Positions 1 to 64,000 of a DNA stretch of 64,000 nucleotides are shown here, one piece after another. Numbering within the stretch: the stretch's first letter is position 1; the number at the start of each line of letters is the position of its first letter. Below the pieces are notes generated by a model that was given only the letters and a program-made list of their open reading frames with translations, ran no database searches and was not told the DNA's origin. A program made the position numbers and the translations under genes. Location: assembly GCA_024742475.1 (NCBI GenBank), contig JANSYI010000017.1, positions 74,529-138,528 of the forward strand, read 5' to 3'. The stretch is from a bacterium. Its GTDB lineage: Bacteria > Myxococcota_A > Polyangia > Nannocystales > Nannocystaceae.

Positions 1-357
1 AGCCTGGGCCGCATGCTCACCGCCACGTGCAAGCAGTGCAACGGCAAGGGCTACACCAAGTCGCCGTCCACCGTCGCCTACGAGATCCTCCGGGAGATCC
101 GGCGCGATGCCGCACACATCACGGGCGAGAACATCGCCGTCTACGCCAACCCCGAGGTCGCCGAGCTCATGCGCGGCGCCGAGTCGATGGCGGTCGATGA
201 CACCGTCAAGCGCGTCCACCGTGCCATCGAGATCCACTCGAGGAAGAACTTCCACGTCGAGCAGTTCGAGGTGAAGGGCAAGCAGCCCGGCAAGGGTCCG
301 CGCAAGAAAGACGGCAAGCGCGCCGAGGCCAGCGAAGACGCGTCCGCCTCCGCGTGA
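1..357 (+). CDS. Ribonuclease E/G family protein, C-terminal end (5' part upstream of window)
   Basis: Frame is open from base 1. It contains a CKQCNGKGY Cys pair (Zn-link-like) followed by SPSTVAYEILREIRR, which is typical of the RNase E/G catalytic-domain C-terminus, then a basic/acidic tail. Stop at 355-357. Confidence 0.7.
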   Translation, partial: SLGRMLTATCKQCNGKGYTKSPSTVAYEILREIRRDAAHITGENIAVYANPEVAELMRGAESMAVDDTVKRVHRAIEIHSRKNFHVEQFEVKGKQPGKGPRKKDGKRAEASEDASASA

Positions 358-380
358 GGCGCTGGTAGACTCTCCGCACG

Positions 381-908
381 ATGGGCGAGACCGGCGAGCT
401 TCCCGACGATCGACGTCGGGCCGAACGCGTCGACGTGAACTTCGAGTTTCGCGGCGACGCCGACACGCCGATTCACGTCGCCAACCTCTCGGAGTACGGC
501 GTGTTCGTGCAGACGGACCGCCATCTGCCTCTCGGTGCCGAGGTCGACCTGCGGTTCACCGTGGTCATCGACGACCCCATCCTCATCGAGGGCCGTGGTC
601 GCGTGGTCCGGCACCAATCCGACCCGGTCGGCATGGGGTTCGAGTTCACCAAGCTCGACCCCGAGATGCTGCTGCGGGTCGCTGACGTCGTCCGGCGCAA
701 TCGCCCCCGCGACTCGGGTCCTCCCATCGTCACCGCCGAAGACGACCTCGAGCGGTCGGCGGCGGACGTGCGGGCCAGGCGCGTGGTGTCCGGGTCGGAC
801 GACGGCGAAGACGAGGAGGCCGCGCAGACCCTCGTGAATCTGCGTGCCGTCGACGTGGAGATCATCGAAGACACCGATCTGCCGGCCGACGACGGCAGCG
901 ACCTCTGA
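381..908 (+). CDS. PilZ domain protein (c-di-GMP receptor type)
   Basis: Both canonical PilZ motifs are present: RRRAER (RxxxR) and NLSEYG ((D/N)xSxxG). A beta-barrel-like segment follows (GAEVDLRF...GRGRVVR...GMGFEF), then an acidic C-terminal tail. Confidence 0.8.
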   Translation: MGETGELPDDRRRAERVDVNFEFRGDADTPIHVANLSEYGVFVQTDRHLPLGAEVDLRFTVVIDDPILIEGRGRVVRHQSDPVGMGFEFTKLDPEMLLRVADVVRRNRPRDSGPPIVTAEDDLERSAADVRARRVVSGSDDGEDEEAAQTLVNLRAVDVEIIEDTDLPADDGSDL

Positions 909-952
909 GACGGCCTATACTCGAAGCCTCCTAACCTGCCGTAGGTTCTGCA

Positions 953-1450
953 GTGAGCATCGGAAAGCGCCTCCTCGATCTGGCCCGGGCCAACGTCACC
1001 GACTTCCGTGACGCGTTCTCCTCCGACGCTCTGCGCGATCTCCTCAACTCCGACGGTGAGTCCGAGGCTGCGGTCGAGCCCGAGGAGAGCACGACGAGCG
1101 GCGACGCCGAAGGGGGCTCGGTCGGCAAGAAGGCCGGGAGGCGCGCTCGCATGTTCAAGGACGCCGCCGAGGAGGCGTGGGAGCGGGCCTACGAAAAAGC
1201 CCGCACGGGCGCAGGCGTTCGCGGGGCGCCGCCCACCGACCCCGTCGCCGATCGCAAGCGCTGGTACAAGACGCTCGAGGTCGAACCGGGGGCCGACTTG
1301 CGCACGGTTCGAAAGGCCTACCGCAAGCTCCTCTTGCAGTATCATCCCGACCGCCACGCGTCCGACCCTGAGAAGTACAAGGCGGCAACCGAGGTCACGC
1401 GAAGGCTGACCGAGGCGTACAACGGGCTCACTCGATACCTCGGCGGGTGA
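953..1450 (+). CDS. J-domain (DnaJ-like) protein
   Basis: C-terminal J domain with an HPD motif (WYKTLEVEPGADLRTVRKAYRKLLLQYHPDRH). GTG start at 953. Confidence 0.8.
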   Translation: MSIGKRLLDLARANVTDFRDAFSSDALRDLLNSDGESEAAVEPEESTTSGDAEGGSVGKKAGRRARMFKDAAEEAWERAYEKARTGAGVRGAPPTDPVADRKRWYKTLEVEPGADLRTVRKAYRKLLLQYHPDRHASDPEKYKAATEVTRRLTEAYNGLTRYLGG

Positions 1451-1523
1451 GCCCGCCGCCCCCATCCCTCGCGAGATCGCGGAGGGGTTGGAGGGTCGGG
1501 CACCGACGAGGTCTCGAAGTCCC

Positions 1524-2405
1524 ATGCAGACGCAGACCGCATCCTCCCCGAAGCGCATCTCCAACAAGCGCTCCCAAGACGAGAAGAAGACCAAGAAGAA
1601 AAAGAAGAAGAAGGCTTCGATGGCGGAACGGGCCGACCGTCACGTGCTCTACGAGCAGGCGGTTCAGGATCCCAAGACCGACGTCGCGACCCTGGCCAAG
1701 CTCTACAAGAAGATCCGGAAGAAGCCCGCGCGCTCCTTTCGCGAGGACTTCTGCGGCACCGCGACGCTCTCGACCGAGTGGGTCAAGGGCGGCAGCGACC
1801 GCACCGCCTATGGCGTCGACCTCGACCTGCCCACGCTCGAGTGGGGCCGAGAGCACAACATCGGCTCGCTCGACGTGCTCGACGCTCAGCGCATCGAGCT
1901 CGCCTTGGGCAACGTGCTCACCGCACGCGGCCCCAAGGCGGACCTCACCGCGGCGCTGAACTTCAGCTACTGCTGCCTCAAGGAGCGCAAGCAGCTGCTC
2001 GCCTACTTCAAGAACGCTCGCAGGAACATGACCAAGGACGGGCTGTTCTTCCTCGACGTGCTCGGCGGCACCGAGACCATGGGCCCCGACGAGAACCGCC
2101 ACGACCTCGATGGCTTCACCTACCGGTGGAAGCAGCACTGCTTCGATCCGCTCACGCACGAGCTGTACTGCACCATCGCGTTCTTCTTCAGCGACGGCTC
2201 CAAGCTCGCGCCCGCGTTCGAGTACGACTGGCGCCTGTGGACGATGCCCGAGCTGTGTGACGTGCTCGACGAGGCCGGGTTCTCGCGTACGCACCGGCTT
2301 TGGGAGAAGACCGACAAGAAGGGCAACGGCACGGGTCGCTTCTACGAGCCCAAGCGGGTCGAAAACCAAGAGTCCTGGTGGACCTACCTGGTCGCGGAGT
2401 ACTGA
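1524..2405 (+). CDS. Class I SAM-dependent methyltransferase with Lys-rich N-terminal tail (paralog 1)
   Basis: Motif-I-like EDFCGTA, then ALNFSY and a DGFTYRW...YDWRLWT...ENQESW block shared with the next gene. Poly-K tail KKTKKKKKKK. Start is uncertain: ATG 1524 chosen, with alternatives at 1488 and 1620. Confidence 0.7.
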   Translation: MQTQTASSPKRISNKRSQDEKKTKKKKKKKASMAERADRHVLYEQAVQDPKTDVATLAKLYKKIRKKPARSFREDFCGTATLSTEWVKGGSDRTAYGVDLDLPTLEWGREHNIGSLDVLDAQRIELALGNVLTARGPKADLTAALNFSYCCLKERKQLLAYFKNARRNMTKDGLFFLDVLGGTETMGPDENRHDLDGFTYRWKQHCFDPLTHELYCTIAFFFSDGSKLAPAFEYDWRLWTMPELCDVLDEAGFSRTHRLWEKTDKKGNGTGRFYEPKRVENQESWWTYLVAEY

Positions 2406-3250
2406 TGGGCAAGAAGAAGCAAAAGTCCAAGGGCAAGGGCCGCTCGAAGCCCAAGAAGAAGTCGATCGCGTCCCGTGCCGACCGACACAAGCTGTACCAA
2501 GCCGCGGTGCAGTCGCCCGAGGCCGACGTCGAGTACTTCTCCACCGTCTACAAGGAGCTGCGCGGCCGCACCGCCAAGTCGATGCGTGAAGACTTCTGCG
2601 GCACCGCGTACCTCAGCTGCACGTGGGCCGACAGCAAGAAGAGCCGGACGGCGATCGGCATCGATCTCGACGCCCCCACGCTCCAGTGGGGTCGGGCGCA
2701 CAACTTGGCGAAGCTGTCCGAGGCCGCGCAGGGCAGGGTCCAGCTCGTCGAGGGCAACGTGCTCGACGGCCTCGGCGAGCCCACCGACATCACGTGCGCC
2801 CTGAACTTCAGCTACGGCGTGTTCAAGCGCCGTGACGAGCTGCGCCGCTACTTCGAGGTCGCGCGCCAGGGGCTGGCCGACGACGGCATCTTCATCACCG
2901 AGCTCTACGGTGGGTTCGACGCCATCGTCGAGTCTGAAGAAGAGCGCGAACTCGACGGGTTCACGTACATCTGGCAGCAAGCCGAGTACAACCCGATCAA
3001 CCATCACACGCTCTGCCACATCCACTTCAAGTTCCCCGACGGCAGCAAGATCAAGAAGGCGTTCACCTACGACTGGCGCCTGTGGACCGTGCCCGAGCTG
3101 CGCGAGGTCCTCCTCGAGGCCGGGTTCTCCGACACCAAGGTCTACTGGGAGCGCACCGACGAAGACGGCGACGGCACGGGCGAGTACGTGGCGACCGAAT
3201 GCGAGGAGAACCAGGAGAGCTGGCTCGTGTACATCGTCGGCATCAAATGA
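2405..3250 (+). CDS. Class I SAM-dependent methyltransferase with Lys-rich N-terminal tail (paralog 2)
   Basis: ATG 2405 overlaps the upstream TGA by 1 nt (TGATG). N-terminus is MGKKKQKSKGKGRSKPKKK. The protein is colinear with and similar to paralog 1 along its whole length. Confidence 0.75.
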   Translation: MGKKKQKSKGKGRSKPKKKSIASRADRHKLYQAAVQSPEADVEYFSTVYKELRGRTAKSMREDFCGTAYLSCTWADSKKSRTAIGIDLDAPTLQWGRAHNLAKLSEAAQGRVQLVEGNVLDGLGEPTDITCALNFSYGVFKRRDELRRYFEVARQGLADDGIFITELYGGFDAIVESEEERELDGFTYIWQQAEYNPINHHTLCHIHFKFPDGSKIKKAFTYDWRLWTVPELREVLLEAGFSDTKVYWERTDEDGDGTGEYVATECEENQESWLVYIVGIK

Positions 3251-4301
3251 AGTCGTCGCAGTCGAGCCGTTCCTCGGACACCACGACGTCGTCGATGAAG
3301 CGCTGGTGCGTCTGCTGGAGCGGGACCTCCATGAACGTGGGCAGGCCGATGCGGTTGAAGCCCAGCTCGTCCAGGACGCCGCGGTAGTTCAGGTTCGAGA
3401 CCTGGCTGTCGGGCACGCCGTTCACGCGCACCTCCATCATGCCGTCGCTGGCCCCGGGGGTGTTGAGGCGGGCGTGCATGACCACGCACGTCCATTCCTG
3501 GGCGGTGGGCGCGGCGAACACGGCGGCTTGGCCCCGCTGCCCACCGAGCCAGGTCAGGTCGACCCAGTCTTCGACGCCGTCGCAGTAGACCTGGTCGTAG
3601 CCCACGCACGAGTAGGCGCCGCTCCACACCTGGGGCGCGTCTTGGGTGGCCGAAGCGCGCGAGATGAACGCCATCGCGCCGGCGCCGTCGATGCCCTCGA
3701 GCTCGACGAGATCGCCGGGGCCTTCGACGGGCCAGCCGTCGTCGACGCGGGTGTGAAAGCGGACCCAGATCTCGTCGAACAGCGCGTCGGGCTGCGCGAC
3801 GTTGTTCGCCGCCGGTCCCGATCCGAAGCGCATCTCGGCGACGCCCGACCAGCTCTCGCCCGGGAAATGCGTGACCTCGAACGCCGTCGGGCTCTCCCGG
3901 CCCGGTCCTTCGAGCGCGATGCCAGCACCGGCCCACCACGCGAAGTGCGACGAGGGGTCGTCGATGTCTTCGAAGTCTTCGCAGAGGATCCACGCGTCCG
4001 GGAGCGGGTCGGGACACCCGAGCTCGGCGTCGGTGCCCCCGGTCGTGTCGTCACTCGGATCAGCGTCGGTCTCGCTCGGGCCCGAGGTCGAAGGCGCCGG
4101 TGGGTCGGTGTCGGGACCGCTCGTCGCCGAGTCCGTCTGCGTTGCCGAGGAGGAGCTGGAGTCGTGGCCGTCGACCGCGTCCGTCTCCGACGAGGTCGCG
4201 GTCTCGTCGTCGCTCACGGCAGGATCACTTGCCGAGAGCGACTCGAACGAGCAGCCGAGGAGGAGCAGCGCCGCCACGTACCAGCACCCTGACGTTCTCA
4301 C
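3243..4301 (-). CDS. Secreted lipoprotein, acidic Ser/Thr/Asp linker plus C-terminal globular (beta-sandwich-like) domain, function unknown
   Basis: GTG start at 4301 gives the signal peptide/lipobox VRTSGCWYVAALLLLGC. A low-complexity acidic linker precedes a ~260-aa domain. The upstream part of the ORF (to 4556) is Arg/Pro-rich and overlaps rimO. Confidence 0.6.
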   Translation of the reverse strand: MRTSGCWYVAALLLLGCSFESLSASDPAVSDDETATSSETDAVDGHDSSSSSATQTDSATSGPDTDPPAPSTSGPSETDADPSDDTTGGTDAELGCPDPLPDAWILCEDFEDIDDPSSHFAWWAGAGIALEGPGRESPTAFEVTHFPGESWSGVAEMRFGSGPAANNVAQPDALFDEIWVRFHTRVDDGWPVEGPGDLVELEGIDGAGAMAFISRASATQDAPQVWSGAYSCVGYDQVYCDGVEDWVDLTWLGGQRGQAAVFAAPTAQEWTCVVMHARLNTPGASDGMMEVRVNGVPDSQVSNLNYRGVLDELGFNRIGLPTFMEVPLQQTHQRFIDDVVVSEERLDCDDFI

Positions 4302-4332
4302 CGTTTCACCGTACCACGCCGGGTCGGGGGAT

Positions 4333-5715
4333 CTACGAGTCGCGGGCGTCCTCGATCGCTTCGGCCGCGGCGTCCGGGTCGAGCGAGGCGACCAGGTCGT
4401 GCGCCGACGCTTGGGTGATCGTGGCCATGACCATGTCGCCGCGCTGGGCCGTGCCGTCGGTGAGCACGACTTTGCCGTCGATCTCGGGCGCCTGACCTTC
4501 GTGGCGACCATCGAGCAGGAGCTCGCTCTCGCTGCTGGGCCCGTCGACCAGGACACGAATCTTCTGCCCCACCATCGCGGCGTGCCGTTCGGCGCGAATC
4601 GACTCCTGCATCTGCATGAGCTTGGCCGCGCGCTCGGCCGCGATGGCCTCGTCGACGCGCTTGGGCTGCATCGCCGAAACGGTGCCGTCCTCGCGGGACC
4701 ACGGGAACACGCCGAGGTGGTCGATGTCGCCGCGCGCGACGAACTCTTCGAGCCGGGCGTAGGCCTCGGGAGTCTCGCCCGGGTGGCCGACGAGCATGGT
4801 GGTGCGTAGCCACAGGCGCTGCCCGGCGTGGGTCTTGGCCTGCCGCAGCTTGTCGGTGAGCTCGATGACGGCGCGCTCGGTGTAGCCGCGACGCATCACC
4901 TTGAGCACGTCGGTGTCGACGTGTTGCATGGGCACGTCGAGGTAGGTCGCGATCTTGGGCTGCATCGCGATGCGTTCGATCAGGCCGTCGGTCACCGCCG
5001 ACGGATAGGCGTAGTGCAGACGGATCCACTCGAGCCCGTCGATCTCCACCAGCGCGTCGAGGAGCTGCTCGAGGTTCGTCTTGGTCTCGAGGTCGGTGCC
5101 GTAGCGGGTGAGATCTTGCGCGACCAGGCAGACTTCTTTGGTGCCGGCTTCGACGAGCGCGTGCACCTCTTGCACCACCGAGAAGACGGAGCGGCTGCGC
5201 TGCGACCCGCGGAGCTTGGGGATGATGCAGAAGCCGCACGGACGATCGCAGCCCTCGGCGATCTTCACGTAGGCCGTGTGGCGAACGCCGGTGAGCTCGC
5301 GGGGCGTCTCGTGGTCGTAGAGATAGGCGCGCTTGGACAGCGCGCTGACCCCCAGCCGCTTGCCCCCGCCGCCGAGGACCTTGGCCAGGCCCAGCATGTC
5401 GGCCGACCCCAAGAAGTGATCGACCTCGGGCATCTCGTCAGCCAGCTCGGTGGGGTAGCGCTGCGACAGGCACCCGGCGACGACGAGCGTCTTGTCGGTG
5501 CCTTGCTTGGCCTGCGCGAGCTCGAGGATCGTGTCGATCGATTCCTCTTTCGCAGCCTCGATGAACCCGCACGTGTTGACGACCAGCGTGTCGGCGTCTT
5601 CGGCCGAATCCACGACCGCGTGCCCGCCGTCCCGGACCACGCCGAGCATCACCTCGGTGTCGACCTGGTTCTTCGGACAGCCCAGGGAGACGAAATAGAC
5701 CTTGCGCGCGTCCAT
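4333..5715 (-). CDS. rimO: Ribosomal protein S12 methylthiotransferase RimO (radical SAM, TRAM domain)
   Basis: N-terminus is [21 protein letters not shown]. Radical-SAM motif CDRPCGFC (Cx3Cx2C). C-terminal TRAM-like domain. Start ATG at 5715. Confidence 0.85.
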
Positions 5716-5837
5716 CGAAGCCCGCCATTTGACACGATCTCGAAGCGTTGGCCATTGGCGCGTCGCGCGCGGTCCCATTCTGCCCCGGCGTGAGATCAGA
5801 TCGCGAGCCAGGGCCGCACATTGTCCGCCTCGCCAGC

Positions 5838-5866
5838 TTGACCGGGCCCTTCGCTGCCGCTACCTT
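5838..5866 (+). promoter_or_regulatory. Candidate sigma70-type promoter of the rpsP operon
   Basis: TTGACC (5838-5843), 17-nt spacer, TACCTT (5861-5866), about 34 nt upstream of the rpsP ATG. Pattern match only. Confidence 0.3.
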
Positions 5867-5899
5867 CGCGCACCCTTCCGCCGAAGGTCAGACCCAGAC

Positions 5900-6166
5900 A
5901 TGTCCGTTCGACTCCGCCTTGCTCGTGGCGGCGCCAAGAAGCGCCCCTTCTACCGTATCGTTGCCGCCGACACCCGCTCCCCGCGGGATGGCCGTTTCCT
6001 CGAGAAGCTCGGCACGTACAACCCCAACACGGATCCCTCGACCGTCGAGCTCAACATGCCGCGCGTCGAGTACTGGCTCGGCACTGGCGCTCAGCCCAGC
6101 GAGACCGTCGCTCGCCTGATCAAGAACTTCGGCAACGCCTCCGACGAGGCCGCCAAGAAAGAGTAG
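5900..6166 (+). CDS. rpsP: 30S ribosomal protein S16
   Basis: [42 protein letters not shown] is a canonical S16 N-terminus. Confidence 0.95.
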
Positions 6167-6346
6167 CGCTTCTCGCGCACAGCCCTGCCCACCCGGCGGA
6201 GGGGGGCGTTGCAACGGGCGTCGGGCAAACTTCGTGTTTTGCCGGCGCCCGTTTCGTGTGGGATGATCTTCACCTACGCGGCCAACACCTGTACCGCTCT
6301 GTCACGTCCTTTGGGGACGTACCGCTACGCTGCCGCTGGAGCCTTC

Positions 6347-6595
6347 ATGTCTTCCAACATCTCGCTCAAAGAGCTCATCGAGTTCATCGCGCGCTCCCTC
6401 GTCGACAAACCCGACGACGTCCATGTCGATGAGATCGCCGGTGAACAAACCGTCGTGCTCGAGCTTCGCGTCGCCAAGGACGATCTCGGCAAGGTCATCG
6501 GCAAGCAAGGCCGCACCGTAAAGGCCATGCGCGCGATCTTGAGCGCAGCGGCGTCGAAGCTGCGCAAGCGCGCTGACCTCGAGATCATCGAGTGA
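6347..6595 (+). CDS. KH-domain RNA-binding protein (YlqC/UPF0109 type)
   Basis: [18 protein letters not shown] (the GxxG KH motif). It occupies the usual position between rpsP and rimM. Confidence 0.85.
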
Positions 6596-7221
6596 AGCGA
6601 CCTGCGCGTCCCATCGCGGACGCGCTCAGCCAAGGCAGAACCCGCATGTCGAACGACACGGACGCCGCAACGCGTTTGAGTGTTGGCTACATCGCCGGCG
6701 CACACGGTGTGCAGGGGATGGTTCGCGTTCAGCTGTTCGATCGCGGATCCGAGGCGCTCGCACCCGACGTCGAGCTCATCCTCGTCGACCGCGAGAGCAA
6801 GGCCATCGTGCACACCAAGCGCGTGCAGGGCATGGCGATGGTGCCGGGCAAACCCGCCGCACGGGTGCAGTTCGAAGGCGTCACCGATCGCGAGGGCGCC
6901 GAGGCGCTGCGAGGACTCACCGTCGAGGTGCTCCGCGACGCGCTGCCCGAGCTCGAGGAGGACGAGTTCTACCTCGCCGACGCGGTCGGTCTCGTCGTCG
7001 AGCGCTTGCTCGAAGACGGCGCGGTGCAACGCCTCGGCAAGGTCGTCGCGGTCACTACCAACGGCGCGCAAGATCTCTTCGAGATCGAGTACTTCGATCG
7101 CGGTCGTGCCCGTCGTTGGTTGATTCCGGTCTTGCCCGGCTTCGTCAAAGACGTCGATGATCAGCGCGTGGTGGTCGACCCGCCCGAAGGCATGCTCCCC
7201 GAGGCGCTGGAGCAGCCCTGA
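6592..7221 (+). CDS. rimM: 16S rRNA processing protein RimM
   Basis: [16 protein letters not shown] is a RimM N-terminal motif, and a PRC-barrel-like C-terminus follows. GTG 6592 overlaps the upstream stop (GTGA). An alternative ATG start lies at 6646. Confidence 0.85.
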
Positions 7222-8507
7222 TGGGCGATCTGCAGTGTTTCGAGGTCTTCACCCTCTTCCCCGATGCGGTGGAGTCCTTCGCGAGGACTGGTCTGCTCGG
7301 CAAGGCGCTCGACCGCGGGCTGGTCGAGGTGCGAGCGACGAACTTTCGCGACTTCACCACCGACAAGCATCGCAGCGTGGATGACACTCCGTTCGGCGGT
7401 GGCGCGGGCATGGTGATCAAGCCCGAGCCCGTCGTGCGTGCCATCGAACACGTGCAGCGCGAACGCGGGCCGATGCATCGCGTGTTGCTCACGCCGTCAG
7501 CACCGCGCTTCGATCAGCGGGCGGCCGAAGCCCTCGCCGAGCACGACCGTATCGCGCTGCTGTGCGGTCGCTACGAGGGCATCGACGACCGCGTCCGTGA
7601 GCACTTCGTCGACGCCTGCTACTCGCTGGGCGACTTCATCCTCAACGGCGGGGAAGTGGCGGCGCTCGCGATCATCGAAGCCGTGTCGCGCCTGCGCGAG
7701 GGCGTGCTCGGCAACCCCGAGTCGACGCAGACCGAGTCGTTCGCCGCGGGCCCCGGCGGCGCCTATCTCGAGCACCCTCAGTACACGCGCCCCAAGGTCT
7801 TTCGCGGGCACGAGGTCCCGCCGGTGCTGCTCGGCGGCAACCACCAGGCCATCGCTGCCTGGCGCCGCGACCAAGCGCGCGCTCGGACCTTCGCGCTGCG
7901 GCGAGACCTTCGGGAGGTCGAGCCACTGTCCGCTGAACTTCACGTCGCGGTCCCGGCGTCGGTCGAGCCGTCGGCGGAGTGGGTCGAAGTCTTGCGGCGT
8001 CACGATGTCATGGCGCTCGTCGTGCTCGGTACCGACCCCGCTGCCGTGATGCCGTGGGTGCAGGCCACCGGGGGGCGCATCAAGGTCGTGGGCTTCCCGA
8101 GCCTGGCGCAGCTTCGACGGCGGCTGCGACAGCGCCACGGGCGCAAGCCCGCGTCCATCGCCCTCGCGCGGCCGGCGGATCTCGCAGGAGATCGCCCGGC
8201 GGGCCCGCAGGCGCTGACCGATCCCGCGCTCCTGCTCGACGCGCTGCGGGGCCCCGACGGGGAAGGCCCGCGCAGCGCGATCATCATCGCGGGCCTCGAT
8301 CCGTGGGGCGTGGACGCCGAAGCGGTCTATGCGCCAGCGGGCTCCTGGACGGATGGCCACGCGCCCTCTGCAGGAAAAGGTGCGCAAACCCAAGATCAAA
8401 CCCTTGCAACCGGCCCGGGGATCGAGGACTCTTCGCGCCCGCCAGCGCTGATGGTCGTCGATCTTGGCCTGGCAGGACTCCTCACCCGACTAGAGAACGA
8501 CGGATAG
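7221..8507 (+). CDS. trmD: tRNA (guanine37-N1)-methyltransferase TrmD with ~180-aa C-terminal extension
   Basis: TrmD core motifs are present: [33 protein letters not shown] and GGEVAA. ATG 7221 overlaps the rimM stop (TGATG). The protein is 428 aa, and the TrmD-like motifs end near residue 245. Confidence 0.9.
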
Positions 8508-8515
8508 GCGACGTC

Positions 8516-9019
8516 ATGAGCAACAGCATTCCAGCCATCGAGGCCATCGAACGGGCAGAGAAGCGCAACGAGCTTCCCATGTTCCGTGCCGGAGACACCA
8601 TTCGCGTCCACGCACTCATCTCCGAGGGCAACAAGGAGCGCATCCAGGTCTTCGAAGGCGTCTGCATCCACCGCAAGCGTGGTGGCGGCCGCGGTTCGTT
8701 CACCGTCCGCAAGGTCTCCAGCTCGCACGGCGTGGGCGTCGAGCGCGTCTGGCCCGAGAACTCGCCGCGCGTCACCAAGGTCGAGCTCGTCAACCGCGGC
8801 AAGGTTCGCCGCGCCAAGCTCTACTACCTCCGCGAGCTCCGCGGCAACGCGGCGCGCATCACCTCGAAGCTCGGCGGCTACGGTGCCATCCTCGCGCGTC
8901 AGGCCGAGAAGCAGGCCCAGGCCGAGCAGGTTCAAGCCGAGTCCTCCGTCGAAGCCGCGGCTGAAGCTGCAGCAGCCGAAGCCGCCGCCGCCGAAGCCGC
9001 CAAGAACAAGGCCGAGTAG
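8516..9019 (+). CDS. rplS: 50S ribosomal protein L19 with Ala/Glu-rich C-terminal tail
   Basis: [10 protein letters not shown]...[15 protein letters not shown]...[14 protein letters not shown] are canonical L19 motifs. ATG at 8516. Confidence 0.95.
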
Positions 9020-9161
9020 GCCCCTTCGAGGAGTCGACGCCGGAGCCGGCCCCAGATTCTGCAGATCCTGCAGAACTGCGGTCGGCTCTTCGCGTTGGGG
9101 TACCTGTCCCCGTCGGGCTCGGCGGCGCGATCGTGCGGCTGCGTCGTGTCAGCCTCTGGAG

Positions 9162-9545
9162 GTGCCCCGAGAGCCGTCCACCCGAGCGATCGGGCAGCGC
9201 GTCGAGGCGCGGGTCGCCGACTACCTCCGGCACCAGGGGCTGCGCATCCTCGAGCGCAACGTCGAGCGTGTTGGCGCAGAGATCGATCTCATCGCGCTCG
9301 ACACCCGGTTCGCCGAGCCCGAGTACGTCTTCGTCGAGGTCCGTGCGCGCAGCCGCGTCGACCGGGGCACTGCGCTCGAGACGGTCGATCGCGGCAAACA
9401 AAGGCAGGTCGTGCGGGCCGCCACGGCGTGGTTGCTCGAGCAGGGGCTGTGGGAGGAGGCCGCGGTCCGCTTCGACGTCGTTGGCGTCGTCATGCACGGG
9501 GATCGCCTCCGCGTCTCGTGGCTGGCCGACGCCTACGAGGCGTGA
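9162..9545 (+). CDS. YraN/UPF0102 family endonuclease-like protein
   Basis: GQRVEARVADYLRHQGLRILERNV...GEIDLIA...VFVEVR fits the YraN pattern. The GTG start at 9162 is inferred; no ATG is available. Confidence 0.7.
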   Translation: MPREPSTRAIGQRVEARVADYLRHQGLRILERNVERVGAEIDLIALDTRFAEPEYVFVEVRARSRVDRGTALETVDRGKQRQVVRAATAWLLEQGLWEEAAVRFDVVGVVMHGDRLRVSWLADAYEA

Positions 9546-9616
9546 ACCAAAAGAAGAACGCCCCCCGTCGCGATGGTCGCGAGGACGAGGGGCGCTCGTG
9601 CGTGGCGGCGAGCCGC

Positions 9617-10273
9617 TCAGGAACCGCAGGCGTCGGGGATGACGAAGGTGTCTTCCTGACCCGAGGGCGGAACGCAGCAACCTTCTTGGGTATTGGTCGC
9701 GCAGGCCATCTCGATGTCGTCGGCGGCGGTTTGGTTGAGGTCGTCCTTGCAGACGCAGAGCTTCTCGCAGCAGAACTCGCCGAGCGTCTGAATCCGCGCA
9801 CAGGTGAAGCCCGACTCACACGCGGTGTCGTCGACGACGACCTGCTGGGTGATACCAGCGCTTTGGCAGTCGGCGTCGCTGCTGCACTTCTTCGAGCACA
9901 TCGAGCGCTCGAGGACGTACTGGTTGCGAAGCTTGCAGCTCCCGACGCCTTCGCTGTCGGCGACGCACTCGAAGCGGTTCTTCGAGGGATCGACCTCGTT
10001 GCAGCTCTGGTCTCCTGCTGGGCCAGGCTCGCAACCGAACGCGGGTGCCTCTTCCTCGTCGGCGTAGACGCACAGCAGCTCGTCGCAGCTGAGCGCCGGG
10101 AACGTGACGAGCTTGGATTCGGGCGGCTCGATCCGTCCGTGGTTGCACGGCGCACCCACGTCGCCCTTTGGACAGGCGGAGAGGGCGGGCGCGATGCAGA
10201 GCACACCGAGCGTCATGGCGGCACGGCGGAGCCACTGGAGCGGGAGGCGACGGGACGATTCGTTCGTTTGCAT
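9617..10273 (-). CDS. Cysteine-rich secreted lipoprotein, function unknown
   Basis: ATG at 10273. Signal peptide plus lipobox (LGVLCIAPALSAC). The mature part has 20 further Cys. Confidence 0.65.
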   Translation of the reverse strand: MQTNESSRRLPLQWLRRAAMTLGVLCIAPALSACPKGDVGAPCNHGRIEPPESKLVTFPALSCDELLCVYADEEEAPAFGCEPGPAGDQSCNEVDPSKNRFECVADSEGVGSCKLRNQYVLERSMCSKKCSSDADCQSAGITQQVVVDDTACESGFTCARIQTLGEFCCEKLCVCKDDLNQTAADDIEMACATNTQEGCCVPPSGQEDTFVIPDACGS

Positions 10274-10782
10274 GTCGGGCTCTCGGGGGGGCGGCCGACG
10301 TCTCCGCGACGGGATGACGGCGGCAAAAGCCATTGGCCACGCTAGGGCCAGGTCCGGGGCACGCCGGGGCACCACCTCCGAACTCGCGCCATCGTACACC
10401 TACGGGCCGCGCGGTCAAGCGCGTCAGAACGGCAGTTGTCGGCCGTTTCGATCTCCTCGGGCCGATCGAGGCTTCGCGGGTGTGGCGGATCTCCCTGCGG
10501 GGCAGCCTGACGCACGTGCAGTGAAAGAACTGTAAAGCGGCTTTCGGGGATGAGGTGGCCAGTCAAGGCTTTTGGCGTGTGGACCGGTCGCTCGAGCCGC
10601 CGCGGCGCAGAAGGCTCCCGCGGCCCCAGAAGCCAGCCGCGGCCGATCGTGAAGGGATGGGAACCCCCCGCGCGGACGCCCCGTGACACCAGCGCCGTGG
10701 TCCCGGGAGTTCGCAAGATCACCGACCGATCAAAACTGCGAAAAGCGCCGGCTATCGCTCGGTTGCTGCCGGATGTGCGGTC

Positions 10783-10812
10783 TTGCGACGCGGCGTCGGC
10801 CACTGGTAGTGT
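10783..10812 (+). promoter_or_regulatory. Candidate sigma70-type promoter upstream of the Glt-like cluster
   Basis: TTGCGA (10783-10788), 18-nt spacer, TAGTGT (10807-10812), about 150 nt upstream of ATG 10961. Pattern match only. Confidence 0.2.
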
Positions 10813-10960
10813 CCATCCCCGTCGAAGAGGGGGTTGTCCTACCCAGGTGCCCTCGCGAGACCGGACGGAGGCTCGTCACGCCCCGTCCGCATCCCAGAGC
10901 CCGACCCGCTCTGGACCCGACGTGGCCCTAGGCCAGCCCCACACCCAACTCGAAATCCTC

Positions 10961-12748
10961 ATGTCCAACAAGACCTCGCGCAGGCACTCGGCGTCCTCCT
11001 TGTCTTCCCGTCTCAGCATCGTGCTGGGCCTCTCCCTCGCTCTGACGGCGACGAGCGCGAGCGCGTCCTTCGAGGGTCCGCCGCCGCCGCCCGATCCCGG
11101 AGGCGGTCCCCCGCCTGCGCCCGACGCTGCTGCTCCGCCGGCGCCGCCCGCAGCGCCCGCGCCCTCGGCCACCGCAGGTGGTTCCAACGCGCAAGGCGAA
11201 GCGCTCTACAAGGCCGAGGACTTTCAAGCCTCCGCGATCCAGTTCTACAAGATCGCCGCCGGCGAGATCCCCGGAGACCAGCCGCGCGCGCAGTACTGGC
11301 TCGGCAAGGCGCTCTACAAGCTCGAGTTCTACTCGGCGTCGCTTTCGATCTTCGACGAGATCGTCGCCGCCGGTCCTTCGCACCCGTTCCACAAGCTGAC
11401 GCTGCCCTGGCTCGCGTCGCTGTCCCGCGAGCTGCCCGAGGGCGCCGAGGTGCTGCAGAAGATCGGTACGTACAAGCCCACCGACCTCGAGGACGCCGAC
11501 TTCGACGAGGTTCGAGACGAGCTCTACTACCTGCTGGGTCGCTTCCACTACCAAAAGGGCGACCTGCCGCAAGCCATCGCACTGCTGGACCAGGTCCCCA
11601 AGAACTCCGACTACTACATCCCCTCGCAGTTCTTCCTCGGCGTCGCGCACACCCGCGACTTCAAGGGGGAGCCCGCGGTCGAGGCGTTCAAGTCGGTCAT
11701 CCGTCGGTCGGTCGAGCTGCGTGACGCGGCCGCCGCCAACAAGAAGGCCAACAAGAAGAAGGCCCGCAAGGAGAAGCGTGCGCTGGCCAAGAAGAACAAG
11801 GGCAAGCGCAAGCGCAAGGACAAGACCAGCGTCGAGCTCAGCTTCGAAGAAGAGATGAAGCAGTACCAGGACCTCGCGTCCTTGGGCCTGGCCAACATCT
11901 TCTACATGGTCGGCAAGTTCGACACCGCCACGAAGTACCTCGACCAGATCGACCTCACCTCCAAGTACTTCCTCGACGGCGTGCACTGGGCCGCCTGGGC
12001 GGAGTTCCGCAAGGTCGAAGTCGACGACGCCAACGCGAACCGGCACTACCAGCGCACGCTGGGCTACGTGCACACGCTCAACGCGCCGTTCTTCTACGAC
12101 TACCTCTACCCCGACGCCCTGAAGCTCAAGGCGGTCACGTACTACTTCAACTGCCGCTACGACTCGGCGAAGCGCACGGTCGACGAGTTCAACCGTCGCT
12201 ACCCCGACACCATGAAGGAGCTGCAGGGCATCCTCGAGCAAGCGCCCGAAGACTTCGCGCTGTACGAACTCGCCGACAAGATCCTCGAGGACAGCTCGGG
12301 TCTCGACCCGTTCGTCGAGCAGGTCGCACAGAAGGCGCTCCAGGACAAGACCCTCTCCAAGTACTTCGAGTACGTCGACGAGCTCGAGCGCGAGCAGGTG
12401 CTCCTCGAGGAGATGAGCGGCGAGTTCATCGGTAGCGGGGTCGGCGAGCGCGTCAGCGAGGATCTCGACCTGGCCGCCTCCGCCGCCAAGGAGCGCACGG
12501 GCGCCGAAGCTCGCTCCCGGATCACCAAGCAGATCAAGGAGATCAAGGAGCTCAACAAAGAGATGATCAAGGTCGAGTACGAGATTCAGGAGAAGCGCAA
12601 AGAGCAGAAAGAGCTCGAATCGGTGCCTCCGAAGCCTCAGACCCCTGACATCGATCAGGAGCACGAGATCTACAACTACAACGGCGAATACTGGCAGGAC
12701 GAACTCGGCTACTACCGCTACGAGGTCACCAGTCTTTGTAAGGAATGA
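10961..12748 (+). CDS. Secreted TPR/coiled-coil protein, first gene of the Glt-like cluster (possible GltC/NfsC analogue)
   Basis: ATG 10961 gives a signal peptide (LSIVLGLSLALTATSASA). A Pro-rich linker, TPR-like helices, an internal poly-basic insert and a C-terminal coiled coil follow. It sits immediately upstream of the GltD-like gene. Confidence 0.7.
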   Translation: MSNKTSRRHSASSLSSRLSIVLGLSLALTATSASASFEGPPPPPDPGGGPPPAPDAAAPPAPPAAPAPSATAGGSNAQGEALYKAEDFQASAIQFYKIAAGEIPGDQPRAQYWLGKALYKLEFYSASLSIFDEIVAAGPSHPFHKLTLPWLASLSRELPEGAEVLQKIGTYKPTDLEDADFDEVRDELYYLLGRFHYQKGDLPQAIALLDQVPKNSDYYIPSQFFLGVAHTRDFKGEPAVEAFKSVIRRSVELRDAAAANKKANKKKARKEKRALAKKNKGKRKRKDKTSVELSFEEEMKQYQDLASLGLANIFYMVGKFDTATKYLDQIDLTSKYFLDGVHWAAWAEFRKVEVDDANANRHYQRTLGYVHTLNAPFFYDYLYPDALKLKAVTYYFNCRYDSAKRTVDEFNRRYPDTMKELQGILEQAPEDFALYELADKILEDSSGLDPFVEQVAQKALQDKTLSKYFEYVDELEREQVLLEEMSGEFIGSGVGERVSEDLDLAASAAKERTGAEARSRITKQIKEIKELNKEMIKVEYEIQEKRKEQKELESVPPKPQTPDIDQEHEIYNYNGEYWQDELGYYRYEVTSLCKE

Positions 12749-12893
12749 GCTTACCCGAGCCGGCTCTCGTGGCGCGCACGAGGTCCGGCTCTCCCTGGCT
12801 CGGGAACTTTTCCCGGGCCAAACCACTCAGGAACGGAAGCCGGCCGTACTCGAACCCTCCGGGGCAGGGGCGGCCAACGAGAAGAGGTCCAAG

Positions 12894-15800
12894 ATGTCGT
12901 CCAACAACTACAAGTACAGCCGTTCGCCCGTGGCGCTCGGCATCATGACCGGGGTCATCGGCACCATGCTGCTCGCCAGCCCCACGACGGCGCTCGCGCA
13001 GGATGCCGATGGGGACAAGGCCGTCCGCTACGAGCGGAAGTCGGGGAAGGTGAAAGCCAAGAACACCCTCGACACCAAGTTCAAGAAGAAGCAGAAGGCG
13101 GCCGAGAAGGACAAGAAGAAGGAAGTCCAGATGATGGACGCCGCCGCCTTTGCACGGCAGAAGGAAGCCGTCGCGCAGGAGGTCGCCGACAAGCAGATCG
13201 GCACGCTCAAGCGTCTGCTCAACGCCTCGGAGCCCACCGATCCCGAGTATCCCGACCTCCTGTTCCGCCTCGCGGACCACTACCTCGACAAGAAGGCCTA
13301 CTTCGACCTCCAGGCCGGCTCGCTGTACGAGCAGATCTATGCCGCCGAAGAGGCGGGCCAGGGTGCCAAGGCCAAGCAGCTCAAGCAAAAGCAGAAGACC
13401 TTCGAGAAGAAGTCGAAGGAGGCTTCGGCCGACGCGGTCAAGATCTACAAGGCGCTGGTCAACTCCAAGGCGTTCGCCAAGTACAAGCGCCTCGACGAGG
13501 CGATCTACTTCTACGCGTTCGAGCTCGGCCAGCTCGGCCGTGACGCGGAGATGCAGGACGCGTACCTGCGCCTCATTCGCGACTACCCCACGTCGAAGTA
13601 CATCCCGAACGCCTACCTCAGCTTCGCGGACTTCAAGTTCGGCAACAACAAGATCGACGAAGCGCTTCAGCTCTACCAGAAGATCGTCGACGGCTACCCC
13701 GACAGCCCCGTCTACGCGTACGCGCTCTACAAGATCGGCTGGTGCCACCTCAACCCGATCGGCACCGCCGAGCCGCAGTACCGCACCAGCCTCGACTACT
13801 TCGTGCGCACGGTGAAGGCCACGCTCTCGGGCAAGGCCGGCAGCGAAGCCAACGCCAAGCAGCTCCGCCGCGACGCTCGCCGCGACATGGTCAAGGCCTA
13901 CGTCAACGCGGGCAAGCCCTCGGCTGCCTGGGGCTTCTTCCAGAAGGTCGGCAACGGCCCCAAGAAGGAAGAGAACATGGCCAAGAAGCAGATGGAGCTG
14001 CTGGCCAACGCCTACTTCGGCAACGGCATGTACGTCGAGTCGTCCTCCATCTACAAGACGCTGCAGTCCGAGTTCGGCTCGGATCCCAAGCGCTGCGAGT
14101 GGCAGGCCCAGGTCGTCGTCAACGCGCTCGCGACCGACAACAAGGAGATCCAGTGGAAGGAGACCGACCGTCTCGCCAACTTCTGGGAAGACTACAAGGA
14201 CTCCAACTTCAAGAAGGCCACCAAGAAGAAGTGCCGCGACGAGGCGCGCGACACGATGCGGCAGATGGCGACCGTCTGGCACGACGAAGCCGAGAAGACC
14301 CGCAAGCCCGAGACCTACGACCTGTCCGAGAAGGCGTACCGTGCATTCACGACGCACTTCCCCAAGGACAAGGACGCCTACGAGATGCAGTTCTACTTTG
14401 CGGAGCTGCTGTGGGCGCAGGGGGTCAACAACTACAACTCCAAGAGCCGTGACCAGCAGGAAGTGGGCCTCAAGCACTTCCGCAACGCGCACGACGAGTT
14501 CGTCAAGGTCCTCGAGATCAAGCCCGACGGCAAGTACACCAAGGACGCCGCCTACGCCCAGATGCTGGCGATGAAGAACGCCCTCGAGTACGACGAGACC
14601 GGCGGCAAGAAGAAGGCCTGCAAGACCAACTCGGAGGGCGTCTGCGTCTACCGAGACAAGAAGGTCAAGAAGAAGAAGCGGGACAAGGACACCGAGACCA
14701 ACACGGCGCAGGAGTTCCCCGAGACGGAGTACACCGACGACGAAAAGGCGATGCTCAGCGCCTACGACGTCTATCAGAAGTACATCAAGGACGCGAAGGA
14801 CAAGGAACTCCCGAAGATCCAGTACCACCGCGCCAAGCTGATGATGATCCACAACAAGTTCGACGAAGCCGAACCTGTGCTCAAGGAGATCGTCAAGAAG
14901 TTCGACGGCCAGGTCTACGCTGCCTGGGCCGCGGAGATGCTCGTCGACCTGCTCGTCATCCGTTGGACCGACAAGGACAACACCCCCGAGCAGACCGTCG
15001 CCGCGTCCGAAGAGCTCGAGAAGTGGGCCACCGACCTGCAGAAGGCCAAGCTGTGGAAGCACGAGGAATCGGCTCGCCTCCGTGAGGCGATCCCGGGCTA
15101 CCTCGCGGGCATCGGCTGGAAGAAAGCCATGGCCTACCAGGAGCAGGGCAAGCAGGGCGACCCGGACGGCTACGTCAAGTGCGCCGACACCTTCGTTCAG
15201 GTCTACAACGACCACGAAGACCACGACCGCGCCGACACGCTGCTCTTCAACGCTGCACGCTGCTACGAAGCCGCCTACCTCGTGGGCAAGGCCATCAAGA
15301 TTCGGACCGCGCTCCTCGAGGCGCACCCGAGCAGCGAGCACTACCAGCAGACGCTCAAGGAGCTTGGCCAAAACTACCAGGCGGTCGCGTACTACGACGA
15401 CGCGGCGTCGCGCTACGAGCAGTACGCGGACAAGTACACCAAGGACGACTTCACGCCCGAAGCCCTCCAAAACGCGTACCTGTTCCGCCTCGGCCTCGGC
15501 AACGAAGAGAAGGCGCAGACGAACCTCACCAAGTTCGAGGGGCTCTACCGCCGCAAGGACCCGAGCACTGCCGCCAAGATCTTCTGGTCGAAGCACGAGC
15601 TGCTCGACACCGAAGAAGAGAGGCTCGCGCACGCTCGCGAGTTCGTCTCGCGATACGGCACCAAGGGTGGCGTCGACCGTCGCGTCGTCGCCGAGGCGGC
15701 GATCGGCCAGATCCTCTGGCGTCAGTCGTGCTCCAAGCCGCTGCTCTTCGACAGCTGCATCAGCGTCAAGCGCCAAAAAGCCAGCGCGGGTAAGGACACC

Positions 15801-16703
15801 CGTGAGAAGGCCCGTAAGCTTCGCCGCAAGGCCAAGAAGAAGAAGAACGACCTTCCGAAGTACTGCGGTAACCCGACCCAGGGCATCGTCACCGTCCACA
15901 GCCGCGACGCCAAGAAGGCCAAGCAGGCCCAAGGCCACTTCTCCACGGCGCTGAAGCTCTCCGGCAAGAAGCCCAGCATCCCCAAGGACGAGGTCGAGCG
16001 CGCCGAGGCGTACAAGAACGCCGTCGGCATGTCGATGGTCTACTCCGCCGACCAGCGGTACGAGGAGTACCTGCAGAACACGATGCCCGAGGGGCTCGAC
16101 TTCACCGTCGAGGAGTGGAAGAAGGACTCCGGTCTTCCCAAGTGGGAGCGTGAGTACAAAGAGCAGATGAAGACCGCCCAAGAGTCGAAGAAGCGATTCA
16201 AGGAGTTCTTCGACAAGAAGGTCGCGCTCGCGAAGGAGCTGCAAGAGCGCTACGCGAAGGTCAAGGCCTCGGGCAGCCCGTACTGGGTCCTGGCCGCCGC
16301 GGCACGCTCGGCGATCACCATGCAGAACTTCGCAGACCAGCTGTATCGCGCCGAGGTGCCTCGCAGCTTCAAGGTCGAAGACCAGGTCTTCGCCTACTGC
16401 GATGCTCTCGCCGACCAGGCCGCCATGCCTCAGAAGCTGGCCAACGACGCGTTCACCTACTGCCTCGAGCGCTCCACCGAGTATCAGTTCTTCAACGAGT
16501 TCAGCCGCATGTGTGAGGCCGAGCTCCAGCAGCGTGACCCGGAGAAGTTCCCGGCCACCGAAGAGCTGTTCGGCACGTCGGTCTACACCGACAGCCGCCT
16601 CGACGTCGTCGGCGTTCAGACCTCGCTCGACGGCGAGGCGCCCAAGGCAAAGAAGAAAGCCGCCAAGAAGGAAGAGGACGGAGCGTCCGAGCAAGGCCTC
16701 TAG
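12894..16703 (+). CDS. gltD: Large periplasmic TPR protein, GltD/AgmU-like
   Basis: 1269 aa with a signal peptide (GTMLLASPTTALAQ) and TPR-like repeats throughout. It is followed by GltE-like and GltG-like genes. Size and gene order match M. xanthus AgmU as I recall it (about 1200 aa). No alignment was run. Confidence 0.7.
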   Translation: MSSNNYKYSRSPVALGIMTGVIGTMLLASPTTALAQDADGDKAVRYERKSGKVKAKNTLDTKFKKKQKAAEKDKKKEVQMMDAAAFARQKEAVAQEVADKQIGTLKRLLNASEPTDPEYPDLLFRLADHYLDKKAYFDLQAGSLYEQIYAAEEAGQGAKAKQLKQKQKTFEKKSKEASADAVKIYKALVNSKAFAKYKRLDEAIYFYAFELGQLGRDAEMQDAYLRLIRDYPTSKYIPNAYLSFADFKFGNNKIDEALQLYQKIVDGYPDSPVYAYALYKIGWCHLNPIGTAEPQYRTSLDYFVRTVKATLSGKAGSEANAKQLRRDARRDMVKAYVNAGKPSAAWGFFQKVGNGPKKEENMAKKQMELLANAYFGNGMYVESSSIYKTLQSEFGSDPKRCEWQAQVVVNALATDNKEIQWKETDRLANFWEDYKDSNFKKATKKKCRDEARDTMRQMATVWHDEAEKTRKPETYDLSEKAYRAFTTHFPKDKDAYEMQFYFAELLWAQGVNNYNSKSRDQQEVGLKHFRNAHDEFVKVLEIKPDGKYTKDAAYAQMLAMKNALEYDETGGKKKACKTNSEGVCVYRDKKVKKKKRDKDTETNTAQEFPETEYTDDEKAMLSAYDVYQKYIKDAKDKELPKIQYHRAKLMMIHNKFDEAEPVLKEIVKKFDGQVYAAWAAEMLVDLLVIRWTDKDNTPEQTVAASEELEKWATDLQKAKLWKHEESARLREAIPGYLAGIGWKKAMAYQEQGKQGDPDGYVKCADTFVQVYNDHEDHDRADTLLFNAARCYEAAYLVGKAIKIRTALLEAHPSSEHYQQTLKELGQNYQAVAYYDDAASRYEQYADKYTKDDFTPEALQNAYLFRLGLGNEEKAQTNLTKFEGLYRRKDPSTAAKIFWSKHELLDTEEERLAHAREFVSRYGTKGGVDRRVVAEAAIGQILWRQSCSKPLLFDSCISVKRQKASAGKDTREKARKLRRKAKKKKNDLPKYCGNPTQGIVTVHSRDAKKAKQAQGHFSTALKLSGKKPSIPKDEVERAEAYKNAVGMSMVYSADQRYEEYLQNTMPEGLDFTVEEWKKDSGLPKWEREYKEQMKTAQESKKRFKEFFDKKVALAKELQERYAKVKASGSPYWVLAAAARSAITMQNFADQLYRAEVPRSFKVEDQVFAYCDALADQAAMPQKLANDAFTYCLERSTEYQFFNEFSRMCEAELQQRDPEKFPATEELFGTSVYTDSRLDVVGVQTSLDGEAPKAKKKAAKKEEDGASEQGL

Positions 16704-16739
16704 GTCATCGGCCCGAATCACATCACGAGGAACACCGAT

Positions 16740-18158
16740 ATGCGTATCCAACGATTTTTCGGACTCATGGCCCTTTCCCTGGCTCTGACCACGGGCGCGG
16801 CCTGCAAGAACAAGGACAAGGAAACCAACAACCCCGCCGGCGGTGCCGCGGGGGCGGCGACCGACCCGAGCAAGGCGTCGGCCGAAGCCAAGAAGGCCTT
16901 CTCCGACGTGGCCGCGCGCTACGACAAGGCCGCGGCCTCGGGCAAGCTCAGCGCGGCTCAGTGCGAGTCCTTCTCCAAGGACTTCCAGGCCGTCTACAAG
17001 GAGTACGGCTCCCAGATGACCATCGCCTGGTTCAACTCGGGCGCGGTGCTCGAGGAGTGCGGCAAGACCAAGGAGGCCGAGGCGATCTACGAGGCGATCA
17101 TCAAAAAGGAGCCCAAGTTCGACCTCGCCTACAACAACCTGGGCGTCATTTACTGGAACCGCAAGAAGGAGAGCAAAGCGCTCGACTACTTCAAGCGGGC
17201 CGTGGACGCCAACCCCAAGACCAAGGCTCCGCGAAACAACCTCGCGGCGGCGCTTCGCGACAAGTACTCCAACGACCCCAAGCAGGACGACTTCTCCAAG
17301 GCGGAGCGCAACCTGCAGACGGTGCTCGCGGTCGACTCGTCCAACCAGCTCGCCTACGAGAACCTCGCGCGCCTCTACTACGACCGCGGCCGTCTCAAGG
17401 ACAAGTCGTACATCCTTCTCGCCGACCTCGTCGTCACCCAGTCGCTTCGCGTCTTCGGTGAGTCGGGCGTCGAGAGCCCCGACATCTACAACATCAAGGG
17501 GCTCATCTTCATGGAGCGTGACAACCAGGTCGACGCACTCAAGGCCTTCACCAAGGCTGCCGAGATCAAGCCCGACCACGCCGACGCGCACATGAACATC
17601 GCGATGATCTCCATCCGCTTCCGCGACTACGCGCAGGCGGAGAAGAGCCTCAACATCGCGCTGAAGGACTCGCGCCAGAAGAAGAACGTCGAGACCTACC
17701 TTGGCCTCGGTGTCGCGCAACGCGGTCTTCGGAAATACAAAGAGGCCGAGAAGTCCTTCCAGAAGGCGATGGACATCAGCGCCAAGGACCCGCGCCCGCT
17801 GTACAACCTCGGCGTGCTGTACCAGGGCCACATCGGCCCCAACAGCGACGGCGACGGGCTCAAGGAGAACGACACTGCCAAGGGGTTCTTCAACAAGTTC
17901 ATCAGCAAGGCGTCTGGTGACAAGGAGCTGACCGAGACGGTGGCCGATGCCAAGCAGCGCATCGAGAACATCGAGCAGTACAAGAAGGACCTCGAGGAGA
18001 TGAAGAAGCTCGAGGCCGAAGCCAAGAAACTCGAGGAGCTTCAGAAGAAGCAAGAGGCGGAGGAGCGCAAGCGCCTGCTCGACCTCGAGAAGAAAGCTCG
18101 CGACGCTGCGGCTGCCGCATCGGGCGGTGGCGCGGCTGCGGCCGAAGAGAAGAAGTAG
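16740..18158 (+). CDS. gltE: TPR lipoprotein, GltE/AglT-like (copy 1)
   Basis: Lipobox LALTTGAAC, TPR repeats, a conserved YNLGVLYQGHIGPNSDGDG block and a C-terminal charged coiled coil. At 472 aa it is close to the size I recall for AglT. Confidence 0.7.
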   Translation: MRIQRFFGLMALSLALTTGAACKNKDKETNNPAGGAAGAATDPSKASAEAKKAFSDVAARYDKAAASGKLSAAQCESFSKDFQAVYKEYGSQMTIAWFNSGAVLEECGKTKEAEAIYEAIIKKEPKFDLAYNNLGVIYWNRKKESKALDYFKRAVDANPKTKAPRNNLAAALRDKYSNDPKQDDFSKAERNLQTVLAVDSSNQLAYENLARLYYDRGRLKDKSYILLADLVVTQSLRVFGESGVESPDIYNIKGLIFMERDNQVDALKAFTKAAEIKPDHADAHMNIAMISIRFRDYAQAEKSLNIALKDSRQKKNVETYLGLGVAQRGLRKYKEAEKSFQKAMDISAKDPRPLYNLGVLYQGHIGPNSDGDGLKENDTAKGFFNKFISKASGDKELTETVADAKQRIENIEQYKKDLEEMKKLEAEAKKLEELQKKQEAEERKRLLDLEKKARDAAAAASGGGAAAAEEKK

Positions 18159-18182
18159 TCTTCATCGCACTCTGTGCGCAAG

Positions 18183-18211
18183 GCGGCGGGCCGGTTGGTC
18201 CGCCGCTTTTT
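18183..18211 (+). terminator. Rho-independent terminator after gltE-like copy 1
   Basis: GCGGCGGGCC-ggtt-GGTCCGCCGC forms a 10-bp stem with one G-U pair, followed by TTTTT. Confidence 0.7.
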
Positions 18212-18266
18212 CGTGGTTGATGCGTCCTTCCCCGGAGCCGTCCAGAAACTTCGATAGGCTCCGCGC

Positions 18267-19544
18267 ATGCGTCGAATCGGGTGGGTCTTGGGTTCTTGTC
18301 TCTTGTTCGGGTGTCCATCGGACGACGATGAGGGTGGCGGTGGCGGTGGCGAGTCGGGAGAGGCGGGCGGGACCGAAGCCACGGGCACCACGGGCGCCTC
18401 GACGTCCGGAACGAATTCGACTGACGAGTCGACAACGACGACCGGTGCGGCAGACGTCTCGACGGGCGACACCTCGAGCACTGGGGCCTCCTCGGCCGAG
18501 AACACCGACGCCTGCGAGGGCGCTACCTTGCGCGCAAAGCCCAACGACACGTCGATGCGCGGACCGTGGCCGGTGGGGACGCGAACCGTCACGGTAGACG
18601 ACCTGACGGTCGAGGTTTTCTACCCGGCCGCAGAACAACCCAGCGGCGACCCGGTGCGCTTCGACATTCGAGACGCGCTCCCACCTGAAGAGGCGGCGAA
18701 GATCAGCGACGAGCAGAACCCCTGGCAGATCTGCGATTGCGGACGCGACCTCCCCATCGACGACGCGTACGGCCCGTATCCGGTGATCGTGTTCGTGCAC
18801 GGGACCGCGGGTTGGCGCACGCAGTCGCTGCGACACATGACGCACTGGGCCAGCCGCGGGTTCGTCGTGCTGACCGCCGACCACCCCGGCTTGATGCTGC
18901 GCGACATTCTCGCGCCGCTGTGCGGTGGCGAGGCGGCGCCCCGCGACCTCGACTCGGATCTGGAGGCGATGCTCGCCGCGATTCGTGGCGAGACGCCGGC
19001 GCTGTCCGAGTTCGCCGGGGTGCTCGACGCCGAGCGCATCGGCATGACCGGTCACTCCGCGGGCGGCGGCGCCGTGGGCCCCTACTCGGACGACGCGCAG
19101 GTCATCATCCCGCTCGCTGCGGGACCCGTGGTCGGCAGCGGGTCTGCGATCGTCTCCTCGATGATCCTCGGCGGTACGGCAGACACCGTGGTCCAGTACT
19201 CCGCACTTCAGTCGGGGTACGGCTCGTCCGCGTCTCCCAAGCGCCTCGTCGGCATCGGCAACGCCGGACACCTCGTGCCCTCCGAGATCTGCACGGCCTC
19301 CAACGAAGCGGGACAAAATCTGCTCGAGATCGCCGACGAGACCGGGGTGTGCGGAGCAGGGGCCGCGGGCTTCCTCTTCCAGTGCAGCGACGCCCTCCTC
19401 GACGATGAGACCGGATGGGCGATCGTCGAGTACGCGACCTCGGCCGCGTTCGAGGAGGTCCTGCACTGCTCGTCGATCGGCACCGAGAACCTCGCGTCGA
19501 TCCAGACCGTCTATCCCGACGTGGTCGAGTTCTTGGCCGAGTAG
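18267..19544 (+). CDS. Alpha/beta-hydrolase lipoprotein (PAF-acetylhydrolase/chlorophyllase/dienelactone-hydrolase-like)
   Basis: Lipobox LLFGC, a Gly/Thr/Asp linker, YPVIVFVHG, and the nucleophile elbow GHSAGG. Confidence 0.7.
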   Translation: MRRIGWVLGSCLLFGCPSDDDEGGGGGGESGEAGGTEATGTTGASTSGTNSTDESTTTTGAADVSTGDTSSTGASSAENTDACEGATLRAKPNDTSMRGPWPVGTRTVTVDDLTVEVFYPAAEQPSGDPVRFDIRDALPPEEAAKISDEQNPWQICDCGRDLPIDDAYGPYPVIVFVHGTAGWRTQSLRHMTHWASRGFVVLTADHPGLMLRDILAPLCGGEAAPRDLDSDLEAMLAAIRGETPALSEFAGVLDAERIGMTGHSAGGGAVGPYSDDAQVIIPLAAGPVVGSGSAIVSSMILGGTADTVVQYSALQSGYGSSASPKRLVGIGNAGHLVPSEICTASNEAGQNLLEIADETGVCGAGAAGFLFQCSDALLDDETGWAIVEYATSAAFEEVLHCSSIGTENLASIQTVYPDVVEFLAE

Positions 19545-19588
19545 CGCGACCGCGGGAACACGCGCCGGGCAGCCCCGTGCAAGGGTTC

Positions 19589-20941
19589 ATGCGTCGGACG
19601 GTTTGGCTGGGTTGGGTGAGCATTGCGGTGCTCGGTTGTGCGACCACGGTCGGCGGACTGGACGGCCGCGGCCCGCGAGCGATCGTCGACCCTGGCATCG
19701 CCGATCCTGCGGCCTCGTTCGAACGAGCCAAGGCGGCCAACGCCCTCGACGCGAAGACGTGTCAGCAGCACGCCGACGCGTTCGACGTTCGCTTCCAGCG
19801 GACCGGTCACGCGCTGCACCGCTTCAACACGGGGGTCGTGTGGGAAGCGTGCGGCGATCCGAAGCAGGCCGAAGTCGCCTATCGCGAGGCCGCGGACGCA
19901 CAGCCCAAGCTGCCGCAGGTTCACAACAACCTCGGGGCGCTCGCCTATCGAGAAGGTCGGACCGACGAGGCGGTGCGCCAGTACGAGCAAGCCCTCCGGA
20001 TCCGCCCCACCGCGATCGCGCCGCGCCACAACTTGGCGCATCTGTACCGCGAGCGCTATCGAGTCTCCGAAGACCTCGCCGACTTCGAGCGGGCCAAGCG
20101 ACAGCTTCAGGCCGTGCTCGCCATCGACAGCGAGAACCTCGAAGCTTACGAGGGGCTTGCCCGGCTCTACTACGACCGCGCATCGGCGGGGGATCGTTCG
20201 TACGCACTGCTGGCCAACTTGGTCATCACGCAGGCGCAGCGCACCGAAGAGGTCGGCGGTGAGGCGTCCGCCGAACTATGGAACCTGCGAGGGTTGCTGG
20301 CCGTCCTCCAGCGAGAGCCCACGCGCGCCTTGAAGTCCTTCAACGAGGCGCTCGAGCGCGACCCCGACTTGGTCGACGCGCGCCTCAACGCCGCGCTCAT
20401 CGAACTCGAGCTGAGAAACTTCGCTGCGGCCGAGCGAAACCTGGCCGCTGCGACCAGGCTCGCCAAAGGTGCGCGCGCAGCCGAGGTGGCGCTCGCCCTC
20501 GGCGTCGCCAAACGCGGCACGCGAGACTTCGCTGGCGCAGAGAAGGCGTACGCGCGCGCCCATCAGCTCGACGCCACCGACCCGCGCGCCTTCTACAACA
20601 TGGGCATCCTCTATCAAGATCACATCGGACCCTCGAAGGACGGCGATGGCCTGAGCGACAACGAGATCGCGCGAGAACGTTTCGAGCGATTCCTTCGCCA
20701 GGCCGGAGCCGACCCTCGGTATGCCGATGCCGTGGCCCACGCGAAGCTTCGCGTCGCCAACATCGACGAGTATGCCGAGATCCTCGACGCACAAGCCGAG
20801 ATTCAAGCCCAAGTCGAGCGCCTCGAGGCCCAGGAACGCGAGGAGCGAGCGAAGCGGCGCGAGGAGCTCCTCCGGATGGAGCGAGAGGCCAAGGAGGCCC
20901 TACAGACGGCGGATCCCGCCGACGAAAAAGCGCCGGATTGA
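19589..20941 (+). CDS. TPR lipoprotein, GltE/AglT-like (copy 2, paralog of 16740-18158)
   Basis: Lipobox IAVLGCA. It is colinear with copy 1: LAIDSENLEAYEGLARLYYDR vs LAVDSSNQLAYENLARLYYDR, and YNMGILYQDHIGPSKDGDG vs YNLGVLYQGHIGPNSDGDG. It also has a C-terminal coiled coil. Confidence 0.7.
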   Translation: MRRTVWLGWVSIAVLGCATTVGGLDGRGPRAIVDPGIADPAASFERAKAANALDAKTCQQHADAFDVRFQRTGHALHRFNTGVVWEACGDPKQAEVAYREAADAQPKLPQVHNNLGALAYREGRTDEAVRQYEQALRIRPTAIAPRHNLAHLYRERYRVSEDLADFERAKRQLQAVLAIDSENLEAYEGLARLYYDRASAGDRSYALLANLVITQAQRTEEVGGEASAELWNLRGLLAVLQREPTRALKSFNEALERDPDLVDARLNAALIELELRNFAAAERNLAAATRLAKGARAAEVALALGVAKRGTRDFAGAEKAYARAHQLDATDPRAFYNMGILYQDHIGPSKDGDGLSDNEIARERFERFLRQAGADPRYADAVAHAKLRVANIDEYAEILDAQAEIQAQVERLEAQEREERAKRREELLRMEREAKEALQTADPADEKAPD

Positions 20942-20973
20942 AAACCCGGTATCGGTGATCGCAGTCGCGCAGA

Positions 20974-21000
20974 CCGCACGGCTTTCAGACAGCCGTGCGG
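20974..21000 (+). terminator. Strong hairpin (terminator-like, weak U-tract)
   Basis: CCGCACGGCT-ttcagac-AGCCGTGCGG is a perfect 10-bp stem. Only interrupted T runs follow (gatttcggcgctttcg). Confidence 0.35.
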
Positions 21001-21156
21001 CGGCGATTTCGGCGCTTTCGATCTAGTGGACAACGCCCCCGGGGCACGGATACGATGCGCGCGAACGGTGGACCCGCCACGGGTGCGTCCGAAGCCCGCG
21101 TGCCGCGACTTGCTCGGCGCGACCCAGGGGCCACCGTTTCGAAGAGGAAGACCCCC

Positions 21157-21444
21157 ATGCGCGCAAAACTCCTTGCCATCAGCACCACAATCGCCCTCTC
21201 CATGGCCACGGCCTCCACGGCGTTTGCCCAGCCGTCCGATCAGGACGCGGACGACGCTGCACGGGTTGGGGGCGGAGACGGTGGCACGACGGTCTACGAC
21301 TTCGACGACGACAACGTCGACGGTGAGATCCTCAGCCCGGACGGCGCGAACGTGAACTCCCGCGCCCGCGTCAAGCACGCCAGCTTGATCACGATCCGCC
21401 CGCACTTCATCTCCGAGCTGATCTCGCTCTCCTTCGACATCTAA
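21157..21444 (+). CDS. Small secreted protein (95 aa) in the GltF position
   Basis: A good RBS (gaagaggaag) precedes ATG 21157. Signal peptide MRAKLLAISTTIALSMATASTAFA, an acidic middle section, and a conserved-looking C-terminus RPHFISELISLSFDI. Confidence 0.6.
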   Translation: MRAKLLAISTTIALSMATASTAFAQPSDQDADDAARVGGGDGGTTVYDFDDDNVDGEILSPDGANVNSRARVKHASLITIRPHFISELISLSFDI

Positions 21445-21569
21445 GCACCCTTCCGCCGCGAACCGCGCCCTGGGCGCGGCCTGGCGCACCCCGAGAAAAA
21501 AAAGATCAGGCTCGGCGGAACTTCCCAGAACCCTGGGTGTCCTGCCGCCTGAACCCGAAGGACCTCCCG

Positions 21570-23741
21570 ATGTCCCAGACGCTCCAACTCAGAATCTTCC
21601 ACAACGGCTCGCTGGTCGAAGAGAAGACGCTCTCCCAAGACGTCATCAAGATCGGCAAGCTGAAGAGCTCGCACCTCTGCCTCGAGGACGACGCGGTCGC
21701 GCGCATGCACGCCGTCATCGAGGTCTCGGGCTCGGACGTCCGCGTCATCGACCTCGGCAGCTCCACCGGAACCCAGCTCAACAGCCAGCGGGTCGAGAAG
21801 AACGCCGTCCTCAAAGATGGCGACGCGCTCGAGTTTGGCCCCTACCGCGTCGAGGTCGGCTTCGCCGCAGCGCCCGCCGCGGCCGCCGCTCCAGCACAGG
21901 ATCAGACCGTCGTTGGCCCGGCGCCCTCGCAGCAGCCCGTCGCCGCAGCCGCGCCCGTTGCAGCAGCCGCTCCGGTTGCAGCGGCAGCCGCCGCTCCAGC
22001 CGCAGCGCCTGTCGCAGCGGCAGCTCCGATGGGCGCCGCAGCTCGCCCGGTCATGCAGGTCGATGCGTCGGAGGTCGAGCGCCAAGACGGCTCGACCGTC
22101 ACCGAGGTCATGACCATCTACGGCCGCACCGTCCTCGACGTGCAGCACGTGGGGCAGACCAAGAGCCGCCGCGCGTCCGCGCCGGTGTTCTTGGCGCTCG
22201 GTGGTCTCATGATGGTGGGCGGGATCGGGTTCCTCGCCTCCCAAACCTTCCTCATCAGCAGCGACTGGGAAACCTACGACCAAGAGAAGACCGACAACGC
22301 GGTCGCGGGTCGTCCGGCGCCTCAGGCTCCGGGGCACTTCGGCGGTATCGGGATCGCTCTCGCCCTCGTGGGTCTGGTCCCCTTCGGCATCGGCGTCGCT
22401 CGCCTCGGCGACAAGGGCGTCCCCAACTACACCATCGGCGAGGGCCACGACTCGACCTTTGCGGCACCGCCGGCGGGTCTGCCCGACTCGGCCGCCTTCC
22501 CGCTCGTTCGGGGCAGCGACTCGGGTGACTCCAGCCTGAACTTCACCGCCGAGATGACGGGTGACGTCACCCTCGATGGTCAGAAGCTCAGCCTGCAAGA
22601 GCTCGTCAGCTCCGGTCGCGCCGCGGCCATGGGCTCGACCTACTCCTTCCCCATCCCCGCCGGCGCGCACTGCAAGGTGGCGCACAACGGGCTGGTCTTC
22701 CACGTCAACTCGGTCCCGCCCGGCAAGGTCATTGCCCAGAAGTCCGAGACCGACAAGCCGTTCTGGCTCTACAGCGCCGCGTCGCTGGTCGTCCTGGGCT
22801 CGCTCCTGGTCCTCGCTCACCTGGCGCTTCCCCCCGAAGACGGCATGAGCCTCGACGACGACATGTCCGAGAACCGCTTCGTCGGCTACATGAACCAGCC
22901 CGACGAGACGCCCGAAGAAGAGCCTCCGCCAGAGCAGGAGAACTCCGACGACGAAGCCGGCGGCACCGGCCAGCGTCACAAGGGCGAAGAGGGCAAGATG
23001 GGCAAGCCCACGTCCAAGCAGAAGTCCGGCCTCTACGCGATGAAGGGCCCCAAGGACGCCATCCCGCAGATGGCTCGGAACTTCGACCCGGACATGCAGG
23101 CGCGTCAGGCCGGTATTCTCGGCATGATGTCCTCCGAGAGCGGCCACTTCCTGGCCTCGCCCTACGGCGGCGCCTTCGCGGTCGGCAACGACGACGAGGA
23201 CGTCTGGGGCGGCCTCACCGGAACCGAGGTGGGTGAAGCCTTCGGTGTTGGTGGACTCGGTCTCGTGGGTACGGGCCGCGGTGGCGGTGGTACCGGCGAA
23301 GGCACCATCGGCCTCGGTAACACCGGCCTCATCGGCAAGGGTGGTGGCGGCGGCACCGGTTCCGGCTACGGTCGCGGATCGGGTGCTGGGTTCGGTGGCC
23401 GCGGCAAGCGGGTCCCCCGAATCCGCCAGGCCAAGGCCAAGGTCAAGGGTGCGCTCGACAAGGACATCATCCGCCGTATCGTCCGCGCGCACATCAACGA
23501 GGTTCGCCACTGCTACAACCAGGGCCTCGTCAAGGACCCCAACCTCAAGGGTCGCGTCGCGGTTCAGTTCACCATCGGACCCACCGGTAAGGTGCCCGTC
23601 GCTGTCGTGGCTCAGTCCTCGCTCAAGGACAAGAACGTCGCCAACTGCGTGGCCAAGGCGGTGAAGCGCTGGAAGTTCCCCAAGCCGCAAGGCGGCGGCA
23701 ACGTGGTGGTCACCTACCCGTTCGTCCTCGAGCCCGGCTGA
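21570..23741 (+). CDS. gltG: FHA domain / transmembrane / Gly-rich / TonB_C-like protein, GltG/PglI-like
   Basis: N-terminal FHA domain (IKIGKLKSSHLCLEDDAVARMHAVIE...VIDLGSSTGTQLN), an Ala/Pro linker, three hydrophobic segments and a Gly-rich region. The C-terminal AgmX/PglI-type domain reads ALDKDIIRRIVRAHINEVRHCYNQGL...VTYPFVL. Confidence 0.8.
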   Translation: MSQTLQLRIFHNGSLVEEKTLSQDVIKIGKLKSSHLCLEDDAVARMHAVIEVSGSDVRVIDLGSSTGTQLNSQRVEKNAVLKDGDALEFGPYRVEVGFAAAPAAAAAPAQDQTVVGPAPSQQPVAAAAPVAAAAPVAAAAAAPAAAPVAAAAPMGAAARPVMQVDASEVERQDGSTVTEVMTIYGRTVLDVQHVGQTKSRRASAPVFLALGGLMMVGGIGFLASQTFLISSDWETYDQEKTDNAVAGRPAPQAPGHFGGIGIALALVGLVPFGIGVARLGDKGVPNYTIGEGHDSTFAAPPAGLPDSAAFPLVRGSDSGDSSLNFTAEMTGDVTLDGQKLSLQELVSSGRAAAMGSTYSFPIPAGAHCKVAHNGLVFHVNSVPPGKVIAQKSETDKPFWLYSAASLVVLGSLLVLAHLALPPEDGMSLDDDMSENRFVGYMNQPDETPEEEPPPEQENSDDEAGGTGQRHKGEEGKMGKPTSKQKSGLYAMKGPKDAIPQMARNFDPDMQARQAGILGMMSSESGHFLASPYGGAFAVGNDDEDVWGGLTGTEVGEAFGVGGLGLVGTGRGGGGTGEGTIGLGNTGLIGKGGGGGTGSGYGRGSGAGFGGRGKRVPRIRQAKAKVKGALDKDIIRRIVRAHINEVRHCYNQGLVKDPNLKGRVAVQFTIGPTGKVPVAVVAQSSLKDKNVANCVAKAVKRWKFPKPQGGGNVVVTYPFVLEPG

Positions 23742-23767
23742 TTTAGACCGGATCGAAGACAGAGAAG

Positions 23768-23795
23768 GGCGAGCTCCTCGGAGTTCGCCTTTTTT
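23768..23795 (+). terminator. Rho-independent terminator after gltG-like gene
   Basis: GGCGAGCT-cctcgg-AGTTCGCC hairpin followed by TTTTTT (23790-23795). Confidence 0.7.
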
Positions 23796-24002
23796 GATTG
23801 GTTTGTAGGGGGAACCTCTCGGTTCCCCTCGCTGCGGCCGGCAAAGCCGCCCTTCGCTCACCCTGATTGGTTTGGAAGGGGAACCTCTCGGTTCCCCTCG
23901 CTGCGGCCGGCAAAGCCGCCCTTCGCTCACCCTGATTGGTTTGTAAGGGGAACCTCTCGGTTCCCCTCGCTGCGGCCGGCAAAGCCGCCCTTCGCTCACC
24001 CC
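23796..24002. repeat. Tandem repeat, 3 x 69 bp, each unit carrying the hairpin GGGGAACC-TCTC-GGTTCCCC
   Basis: Units start at 23796, 23865 and 23934 and are near-identical, differing only in the gtag/ggaa/gtaa positions. The unit is gattggtttgtagggggaacctctcggttcccctcgctgcggccggcaaagccgcccttcgctcaccct. Confidence 0.95.
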
Positions 24003-24023
24003 TCCAAGGTCGGGCTGGCGCCC

Positions 24024-24215
24024 TCGCTCGCGGACCCGGAGGGTCCGCTCCTCCGCCTCCGAGCGTCGGTGGTTGGCGGGGCGCCCTTCGCTCGCGGAGC
24101 CGGAGGGTTCGCTCCTCCGCCTCCGAGCGTGGGTGGTTGGCGGGGCGCCCTCGCTCGCGGACCCGGAGGGGCTGCTCCTCCGCCTCCGAGCGTCGGTGGT
24201 TGGGCTGGCGCCCAC
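24024..24215. repeat. Tandem repeat, 3 x 63-64 bp (tcgctcgcggacccggagggtccgctcctccgcctccgagcgtcggtggttggcggggcgccc)
   Basis: Units start at 24024, 24088 and 24151 with a few substitutions each. Each contains an imperfect GCGGACC/GGTCCGC hairpin. Confidence 0.9.
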
Positions 24216-24305
24216 GCTCGCTCGCCGTTGTCTCGCTCCCTCCAACGCTGCCCTCGGAGAGGTACGGGACAGCACCACCTAACCGAACGCGACGGAGTCG
24301 CGGAG

Positions 24306-24390
24306 CGACGAGCGAGGGCGCAGCCCGACCTTGGAGGGAGTCGCGGAGGAAGGCTTGGCCTCCGCAGCGACGGGAACCGAGAGGTTCCCC
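24306..24390. repeat. Inverted copy of the GGGGAACC-hairpin element (right arm of composite repeat)
   Basis: Its reverse complement (ggggaacctctcggttcccgtcgctgcggaggccaagccttcctccgcgactccctccaaggtcgggctgcgccctcgctcg) aligns with 23950-24030 (ggggaacctctcggttcccctcgctgcggccggcaaagccgcccttcgctcacccctccaaggtcgggctggcgccctcgctcg). Confidence 0.85.
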
Positions 24391-24487
24391 GAAGAGGCGC
24401 CCTCGCCCTTGTCACCTAGGAGCGGCGCCGATACCATCCGAGACCGAGCCGCCCCGTTCCCCCTCACCCGGCGGGGCCACCCACGAC

Positions 24488-25396
24488 ATGCGCCGCATCG
24501 TTCTTCTTCTCGCGTTGTCCGTTCCCGTTGTCGCAACCGCGCCCGGTTGCAAGCTGGCGAGTCGCCAGCGCGTCCAGTCCACCAACCGGATGAACGAAGG
24601 CATCAAGGCCGAGAAGAAGGGCAACTCTTCGCAGGCCGAGCGCTACCTCAAGGAAGCGATCGAAATCGATCCGACCAACGCGAAGGCGCACTACACGTTG
24701 GGCATCGTCTACCAGAAGCAGAACAAGCTGGTCGACGCGCAGAAGGCCTTCCAAGACGCCGTGGACAACATGGGAGAGGCGCCCAACGCCAACTACATGT
24801 TCAAGCTGGGTGTGGTCACGGCCGCACAGGGTGACGAGCCGGGCGCGCTTCAGGCCGACAAAGAGGCCAAGTACAAAGAGGCGCTGACCAAGTACCAAGA
24901 GACGATGAAGCTCGACCCGAACCACTACCAGGCGAGTTTCCGGATGGGCGTCATCTACGAAGCGCTCGACCAGCCGGTACAAGCCGACGGTGCGTTCCGC
25001 AAGGCAATCGAGCTCAACCCGAGCTTCAGCGACTCCTTCGTCTCGCTCGGCAACATGTACATCGACTACGGCCACGCCAACGTGGGCCAAGCCGTTCTCG
25101 AGACCGGTGTCAAGGTCAACGACAACGACGCCAAGATGTGGAACGGCCTGGGCCGTGCGCAGATGGCCCTCAACAAGCCCGCCGAGGCCGTCGAGTCGTT
25201 CAAGACCGCCAAAGCGATCGATCCCGACCTGCCCGACGTCCTGCTGGGCCTCGGCATGGCCTACGCCGAGATGCGCAAGCGCAAGGAGGCCATCGAGGCG
25301 CTCCAGGGCTTCCTCTCCAAGGCGGGCAACGACGTGCCCGAGCACCTCAAGAAGGCCGCAAACAGCACGATCGCGCGCATGCAGGACGTGATCTGA
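24488..25396 (+). CDS. TPR lipoprotein (302 aa) between gltG-like and gltI-like genes
   Basis: ATG 24488. Lipobox VVATAPGC. Clear 34-aa TPR repeats (AERYLKEAIEIDPTNAKAHYTLGIVYQKQNK and others). Confidence 0.8.
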   Translation: MRRIVLLLALSVPVVATAPGCKLASRQRVQSTNRMNEGIKAEKKGNSSQAERYLKEAIEIDPTNAKAHYTLGIVYQKQNKLVDAQKAFQDAVDNMGEAPNANYMFKLGVVTAAQGDEPGALQADKEAKYKEALTKYQETMKLDPNHYQASFRMGVIYEALDQPVQADGAFRKAIELNPSFSDSFVSLGNMYIDYGHANVGQAVLETGVKVNDNDAKMWNGLGRAQMALNKPAEAVESFKTAKAIDPDLPDVLLGLGMAYAEMRKRKEAIEALQGFLSKAGNDVPEHLKKAANSTIARMQDVI

Positions 25397-25416
25397 TCCT
25401 TCGCGGGTAGTGCTCC

Positions 25417-25468
25417 GGGGGTTCTACGGGGACCCCCCCAGCGGGTGAGGGGTCCCCTCCGAACCCCC
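25417..25468. repeat. Nested GC-rich inverted repeats (REP-like)
   Basis: The outer stem is GGGGGTTC (25417-25424) / GAACCCCC (25461-25468). The inner stem is GGGGACCCC (25428-25436) / GGGGTCCCC (25449-25457). The sequence CCCTTCGC follows, as in the other repeat copies. Confidence 0.7.
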
Positions 25469-25754
25469 TTCGCTGGGGAGACTGCGCTCATCCTTTTCTG
25501 TTTTTTCCGCTGCGCGCCCCTTCGGGGCGCTCGCTCTCCTGCTAAGGGGCAGCGGTGGGGGATTCATCTCCCGCCTCGTGCCCGTTGAAGACCCGGGCAT
25601 CGGTCCGGGTTTTCTCGTTGAGGCGCGTCGGTGGGCCGGTCTCGTTCTGTTGGGTCACTGCACCCGAGTTCACGTGGGTTGATCGGGGTCGAGTCGGCGT
25701 TGTCCGGTCGAGATCGAAGGTGCGGAAATTGGGCGCGCAGGGGTGCCTAGGCGT

Positions 25755-25783
25755 TTGTGAGCGACGCCGCGCGCGTGTTATAT
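25755..25783 (+). promoter_or_regulatory. Candidate sigma70-type promoter of the gltI/agmK-like gene
   Basis: TTGTGA (25755-25760), 17-nt spacer, TTATAT (25778-25783). This is an AT-rich -10 box in a GC-rich context, about 55 nt upstream of ATG 25839. An aagga RBS precedes the ATG. Confidence 0.4.
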
Positions 25784-25838
25784 CCAGCAGCGTTTCGAGC
25801 GCGGGTTTTCCCTGTAAGTCTCGAAGGATAGCGCCCAC

Positions 25839-37775
<11,937 letters not shown>

Positions 37776-37798
37776 GCAGGCGAAACTCGCCGACGACG

Positions 37799-37829
37799 AC
37801 GCCGCGGCAGGGGAGACCCTCCGCGGCGT
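37799..37829. terminator. Hairpin between convergent gltI-like and pilT-like genes (possible bidirectional terminator)
   Basis: ACGCCGCGG-13 nt-CCGCGGCGT is a 9-bp perfect stem, followed by tcttcg. It has no strong U-tract. Confidence 0.3.
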
Positions 37830-37851
37830 TCTTCGTGGCGGCGCGCTTGGC

Positions 37852-39606
37852 TCACTCCTCGGGGGCGTCGAACTGAATCGCCGCCTTCTCGAACATCTGT
37901 ACGAGGTTCTGCTTGTCCACAGCCTTGAGGTACGCCTCTCGGGCCTCGACCGTGCCGTCCTGCACGAGCGCGACGAGGTGGTCGTTGAGGTTTTGCATGC
38001 CGATATCCTTGCTCACCTGCATCGTGTTCTTGAGCTGGTGCGTCTTGCCTTCGCGGATGAGGTTGCCGACCGCGTTGGTGTGCAAGAGGATCTCGTAGGC
38101 TGCGACCCGACCGCCGGTCTTGCGGCGGAGCAAGGTCTGGCCGATGACGCCACGCAGCGAACCGCCGAGCATCGTTCGGATCTGCGCTTGTTGGTCGCCA
38201 GGGAACTGGTCGATGAGACGATCGACGGTGCTCGGTGCCGTCGTCGTGTGCAGCGTGCCGAAGACGAGGTGCCCGGTCTCGGCCGTCTCGAGCGCGATGT
38301 GAATCGTCTCGAGGTCCCGAAGCTCGCCGACGAGAATCACGTCGGGATCCTCGCGCAGGGCCGCACGCAGGGCGGACTTGAACGACTTGGTGTGCCGCCC
38401 GACCTCGCGCTGGTTGATCAAGCACCGCTTGTTGTCGTGGACGAACTCGATCGGGTCTTCGATCGTGATGATGTGGTCGTCGCGGTTGCGGTTGATGAAG
38501 TCGATCATCGACGCGAGCGTGGTCGACTTGCCCGAGCCCGTGGGGCCCGTGACGAGCACGAGGCCCTTGGAGAGCCAGCACAGGTCCAGGACTTTGGGCG
38601 GAAGGCCGATGACGTCGGGCGTCAGGATGTCGACAGGGATCTGCCGAAAGACCGCGCCCATGCCCTTGCGGTCGGCGAAGTAGTTGGCGCGAAACCTTGC
38701 GACTCCGCGGATCGCGTAGGCGAAGTCGGCGTCGGCGGTCTCGACGAAGTCCGCGTAGGCGTTGTCGTCGACGATCTCGAGCAGGAGCTCTGCGAGCTCG
38801 TTGGCGGGAAAGGAAGGATGGCCTTCGAGTGGCTGCATCTTCCCGTGCAGTCGAACCATCGGTCGGCTCTCCGCGGAGAGGTGGAGGTCGCTCGCGTCGA
38901 GTTCGACCATCTGACGCAGCATGGCGTCGAGGCGTGGGGTGCCGGCGGGGCGAACGCGACGCGGCGCCAAGCGGTACCCCAGACCATCGGCCGCGGGCGA
39001 GGAGGACTGCGCCGCCGCGACGACAGCCGGCGAGGCGGCCTGTGCCGCGACGGGGGCGGACTCGGGCTCTTTCGGCGGCGGCTCCGGTTGCGGCGCTTTC
39101 GTCGAGGTGGTCTCCGGTTGCGGCGCTCTCGTCGAGGTGGTCTCCGGCGCAACTGAGCGCCGAGGAAGACCCGTCTCGGGCCCCCCGAGGGAGGGGATGT
39201 CGACGGTTCGAGGCTTCCTCTTGTTGGCCGGGGCCTCGTCGGGCTTGGGCTGACGACGTTCCCGCTTGGGCGTGGGCGAGGGGGTGCTCGCGGCTGGCTT
39301 GGGTCTCGAGGCGCCCCGCAGTCGCACGGTCACGCTGAGCTTCACGCCCTTCTTGACGACCGTCGCCGTCAAGCGCTGCGTGCCGACGTCGAAGTTGACG
39401 TCCCGGGTCTTGTCTCCGCCGACCAGCAGCGACGCAACGTCGGTGCCCTCGAAGAAACGAGCGATCGCGCGAGCGTTGAGTGGGGTGACCGTCACGGGCA
39501 GGTCGCGCGTGGTCGACTTCACGATGGCCGGGGAGCCAACGGCAAACGCGAGCTCGTTGGCATCCGGCCGTTCGAGGTACGAGCAGAGTTGACTCAGCTT
39601 GCTCAC
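37852..39606 (-). CDS. pilT: PilT-family type IV pilus retraction ATPase paralog with ~225-aa N-terminal extension
   Basis: Walker A GPTGSGKSTT, the Asp box and Walker B (DVILVGELRD), His box TGHLVFGTLHT, and the PilT-type AVGNLIREGKTHQL motif. A full PilT N-terminal domain is present (ASDLHLSAESRPMVRLHG). An extra domain and a Pro/Thr linker precede it. Confidence 0.85.
   Translation of the reverse strand: MSKLSQLCSYLERPDANELAFAVGSPAIVKSTTRDLPVTVTPLNARAIARFFEGTDVASLLVGGDKTRDVNFDVGTQRLTATVVKKGVKLSVTVRLRGASRPKPAASTPSPTPKRERRQPKPDEAPANKRKPRTVDIPSLGGPETGLPRRSVAPETTSTRAPQPETTSTKAPQPEPPPKEPESAPVAAQAASPAVVAAAQSSSPAADGLGYRLAPRRVRPAGTPRLDAMLRQMVELDASDLHLSAESRPMVRLHGKMQPLEGHPSFPANELAELLLEIVDDNAYADFVETADADFAYAIRGVARFRANYFADRKGMGAVFRQIPVDILTPDVIGLPPKVLDLCWLSKGLVLVTGPTGSGKSTTLASMIDFINRNRDDHIITIEDPIEFVHDNKRCLINQREVGRHTKSFKSALRAALREDPDVILVGELRDLETIHIALETAETGHLVFGTLHTTTAPSTVDRLIDQFPGDQQAQIRTMLGGSLRGVIGQTLLRRKTGGRVAAYEILLHTNAVGNLIREGKTHQLKNTMQVSKDIGMQNLNDHLVALVQDGTVEAREAYLKAVDKQNLVQMFEKAAIQFDAPEE
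39082..39147. repeat. 2.2 x 30-bp tandem repeat inside the pilT-paralog linker
   Basis: ctccggttgcggcgctttcgtcgaggtggt and ctccggttgcggcgctctcgtcgaggtggt, followed by a partial third unit ctccgg. The two full units encode APETTSTRAPQPETTSTKAPQPE on the minus strand. Confidence 0.9.
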
Positions 39607-39657
39607 CGAACCCGAAGGTTAGCCCGAAAACGCCAAAGCTCGGAAAAGCCAGCAGGT

Positions 39658-40920
39658 TCAACCACCGCGGCGGCGCGCAACGAGACCCATCAACAGCACG
39701 AGTGCCCAGGTGCTCAGATGTCTCGATGGGGAGCCGGACGTACACGCGCAGGTCTCGGGTTCTCCTGGTGCGCCGTAGGACGTGGGGGGAGGGAGTGCGC
39801 CCGCGTCGTCGGCAGAGGTTGCTCGACCCACGGTGATCGTCACCGTGTTGCTCACCCGAATGAACCCCTGCGTGTCCTGGATCTCGACCCGAATGTCGTA
39901 TTCGCCCGCGACGTCCTGCTGCGCCGTCCAGCCGAACGGAGCCGCATCGTCGGTGTCTTGCAGTACGGCGTTCACGAACAGCGCGGCCTTGTGAATCGTG
40001 ACGCCGTCATCGGCATCGATGATGATTTCGAACCGCTCGTCGAGCTCGAAGTTCTCGCCTTCGAGCGGCGCCGCGATCTGAATGGAGGGGCCCGAGGCAT
40101 CGGGTGTGGCAGGCCCGATGAGCGTGTACAGCTCGGCGTGCGCGTTTTGTTGGTCGGGCACACCGCACTGTGCTTCATGCTGGTCGGGGCACTGCACGTC
40201 GGTCGAGCTCAGCGGCAGACATTCGTCCCTGAACGAAGGGTTTCCGCCCACGTTGGTCGGGTTCATGATGTCGGCCGGTTCGCTGACGTGCTCGAGACCC
40301 AACGAATGGCCGATCTCTTGGCTGATCGTGGTCGCGGTACTGGTCGCGGTGTGGCTGTCGTTCGCGCTGTGAAACGCGAACACGACGTTGTTGCGGGTCC
40401 GCGCGTCTTCGCAGTCGAGCAGCGCGATGCCCAGCTTCGAGTCGTTGTCGGGGTTGCCGGGGCCGACCATCGTCATGATGTAGTCGCCCTCGGGTGGGCG
40501 GCGATCGGTGACCACGGCGTTGTAGGCCGACCAGTCCTCGCGGACCGCCTGCATGATCGCCGCTCGCTTGGACCCCTCGTCGCCGTACGCAGGGTAGGGG
40601 CCGGCCATGTTTGCGATCGTGGTGACGTTGGAGCGCGCGTCGTCGGGTCCGCTGATCAGCTCGGCGCCGTCGAAGTTCAGGAACAAGACCGCGGGTGCTT
40701 GGGTGTCGCGAGAGGAACGCGGCGCGTCGTGCAGCCCGGTGGGGACGATGGGCACGCCGCGCGACTGACCGAGCCCGGCGTCGCGAAGCTGATCCAAGTC
40801 GTCATCCCACGTCGCGGGCCGGTGCTCCTCGACCTTCAAGCCGCCGGCCGCGCGAGCGTTCGAGACGGACGCGCAAACCGCGAGCACGGCGAGGGCTGAA
40901 GCGAGGCGAGTGGTGGTCAT
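39658..40920 (-). CDS. Secreted metzincin-like metalloprotease homolog with MYXO-CTERM tail; first zinc-ligand His replaced by Gln
   Basis: Signal peptide MTTTRLASALAVLAVCASVSNARA. The site reads QEIGHSLGLEH, where a metzincin would have HExxHxxGxxH, and a Met-turn-like DIMNP follows. C-terminus is CACTSGS...WALVLLMGLVARRRGG. Confidence 0.7.
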   Translation of the reverse strand: MTTTRLASALAVLAVCASVSNARAAGGLKVEEHRPATWDDDLDQLRDAGLGQSRGVPIVPTGLHDAPRSSRDTQAPAVLFLNFDGAELISGPDDARSNVTTIANMAGPYPAYGDEGSKRAAIMQAVREDWSAYNAVVTDRRPPEGDYIMTMVGPGNPDNDSKLGIALLDCEDARTRNNVVFAFHSANDSHTATSTATTISQEIGHSLGLEHVSEPADIMNPTNVGGNPSFRDECLPLSSTDVQCPDQHEAQCGVPDQQNAHAELYTLIGPATPDASGPSIQIAAPLEGENFELDERFEIIIDADDGVTIHKAALFVNAVLQDTDDAAPFGWTAQQDVAGEYDIRVEIQDTQGFIRVSNTVTITVGRATSADDAGALPPPTSYGAPGEPETCACTSGSPSRHLSTWALVLLMGLVARRRGG

Positions 40921-41013
40921 CGGAGCCGACGGGCGGTCGGCTGAGACGTGCGACGAGGAGCCCGTGAGGTTCCCCGTGGGCCGAATGCGGGTGCGCGCGG
41001 CTATTCTCATGCC

Positions 41014-41586
41014 GTGCGCCGGCTTTGGGCCCTGTGGATGATCTGTTCAGCCTCGCTCGCATGCACCCCGCGTTCGAAGGCCGTGCCCCCGCCGAAACCC
41101 GCAGCGCCGTCGACGCTCGTGCGCGGTGAAGAGGGGGTCAACAAGCTCGTCACGCAGATCTGCGGGCAGCCTTGCGACACCGCCCTCGAGGGGTCGGCCA
41201 GCACGCTCCGCACTTCGGTCAGCGGCACCATGCACATGGAGCGCGACGCGGTGTCCTGCAGCGTGCCCGGCTTCTTCGAGGAGCCCGCCACGTGTAGCGC
41301 GGTCTGTGTCGGTGACGTGCCGTCGGTCACCTCGGTGCTGATCGACATGGGGCCGATCGGCCCGAACACCCGGAGCTCTCTGTGCATGGCGCTCGAGCGC
41401 GATCGCGGAGAGCCAACCCGCGGCAGCTGCGACGACGTCTGCGAGGGCGGCATGGGCTGCGCGTGGCCACAGACCGACGAGCGTGCCGCGCTCGAGTTCG
41501 TCGGCCACGTGGCGCTGCAGTGCCCGGGGCCTCAGTCGTCCTTGGACCCGAACCAGTCGGACGGGTCGAACTCGATGTCTCCGTAG
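41014..41586 (+). CDS. Cysteine-rich lipoprotein, function unknown
   Basis: GTG 41014 gives VRRLWALWMICSASLAC (lipobox). There are 10 further Cys. The 3' end overlaps the convergent gene by 55 nt, so the stop and start are uncertain. Confidence 0.45.
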   Translation: MRRLWALWMICSASLACTPRSKAVPPPKPAAPSTLVRGEEGVNKLVTQICGQPCDTALEGSASTLRTSVSGTMHMERDAVSCSVPGFFEEPATCSAVCVGDVPSVTSVLIDMGPIGPNTRSSLCMALERDRGEPTRGSCDDVCEGGMGCAWPQTDERAALEFVGHVALQCPGPQSSLDPNQSDGSNSMSP

Positions 41587-42506
41587 CCGCCAAACCCGTG
41601 CCCGGCTCCCCCGGCCGTCTCGATGTGGAGCGTCGAGCCTGCCGTCAGGGTGAATGGGGTCCACGGCGTGACGGGTTCACTGGAGCCGGAGCCGTCGATG
41701 CGTACGGCCACCGAAGGACGGGGTGGCCCGGCCCGGTCGATGCCGTGCGGTGGGTTGGAGACGCGGTCGATGCCGACGAGAGCGGTGACGTCTCGGGTGA
41801 CCGCGTACGTGCGTATGACGCCGTCGCTTCCGACCCGGGCACCGCCGCCGCCTGAACGTTCGCGGGAGCGCTGCGTGATCGATAGCCACGGCACGAACGC
41901 GGCCGTACTCACCATGCCGAGGATCGGGCTGGTCCAACCGGAGCGTCCGCTACGGCTCGGCGTCGCCCCCTCGCCGCCGGGAATCGCCTCGCAGAGCTGG
42001 TCGTCGTCTGCTCGAAGCTCGACGACTGCACCGACCGTGTTGGAGCCGGCGCCAACCCGACCGGGCCAGCTCGCTGCCAGTGCGCCCAGGACCGCATCGA
42101 ACGCGCGCGCCAGGCTGAAGGCGCGTCGTCCCGGATCGGATGCCGCGACGCCTCCGACCCAGCTCCCCGCTTCGTGCAGGACGTCGAGATGGTCGAGCCA
42201 CCGCCGGTCGGGCTCGGTCCCCAGCGCTGCGGCGAGGGCCAGCACGCTCGCCAGCCGCAGGTCATCCTCATCGAGCCCAAAGCCGTCCGCATCCGATGCG
42301 GTGTCGCTGTCTCGAAAGTCCAGGCGGAGACGTCCGCCGGTGCCCTTGGCCACGACGCGAACGCGTAGGCGGGCCTTGCCGCGAAGCGCGAGGTCGTCGC
42401 CGAACGACCCGATCGGCGCCGTGGGCAACGTGGGAAGCGCGTCGTCTCCGGCGACGAGCGCCTGCAGACGAGGGAGGTGCGCGTGGAGGGGGCCGAACGG
42501 AGTCAA
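41532..42506 (-). CDS. Hydantoinase B/oxoprolinase (HyuB)-family protein, C-terminal half only, degenerate motifs
   Basis: SGGGGARVGSDGVIRTY and the terminal ETAGGAGHGFGGYGD resemble the HyuB C-terminus. The N-terminal ~200 aa of the family are absent. The TTG start at 42506 overlaps the upstream stop (TTGA). The upstream part of the ORF is an out-of-frame shadow of the cyclase gene. Confidence 0.55.
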   Translation of the reverse strand: MTPFGPLHAHLPRLQALVAGDDALPTLPTAPIGSFGDDLALRGKARLRVRVVAKGTGGRLRLDFRDSDTASDADGFGLDEDDLRLASVLALAAALGTEPDRRWLDHLDVLHEAGSWVGGVAASDPGRRAFSLARAFDAVLGALAASWPGRVGAGSNTVGAVVELRADDDQLCEAIPGGEGATPSRSGRSGWTSPILGMVSTAAFVPWLSITQRSRERSGGGGARVGSDGVIRTYAVTRDVTALVGIDRVSNPPHGIDRAGPPRPSVAVRIDGSGSSEPVTPWTPFTLTAGSTLHIETAGGAGHGFGGYGDIEFDPSDWFGSKDD

Positions 42507-44128
42507 CGCTGCACGGACTGTGTGGCGCGGGACGTGGGGTTGGTGCCGGGGGCTCCTGGGTCTTGAAGCGCGGCGTAGATGTTGAGCGCGGCGGACTTGC
42601 CCTTGACCTGCACGGGCTCTCGCTTCTCGGCGTTGAGTGAGCCGCGGGTGCTCTGCATGGTGAACTCCGAGAGGAGGACCTCGCCCGCTTTGGCGGCGCT
42701 GCACAGCCTGGCTGCGACGTTCACGGCGTCTCCGATCACGGTGTACTGCAGCGTTCGAGACGACCCGATCGCGCCCGCGATGACGGGACCCGTGTTGATG
42801 CCGACGCCGATGTGAATCGCCTCGAGCCCCGCGCTCTCGCGCACCCTGTTGAACTCGGCCAACGCCCGCTGCATCTCGAGGCCGCAGCGGACGGCGCGGT
42901 CGGCCGCGTCGGGCAGGTGCACCGGAGCGCCGAACAGACCGATGATCTCGTCGCCGACGTACTTGTCGAGCGTGCCGCCGTGGGCGAACAGCACGTCGAC
43001 CATCACCTCGAAGTAGTCGTTGAGCGTCTTGACCATCTCCTCGGGGGAGTGACGCTCACTCATGTGCGTGAAGCCGCGGATGTCGGCGAAGAGCATGGTG
43101 ACCTCGCGCTTGGTGCCGCCCTGGTCGAGCTGGAGGGCACCGCGGACGATTTGGTCGACGAGGTTGGGGGAGAGCAGGCGCTGGAACTGCGCACGCTGGC
43201 CCGCTTCACGCTCGATCTTCTTGGCGAGGCGATGGTTCTCGATCGCCGTGGCCGCTTGCGTTGCAATGCCCTGGAAGAGCGTGAGGTCCTTCTCCTTGAA
43301 CGCCCCGGTGGTCAGCGTGGAGTCCATGTGCATCACGCCGACGAGGTTCTCGCCGTACAGCAGGGGCACCGCCATCGTGGAGCGGATGCCCTGCATGATG
43401 ATGCTCTTGGAGGCCTTGAAGCGCTCGTCGAGCATGGCGTCGGAGGAGAGGACGGCTCGCTTGTTGTTGCGGACCTCGGCGAGGATCGACTTCGAGAGCT
43501 GGATCTCCTCGCCTTCGCGCTTCTGCTTGACGTAGCGGGGCACCAGGTCGCCCGTGTCGGGGTCGAGCAGCAGGATGACGGCGCGATCGGCTTTGATCAG
43601 CTGGAACGTCTCGTCGACGATCTTCTGCAGGAGGTCGTCGAGGTTGGCGTCGACCGAGAGCTTCTGGCTGAGCTGGTGGGCGATGCGGAGCTTCTCGTAG
43701 TCGGCCTTGAGCGACTCGAAGTCGTCGATCTCCGCGGCGGGCAGGAAGCTGGTGCTGGCCTCGACGCGGCTGCGGACCTGGCTCTGCAGCATGTCCGTCA
43801 TCACCGTGAAGTGGCTGGCGGCCGGCGCAGAGGCCTGCTCCTCGTCGTCCTCGAAGCGCAGGAGCGTGTTGCCGAGCGAGAGCTCGTCACCGCTGGCGAG
43901 GCGTGCTTCGCTGACTCGCTGGCCGTTGACGTAGCTGCCGTTGAGGGATCCGACGTCGCGAAGGATGTAGCCGCCCTGCGGTCCGCGGGTGATGCGGCAG
44001 TGCTCTTTGGACACGATCCGGTCGAGCACCTGGACCGTGTTGTCGGGGTGCCGTCCAATCGTGTTGAACGCAGTGAGCAAGTACTCACTCGGGCCCTCGC
44101 CCTTGACCAGAATCAGCCTGGCTCCCAT
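42503..44128 (-). CDS. FHA - GAF - class III adenylate/guanylate cyclase
   Basis: FHA domain (TIGRHPDNTVQVLDRIVSKEHCRI...LRDVGSLNGSYVNG). GAF-like middle domain (LLQKIVDETFQLIKADRAVILLLD). Cyclase domain (VTMLFADIRGFT...GGTLDKYVGDEIIGLFGAP...IGVGINTGPVIAGAIGS...YTVIGDAVNVAARL). Confidence 0.85.
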   Translation of the reverse strand: MGARLILVKGEGPSEYLLTAFNTIGRHPDNTVQVLDRIVSKEHCRITRGPQGGYILRDVGSLNGSYVNGQRVSEARLASGDELSLGNTLLRFEDDEEQASAPAASHFTVMTDMLQSQVRSRVEASTSFLPAAEIDDFESLKADYEKLRIAHQLSQKLSVDANLDDLLQKIVDETFQLIKADRAVILLLDPDTGDLVPRYVKQKREGEEIQLSKSILAEVRNNKRAVLSSDAMLDERFKASKSIIMQGIRSTMAVPLLYGENLVGVMHMDSTLTTGAFKEKDLTLFQGIATQAATAIENHRLAKKIEREAGQRAQFQRLLSPNLVDQIVRGALQLDQGGTKREVTMLFADIRGFTHMSERHSPEEMVKTLNDYFEVMVDVLFAHGGTLDKYVGDEIIGLFGAPVHLPDAADRAVRCGLEMQRALAEFNRVRESAGLEAIHIGVGINTGPVIAGAIGSSRTLQYTVIGDAVNVAARLCSAAKAGEVLLSEFTMQSTRGSLNAEKREPVQVKGKSAALNIYAALQDPGAPGTNPTSRATQSVQR

Positions 44129-44190
44129 GGGATCGCCGCAGTCCGCATCCTATCAGGATGTCTCAGGCCGCGTACGCGCGGATCAGCACC

Positions 44191-44592
44191 TCAGTAGGTG
44201 ACGATGTGCTGGACCTCGTAAACGAACTCTTGCTTGGGGATGAGCTGAAACGGCCACTCGATGAAGATCGAGTAAACCGCGCCAAACTCGGCCTCGTGCT
44301 CGTCGAGCTCGATCCAGGTCTCGAGGTCGGGGTCCTGGACACCCACGCGCCGCAGGTCGTTGGTCATGCGCTGGCGGAGGGCCTCGGTGGCGTCGGCCTT
44401 CTTCTGGTAGTAGGTGCGCTTCCCCGCGAACGCCGAGCCAGTTTCCTCCAGCACCCGGTAGGCCTCCTGCTTCTGCATGAACAGCGGTAGGTACTGGTAG
44501 GCGAAGAAGATGGTCAGCCCCGTGATGACGAGCAGGACCACCGTCACCGAGTTGAACCGCCGGGGCTTCTTGTACTTGATCGCCTGTGCCAT
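44191..44592 (-). CDS. Small membrane-anchored protein (133 aa), function unknown
   Basis: Basic N-terminus, one TM segment (VTVVLLVITGLTIFFAYQYL) and a ~90-aa soluble domain. It is the first gene of the operon with the FHA-GAF-cyclase. Confidence 0.6.
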   Translation of the reverse strand: MAQAIKYKKPRRFNSVTVVLLVITGLTIFFAYQYLPLFMQKQEAYRVLEETGSAFAGKRTYYQKKADATEALRQRMTNDLRRVGVQDPDLETWIELDEHEAEFGAVYSIFIEWPFQLIPKQEFVYEVQHIVTY

Positions 44593-44700
44593 CGTTCAGG
44601 ATCGCTCCGTTCACGTTAGCAGGCTGTCGCAGCGGCCACTACGGGGGCTCACCCGTTCTCCTGCGCCGAGTTTGTGGCGGTGACGGCAGCACCGCTATGA

Positions 44701-47652
44701 TTGGCGCCTTCGGTGGATCTCCTGCCCGCATACGTCGCTTTGCAACCGTGGGCGGTCGGCCGTCGCGTGTTGGTGATCGCGCCGCGAGATCTCGAGGGCG
44801 CGCGCCTGCTCCGGTCCGCGGGAGCGAGCCACGTTCGCGTGGTCGAGAGCGACGAGGTCCACGAGCCCGGGCTCGACGGCTCCCGGGGATGGCCCGAGCC
44901 GCACGAGCGGTTCGACCTGGTGATCGCGATTGAAGCGTATGCGGAGCGGGCGGCGGATGAGCGCCGTCGTTGGCTGCATCACGCGGCGGCCTCCCTGAAC
45001 GCCGACGGGTGGTTCGTGGCGCGGGCGCCCCACGACGGTCGTGCCGAGGTCGATTTCTGGACCCTCGAGGAGGAGCTCGGCGAGCGCTTTCCGCACGTGT
45101 TCATGCTGGCGCAGCTACCGTGGCAGGGCGTGAGCCTCGCACCCGTGCTCGATGACGACGGGGTCCCGCCGCGGCTCGAACTCGACGAGTCGCTGGTCGG
45201 CGCCGAGCCCGACGCCTCGCACTACGTCGCGCTCGCGACGATGTCCGCTCCGTCGCCGCAAGCCCGCGAGTGGGTGATGGGCCGCTGTCTGCTGGTGCCC
45301 GCCGGCGTGTCGAGCGGCGCGCAGGCGGTGACCGAAGCGCAGCTCGAGCCGGTTCGCGCGGCGCTGGCCGAGGCGACGACGCTCGCGGCCGAGCGAGCCG
45401 ACCGCGTGACTGCGCTCGAAACGGAGCTGAAGCGTCGGTCCGAGCGGGTGGAGTCGTTGGAGCGGCAACACGCCCACGACCGCGTCAGGGCTGCCGAGCA
45501 GGCGTCCGCGACCCGCAAGGTCGAGAGCCTGCAGAAGGAGCTGGATCAGGCCCGCGACTGGGCGCGCAAGGCCAAGACCGACCTCCAGATCCTGACCCGC
45601 CAGGTCAAAGACCTCGAAGCGGCGGTGCAGCGGGCCAACGACTCCAGCGCGTCCCGACAAAGCGAGCTCGATTCACGCCACGACGAGGTCGACGAGCTGC
45701 GGTCACAGGTGAAGTCGCTCGAAGCCGAGCGGGCCAGCGTGACGCGGCAGATGGAGGTCGCGATCGCCGAGCGCGAGGGCACCAGGACGCTCTCTCAGCG
45801 CGTCGAAGCGGAGCTCGAGCTGACGCGGCGACGGCTTGCGCAGCACGAGATGACGCTCAGCCAGCGCGTCGAGGAGGTGGCCCGGCTCACGACCGACCTC
45901 GAGGTCACGCGCGCCGAGCTCGAACACCATCGCTCGCTGCTCGCGCAGGCGCACAGCCGCGAGGAGGCGCTGTCGGCCGAGGCGGCGCAGACGGTCGAAC
46001 AAGGTCGAATGCTGGCCGAGGTCGCGTCCGACCGAGAGCGGCTTCGAGAGGAACTCGGGCGCCGTCGGCAGCAGATTCAAGCGCTCGAAGAGCGACTGTG
46101 GGCGAGCCGCGAGGAGCTCGAGCGGGCGCGTCTGGAGAACGTGCGCACGGCGGGTGAGGCCGAACGTCTCAAGGAGCGGGCCGAGCGAGCGCTGCAGGCC
46201 GAGTCGAACAACGCCAAGGACGTCGAGCGCCTCTCCTCCGAGCTGCACGGCATGGAGCTGCAGCGGGCCGAGCTGCGGGCGACCGTGCGTGCCCACGAAG
46301 AAGAGATCGGCCGGCTGCGAAGCGAGACCGAGTCGCGTTCGACCGACGACGAAGAGATGGCGCGGCTGCGGGCCGAGCTTGCCGAGCGCACCCGGGCCGT
46401 GGCCGAGCTCAAGGCTCGACAGGAGCAGCTGTCGGCGCGCGAGCAAGAGGCCACGGCGTTGGTCCGCCGGAGGGAGCAGCAGCTCTCCGAGGTCGGGGAA
46501 GAGATGGAGCGGCTTCGCAAGGCCGCCGAGCAGAACGCGGCGACGGCGGCCTCGCTCGAGGGCGAGCTCGAGGTGAAGGCGCTCGAGGTCGAGCAGATGG
46601 CGGCTTCGGTCACCGACCTGCAGGCCGAGCTCGAGACGCGTCGGCAGGCCGTGGAGGCATCGCAGGCGCGCGAGCAGGTGCTGCAACGTGACCTCGAACA
46701 TGCGCGGGGCGAAGAGGAATCGCTTCGCCGACGGCTACGCGAGCGCGAGCAGGAGCTCGAGGACATCGCGAACGCGAAGGAGTCGAGCGGAGTCGAGCTC
46801 TACAAGCTGCGGCGCGAGCTCGAGGCTGCGGCCGAGACCAACGAGCAGCTCGAGCAGGCACTCGAGCAGACGTGGCCGTCCGAGGTGCCCGAGATTGCGC
46901 CCAGCGGGGGGCAGGACTGGCCGCCCGAGGCTCTCGACGCGCTCCGCCGGCTCAAGGCGCAGCTGGCCGCGCAGGCGCGCCGGCACAGCGAGCAGCTCGC
47001 GGTTCGTGCGAGCGCAACGACGACGGCCGAAGACCCCCGCGTCGAGCGATACAAGCTCGAAGCGAAGGTCCGGGCGGACGAGCAGGAGCACATGCTCCGC
47101 GAGCTCGACGCGGCCGAGCAGAAGATCTGGGAGATGACCGACGCGGCCGACCGTAACGCCGCGCGGCTCGCAGCCTCGTTGGCCCAGCTCGAGAAGGTCA
47201 AAGAGGAGCTCGACGAGACGCGCGACGAGCTGGAGGTGGCGCGAAAGCTGCTCGAGGCGGCGGAGGCTCGAGCCCTCGAGCAAGAGCGCCTGCTGGCATC
47301 CGAGAGGGCTCGGCTTGCGCGCATCGGAGCAGGGCCAGACCCCGAGTCGGGCTTCGACGAGGTCGACGACCTGTTCGCGGATCTGGCCGGCGAAGGTGGA
47401 ACGATGATGGAGCTCGACGCGGCCGATGCTGGGGCTCCGGTGCGCCGCTTGCGGCCTGAGAGTGGGCCCAAGGTCGCGCCAGGCGTGCCGCAGCCGGTCA
47501 CCGAGACGAACTCGAGCAAGCGCCTCTCTGACGAGGAGGGCCCGCGCACTCCGCGGATGGTGGTCGAGGCCTTGCACGACGAGGGCGACGACGGCGGTGA
47601 CGACGATCCTTGGGAGACGGGCGTCGTGACGGCCTCGCCGAAAAAAGCCTGA
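44701..47652 (+). CDS. Methyltransferase-fold-like N-terminal domain fused to ~750-aa coiled coil
   Basis: The first possible start is TTG 44701, with GTG 44713 as an alternative. The N-terminal ~190 aa resemble a Rossmann/MTase fold with a degenerate motif I (RVLVIAPRDLEG). The rest is a heptad-rich E/R/A/L coiled coil. Confidence 0.65.
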   Translation: MAPSVDLLPAYVALQPWAVGRRVLVIAPRDLEGARLLRSAGASHVRVVESDEVHEPGLDGSRGWPEPHERFDLVIAIEAYAERAADERRRWLHHAAASLNADGWFVARAPHDGRAEVDFWTLEEELGERFPHVFMLAQLPWQGVSLAPVLDDDGVPPRLELDESLVGAEPDASHYVALATMSAPSPQAREWVMGRCLLVPAGVSSGAQAVTEAQLEPVRAALAEATTLAAERADRVTALETELKRRSERVESLERQHAHDRVRAAEQASATRKVESLQKELDQARDWARKAKTDLQILTRQVKDLEAAVQRANDSSASRQSELDSRHDEVDELRSQVKSLEAERASVTRQMEVAIAEREGTRTLSQRVEAELELTRRRLAQHEMTLSQRVEEVARLTTDLEVTRAELEHHRSLLAQAHSREEALSAEAAQTVEQGRMLAEVASDRERLREELGRRRQQIQALEERLWASREELERARLENVRTAGEAERLKERAERALQAESNNAKDVERLSSELHGMELQRAELRATVRAHEEEIGRLRSETESRSTDDEEMARLRAELAERTRAVAELKARQEQLSAREQEATALVRRREQQLSEVGEEMERLRKAAEQNAATAASLEGELEVKALEVEQMAASVTDLQAELETRRQAVEASQAREQVLQRDLEHARGEEESLRRRLREREQELEDIANAKESSGVELYKLRRELEAAAETNEQLEQALEQTWPSEVPEIAPSGGQDWPPEALDALRRLKAQLAAQARRHSEQLAVRASATTTAEDPRVERYKLEAKVRADEQEHMLRELDAAEQKIWEMTDAADRNAARLAASLAQLEKVKEELDETRDELEVARKLLEAAEARALEQERLLASERARLARIGAGPDPESGFDEVDDLFADLAGEGGTMMELDAADAGAPVRRLRPESGPKVAPGVPQPVTETNSSKRLSDEEGPRTPRMVVEALHDEGDDGGDDDPWETGVVTASPKKA

Positions 47653-47711
47653 CCGGGTCGCACAAAGACTTGACGCTCTGCCGGGGAGCCTCTACTTTTC
47701 GCGTCCCCACC

Positions 47712-47793
<82 letters not shown>

Positions 47794-47800
47794 CTCAAAA

Positions 47801-47830
47801 ACCCGAGTCCGAAAGGACTCGGGTTTTTTT
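47801..47830 (+). terminator. Rho-independent terminator after tRNA-Leu
   Basis: ACCCGAGTCC-gaaa-GGACTCGGGT is a 10-bp perfect stem, followed by a run of 7 T. Confidence 0.85.
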
Positions 47831-47837
47831 CCTTTTA

Positions 47838-48040
47838 GGGGGAACCTCTCGGTTCCCGACGCTGCGGGGGCATAGCCCCCTTCGCGCCTCCCTCCAAGGT
47901 CGGGCGCGGAGCGCCCTCGCTCGCTCGCCTTCGGCTCGCTCCTTCGCGTTCGCTTCGGCGGTGGTGGGGCGGAGGGCAGCTCGCTCCTTCGCGTTCGCTT
48001 CGGCGCAGGCGGATGCGAACCCGCAGTCGTTGGGGTAAAA
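47838..48040. repeat. Second locus of the GGGGAACC-hairpin repeat family, with an internal ~40-bp direct repeat
   Basis: gggggaacctctcggttcccgacgctgcgggggcatagcccccttcgcgcctccctccaaggtcgggcgcggagcgccctcgctcgctcgcc shares blocks with 23950-24030. The sequence gctcgctccttcgcgttcgcttcggcg then occurs twice. Confidence 0.85.
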
Positions 48041-48047
48041 GCCGGGG

Positions 48048-49679
48048 ATGACCGGCGAACGCCGAGCGCGAGATCCGTACCTCAACCATTGGGCCGACCA
48101 CGCCGCCGACAAGACGCTGCGTGCTCACCCGGATGTGAAACGCATCGTGGTTGCGGCCGGCATCACGCCCTCGGGGGTCGTGCACATCGGCAACTTCCGC
48201 GAGGTGATCACGGTCGACCTGGTCGCCAGAGCGCTTCGCGCCCGCGGCGTCGAGGTCCGGTTCATCTACTCCTGGGACGATTTCGACGTCTTCCGCAAGG
48301 TCCCCAAGGACGCCCCACAGCAGGAGATGCTGCAAGGAGAGCTGGGCAAGAGCATCGCCGACGTGCCCGACCCGTGGGGCACGCACGAGAGCTACGCCGC
48401 CCACAACATCGCCCGCTTCGAGGAGAGCATCGCGCCGCTGGGCATCGAGCCGGAGTTCATCCGGCAGCACCGCATGTATCGCGCCGGCAAGTACGCCGCG
48501 GGCATTCGCTCGGCGCTGCAAAACGCCGCCGTGATCCGTGACCTGCTCAACGCTGCGCGTGAGGCCACCGGCGCGCGTACCCGCATCGCGGACGACTGGC
48601 TCCCGCTGGCCGGCTTCTGCACGCGCTGCGGCAAGGACGACCTGAGCTTCGACTACGACGGCGAGTGGACCGTGCAGGTGCACTGCAACGGGTGCGGCCA
48701 CGACGAGGCCGTCGACTTCGAGAACGGCAGCGACCTCAAGCTCCCCTGGCGCGTCGACTGGCCGATGCGCTGGGGCTACGAGAAGGTCTGCTTCGAGCCC
48801 GGCGGCAAGGACCACAGCTCGGCCGGCGGCAGCTATGACACGGCGAAGGGGATCGTCCGCGACATCTACGGCTGGGTCGCGCCCGAGTACGTCGGCTACG
48901 ACTTCGTCTCGGCCAAGGGCCAAGGCGGCAAGCTCAGCTCCTCCAAGGGCGGCGTGGTCGACGTGACCACCTGTCTCGAGGTCTACGAGCCCGAGGTGCT
49001 GCGGTGGCTTTTCGCGGGCTACCGGCCCAACACCGAGTTCGCAATCTCCTTCGACCTCGACGTCATCAAGCTCTACGAGGACTACGACCGCACCGTGCGG
49101 CTCGCCCACGAGGCCGAAGACGGGGGCAAGAAGGACAAGAAGCGGCAGACGGCCAGGCGCACGCTCGAGCTCGCCTCGGTGCCCGAGCGAACCATCGAGC
49201 CCGGTAGCACGCCGCCCACCCTCATCGCGTTCCGCCACCTGAGCACCGTCCTGCAGACCTTCGACGGCGACATCGCGGCCACGGGCGATTACTTCGTAGC
49301 AACGGGCGAGCTCCCCGAGGCCGACCGCGCCCGGTTCGAGCAGCGCGCCCGCTGCGTGTGGAACTGGGTCGAGCAGTACGCGCCCGAGGACTTCCGCTAC
49401 CGCATTCGCACCGAGCCGGTGACCCGCGACATCCCCGAGGACCAGCGCGAACCCCTGCGACGCCTCGTGGAAATTCTGCGGGCCGACGCCAACCCCACCG
49501 AGACCGACCTCGGCGGCAAGATGAGCGAGATGTCCAAGAGCGGCGTCGACATGAAGGCGTTCTTTCCGGTCGTCTACGACCTGCTGCTCGGCCGTGACCG
49601 CGGCCCGAAGATGAGCACCCTGCTCGCCATCATGACGCCGGCCAAGGCGCTCCCGCTGCTCGAGCCTTCGCTGGGCTGA
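48048..49679 (+). CDS. lysK: Lysine--tRNA ligase, class I type
   Basis: AAGITPSGVVHIGNFRE (HIGH-type motif), KLSSSKG (KMSKS-type motif), and WRVDWPMRW, EPGGKDH as in class I LysRS. A CxxC...CxxC insertion is present (CTRCG...CNGCG). Confidence 0.8.
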   Translation: MTGERRARDPYLNHWADHAADKTLRAHPDVKRIVVAAGITPSGVVHIGNFREVITVDLVARALRARGVEVRFIYSWDDFDVFRKVPKDAPQQEMLQGELGKSIADVPDPWGTHESYAAHNIARFEESIAPLGIEPEFIRQHRMYRAGKYAAGIRSALQNAAVIRDLLNAAREATGARTRIADDWLPLAGFCTRCGKDDLSFDYDGEWTVQVHCNGCGHDEAVDFENGSDLKLPWRVDWPMRWGYEKVCFEPGGKDHSSAGGSYDTAKGIVRDIYGWVAPEYVGYDFVSAKGQGGKLSSSKGGVVDVTTCLEVYEPEVLRWLFAGYRPNTEFAISFDLDVIKLYEDYDRTVRLAHEAEDGGKKDKKRQTARRTLELASVPERTIEPGSTPPTLIAFRHLSTVLQTFDGDIAATGDYFVATGELPEADRARFEQRARCVWNWVEQYAPEDFRYRIRTEPVTRDIPEDQREPLRRLVEILRADANPTETDLGGKMSEMSKSGVDMKAFFPVVYDLLLGRDRGPKMSTLLAIMTPAKALPLLEPSLG

Positions 49680-49797
49680 CGCGCCCCCCGCCCTGGGGAG
49701 GTGGCCCATTTTGGGCGCCGCTGCGGGTGGATTCGGCCTCGCCGCCGTCCCATGAGGGCATTGGGCGGCCCATCGCCGCGTCACCCAGGAGAGCTCC

Positions 49798-51021
49798 GTG
49801 CAAGCAGCCGTGGACCTGAACAAGCTCGCGATCGACGGTGGTGCCCCCGTGCGCACCGTCGCCTGGCCTGCGTGGCCGACCTTTCCCGCCGATGAAGTGA
49901 CGGCCGTGACCGAGGTGCTGGCCTCGGGCAAGGTGAACTACTGGACCGGCGAGGTGGGGCGCGCCTTCGAGCGGGAGTTCGCCGCGTTCGTGGGTGTGCC
50001 GCACGCCATCGCGTGCAGCAACGGCACGGTCGCGCTCGAGCTTTGTCTGCACGGCGTCGGCCTTCGCCCCGGCGACGCGGTCGTGGTGCCCTCGCGCACC
50101 TTCGTGGCGACCGCGCACGCCGTCGCGCTGTGTGGCGGGCGTCCTCAATTCGCCGACGTCGACGCGCAGTCGGGCAACCTGACCGCCGAGACGATCGAAG
50201 CCGCCGCGGACGAGCACACGCGCGCGGTCATCGTCGTGCACATGGGCGGATGGCCCGCCGACATGCGGGAGATTCGCGAGCTGTGCGACCGCAGGGGGTG
50301 GTCCCTCATCGAGGACTGTGCCCAAGCCCACGACGCTCGCATCGAGGGATGGTCGGTCGGGTCGTTCGGCGACGCGGCGGCCTTCTCGTTCTGCCAAGAC
50401 AAGATCATGACCACCGGCGGTGAGGGCGGAATGGTCACGACCACGCGGCGGGACGTCTGGTCGCGCATGTGGAGCCGCAAGGACCACGGCAAGAGCTGGG
50501 ACGCCGTCTACGGCCGCGAACATCCGCCGGGCTTTCGCTGGCTGCACGAATCCGTCGGCACCAACGGCCGGATGACGGAGATGCAGTCGGCGATCGGCCG
50601 CGTGCAGCTGGGCAAGCTCCGGTCCTGGGTGGACACGCGTCGCGACAACGCATCCGCGCTGATCGAACGCCTGCAGGGTCACGAAGCACTGCACGTCCCG
50701 ACGCCCGGCCCAGACACCCGACACGCCTACTACCGCCTCTACGCCTACGTCCGTGCCGACGCGCTGCGTCCGGGTTGGGACCGCGATCGCATCATGGCGG
50801 CGGTCAGCACCGAGGGCGTGCCGTGCCAGAGCGGCAGCTGCTCGGAGATCTATCGAGAGAAGGCCTTTCCCGACGCGTGGCGGCCCCGGGCCCCGCTGCC
50901 GGTGACCACGGCCATCGGCGCGGCGTCGCTGTGTTTCAAGGTGCACCACACCTGCGACGCCTCCGACATGGACGACGTCGCCGAAGCCGTCGACAAGGTC
51001 ATGCGGCAAGCGAGTCGCTAG
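49798..51021 (+). CDS. DegT/DnrJ/EryC1/StrS-family PLP-dependent sugar aminotransferase
   Basis: FEREFAAFVGVPHAIACSNGTVALELCL, VPSRTF.AT, and the FSFCQDKIMTTGGEGGMV motif (Lys-containing). GTG start at 49798. Confidence 0.8.
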   Translation: MQAAVDLNKLAIDGGAPVRTVAWPAWPTFPADEVTAVTEVLASGKVNYWTGEVGRAFEREFAAFVGVPHAIACSNGTVALELCLHGVGLRPGDAVVVPSRTFVATAHAVALCGGRPQFADVDAQSGNLTAETIEAAADEHTRAVIVVHMGGWPADMREIRELCDRRGWSLIEDCAQAHDARIEGWSVGSFGDAAAFSFCQDKIMTTGGEGGMVTTTRRDVWSRMWSRKDHGKSWDAVYGREHPPGFRWLHESVGTNGRMTEMQSAIGRVQLGKLRSWVDTRRDNASALIERLQGHEALHVPTPGPDTRHAYYRLYAYVRADALRPGWDRDRIMAAVSTEGVPCQSGSCSEIYREKAFPDAWRPRAPLPVTTAIGAASLCFKVHHTCDASDMDDVAEAVDKVMRQASR

Positions 51022-51024
51022 CGC

Positions 51025-52494
51025 CTACACACCGAGCACGTGGTCGTCGGCGCGATAGCGCTTGGCCATCGCGCGATACATGAAGCTGAAGCCGGGAAAC
51101 ATCGCGACCACGTGGCCGTGCTTGCCGTGGTACCAGCTGCGGCACCCGCCCTGCTTCCACACGGTCTTGTCCATCTCGCGGTGGATCATGCGGGTGTATT
51201 CGGCCTCCGCCTCCTCGCGCACCTCGATCGTGCCCTGCCCTGAGCGCTCGAGTTCCTCGAGGCAGCGCAGCACGTACTCGAGCTGCGCTTCGATGATGAA
51301 GAGCGCCGAGGTGTGGCCAATGCCCGTATTGGGCCCGGTGAGAATGAAGAAGTTCGGAAAGCCGGGGACTGCGGTACCGAGGTAGGCCCGTGGGAACGCC
51401 TCCCAGAATCCGGCGAGCGTCACACCGCCCCGCCCGACTACGGGATACGAAATCACCCCGTCGGTCGCATCGAACCCCGTGGCCCACACGATGGCGTCGA
51501 GTTCGATCCTCGTGCCCGTCTTGGTGACGACCCCCTCGGGCACGACCCGCTCGATTGCATCGGCGGCGTCATGCAGCGTCACGTTCGGCCTGCCTAGCGC
51601 CGGATACAAGGTGTCCGAGAGGATGATGCGTTTGCATCCGATCGTGTAATCGGGGGTCAGCGTGCGCCGAAGGCCTTCGTCGGAGACCTGTGCCTGCAGA
51701 TGCGCGAGCGCCTTGCGCTGTGCGAGGTGCTCGAGGGCGAACGGCGAGTACTTGAAGCCGACGACACGCGATTCGAGCATCCAGTAGATGCCCCAGCGCA
51801 GCGCCCGTTGAACCGGCCGCATCGAGAGGAGCCTTCGCTGCAGCGCCGAGAACTCGCGGTCCGGCCGAGGCAAGACCCAATGCGGAGTCCGCTGAAACAC
51901 GTGCAGCGCGCTGACCTGGTCGGCAACGGCGGGGATCACCTGAGCCGCGCTCGCGCCACTGCCCACCACCGCGACCCGCTTGCCCGAGACGTCGAAGTCG
52001 GGGTCCCACGCGTTGGTATGAAACGAGGCTCCTTCGAACGTGTCCTTGCCCGGCACGTCGGGCACGACCGGCGTGCTCAGTGGCCCCGACGCGTTGATGA
52101 CGACCGTTGCCACGAAGGTGCCCTTGGCCTCGGTCTCGATGATCCATCGACGGCGCGTCTCGTCCCACACCACCGCCTCGACATTCGCCCCGAGCACCGT
52201 CTTGTCTCTGAGGCGATGCTTGTCGATCACCGCGTGGGTGTACGCTTCGAGTTCATCGCGCTCCGCGAACATGCGCGACCAATCCCAGGGCTCGGACGAG
52301 AGCGAGTACAGCGGGGAGTGCACGTCGACGGCCGCTCCGGGGTATCGGTTCTGGCACCACGTCCCGCCCATGAACGATCGCCGCTCGAGAATGCAGAAGT
52401 CGGAGATCCCCTGCGCCTGCAGCCGAATCGCGGTGCACAACCCTCCAAACCCGCTGCCGATGATCACGACGCGACGCGTTCGCTCGGCCTTCAT
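51025..52494 (-). CDS. Type I Baeyer-Villiger / class B flavoprotein monooxygenase
   Basis: Two Rossmann motifs (GSGFGG and GSGASA) and the BVMO fingerprint FEGASFHTNAWD (FxGxxxHxxxW[P/D]). Confidence 0.8.
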   Translation of the reverse strand: MKAERTRRVVIIGSGFGGLCTAIRLQAQGISDFCILERRSFMGGTWCQNRYPGAAVDVHSPLYSLSSEPWDWSRMFAERDELEAYTHAVIDKHRLRDKTVLGANVEAVVWDETRRRWIIETEAKGTFVATVVINASGPLSTPVVPDVPGKDTFEGASFHTNAWDPDFDVSGKRVAVVGSGASAAQVIPAVADQVSALHVFQRTPHWVLPRPDREFSALQRRLLSMRPVQRALRWGIYWMLESRVVGFKYSPFALEHLAQRKALAHLQAQVSDEGLRRTLTPDYTIGCKRIILSDTLYPALGRPNVTLHDAADAIERVVPEGVVTKTGTRIELDAIVWATGFDATDGVISYPVVGRGGVTLAGFWEAFPRAYLGTAVPGFPNFFILTGPNTGIGHTSALFIIEAQLEYVLRCLEELERSGQGTIEVREEAEAEYTRMIHREMDKTVWKQGGCRSWYHGKHGHVVAMFPGFSFMYRAMAKRYRADDHVLGV

Positions 52495-52545
52495 CCGCGA
52501 TCGCCCATCGCCGAGAGTATATTCGACGATGGGCTGGGGGCGCCG

Positions 52546-53784
52546 CTATGCCGCAGCGTGCGTCTGCACGGCCCGGGTCAGCACCTGCTCCAGGCTCGTC
52601 GTCAGGTTCTCTCGGTCGAAGTGCTCGGCCGCCAGCCGTGCGGCGCCCTGACGCATCTTCGCCAGGCCCTCGGCGTCTCGCAGCGCCGCGGAGAGCCGAT
52701 GCGCCGACTCGGCCGGTCGAGCGCACCGCATGACGATCCCGGCCTCGTACTCGCGGACGAGATCCGCCTGCCAGCCGTCGTAGTTCAGCGCCACGGGCAC
52801 CCCGTTGGCGAGCGCGTCGAAGAACTTGTTGGCGCTGTTGTCCTCGAGCTCGGGCAGCGGAGCCATGGTCGAGACGGCCATCTGCGCGCTGCGCAACAGC
52901 GTCGGGACCTCGGCTTTGGGCACTGGCCCGCGCACGTAGAGGTTGCGGTCGAGCACCCCGGCCTCCTGCGCGCGGCGGTGCACCTCTTGCGCGAGCTCGC
53001 CCTTGCCGACGAGGCCAAATCGCACGTCGGGGTCGACGCTGTGCATCTTCACTGCGACGTCGACGAGCCACCCTGGATCGTGCGAACGCCCCATCGAACC
53101 GGCGTAGACGACCAGCGGCTGGTCGGGACGGACGTCGGGGAAGAGCGACGCTCGGTACCGGGCGATCTCGTCTCGGGAGACCTCGCCGAGGTCGACGTCA
53201 CATCCGTTGGGGATCACGGTGACGCGCCCGCGCGAGATGCCCCGCGCCTCGACCCCGCGAGCCATGCCCGGCGAGAGCGCCACGACCTGCTCACTGCCGT
53301 GGTAGGCGACCCACTCGAGGGTGCGGGCAGCCGCCTTGGCGATCGGATGCTTGATCGCGCCCATCGCAATCGGCAGCTCGGGCCAGAGGTCACGCACTTC
53401 GAAAACCAACGGAGCCCCCGTCTTCATCCGCGCAAACAAGCCCGGCAGTGCGATCGTCAGGGGCGTCGACGTGGCGAAGACGACGTCGGCCTGGTGGCGC
53501 AGCGACTCCTTGGCCGCCGCCGCAGCGAACGCAAAGAAAGCCGCAGTCCGACGCGCATACGACATGCTTTGCGTATAGGCGACGGGCAACACGACGAGCT
53601 TGAACCCGTCGAGCTCAGTCTCGAGCCGCTGCGTCATGCCCTCGTACTCGGGCATGAAGGCGTTGGACGTGACCAACGTGACCTCGTGCCCGCGGCGAAC
53701 GAGACGGCGTGCAAGCTCGTAGGAACGGGTGCCACCGGCGCCCGCGGGGGAGATGAAGTACTGGTGAAAGTAGAGGATCTTCAT
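52546..53784 (-). CDS. GT4-family glycosyltransferase, WbuB-like
   Basis: The N-terminus MKILYFHQYFISPAGAGGTRSYELARRLVRRGHEVTLVT is typical of WbuB-type GT4 enzymes. ATG at 53784. Confidence 0.8.
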   Translation of the reverse strand: MKILYFHQYFISPAGAGGTRSYELARRLVRRGHEVTLVTSNAFMPEYEGMTQRLETELDGFKLVVLPVAYTQSMSYARRTAAFFAFAAAAAKESLRHQADVVFATSTPLTIALPGLFARMKTGAPLVFEVRDLWPELPIAMGAIKHPIAKAAARTLEWVAYHGSEQVVALSPGMARGVEARGISRGRVTVIPNGCDVDLGEVSRDEIARYRASLFPDVRPDQPLVVYAGSMGRSHDPGWLVDVAVKMHSVDPDVRFGLVGKGELAQEVHRRAQEAGVLDRNLYVRGPVPKAEVPTLLRSAQMAVSTMAPLPELEDNSANKFFDALANGVPVALNYDGWQADLVREYEAGIVMRCARPAESAHRLSAALRDAEGLAKMRQGAARLAAEHFDRENLTTSLEQVLTRAVQTHAAA

Positions 53785-53789
53785 GGCGA

Positions 53790-55754
53790 CTACGCAACTT
53801 CGCGGCGTTTGGTGGAGACGGCGGGGAGAGGAGCCGGGACGGGTGCCGCCGCCGGGTCGGGTCGGTAGCCGGCTGCGATCGCCAGGATGCGCCGGATGGT
53901 CTCTTCGTCGTGCGATCTTGCGGCGCTGTCCAGTCGTCCCAGCCATGTTCCCAGCGAGGCCGGGCTCACGGGCGCGAGCTTGGCGTGGAACACACCGTCG
54001 ACCTTGGAGGGCAGCGTCCCCTCTTCGTCCCGGAGTAGCTCTTCGTACAGCTTCTCGCCCGGGCGGAGCCCACAGACCGAGATCGGCACGTCCTCTTCGG
54101 TGAGCCCCGAGAGGTGAATCATCTGCTTGGCGAGATCCATGATTCGCACCGGCTCGCCCATGTCGAGCAGGAAGACCTCCCCACCGTCCTGCACGGCGTT
54201 GCTCTGAATCAGCAGCCGCACCGCCTCGGGGATGGTCATGAAGAAGCGCGTGACGTCGGGGTGGGTGACCGTGACGGGTCCACCGTTCTCGATCTGACGA
54301 CGGAAGGTGTGAATCACCGAGCCGCGCGAGCCCAGCACGTTGCCGAAGCGCACGCAGCAGAACCGCCCGCGGCTGCGCGAGGCGTGGGCCTGCACGACCA
54401 TCTCGGCCATCCGCTTGCTCGCCCCCATGACGTTCGCCGGGTTGACCGCCTTGTCGGTGGACACGAACAAGAAGCGCTCGACCCCGACCGACTCGGCCGC
54501 CTCGACGACCGTCTTCGTTCCGAAGACGTTGTTGAGGATCGCGTCATCGGGGTGGAGCTCCATCATCGGCACGTGCTTGAAGGCAGCCGCGTGAAAGACG
54601 ACCTGGGGCCGGTGGTGGGCGAACTCCCGCTGCATGCGCTCGACGTCTCGAACGTCGGCCAAGCAGGGCACCGCGCGCGCTCCGATCCGCTTGCGGACCT
54701 CGCCCTCGATGTCGAAGAGGTTGTTCTCGTTTCCCTCGAGCAGGACGAGCCGCTCGGGCTCGAGGTCGGCGATCTGCCGACACAGCTCGGATCCGATCGA
54801 GCCTCCAGCCCCGGTCACGAGCACGCGCTTTCCTTTGATCGTCGCGACGATCTCGCTCCATCGAGATGCGTCCGTCTCCACCACGTTGCGGCCGAGCAGG
54901 TCCTCGACCTTGACCGGACGGATCTTGGTCAGCTCGACCTTGCCCGCGAGCAGGTCGTGATAGTCGGGGATGGTGCGCACGTCGAGCCCGGCGTCGCTGA
55001 GCCGGGCGACGATGGAGCGCCGCTGGGCGGGCGTCGCCGAGGGGAGCGCGAGGATCAGGCACTCGACCCCGAGGCCAGCGGCGACGGTCTCGGCGTCGGC
55101 CGTGGTCCCGAAGACCTCCAGGCCCTCGATGCGGCGGCCCCTCAGGCTCGGGTCATCATCCAAGAACCCGATGGGTCGGTACCCCAGGTCGGGGCGACGA
55201 CCGAGCTCTCGCGCGGCGAGGGTTCCCGCTCGGCCGGCACCCACGAGCAGCACGGGGCGCGCCGGACACTCAGCGACGGCCTCGGCCTGGCTCCGCGCCT
55301 GCCGTTCGTCGAGCCAGCGCACGCTCGCCCGAGCCGCCAGCGCCGCGAACGTCGCCAAGAGCCCCTCGAGCACGAGCGTCGCGACGACCTCGGCGGCAGA
55401 GGTCATCACCGCCGCGACGGCGAAGACGACGGTCGGCCCAAGGAGGGCCGGCACGAGGACGAATGTGTCCCGCAACGATGTGTGCCGCCAGCTGTGGGCG
55501 TACGTCCCGCGCATCGCCAGGGTCGTCACACGCAGCGCCGCGACGCATAGTGCGAGCCCGACCGCGGGCGTACCGGTCGTGATCGCCATGGCGGTCGCCG
55601 CTGCCACGGTGAGCCCGACGACGTCGAGGGTCAGTTTTGCACCCAATCCCCAAGGGACCGTCGGAAGTCCGGGCCGGACGTCCGATGCGGAAGATCCTTT
55701 TGGTGCACTTGCAGGCTCAGTTTTGGTTCTCAATGAAGTGTCCACGGCCGTCAT
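53790..55754 (-). CDS. Membrane-anchored nucleotide-sugar 4,6-dehydratase/epimerase (CapD/WbpM/PglF type)
   Basis: N-terminal TM segments, two Rossmann motifs (GAGRAG and VTGAGGSIGSEL), and the conserved FLFVSTDKAVNP...GASKR motif. Confidence 0.85.
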   Translation of the reverse strand: MTAVDTSLRTKTEPASAPKGSSASDVRPGLPTVPWGLGAKLTLDVVGLTVAAATAMAITTGTPAVGLALCVAALRVTTLAMRGTYAHSWRHTSLRDTFVLVPALLGPTVVFAVAAVMTSAAEVVATLVLEGLLATFAALAARASVRWLDERQARSQAEAVAECPARPVLLVGAGRAGTLAARELGRRPDLGYRPIGFLDDDPSLRGRRIEGLEVFGTTADAETVAAGLGVECLILALPSATPAQRRSIVARLSDAGLDVRTIPDYHDLLAGKVELTKIRPVKVEDLLGRNVVETDASRWSEIVATIKGKRVLVTGAGGSIGSELCRQIADLEPERLVLLEGNENNLFDIEGEVRKRIGARAVPCLADVRDVERMQREFAHHRPQVVFHAAAFKHVPMMELHPDDAILNNVFGTKTVVEAAESVGVERFLFVSTDKAVNPANVMGASKRMAEMVVQAHASRSRGRFCCVRFGNVLGSRGSVIHTFRRQIENGGPVTVTHPDVTRFFMTIPEAVRLLIQSNAVQDGGEVFLLDMGEPVRIMDLAKQMIHLSGLTEEDVPISVCGLRPGEKLYEELLRDEEGTLPSKVDGVFHAKLAPVSPASLGTWLGRLDSAARSHDEETIRRILAIAAGYRPDPAAAPVPAPLPAVSTKRREVA

Positions 55755-56961
55755 GAAGAAGTCCTTCTCAACTCGTCACCAAGGCCTCCTCCTCGTAGGG
55801 CGGACGCCAAATCGCGGCAACCGAACAAGCCGCTCCAAGAGCCGATTCTCCGGCCGGATCCGGGACCTGGTCCGCATTGGAACCGCTGCGGCGATCGCCT
55901 TGCTCGGCCAACCGATCCTTGCGGGCTGTGCGACCGGCACATTTCGGTACGAACGCCTGAGCGAGCGCGCCGACGGTGTCGACCTCCGCGGACTCGACGA
56001 TCTCGTCGCCGACAGCTCGGTCGAGGTCGACCGAGGCAGCGTCCGCTACGACTTCACCGTCGAGCGTGACGAATACCGCCTGGGTGCCAATGACGTGCTC
56101 GACGTCTTCGTCATGCAGCACCCCGAGATGAGTTCACAGCGGGTGGGTATGGGCGAGATCGCGGGCACGACCATTCGCAAGGACGGCCACGTGTACTTGC
56201 CGGTGGTCGGGCGGGTGAAGGCCGCAGGGCTGACCGTGACGGAGTTCGAGGTCGCCCTGAAGTCTGCGGCGGCCAAGTACGTGGTCGACCCCGAGGTGCA
56301 CGTGGAGATCCTCGAGCACGAGTCGCAGAAGTTCCACGTCCTGGGCCACGTCAAGGCGCCCGGGTCGTTTCCCGTCGATGGCGACACGACGCTCATCGAA
56401 GCGCTGACGCTCGCGGGGGGACTGGGCGAGTCGGGGAGCCTGGAAGGGGCCACCGTGGTCCGAAACGGGCAACTCCTGCCGATCGACCTGGCGGCGCTGG
56501 TCAAGGGCGGAGACGTCTCGCGCAACGTCTACATGCGCAAGGGAGACCTGGTGTACGTGCCCAACGCGTCCACGCTGAAGGTGTTCGTGCTCGGCGAGGT
56601 CAAGACGCCGACGCCGGTCCCTCTCACCGACGGCCGACTCTCCTTGGCCGAGGCGCTCGCGACCGCCGGCGGCCCCACGCCGGCCCGAGCGCGGCGCGAG
56701 CTGGCCGTCATTCGCGGCGGCTTCGCGGAGCCGGTCGTCTATCGAATCAACCTCGAGGACGCGCTGCTCATCGACCACCAGATCCAGCTGCGCCCCGGCG
56801 ACCGCGTGGTCATCGCGCCCACGGGCCTGTCGACCGCGAGCCGATACATGCAGCAGGTCCTGCCCTTCCTCGCTGGCGCCCAGGCGCTGGGGCTCGCGGT
56901 GCAAGGTGGTACCAACGCCGCCACGCAGGCCGCCGCCCTCGCGCCCGAAGCGGCCCAGTAG
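55753..56961 (+). CDS. Polysaccharide export protein (Wza/Poly_export + SLBB type) lipoprotein
   Basis: YRLGANDVLDVFV (Poly_export motif), repeated SLBB-like segments and the lipobox ILAGC. The only in-frame ATG is 55753. The long upstream ORF (from 54970) is a shadow of the dehydratase gene. Confidence 0.75.
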   Translation: MKKSFSTRHQGLLLVGRTPNRGNRTSRSKSRFSGRIRDLVRIGTAAAIALLGQPILAGCATGTFRYERLSERADGVDLRGLDDLVADSSVEVDRGSVRYDFTVERDEYRLGANDVLDVFVMQHPEMSSQRVGMGEIAGTTIRKDGHVYLPVVGRVKAAGLTVTEFEVALKSAAAKYVVDPEVHVEILEHESQKFHVLGHVKAPGSFPVDGDTTLIEALTLAGGLGESGSLEGATVVRNGQLLPIDLAALVKGGDVSRNVYMRKGDLVYVPNASTLKVFVLGEVKTPTPVPLTDGRLSLAEALATAGGPTPARARRELAVIRGGFAEPVVYRINLEDALLIDHQIQLRPGDRVVIAPTGLSTASRYMQQVLPFLAGAQALGLAVQGGTNAATQAAALAPEAAQ

Positions 56962-57011
56962 CGGACGGGACCCGGGGTGGATCCGCGGCCGGGCGACGCT
57001 ACGGAGGTTGC

Positions 57012-57716
57012 ATGTTCGGTCTGTTCCGAAAGAAGCAGCGCCGGCCCCAGGACGGGACCGTGACGCTGCGCCCGCGCGACTGCCACACCCACGTCATCCC
57101 GGAGGTCGACGACGGCAGCCGCTCGATGGACGAGTCGCTCGCCATGCTCCGCATGCTCGGCGCTCAGGGTGCCAAGCGAGTGATCGCGACGCCGCACATG
57201 TATCCGGGAAAGTTCGACAACGAGCCCGATGGACTGCGCCGAGCGTTCGACGGCCTCGTACGCGCCGCCGAGCGCTCCGGCGACATCACGGTCGAGCTCG
57301 AGCTGGGCGCAGAGCATTGGCTCGACGCCTCGCTGTTGCAGCGCGTCAAGGATGACGCGGTGCTGGCGTTCGGGCCCGAGCGGTACGTCCTGTTCGAGAC
57401 GACGACGGGATCCCAGACCCCCGAGGAGCTCATGGATGTCTGCTTTGCGCTGACCGACCGCGGATACACGCCGCTGGTCGCCCACGTCGAGCGCTACCGA
57501 TACCTTCGGGGCGAGGAGGGCTCCGATCTGCTCGAGGACCTGCGTGCCGCGGGGGCTCGGTTCCAGGTCAACCGGACGCCCCCCAAGCCGCGTGCCAACC
57601 CGCGCACGGCCTTCGTCGCCAAGCTTCAGGCGCGCGGCTGGGTCGACGAGGTCGGCAGCGACATGCACCGCCCGACCGCGTCGGGCCGCCCCGAACCTTC
57701 CAAGCGCGCCGCGTAG
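57012..57716 (+). CDS. PHP-family protein-tyrosine phosphatase (CpsB/CapC type)
   Basis: Metal-binding motifs DCHTHV, ATPH, AHVERY and GSDMH appear in CpsB order. Confidence 0.8.
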   Translation: MFGLFRKKQRRPQDGTVTLRPRDCHTHVIPEVDDGSRSMDESLAMLRMLGAQGAKRVIATPHMYPGKFDNEPDGLRRAFDGLVRAAERSGDITVELELGAEHWLDASLLQRVKDDAVLAFGPERYVLFETTTGSQTPEELMDVCFALTDRGYTPLVAHVERYRYLRGEEGSDLLEDLRAAGARFQVNRTPPKPRANPRTAFVAKLQARGWVDEVGSDMHRPTASGRPEPSKRAA

Positions 57717-57789
57717 GGGTCGCCCCGCGAACGCGGCGAGAGCGAGAGCGAGACGCTTCGGTGGCGTCTCGCTCTTCGTCGTCGTGCGC

Positions 57790-58674
57790 TCAGCGGAAGT
57801 GAACCCGCAGGCCCACCGTGACTTCGCCATACGCGGAGTCGACCGCGGCCGCCCGCGTCTCGAAGACTGGCGTGGTCGCCGAGCCGAAGTGTGTCGCCAG
57901 CCGCGCGCCGACGAACGGGCCGACGCCCGCGTCGCTCATCCACGCATACTGCCCTTCGAAGACACCGTGCGCGCTGAGGCGAGGTCGACCGCCAACGGCC
58001 CCCTCGTCGCGATGCACCATATAGAGCTGCGCCCCCGCCCACAGCGCGTGGGCCGGACGAGGTTCGAAGCTCAGCCGCAGGGCAGCCGAGGCCATGCGCT
58101 GCGTGTCCTCGAAGACCCAGGCGTAGCGACCCGAGGCGCGCCACGCGATCGCCCAGCGCGCCCCTAGAGGGTGCTCCATGCCGTAGCCGAGCTCGGCCAC
58201 CGTATCGCCCACCCCACCGGGATGAACGTCCACGTCCTCGACGTGCATCTCGACGACGCGGTGCGTCGACACGCCGACGAAGAGCCGGTCGTGCGCAGCC
58301 GTGTCGCCCCAGCGGGCCAGCGGCGAGGCCGAGAGCTCGAGCTGGTGGTGGTGCAGGCGAAGCCGAACGTCCGCGCTGCGTCCGGTGACGTCGTAGAGCG
58401 TCATGCCGTGTCGCCCTCCGAGCGCGAGCCCATCAACCAGCGAAAACGCCCACGTCGGCGTGACGTGGGCAGTCCAAACGCGGTTTTCATACCAACCGAG
58501 GCGACGTGGTAGGACGACGCCCCCTGCATCGAGGCCCAGCCAGAGCGTACGCCGCCCTGATGGGTCTCGATGCCGAACCGGTCCGAGGTCGGGGTGGACC
58601 GGCTCGCGAGCGCTCACCTCGGGGGCGAGCAGGCAAGCGCCCAGCAGGGTCGCAGTGGCGATCCCGCGGGCCAT
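57790..58674 (-). CDS. Putative outer-membrane beta-barrel protein
   Basis: Signal peptide MARGIATATLLGACLLAPEVSA. Alternating hydrophobic/aromatic beta-strand pattern (RWAIAWRASGRYAWVF, ALRLSF, GAQLYMV and others). C-terminus is GLRVHFR. Confidence 0.55.
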   Translation of the reverse strand: MARGIATATLLGACLLAPEVSAREPVHPDLGPVRHRDPSGRRTLWLGLDAGGVVLPRRLGWYENRVWTAHVTPTWAFSLVDGLALGGRHGMTLYDVTGRSADVRLRLHHHQLELSASPLARWGDTAAHDRLFVGVSTHRVVEMHVEDVDVHPGGVGDTVAELGYGMEHPLGARWAIAWRASGRYAWVFEDTQRMASAALRLSFEPRPAHALWAGAQLYMVHRDEGAVGGRPRLSAHGVFEGQYAWMSDAGVGPFVGARLATHFGSATTPVFETRAAAVDSAYGEVTVGLRVHFR

Positions 58675-58676
58675 GA

Positions 58677-59240
58677 TCAGCCCTCGAGCGAGAACTCGAG
58701 CGCTTGGTCTGCGACGGTTGCGACGCAGCAGTTCGAGTTGACCGAGTAGATGACGTCGTAGCTCTGGCCGGGCTGGATGCTCGCGCCAGTCGTCGTCTCG
58801 TTGTACCACTCGATGGTGAAGTCGGTGCGATCGTCGCTCAGCGTGACGCTCCACTCACCAGGAGCGCTGGGCGGCGATGCCACCAGCATTCCGTCGGTGG
58901 TGATCGAGAAGCTCACGCCCGAGCGCGGGCTGGAGACGGTGACGTCGAGCGCCTCCGCGACGTCGCCGAGGGCGAAGTCGTCCGTCGCGTCGAAGGAGCG
59001 GTGCGCGCCATCGTCGTAGTCGGACCCGGAGATCTCGGGCAGAGGCTCGCTCAGGGAGAACGACATCGCAGCGCGGTCGCCCAGGCTCTGGCCTTCGGCA
59101 ACGCCGTCGCCGTCGGGATCGAGCGTCATCTCCTGGTCGTCGGCGTCCACCTTGTCGGGGCCGGAGGTTGTCGTGTCGTCACCGCAAGCACCGAGGAGGA
59201 GCGCAGCGGAAAAGAAGCTCAGTAGGATGGGTCGTTTCAT
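58677..59240 (-). CDS. Acidic lipoprotein (187 aa), function unknown
   Basis: ATG 59240 with an aagga RBS. Lipobox ALLLGAC. Its stop lies 2 nt upstream of the start of the beta-barrel gene. Confidence 0.65.
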   Translation of the reverse strand: MKRPILLSFFSAALLLGACGDDTTTSGPDKVDADDQEMTLDPDGDGVAEGQSLGDRAAMSFSLSEPLPEISGSDYDDGAHRSFDATDDFALGDVAEALDVTVSSPRSGVSFSITTDGMLVASPPSAPGEWSVTLSDDRTDFTIEWYNETTTGASIQPGQSYDVIYSVNSNCCVATVADQALEFSLEG

Positions 59241-59401
59241 GGTTCGTCCTTGACCGGTGAAACGAACATGCGGCGGCCCAACCCGCGTGCCAGGTCCAAG
59301 GAGGTTCCCCCTGCCGCTCGACTCGTCCGGTTGTGGACCACCGGGGAGCACGCCGAACCGCAGGCCGGGCGCGCGGTCCCGTAGGCGCCCGATCGCCGGG
59401 A

Positions 59402-60562
59402 TCAGCCGGCCACGGAGTCCGCGATGGAGCGCAGCCACGAGATCCCGCGCTGCACCGACGCGGGGTCGAGCGCCTGCACCCACGTGATGTGGTCTTCCGC
59501 TGCAGCCCCCTCGAGCGCTCCCCGAAGCGGGCACCCCTGCGCGCCGGCCTCCGGCGGCTCGAGGGTGAGCGTCGGCATGGCCTCACCGCGCTCGGCGAGG
59601 AACGCCTCGAGTCGCTTGACCCGCTCGGCGATGCAGATCGTCAGCGTGTCGATGCCGGCCTGCACGACGAGCCGCAGGGATCCGGTGGCGCGGGCGAGTC
59701 GCACATGGCGGTACCAGGCACGCAGCGCGACGAGGTTGCCGATGTAGGCGACGTTGCGCTCGGCTCGCGGGTGCGCGCGGTCGAGGTGTCCTGGATCGCG
59801 CTGGGCGTCCAGCTCGCGAATCGGCTGCAGGCTCAAGCGCCCCTCCCCCACCGGCTTTCGCACGACCTGCCCCGCTCCTGTGATCCCCCCGAAGCCGACC
59901 GCGCCGGGGCCGACGAGCCCGGACGCCCCGCCGAGGAAGATCCGAGGCTCGCGCAGGAACACGCCGCGCGGCACGTCCCCGAGCAGAGACGGCGTGGCCT
60001 TGTCGCCTCGCTCCCCCCACGGCGTGAAGTTGAAGTGGATGAACCCGCTGCCGACCTCGGAATGATCGCGACGCGAAGTTCCGCCCGCCATCAAGCAGTC
60101 GCAGAAGTTGATGAGTGACCCCAGCGTCACGAAGCTGAGCAAGATGGTGTGCTTGAGCCCGACCGCGTGAGCCGTCGACGCCTGCTCTTCGAGGATCGTC
60201 CCGGGCCTAACGTGTGCGCCCGCGCCCAGACTCGCGCCGGGGAACAACACCGCGCCCTCGACGTAGCCCGACGCGACGGAGGCCCCCGCCCCAAAGACGG
60301 CGTCGCGAACGGTCGCCGGCCCCTCGGTCCCAACCTGCGCGCCCTCGCCCAAGAACGTGCGCGCGCCGTGCAGCCGGACTCCGGGGTGCAGTGTCGCACC
60401 CGGCCGTACCCGCTCGGCGACCACATCCTCGTCGATGAAGGTCTGACGGGGATCCACGATCCTCACCCCCTGGGCGGCGAATTCGTGCAATCGCTGCTCC
60501 AGCCGAGCCGTGGACACGGTCTCGATATACCACGTCCCCGCACGTCTCCGTTGCGCGCGCAC
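59402..60562 (-). CDS. Left-handed beta-helix (hexapeptide-repeat) protein with C-terminal helical domain
   Basis: Repeated [LIV]G-x4 hexapeptide-like turns (GATLHPGVRLHG..TFLGEGAQVG..VFGAGASVA..LFPGASLGAGAHV). The start is uncertain: GTG 60562 or GTG 60520. Confidence 0.55.
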   Translation of the reverse strand: MRAQRRRAGTWYIETVSTARLEQRLHEFAAQGVRIVDPRQTFIDEDVVAERVRPGATLHPGVRLHGARTFLGEGAQVGTEGPATVRDAVFGAGASVASGYVEGAVLFPGASLGAGAHVRPGTILEEQASTAHAVGLKHTILLSFVTLGSLINFCDCLMAGGTSRRDHSEVGSGFIHFNFTPWGERGDKATPSLLGDVPRGVFLREPRIFLGGASGLVGPGAVGFGGITGAGQVVRKPVGEGRLSLQPIRELDAQRDPGHLDRAHPRAERNVAYIGNLVALRAWYRHVRLARATGSLRLVVQAGIDTLTICIAERVKRLEAFLAERGEAMPTLTLEPPEAGAQGCPLRGALEGAAAEDHITWVQALDPASVQRGISWLRSIADSVAG

Positions 60563-60633
60563 CCCCCGGAGCTGGGTTTCGCCAGGGAGCCCCTGGTCCC
60601 CCGGGGGAGTCTGTTCTACGATGGCTGCTCAGG

Positions 60634-61527
60634 GTGAACGAGGAACAAACCGTCATCCGACGTCGGCAGCCCGTAGAGGGCTGGGCGTCCAGCGAGGTGA
60701 ACGCCTACTTGATCGTCCTGTCGGGTCGGTCCGTGGGCAAGATGTTCAAGGTGCCCGTCGGACGGGTGAACCTGGGACGGTCACTCGAAGCCGACGTCCG
60801 CCTCGAAGACGAGGGGGTCTCGCGCATCCACGCCAACATGGAGCGGCGCGACGACGGCACCGTGCTGCTCAACGACAACGGCAGCACCAACGGCACCTAC
60901 GTCAACGGAACGCGGGTCAGCCAGATGGAGCTCAGCGACGGCGATCGGATCCAGGTCGGCTCGGTCACGATCCTCAAGTTCTCCTACCAAGACTCTTTGG
61001 AGGAGCAGTTCCAGCAGCAGCTCTACGAGAGCGCGACCCGGGATCCTCTCACCCAGGCGTACAACAAGCGCTTCTTCACCGAGCAGATGGAGAAGGACTT
61101 CAGCCATGCGTCCCGGCACAACCTCGCGTTGTCGCTGGTGATCATGGACGTCGACCACTTCAAGAAGATCAACGACACGCACGGGCACCCCGCAGGCGAC
61201 CACGTTCTGCAGCGGCTCGCCGCGGCCGTGATGGGCTCGCTGCGGGCCGAAGATGCGTTCTGTCGCATGGGCGGCGAAGAGTTCTGCATCATCATGCGAG
61301 ACTGCGCCGGGCCCGAAGCCATGGTCCTCGCAGATCGACTCCGCGCGCTCATCGAAGCGACGCGCTTCGTCTACAGCGGCAAGGAGATCCCGGTGACCAT
61401 GTCGCTGGGCGTCTCCGCGTTCACGCCGGGTCGCCACACCTCGGGCGCCGACCTGGTCCAAGAGGCCGACCAGTACCTGTACTCGGCCAAGCGTGGCGGC
61501 CGGAACCGCGTCGCTGGGCCTGCGTAG
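60634..61527 (+). CDS. FHA domain - GGDEF diguanylate cyclase
   Basis: FHA domain (VNLGRSLEADVRLEDEGVSRIHANM...NDNGSTNGTYVNG). GGDEF domain with active-site GGEEF, DHFKKINDTHGH and a C-terminal RGGRNR. GTG start at 60634. Confidence 0.85.
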   Translation: MNEEQTVIRRRQPVEGWASSEVNAYLIVLSGRSVGKMFKVPVGRVNLGRSLEADVRLEDEGVSRIHANMERRDDGTVLLNDNGSTNGTYVNGTRVSQMELSDGDRIQVGSVTILKFSYQDSLEEQFQQQLYESATRDPLTQAYNKRFFTEQMEKDFSHASRHNLALSLVIMDVDHFKKINDTHGHPAGDHVLQRLAAAVMGSLRAEDAFCRMGGEEFCIIMRDCAGPEAMVLADRLRALIEATRFVYSGKEIPVTMSLGVSAFTPGRHTSGADLVQEADQYLYSAKRGGRNRVAGPA

Positions 61528-61582
61528 CCTGCCAGGGCTGGTCGGGCCGGTCGCGCGCCAACCTGCGGTAGTCTCCGGTGCG

Positions 61583-62206
61583 ATGGCAAACCTCACCGAT
61601 GAGGAGCTGCGTGCTGCCGCCGCCGAGGCGGGGATCTCTCCGCAGGAGCTCCGGGTCGCGCTCGCCGAACGCAACGGCGACCTGCCCGCCACGGTGGACT
61701 CGGGCAGCGCAGTGGGTGCGCTGACGCGAGGCACGTCGGCGGCGCATGTGGAGTCGCGCATTCCGGCCCCGCCCCCCGAGGCGCTCGCCGCCGTCCGGGC
61801 CTCGCTCGAGCGTCAGACGGGTCGAACGGGACACGGCCAAGGCGAGGGCGAGGCGGACCTCGTCGATGACGACGCCGGCCTGACGTACAAGATTCGAAGC
61901 ACGGCCGACGGCGCCGGAGGTGCGCTCGTCCGCGTCGATGTCGACACCTCGGCCGGCAAGGGCGTGCAGAGCCTGGCGGCCACGGGCGTTGGCGGCGTCA
62001 GCCTGACCATGCTGGCCTTGGGCTGGCTGTTTGGCGCGACCACGCTCGTGTTCGGGGGACTCGGGCTCGGGGCGCTGGGCACCGTGCTCATCCTGCGCAA
62101 CTTCGCCAAGCTCGGACGCTCCGCTGCCCACGCCCAGGCCGTCGCCTCCCAGGCGCTCATGGAGGCCGAGGATACGGCCCAGCGCGCCCTCCCCTCGTCC
62201 TCCTAG
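61583..62206 (+). CDS. Membrane protein, function unknown
   Basis: ATG 61583. A soluble N-terminal region is followed by two Gly-rich hydrophobic segments (GVGGVSLTMLALGWLFGATTLVFGGLGLGALGTVLIL). Confidence 0.5.
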   Translation: MANLTDEELRAAAAEAGISPQELRVALAERNGDLPATVDSGSAVGALTRGTSAAHVESRIPAPPPEALAAVRASLERQTGRTGHGQGEGEADLVDDDAGLTYKIRSTADGAGGALVRVDVDTSAGKGVQSLAATGVGGVSLTMLALGWLFGATTLVFGGLGLGALGTVLILRNFAKLGRSAAHAQAVASQALMEAEDTAQRALPSSS

Positions 62207-62276
62207 AGGGCAGACTCGAGAACGCCCGCCTGCTCCTCGAGCAGACGGGCGCCACGGTTCGCGAACCGCGAGGCGG

Positions 62277-64000
62277 CTAACGACGACGCTTGCGGCGGCG
62301 AAGCGCGGCGAGCCCGAAGAGGAAGCCGGCCGACCACAGCGCGCCGGTCTTCGAGTCGTCGGTCGTGCAGCCGCAGCCTTCGACGCCCGGCTCGGGCCCT
62401 TCGTCGACGTTGGCGCCCGGCTCGGGCGGCTCACCGTCCCAGCCGGCCTCGACGTTGTAGGAACGCAGCGCGGTGTTGATCGCCTCGGTGTTGTTCACCA
62501 GCATCATCGGCGCGCCCGCGGCAGGCATCTCGTCGACCTCCTCCTCCCAGAACTCGTCGCCACCGATGTTCGGCCACGGGTCGCCGGCGGGCACGTAGAC
62601 CTCACGGCCGTCGGGCAGCGTCCAGATGCTGTCACCGTTGCAGAGCTGTCGGTTCGTACCGGTGCGGATGTTGGTGACTTCCTCGAGGTCCGGGTTCATG
62701 TGGAACATCGGATCCTTGGTCATCTCGTCGGGCGAGATGGTCGTGTACATGCGGCTGAGGTAGTCGTGCGTGTCGAGGAGCCGCATCGCGTTCAAGCCCG
62801 GCTCGATCACCCGCTCGCGCAGCCTCGCGGCGAAGTCCATCCCGTCGTTCCAGACGTCGAGATCGATCTGGTCGGCGTACTCGGAGGGGTTGAAGTAGAA
62901 GTCCTGAGGGTCGACGCCCTCGGGGATGACGTAGTCGAGCAAGAGCCCATCGACCAGCGGGTGCGTGCCGGCGCAGAAGTCCTCGCCCGTGTTCGGGTCC
63001 CACCCGCAGGTGAAGAGGTTCTGGCTGGTCAGGGTCGAGATGACCTGCTCGGGGTCGAGCCCCTCGAACGCGTCTGCATTCCAGGTCTCCTGGTACACGC
63101 CAAAGGTCTGCACGACGTCGCTGGGTCCCGCGTACTCGGTGACGAACGCCCGACCATCGGCTTCGTCGGCATCGACAGCCCGCGTGATCACCTCTTTGTA
63201 GTTCGACGCCTGATTGGGCCAGTCGATCTTCAGAGGGTTGACGAGCACGTGCTTGTAGGTGCTCGGGACGACACGCTCGTCCGCGAGGAAGTAGGTGCGG
63301 ACGTCCATGTCGTCCACGGCCGCGATGCGGGTGAGGCGAAGGGGCACGCACGGCTCGGGGTGGTCGAACCGCAAGGCGATCGGGTGCAGCTCGTCCACCC
63401 CGGCGCCGCCGATGAGCTTGATCGCGATGAGGTCGTGGTCCTCTTGCAGGTACTCCTCGATGATCGGACGCGCGGCTTCGTCTTGCTGGTAGCCGTTCTC
63501 CTCGAGCCAGTCGAACACGGCCTGGGTGTTGAGCTCGCCCTCGGTCCCGATGACGGTGATCTCGAAAGCGCCCACCTGCTCGACCGCCTTGACGACCACG
63601 CCGCCGCCGTTGCCGTCGTCCCCCGTGGGGTCGCCAGCACCGGTACCACCGGCGCTATCCCCCGCGGTACCGAACCCTTGCGGATCGTCGAGGCTGCAGT
63701 CGTCGGGCTGGTTGGTGATGCCGTAGGTCGGAACCGTGGCCTGCTTGATCGCATCGAAGAGCGCCTGCGAGCCGACGTTGAACTCGGTCGGCACCGAGAG
63801 CGCCGGGATGACCCACGCGAAGTTCTCCGCCTCTCCTTCGTACTCGATGCGGATGTGCACCTCGACCTGGCCCTGGTCCATCACGAAGAGGATGTCCTCA
63901 CCGGTTTGGTCGACCGGCATGGGTTGTGGGCCACCGTCGCAGAAGAAGCCCCCGCAGGCTTCGGCCTCTTGGGGTGCTGCCATCAGCAGGGCGCCCGTCA
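62277..64000 (-). CDS. Secreted protein with N-terminal CGGFFC motif and MYXO-CTERM tail (5' end beyond window)
   Basis: The reading frame stays open to the window edge, where ...TGALLMAAPQEAEA/CGGFFC looks like a signal-peptide end. C-terminus is GCGCTTDD...ALWSAGFLFGLAALRRRKRRR. Confidence 0.7.
   Translation of the reverse strand, partial: TGALLMAAPQEAEACGGFFCDGGPQPMPVDQTGEDILFVMDQGQVEVHIRIEYEGEAENFAWVIPALSVPTEFNVGSQALFDAIKQATVPTYGITNQPDDCSLDDPQGFGTAGDSAGGTGAGDPTGDDGNGGGVVVKAVEQVGAFEITVIGTEGELNTQAVFDWLEENGYQQDEAARPIIEEYLQEDHDLIAIKLIGGAGVDELHPIALRFDHPEPCVPLRLTRIAAVDDMDVRTYFLADERVVPSTYKHVLVNPLKIDWPNQASNYKEVITRAVDADEADGRAFVTEYAGPSDVVQTFGVYQETWNADAFEGLDPEQVISTLTSQNLFTCGWDPNTGEDFCAGTHPLVDGLLLDYVIPEGVDPQDFYFNPSEYADQIDLDVWNDGMDFAARLRERVIEPGLNAMRLLDTHDYLSRMYTTISPDEMTKDPMFHMNPDLEEVTNIRTGTNRQLCNGDSIWTLPDGREVYVPAGDPWPNIGGDEFWEEEVDEMPAAGAPMMLVNNTEAINTALRSYNVEAGWDGEPPEPGANVDEGPEPGVEGCGCTTDDSKTGALWSAGFLFGLAALRRRKRRR

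Follow-up and report, generated by a model that had tools for sequence, protein, structure and literature searches.

A hairpin-rich composite repeat array behind a GltG-like gene and the apparently undescribed gene-end repeat family it belongs to in Nannocystales

Several kinds of bacterial repeats and small mobile elements offer a frame for the locus analyzed here. BOX elements of Streptococcus pneumoniae are modular and intergenic, with the order boxA-boxB(n)-boxC and a variable number of internal modules, and mycobacteria are said to carry mycobacterial interspersed repetitive units (MIRU). ISDra2 has TTGAT as its target, while bacterial class C group II introns reportedly insert just past intrinsic terminators in sense orientation. 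A further comparison is with the REP and BIME sequences of enterobacteria and pseudomonads and with REPINs, which go with RAYT transposases (PMC3116915; PMC5581495). We present here a computational analysis of an array at positions 23796-24390 of the window (the whole stretch of 64,000 nucleotides that was analyzed), which probably arose by local expansion from two convergent copies of a REP/BIME/BOX-like mosaic repeat that is hairpin-rich, non-autonomous and lineage-restricted.

The gene upstream of the array is GltG-like (NF033760, E = 6.6e-109, full length, under the equivalog cut-off), and the array begins directly after the T-run of its terminator, as a preliminary description of the locus had placed it. 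This terminator is kept in orthologous loci both with and without the element. The downstream gene, named there as a TPR gene, was confirmed as such; it is conserved and present also in relatives without the array, and its promoter-like site has TTGTCACCTAG...TACCAT kept in 5/5 orthologous loci. No promoter-like site was found in front of the array, which lies between the terminator and the promoter of the next gene. The parts of this array and of a second locus in the window are as follows.

23739-23741, forward strand: stop codon of the GltG-like gene (host)
23762-23795, forward strand: intrinsic terminator of the GltG-like gene (terminator scan; host sequence)
23795-23863, 23864-23932 and 23933-24001, forward strand: three 69-nt units (tandem repeat and repeat search), each made up of host flank TGATTGGTTTG, short leader, H1 and H2
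23806-23870 (58.8 bits), 23875-23939 (58.3 bits) and 23944-24009 (77.1 bits), forward strand: matches of the covariance model CM R1 in the 69-nt units
23809-23828, again at 23878-23897 and 23947-23966, forward strand: H1 hairpin GGGGAACC-TCTC-GGTTCCCC
23831-23857, again at 23900-23926 and 23969-23995, forward strand: H2 hairpin GCTGCGG-CCGGC-AAA-GCCGC-CCTTCGC
24000-24023, forward strand: C-rich box CCCTCCAAGG, then H3 (GGGC-TGGC-GCCC)
24017-24221, forward strand: about 3.2 units of 63-64 nt (tandem repeat and repeat search), in the order H3 3' arm, CTCGCTCGC, H4, C-rich CTCCTCCGCCTCC, G-rich GGTGGTTGG tail
24030-24048, weaker at 24094-24112 and 24157-24175, forward strand: H4 hairpin GCGGACC-CGGAG-GGTCCGC
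24255-24393, reverse strand: one inverted (convergent) copy (CM R1 match 24329-24393, 81.3 bits), with H1 at 24371-24390, H2 at 24340-24371, C-box at 24329-24338, and H3 and tail at 24255-24328
24409-24437, forward strand: promoter-like site of the TPR gene, TTGTCA-17-TACCAT (host), directly right of the array
47712-47794, forward strand: tRNA-Leu(CAG), which together with a terminator at about 47797-47830 forms the transcription unit ahead of the second locus
47831-48030, forward strand: single element copy (CM R1 match 47836-47899, 88.6 bits), with leader CCTTTTA, H1 at 47839-47858, H2 at 47861-47887, C-box at 47890-47899, H3 and a duplicated tail

The three 69-nt units and three 63-64-nt units of the preliminary description were recovered by Tandem Repeats Finder and the repeat search alike (23795-24001, period 69, 3.0 copies, 97% matches, score 400; 24017-24221, period 63, 3.2 copies, 90% matches, score 338). 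The third 69-nt unit runs on into the remainder of the element, and the middle repeats, formerly taken for a separate sequence, turned out to be the tail modules of the same element (H3 3' arm, H4, C-rich and G-rich tail). H2 consists of an outer stem, an internal loop that is conserved, and an inner stem that varies and carries a triloop. An inverted copy is indeed present; its extent had been given as 24306-24390 and had to be corrected to about 24255-24393, since it reaches left to about 24255. It lies antisense to both adjoining genes. Repeat search of the window gave the inverted arms 23809-23844 / 24355-24390 (36 nt, 89%) and 23978-24017 / 24321-24360 (40 nt, 80%). With up to 3 mismatches, the 20-mer GGGGAACCTCTCGGTTCCCC has five matches in the window (23809, 23878, 23947 and 47839 on the forward strand, 24371 on the reverse) vs 0.01 expected from shuffles. 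The block CCCTCCAAGGTCGGGC occurs at 24000, 24323 (reverse strand) and 47890, and both it and GCGCCCTCGCTCG stand at the positions formerly claimed for them. The whole gltG-TPR spacer folds with z = -7.3. Short-read assemblies of 3 other sequencing runs match the window from 24136/24141 to 24487 (347-352 nt, 0-3 mismatches), and their contigs stop within the tandem part of the array; the array sequence is thus independently supported, but the exact copy numbers (3 and 3) are not.

The further copy announced near 47.8 kb was found with its H1 at 47839 (forward strand), behind the tRNA-Leu. This element stops a few nucleotides ahead of the lysS ribosome-binding region, and short-read contigs stop here at 47944. 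CM R1, which covers H1, H2 and the C-box, finds 2 loci in the 64-kb window and no match in the rest of it. A search of relatives had been suggested, and the same model gives 81 matches in 323 kb from 38 sources, which represent about 8 genomes of Nannocystales, MAGs and the window together.

The element is dispersed over many loci in several Nannocystales genomes. Its H1 19-mer occurs in at least 94 genome stretches and, in MAG JBCCQM01, on at least 18 contigs; a probe independent of H1 recovered 6 copies on 4 metagenome contigs, 6/6 with H1, and the family was found in about 10 independent assemblies. Near-identical copies occupy different loci of one MAG (L029 and L057). One element is about 130-200 nt long and one-directional, without terminal inverted repeats or a detectable target-site duplication, in the order T-rich leader (often GTTCTGATTTA-like), H1, H2, the C-rich box, H3, H4 and a C-rich then G-rich tail, and H1 is near-invariant throughout the family. 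Most members have no inverted partner and occur singly, in one direction, or in direct tandem arrays. Sub-modules amplify in tandem and in variable registers: tail modules are also seen in other genomes, often sub-repeated 2-3 times, array periods at other loci range over 63-132 nt (67, 68, 88, 98, 101 and 109 among them), and copies vary by 1-2-nt indels. Such indels, and periods elsewhere that are not multiples of three, bear out the earlier judgment that the array is non-coding.

Searches for a known family were negative. Rfam 15, tried at gathering as well as permissive thresholds, matched only the tRNA in the whole window; within 23700-24500 the best result at E up to 10 was an unrelated miRNA (E = 0.21), and ten related loci gave no match. 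Nothing relevant was found in the literature on the sequence or on REP/intergenic repeats in myxobacteria or Nannocystis, and an HUH-superfamily survey (PMC6006769) does not mention these taxa. The repeat family is apparently undescribed, in agreement with the preliminary description, which had recognized no named family. In the cultured relative Paraliomyxa miuraensis, no family member occurs in the 11.8 kb sampled.

It had also been proposed, from three window variants, that the second hairpin changes its sequence while keeping its stem, and the wider family upholds this. Among 76 distinct family copies H2 shows compensatory changes. In the structural alignment 88.8% of cells are paired vs 82.2% in shuffles, 12 pairs are changed on both sides, and the covariation score is 0.150 vs 0.057, reached by 0/500 shuffles. 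Between copies, H3 varies as GGGC/GCCC, GCCC/GGGC, GGCGCCC/GGGCGCC and GGCACCC/GGGTGCC; variant stems also occur in H4, and H1 variants with the stem kept are GGGGAAACC/GGTTTCCC, GGACC/GGTCC, GGGGACT/AGTCCCC and GGGGCCTTT/AAAGGCCCC. Compensatory changes maintain the stems of H2-H4, and that of H1 in divergent sublineages. The near-fixed H1 beside freely covarying hairpins points to a putative binding partner specific for it.

Placement of the element follows a strict pattern, almost always in sense orientation at the extreme 3' end of a transcription unit. H1 starts -1 to 15 nt past the stop codon of a same-strand ORF at 28 loci (about 23 independent sites), and same-strand coding sequence lies upstream in 37/41 first-of-array copies, the downstream gene having either orientation. 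Some copies stand directly after intrinsic terminators (twice in the window, and at L109, L110 and L111), and 3 of these follow tRNA genes. The T-rich leader is element-specific, as TTT lies no more than 12 nt 5' of H1 in 29/47 copies vs 2/90 control gene ends and TGATT is present in the leader of 10/47 copies vs 1/90. About half of the copies have NTA(A/G)GGGG, but only about 10/47 have [GTC]TAG. A recognizable hairpin with a T-tract lies upstream in about a third of the loci; hairpins directly upstream of the element, of the kind expected from a terminator overlapping the stop, were not enriched vs coding controls (Mann-Whitney p = 0.83). The element itself was set aside as an intrinsic terminator, since the T-rich tract precedes H1 and none follows, and the scan detects no terminator other than the host one at 23762-23795. 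Several sites are kept across species-level MAGs, which fits either long-lived selfish repeats or functional elements. Strict sense orientation combined with stop-codon proximity is atypical of REP/BIME and could reflect selection for an RNA function.

Comparison of close relatives reveals that the element is gained or lost at orthologous sites. The gltG-TPR spacer measures 746 nt in the window and 416 nt in a 97% relative, where one forward and one inverted copy form a block of about 255 nt, and is empty in 89% and 84% relatives (171 and 216 nt); the 84% relative (CAVXIC01) has family members elsewhere (L034, L077, L084). The inverted repeats, previously regarded as one bracketing unit, are two convergent copies, already one forward and one inverted in the 97% relative. 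In L098 the orthologue of the inverted copy (9838-9902, reverse strand) lies in a well-aligned, mostly identical stretch, the left half of the global alignment between the window spacer and L098 being uninformative owing to the repeats. L115 has an element both upstream of lysS and at a PatA-like gene, and these two sites are empty in L114 and L116; at the lysS site, L114 and L116 have neither element nor tRNA. In the window, the gene upstream of lysS is not directly followed by an element, and the copy present there lies behind the inserted tRNA-Leu.

The motif TTGGTT after the terminator is found in empty orthologous sites, yet it lies within every 69-nt unit. Since the unit thus contains host flank, the tandem parts of the array arose by local duplication, and the flank carried along in the amplification speaks for replication slippage or unequal recombination and not for a series of insertions. 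Neither target-site duplication nor terminal inverted repeat was seen in the filled and empty alleles of L115 and L114 or at the window and L098 junctions, for which reason a DDE-type MITE was rejected, and the two outer junctions carry no direct repeats in the window or L098. TGAT is absent from both empty alleles examined; both filled alleles examined end in TTC-stop, and the empty alleles have other C-termini.

For the mosaic-repeat explanation that we favor, new copies would, on the model of RAYT/REP and IS200/IS605, be made in trans by a putative enzyme that recognizes the folded single strand of H1, and would persist only where genes stay unbroken, that is, just past stop codons or terminators. 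In place, the hairpin cluster would form part of a 3' UTR or a read-through transcript and would there probably serve as a 3' exonuclease barrier or back-up terminator. The 915 kb that flank the loci contain 6828 ORFs, and neither phmmer with the RAYT of E. coli (4ER8) nor an HMM built from four IS200/605 TnpA proteins detected a RAYT or IS200/IS605 TnpA among them (best E = 0.17); with about 8 kb covered per locus, the power of this search is low. Neither TnpA nor TnpB was seen in these flanks, and none of the loci has a gene flanked by inverted copies. A bolder and rather unlikely proposal makes the element a mobile unit for "gene-end capping", positioned precisely where a transcription unit ends, and in the sense direction, by a putative hairpin-specific enzyme, which would be other than a neighboring RAYT or TnpA. 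The element may bring its own stop codon in the leader GTTCTGATTTA; if the stop truly comes with it, the final codons of genes would be rewritten by a mobile element.

H1 is also met outside the order. Gaiellales/Thermoleophilia (Actinomycetota) have a separate, abundant family of gene-end repeats, which opens with the same 20-nt hairpin and continues with a CCCCTCC box and then a variable hairpin. The likeness could stand for a cross-phylum system or for a conserved host factor that reads the hairpin; homology of this family is not established. The exact H1 19-mer is found in other contexts too. On three low-GC viral contigs and on single Sumerlaeota, Clostridiales and Chloroflexia contigs it forms an ordinary A-run/hairpin/T-run terminator, and the hairpin can therefore arise independently.

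Possible, though we doubt it, is that the element is primarily a cis-acting 3'-UTR RNA module and its spread among genes secondary. H1-H4 would then be selected for termination, for blocking 3'-to-5' exonucleases or for coupling translation termination to mRNA fate, and a hairpin 0-15 nt past the stop would have to be melted by the terminating ribosome. The sense orientation of 37/41 copies, the spacing of H1 from the stop codon (-1 to 15 nt, 28 loci), compensatory changes in all stems and the retention of orthologous sites among species-level MAGs agree with such a role, as do the variants L041, L037 and L024, in which a T-run after H3 or H4 gives hairpin and T-run terminators, and the mismatches on the sense strand (G:T vs A:C, 11 vs 3). 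E. coli REPs no more than about 15 nt from the stop reportedly make ribosomes stall and bring on trans-translation, so that the upstream gene is expressed less, which fits as well. However, the copies of the window and L109-L111 lie behind strong canonical terminators, 3 times after a tRNA, where little sense transcript is expected, and both neighbors of the inverted copy at 24255-24393 lie on the strand opposite to it. Watson-Crick pairs make up about 98% of the stems and G:U pairs are few, RNA folding makes the antisense strand slightly more stable (mean 1.8 kcal/mol), while G:U pairs are commoner on the sense strand, and the same genes exist in close relatives without the element.

Of the architecture first proposed, the REP-cluster-like structured repeat family has stood and the MITE-like form with inverted repeats of about 85 nt has not. 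A classical MITE, with such terminal inverted repeats, internal repeats, a target-site duplication and a DDE transposase, would account for the arms 23947-24017 and 24321-24390 that bracket the 63-nt repeats, for the same pair in the 255-nt block of the 97% relative and for the folding of the whole array region as one long hairpin; it is nevertheless improbable, because most members have no inverted partner, other convergent pairs are two elements that each adjoin their own gene end or terminator at variable distance (about 350 nt in L109, 130 nt in L111 and 220 nt in L014), the outer junctions are free of direct repeats, and the forward and inverted window copies have different H2 variants. 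Tandem, structured units with lengths of 69 and 63, both multiples of three, might suggest a small-RNA array (type III antitoxin-like or another processed repeat RNA) or a translated repeat ORF. This is very improbable given the lack of a promoter-like site ahead of the array, the TPR gene conserved also in relatives without the array, the other periods (67, 68, 88, 98, 101, 109) and 1-2-nt indels, and the negative Rfam result. As for an assembly artefact or chance similarity, short-read contigs break within both loci and the tandem-unit copy number is without independent confirmation, but reproduction of 347-352 nt by 3 other sequencing runs, presence of the family in about 10 independent assemblies and 5 H1 matches vs 0.01 expected leave it a negligible probability.

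With this analysis a repeat family is defined for a myxobacterial order that is poorly studied and mostly uncultured. Short-read assemblies are broken by this family, which therefore matters for MAG quality, and its tandem copy number, which differs between close relatives, could for that reason serve as a strain marker. Its clean placement rule makes it testable whether bacteria tolerate mosaic repeats as junk or use them as functional modules at 3' ends.

Among the known systems, a CRISPR array was discarded, as each unit repeats the whole period head to tail and unique spacers are absent. Class C group II introns share the position directly downstream of terminator T-runs and the orientation of the upstream transcript; the present element has no intron domains and no Rfam group II match, and is far too small. 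With the miniature elements of IS200/IS605 (PATEs), compared by way of the TnpA structures 2A6O and 2XM3, it has in common a subterminal perfect hairpin by a short A/T-rich motif, in fixed orientation to that motif, and, as with ISDra2, several leaders read (T/C)TGAT followed directly by TTA-H1 and target duplication is absent. Unlike PATEs, it has no second (right-end) hairpin of the same kind and no TnpA/TnpB nearby; this class was rejected with one H1-type hairpin per element and TGAT at 10/47 junctions and in neither empty allele. MIRUs are alike in their direct tandem arrays of 40-100-nt intergenic units oriented as the flanking genes, with the upstream gene's stop codon in or at the repeat and a strain-variable copy number, but they are described with small ORFs linking flanking genes and without conserved GC hairpins, whereas the present unit is a set of hairpins, in arrays whose periods are not divisible by three.

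The likeness to REP/BIME is broader, comprising short GC-rich extragenic palindromes in many copies without coding capacity, with hairpin structure kept, mosaic clusters at gene 3' ends and orthologous sites retained for long periods; H1 is a 20-nt palindrome and all copies are extragenic. TA(A/G) just 5' of the hairpin in about half of the copies recalls the REP GTAG tag. In contrast to the 20-40-nt palindrome or symmetric doublet of REP, however, a four-hairpin mosaic of 130-200 nt is found here, with nearly all copies in one orientation to the upstream gene and with direct rather than alternating arrays; GTAG is not conserved, and no RAYT lies in 915 kb of flanks. The GTAG/CGTC tetranucleotide at the hairpin foot was sought and not found, the leaders being variable, and a REPIN was likewise dismissed, inverted pairs being rare, of variable distance and each partner adjoining its own gene end or terminator. 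BOX elements differ in sequence and host phylum, have complementary A and C ends that are absent here, and are without the strict placement behind stop codons and terminators. They are nevertheless alike in being modular, strongly folded, non-coding mosaics for which neither system has a named mobilizing enzyme, and the present family shows the dispersed, non-coding, BOX/MIRU-like character in which the internal tandem number varies by locus or strain, with 3+3 units in the window vs 1+1 in the 97% relative.

Between the GltG-like gene and the TPR gene of the window lies a spacer of 746 nt that contains a repeat array, and Tandem Repeats Finder together with a repeat search of the window recovered both sets of tandem units and the inverted arms, corroborating the 69-nt units, the 63-nt units and the inverted copy of the preliminary description. 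The window has five matches to the 20-mer of the first hairpin (H1), where 0.01 are expected; one of them is at a second locus 5' of lysS.

Features of the array and of the second locus (window positions)
21537-23741: GltG-like gene (NF033760, E = 6.6e-109)
23762-23795: gltG intrinsic terminator, the array beginning directly after its T-run
23795-24001: tandem units, period 69, 3.0 copies, 97% (Tandem Repeats Finder)
24017-24221: tandem units, period 63, 3.2 copies, 90% (Tandem Repeats Finder)
24409-24437: TPR promoter-like site, about 18 nt past the array end
24488-25396: TPR gene
47712-47794: tRNA-Leu(CAG), then its terminator, then the fifth H1 copy at 47839

Short-read assemblies of three other runs match positions 24136/24141-24487 with 0-3 mismatches, so the sequence is real, its exact unit numbers resting on a single assembly; the contigs of these runs end within the tandem part of the array, and two more short-read contigs end at 47944, within the second locus. 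The closest named homologues of the window's TPR protein and LysRS are from 'Nannocystales bacterium' (86%); Paraliomyxa miuraensis follows with 65-67%, then Nannocystaceae, Nannocystis and Enhygromyxa with 56-66%. These homologues put the window within the Nannocystales.

The complete element is composed of eight parts, of which the 69-nt unit is the H1-H2 module and the 63-nt unit the module of the H3 3' arm, H4 and tail.

Parts of the element, 5' to 3'
1: short T-rich leader
2: H1, GGGGAACC-TCTC-GGTTCCCC
3: H2, outer stem GC..GC, conserved internal loop TGC/TTC, variable inner stem, triloop often GNA
4: box CCCTCCAAGG
5: H3, stem variable
6: CTCGCTCGC
7: H4, stem variable
8: C-rich stretch, then G-rich GGTGGTGG-like tail

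Either module is often sub-repeated at other loci, with periods of 63, 67, 68, 88, 90, 98, 101, 109 and 132 nt. Across 76 distinct copies, 88.8% of cells are paired versus 82.2% in shuffles, 12 pairs are changed on both sides, and the covariation score of 0.150 (versus 0.057) was reached by 0 of 500 shuffles; in slid controls pairing drops to 35-58%. The central two pairs of H2 alternate between GC, CG and AU, and the stem takes several forms in H3 (GGGC/GCCC, GCCC/GGGC, GGCGCCC/GGGCGCC, GGCACCC/GGGTGCC) and in H4 (GGGCC/GGCCC, GGACC/GGTCC, TGGCC/GGCCA, CCGCC/GGCGG). H1 is almost fixed in the main lineage, and divergent sublineages retain the hairpin with other sequence, namely L115 (GGGGAAACC/GGTTTCCC and GGACC/GGTCC), L014 (GGGGACT/AGTCCCC) and L084 (GGGGCCTTT/AAAGGCCCC). 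Inside the H2 loop of two further copies (L020:2858-2990 and L005:2998-3061) lies another small palindrome (GCGTTGTCGCGAC-CCCT-GTCGCGACAACGC plus about 40 nt), apparently from a second repeat family that has become nested in the element.

Scanning a single genome from each species located the H1 19-mer in at least 94 stretches; among the matches listed, about 36 are Nannocystales or Myxococcota MAGs, and these carry downstream blocks as in the window. MAG assemblies bearing the 19-mer include JBCCQM01 (at least 18 contigs), CAYSPB01, CAYGTG01, CAVXIC01, JBOEGF01, CAJXVA01 and CAWCWO01. A covariance model covering H1, H2 and the C-box (R1) matched 81 copies in 323 kb from 38 sources, and in the window exactly five with no other credible match. 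An H1-free probe, GCCCCCTTCGCNNNNCCCTCCAAG, recovered six copies on four metagenome contigs, all six preceded by GG(G)GAACCTCTCGGTTCCC. Neither Rfam 15 nor the literature searched held a match or a description, in line with the preliminary description, which recognised no named repeat family, and the family appears to be undescribed so far.

Placement of the element follows gene ends. At 28 loci (about 23 independent sites once orthologues are removed), H1 starts -1 to 15 nt past the stop of a same-strand ORF whose GC3 signature is that of coding sequence. Of 41 first-of-array copies, 37 have same-strand coding upstream. The other four comprise the copy behind tRNA-Leu, which is also in sense, the inverted copies of the window and of the homologous locus L098, and a copy near a contig end with no clear coding signal. 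The downstream gene is co-directional about as often as convergent, and the upstream genes look like the ordinary housekeeping kind, no class being prominent as judged by appearance. A canonical intrinsic terminator directly precedes the element in the window (twice) and at the family-bearing loci L109 (twice), L110 and L111, three of these being tRNA genes' own. The succession of tRNA gene, terminator and element was seen in three different organisms (L109:7600-7720; L111:1140-1260, minus strand; window 47712-47835), which may mean that the element favours the ends of tRNA genes. The T-rich leader belongs specifically to the element: TTT lies within 12 nt of H1 in 29 of 47 copies versus 2 of 90 ends of element-free genes, TGATT in 10 versus 1 and TTCT(A/G)(A/G) in 6 versus 3 of the same sets.

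Homologous loci reveal gain, loss and local amplification.

gltG-TPR spacers
Window: 746 nt, holding 3 + 3 tandem units and an inverted copy
L098 (TPR 97%): 416 nt, a forward copy with decaying H1 (GGGCAGCC...), an inverted copy, no tandem units
L099 (TPR 89%): 171 nt, empty
L101 (TPR 84%): 216 nt, empty
L100 (TPR 86%): 497 nt, unrelated sequence

lysS loci
L114 (92%): 26-nt spacer, no element
L116 (86%): 59-nt spacer, no element
L115 (89%): element of about 128 nt

In the genome of L101 (CAVXIC01), copies of the family lie elsewhere (L034, L077, L084). TTGGTT stands behind the terminator in all five gltG-TPR loci and is thus host sequence; its recurrence within every 69-nt unit means that the units came from tandem duplication of flank plus module rather than repeated insertion. 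Both copies of L098 share the H2 variant GGAGGC/GCCTCC; the window's forward copies have CCGGC/GCCGC, indicating replacement or conversion of the forward copy ahead of its amplification. The layout described earlier as MITE-like is a local accident of two convergent copies and amplification, without visible TIR or TSD. L115 has a second element behind a PatA-like response-regulator gene, a site empty in L114 and L116, and the filled/empty comparison displayed neither target duplication nor terminal inverted repeat. Sites common to different species-level MAGs (L044/L066, L009/L091, L087/L008, L031/L020, L031/L005) indicate that copies are able to persist.

TTC-stop ends the upstream ORF in both filled alleles, the empty alleles having different C-termini, and a GTTCTGATTTA-like leader is shared by about 10 loci; the alleles compared being 89-92% identical in protein, this hints that the DNA arriving with the element may include the stop codon. 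Only in the window's lineage is lysS separated from the gene before it by tRNA-Leu(CAG), which has a promoter-like sequence (TTGACG...TACTTT) and a terminator of its own (47653-47835); no tRNA gene is present at L114:9975-10000, L115:4286-4440 or L116:9942-10000, LysRS being 86-92% identical.

The element is thus dispersed, structured and non-coding with presence/absence polymorphism, placed strictly in sense at gene ends, and its modules expand locally in tandem. A REP/BIME/BOX-like reading is regarded as reasonably probable, in which an enzyme reading H1 would copy the element in trans and insertions would survive only directly behind stop codons or terminators, the hairpin cluster probably exerting secondary effects on mRNA 3' ends. 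Near fixation of H1 beside freely covarying neighbours points to sequence-specific recognition, and GNA triloops with almost purely Watson-Crick stems would suit a DNA strand in folded form. In 915 kb of DNA around the loci, neither a RAYT nor an IS200/605 transposase was present. The main rival, a chiefly selected 3'-UTR RNA module, is favoured by the orientation and the nearness to stop codons, but is rather unlikely given the copies behind strong terminators and tRNA genes, the antisense copy within the window array itself and the relatives in which these genes have no element.

The exact H1 hairpin also occurs in a separate abundant family of Gaiellaceae, Thermoleophilia and Actinomycetota MAGs (loci L002, L006, L010, L011, L021, L022, L026-L028, L036, L038, L039, L042, L043, L050, L053, L054, L058-L060, L064, L067, L073, L075, L076, L080, L081, L085, L089, L092), without an Rfam match. 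Its order is a variable hairpin, GCAAG-GGGGAACCTCTCGGTTCCCC-CGAGTCCCCCTCCCCGG, and a variable hairpin whose loop TGAGCnnGCTCA contains the neighbouring gene's TGA stop, the outer arm being that gene's last codons. At over 20 loci the gene ends 28-45 nt (mostly 33-37 nt) away from H1 and is on the strand whose H1 loop is GAGA, opposite to the myxobacterial family; either homology or convergence could explain the shared hairpin. Single 19-20-nt H1 hairpins, with an A-run on one side and a T-run on the other, resemble ordinary bidirectional terminators in IMG/VR contigs of 31-35% GC (L102:12627-12645, L103:6165-6183, L104:505-523) and in unrelated bacteria (L079, L082, L062), so the hairpin sequence can arise independently.

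Other repeats were observed in the window. A hairpin directly past the TPR stop (25398-25476; GGGGGTTC-TACG-GGGACCCCC, then CCCTCCGAACCCCC) scores weakly with the model (12.8 bits, E = 0.13) and probably serves as the terminator of the TPR gene itself, or is possibly a relative of the element that has decayed. Long imperfect GAGCC-rich tandem repeats (27123-27336; periods 6, 18, 57, 90) lie within a 3978-aa ORF (25839-37775), their codons apparently Glu/Pro/Ala-rich, and orthologues of about 4000 aa come after the TPR gene in all relatives. At 39082-39147, a 30-nt unit (CTCCGGTTGCGGCGCTCTCGTCGAGGTGGT) is repeated 2.2 times at 97% identity.

The element works in the same way as REP/BIME and BOX elements and is akin to MIRUs in orientation and VNTR behaviour. 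It is without the REP features tested (GTAG tag, inverted doublets), the TIR and TSD of MITEs, and the two end hairpins and fixed target in empty sites of IS200/605 derivatives; hence it is filed as a new family among bacterial structured intergenic mosaic repeats, a member of no named family within an already known broad class. What sets it apart is its placement rule and the possible donation of a stop codon.
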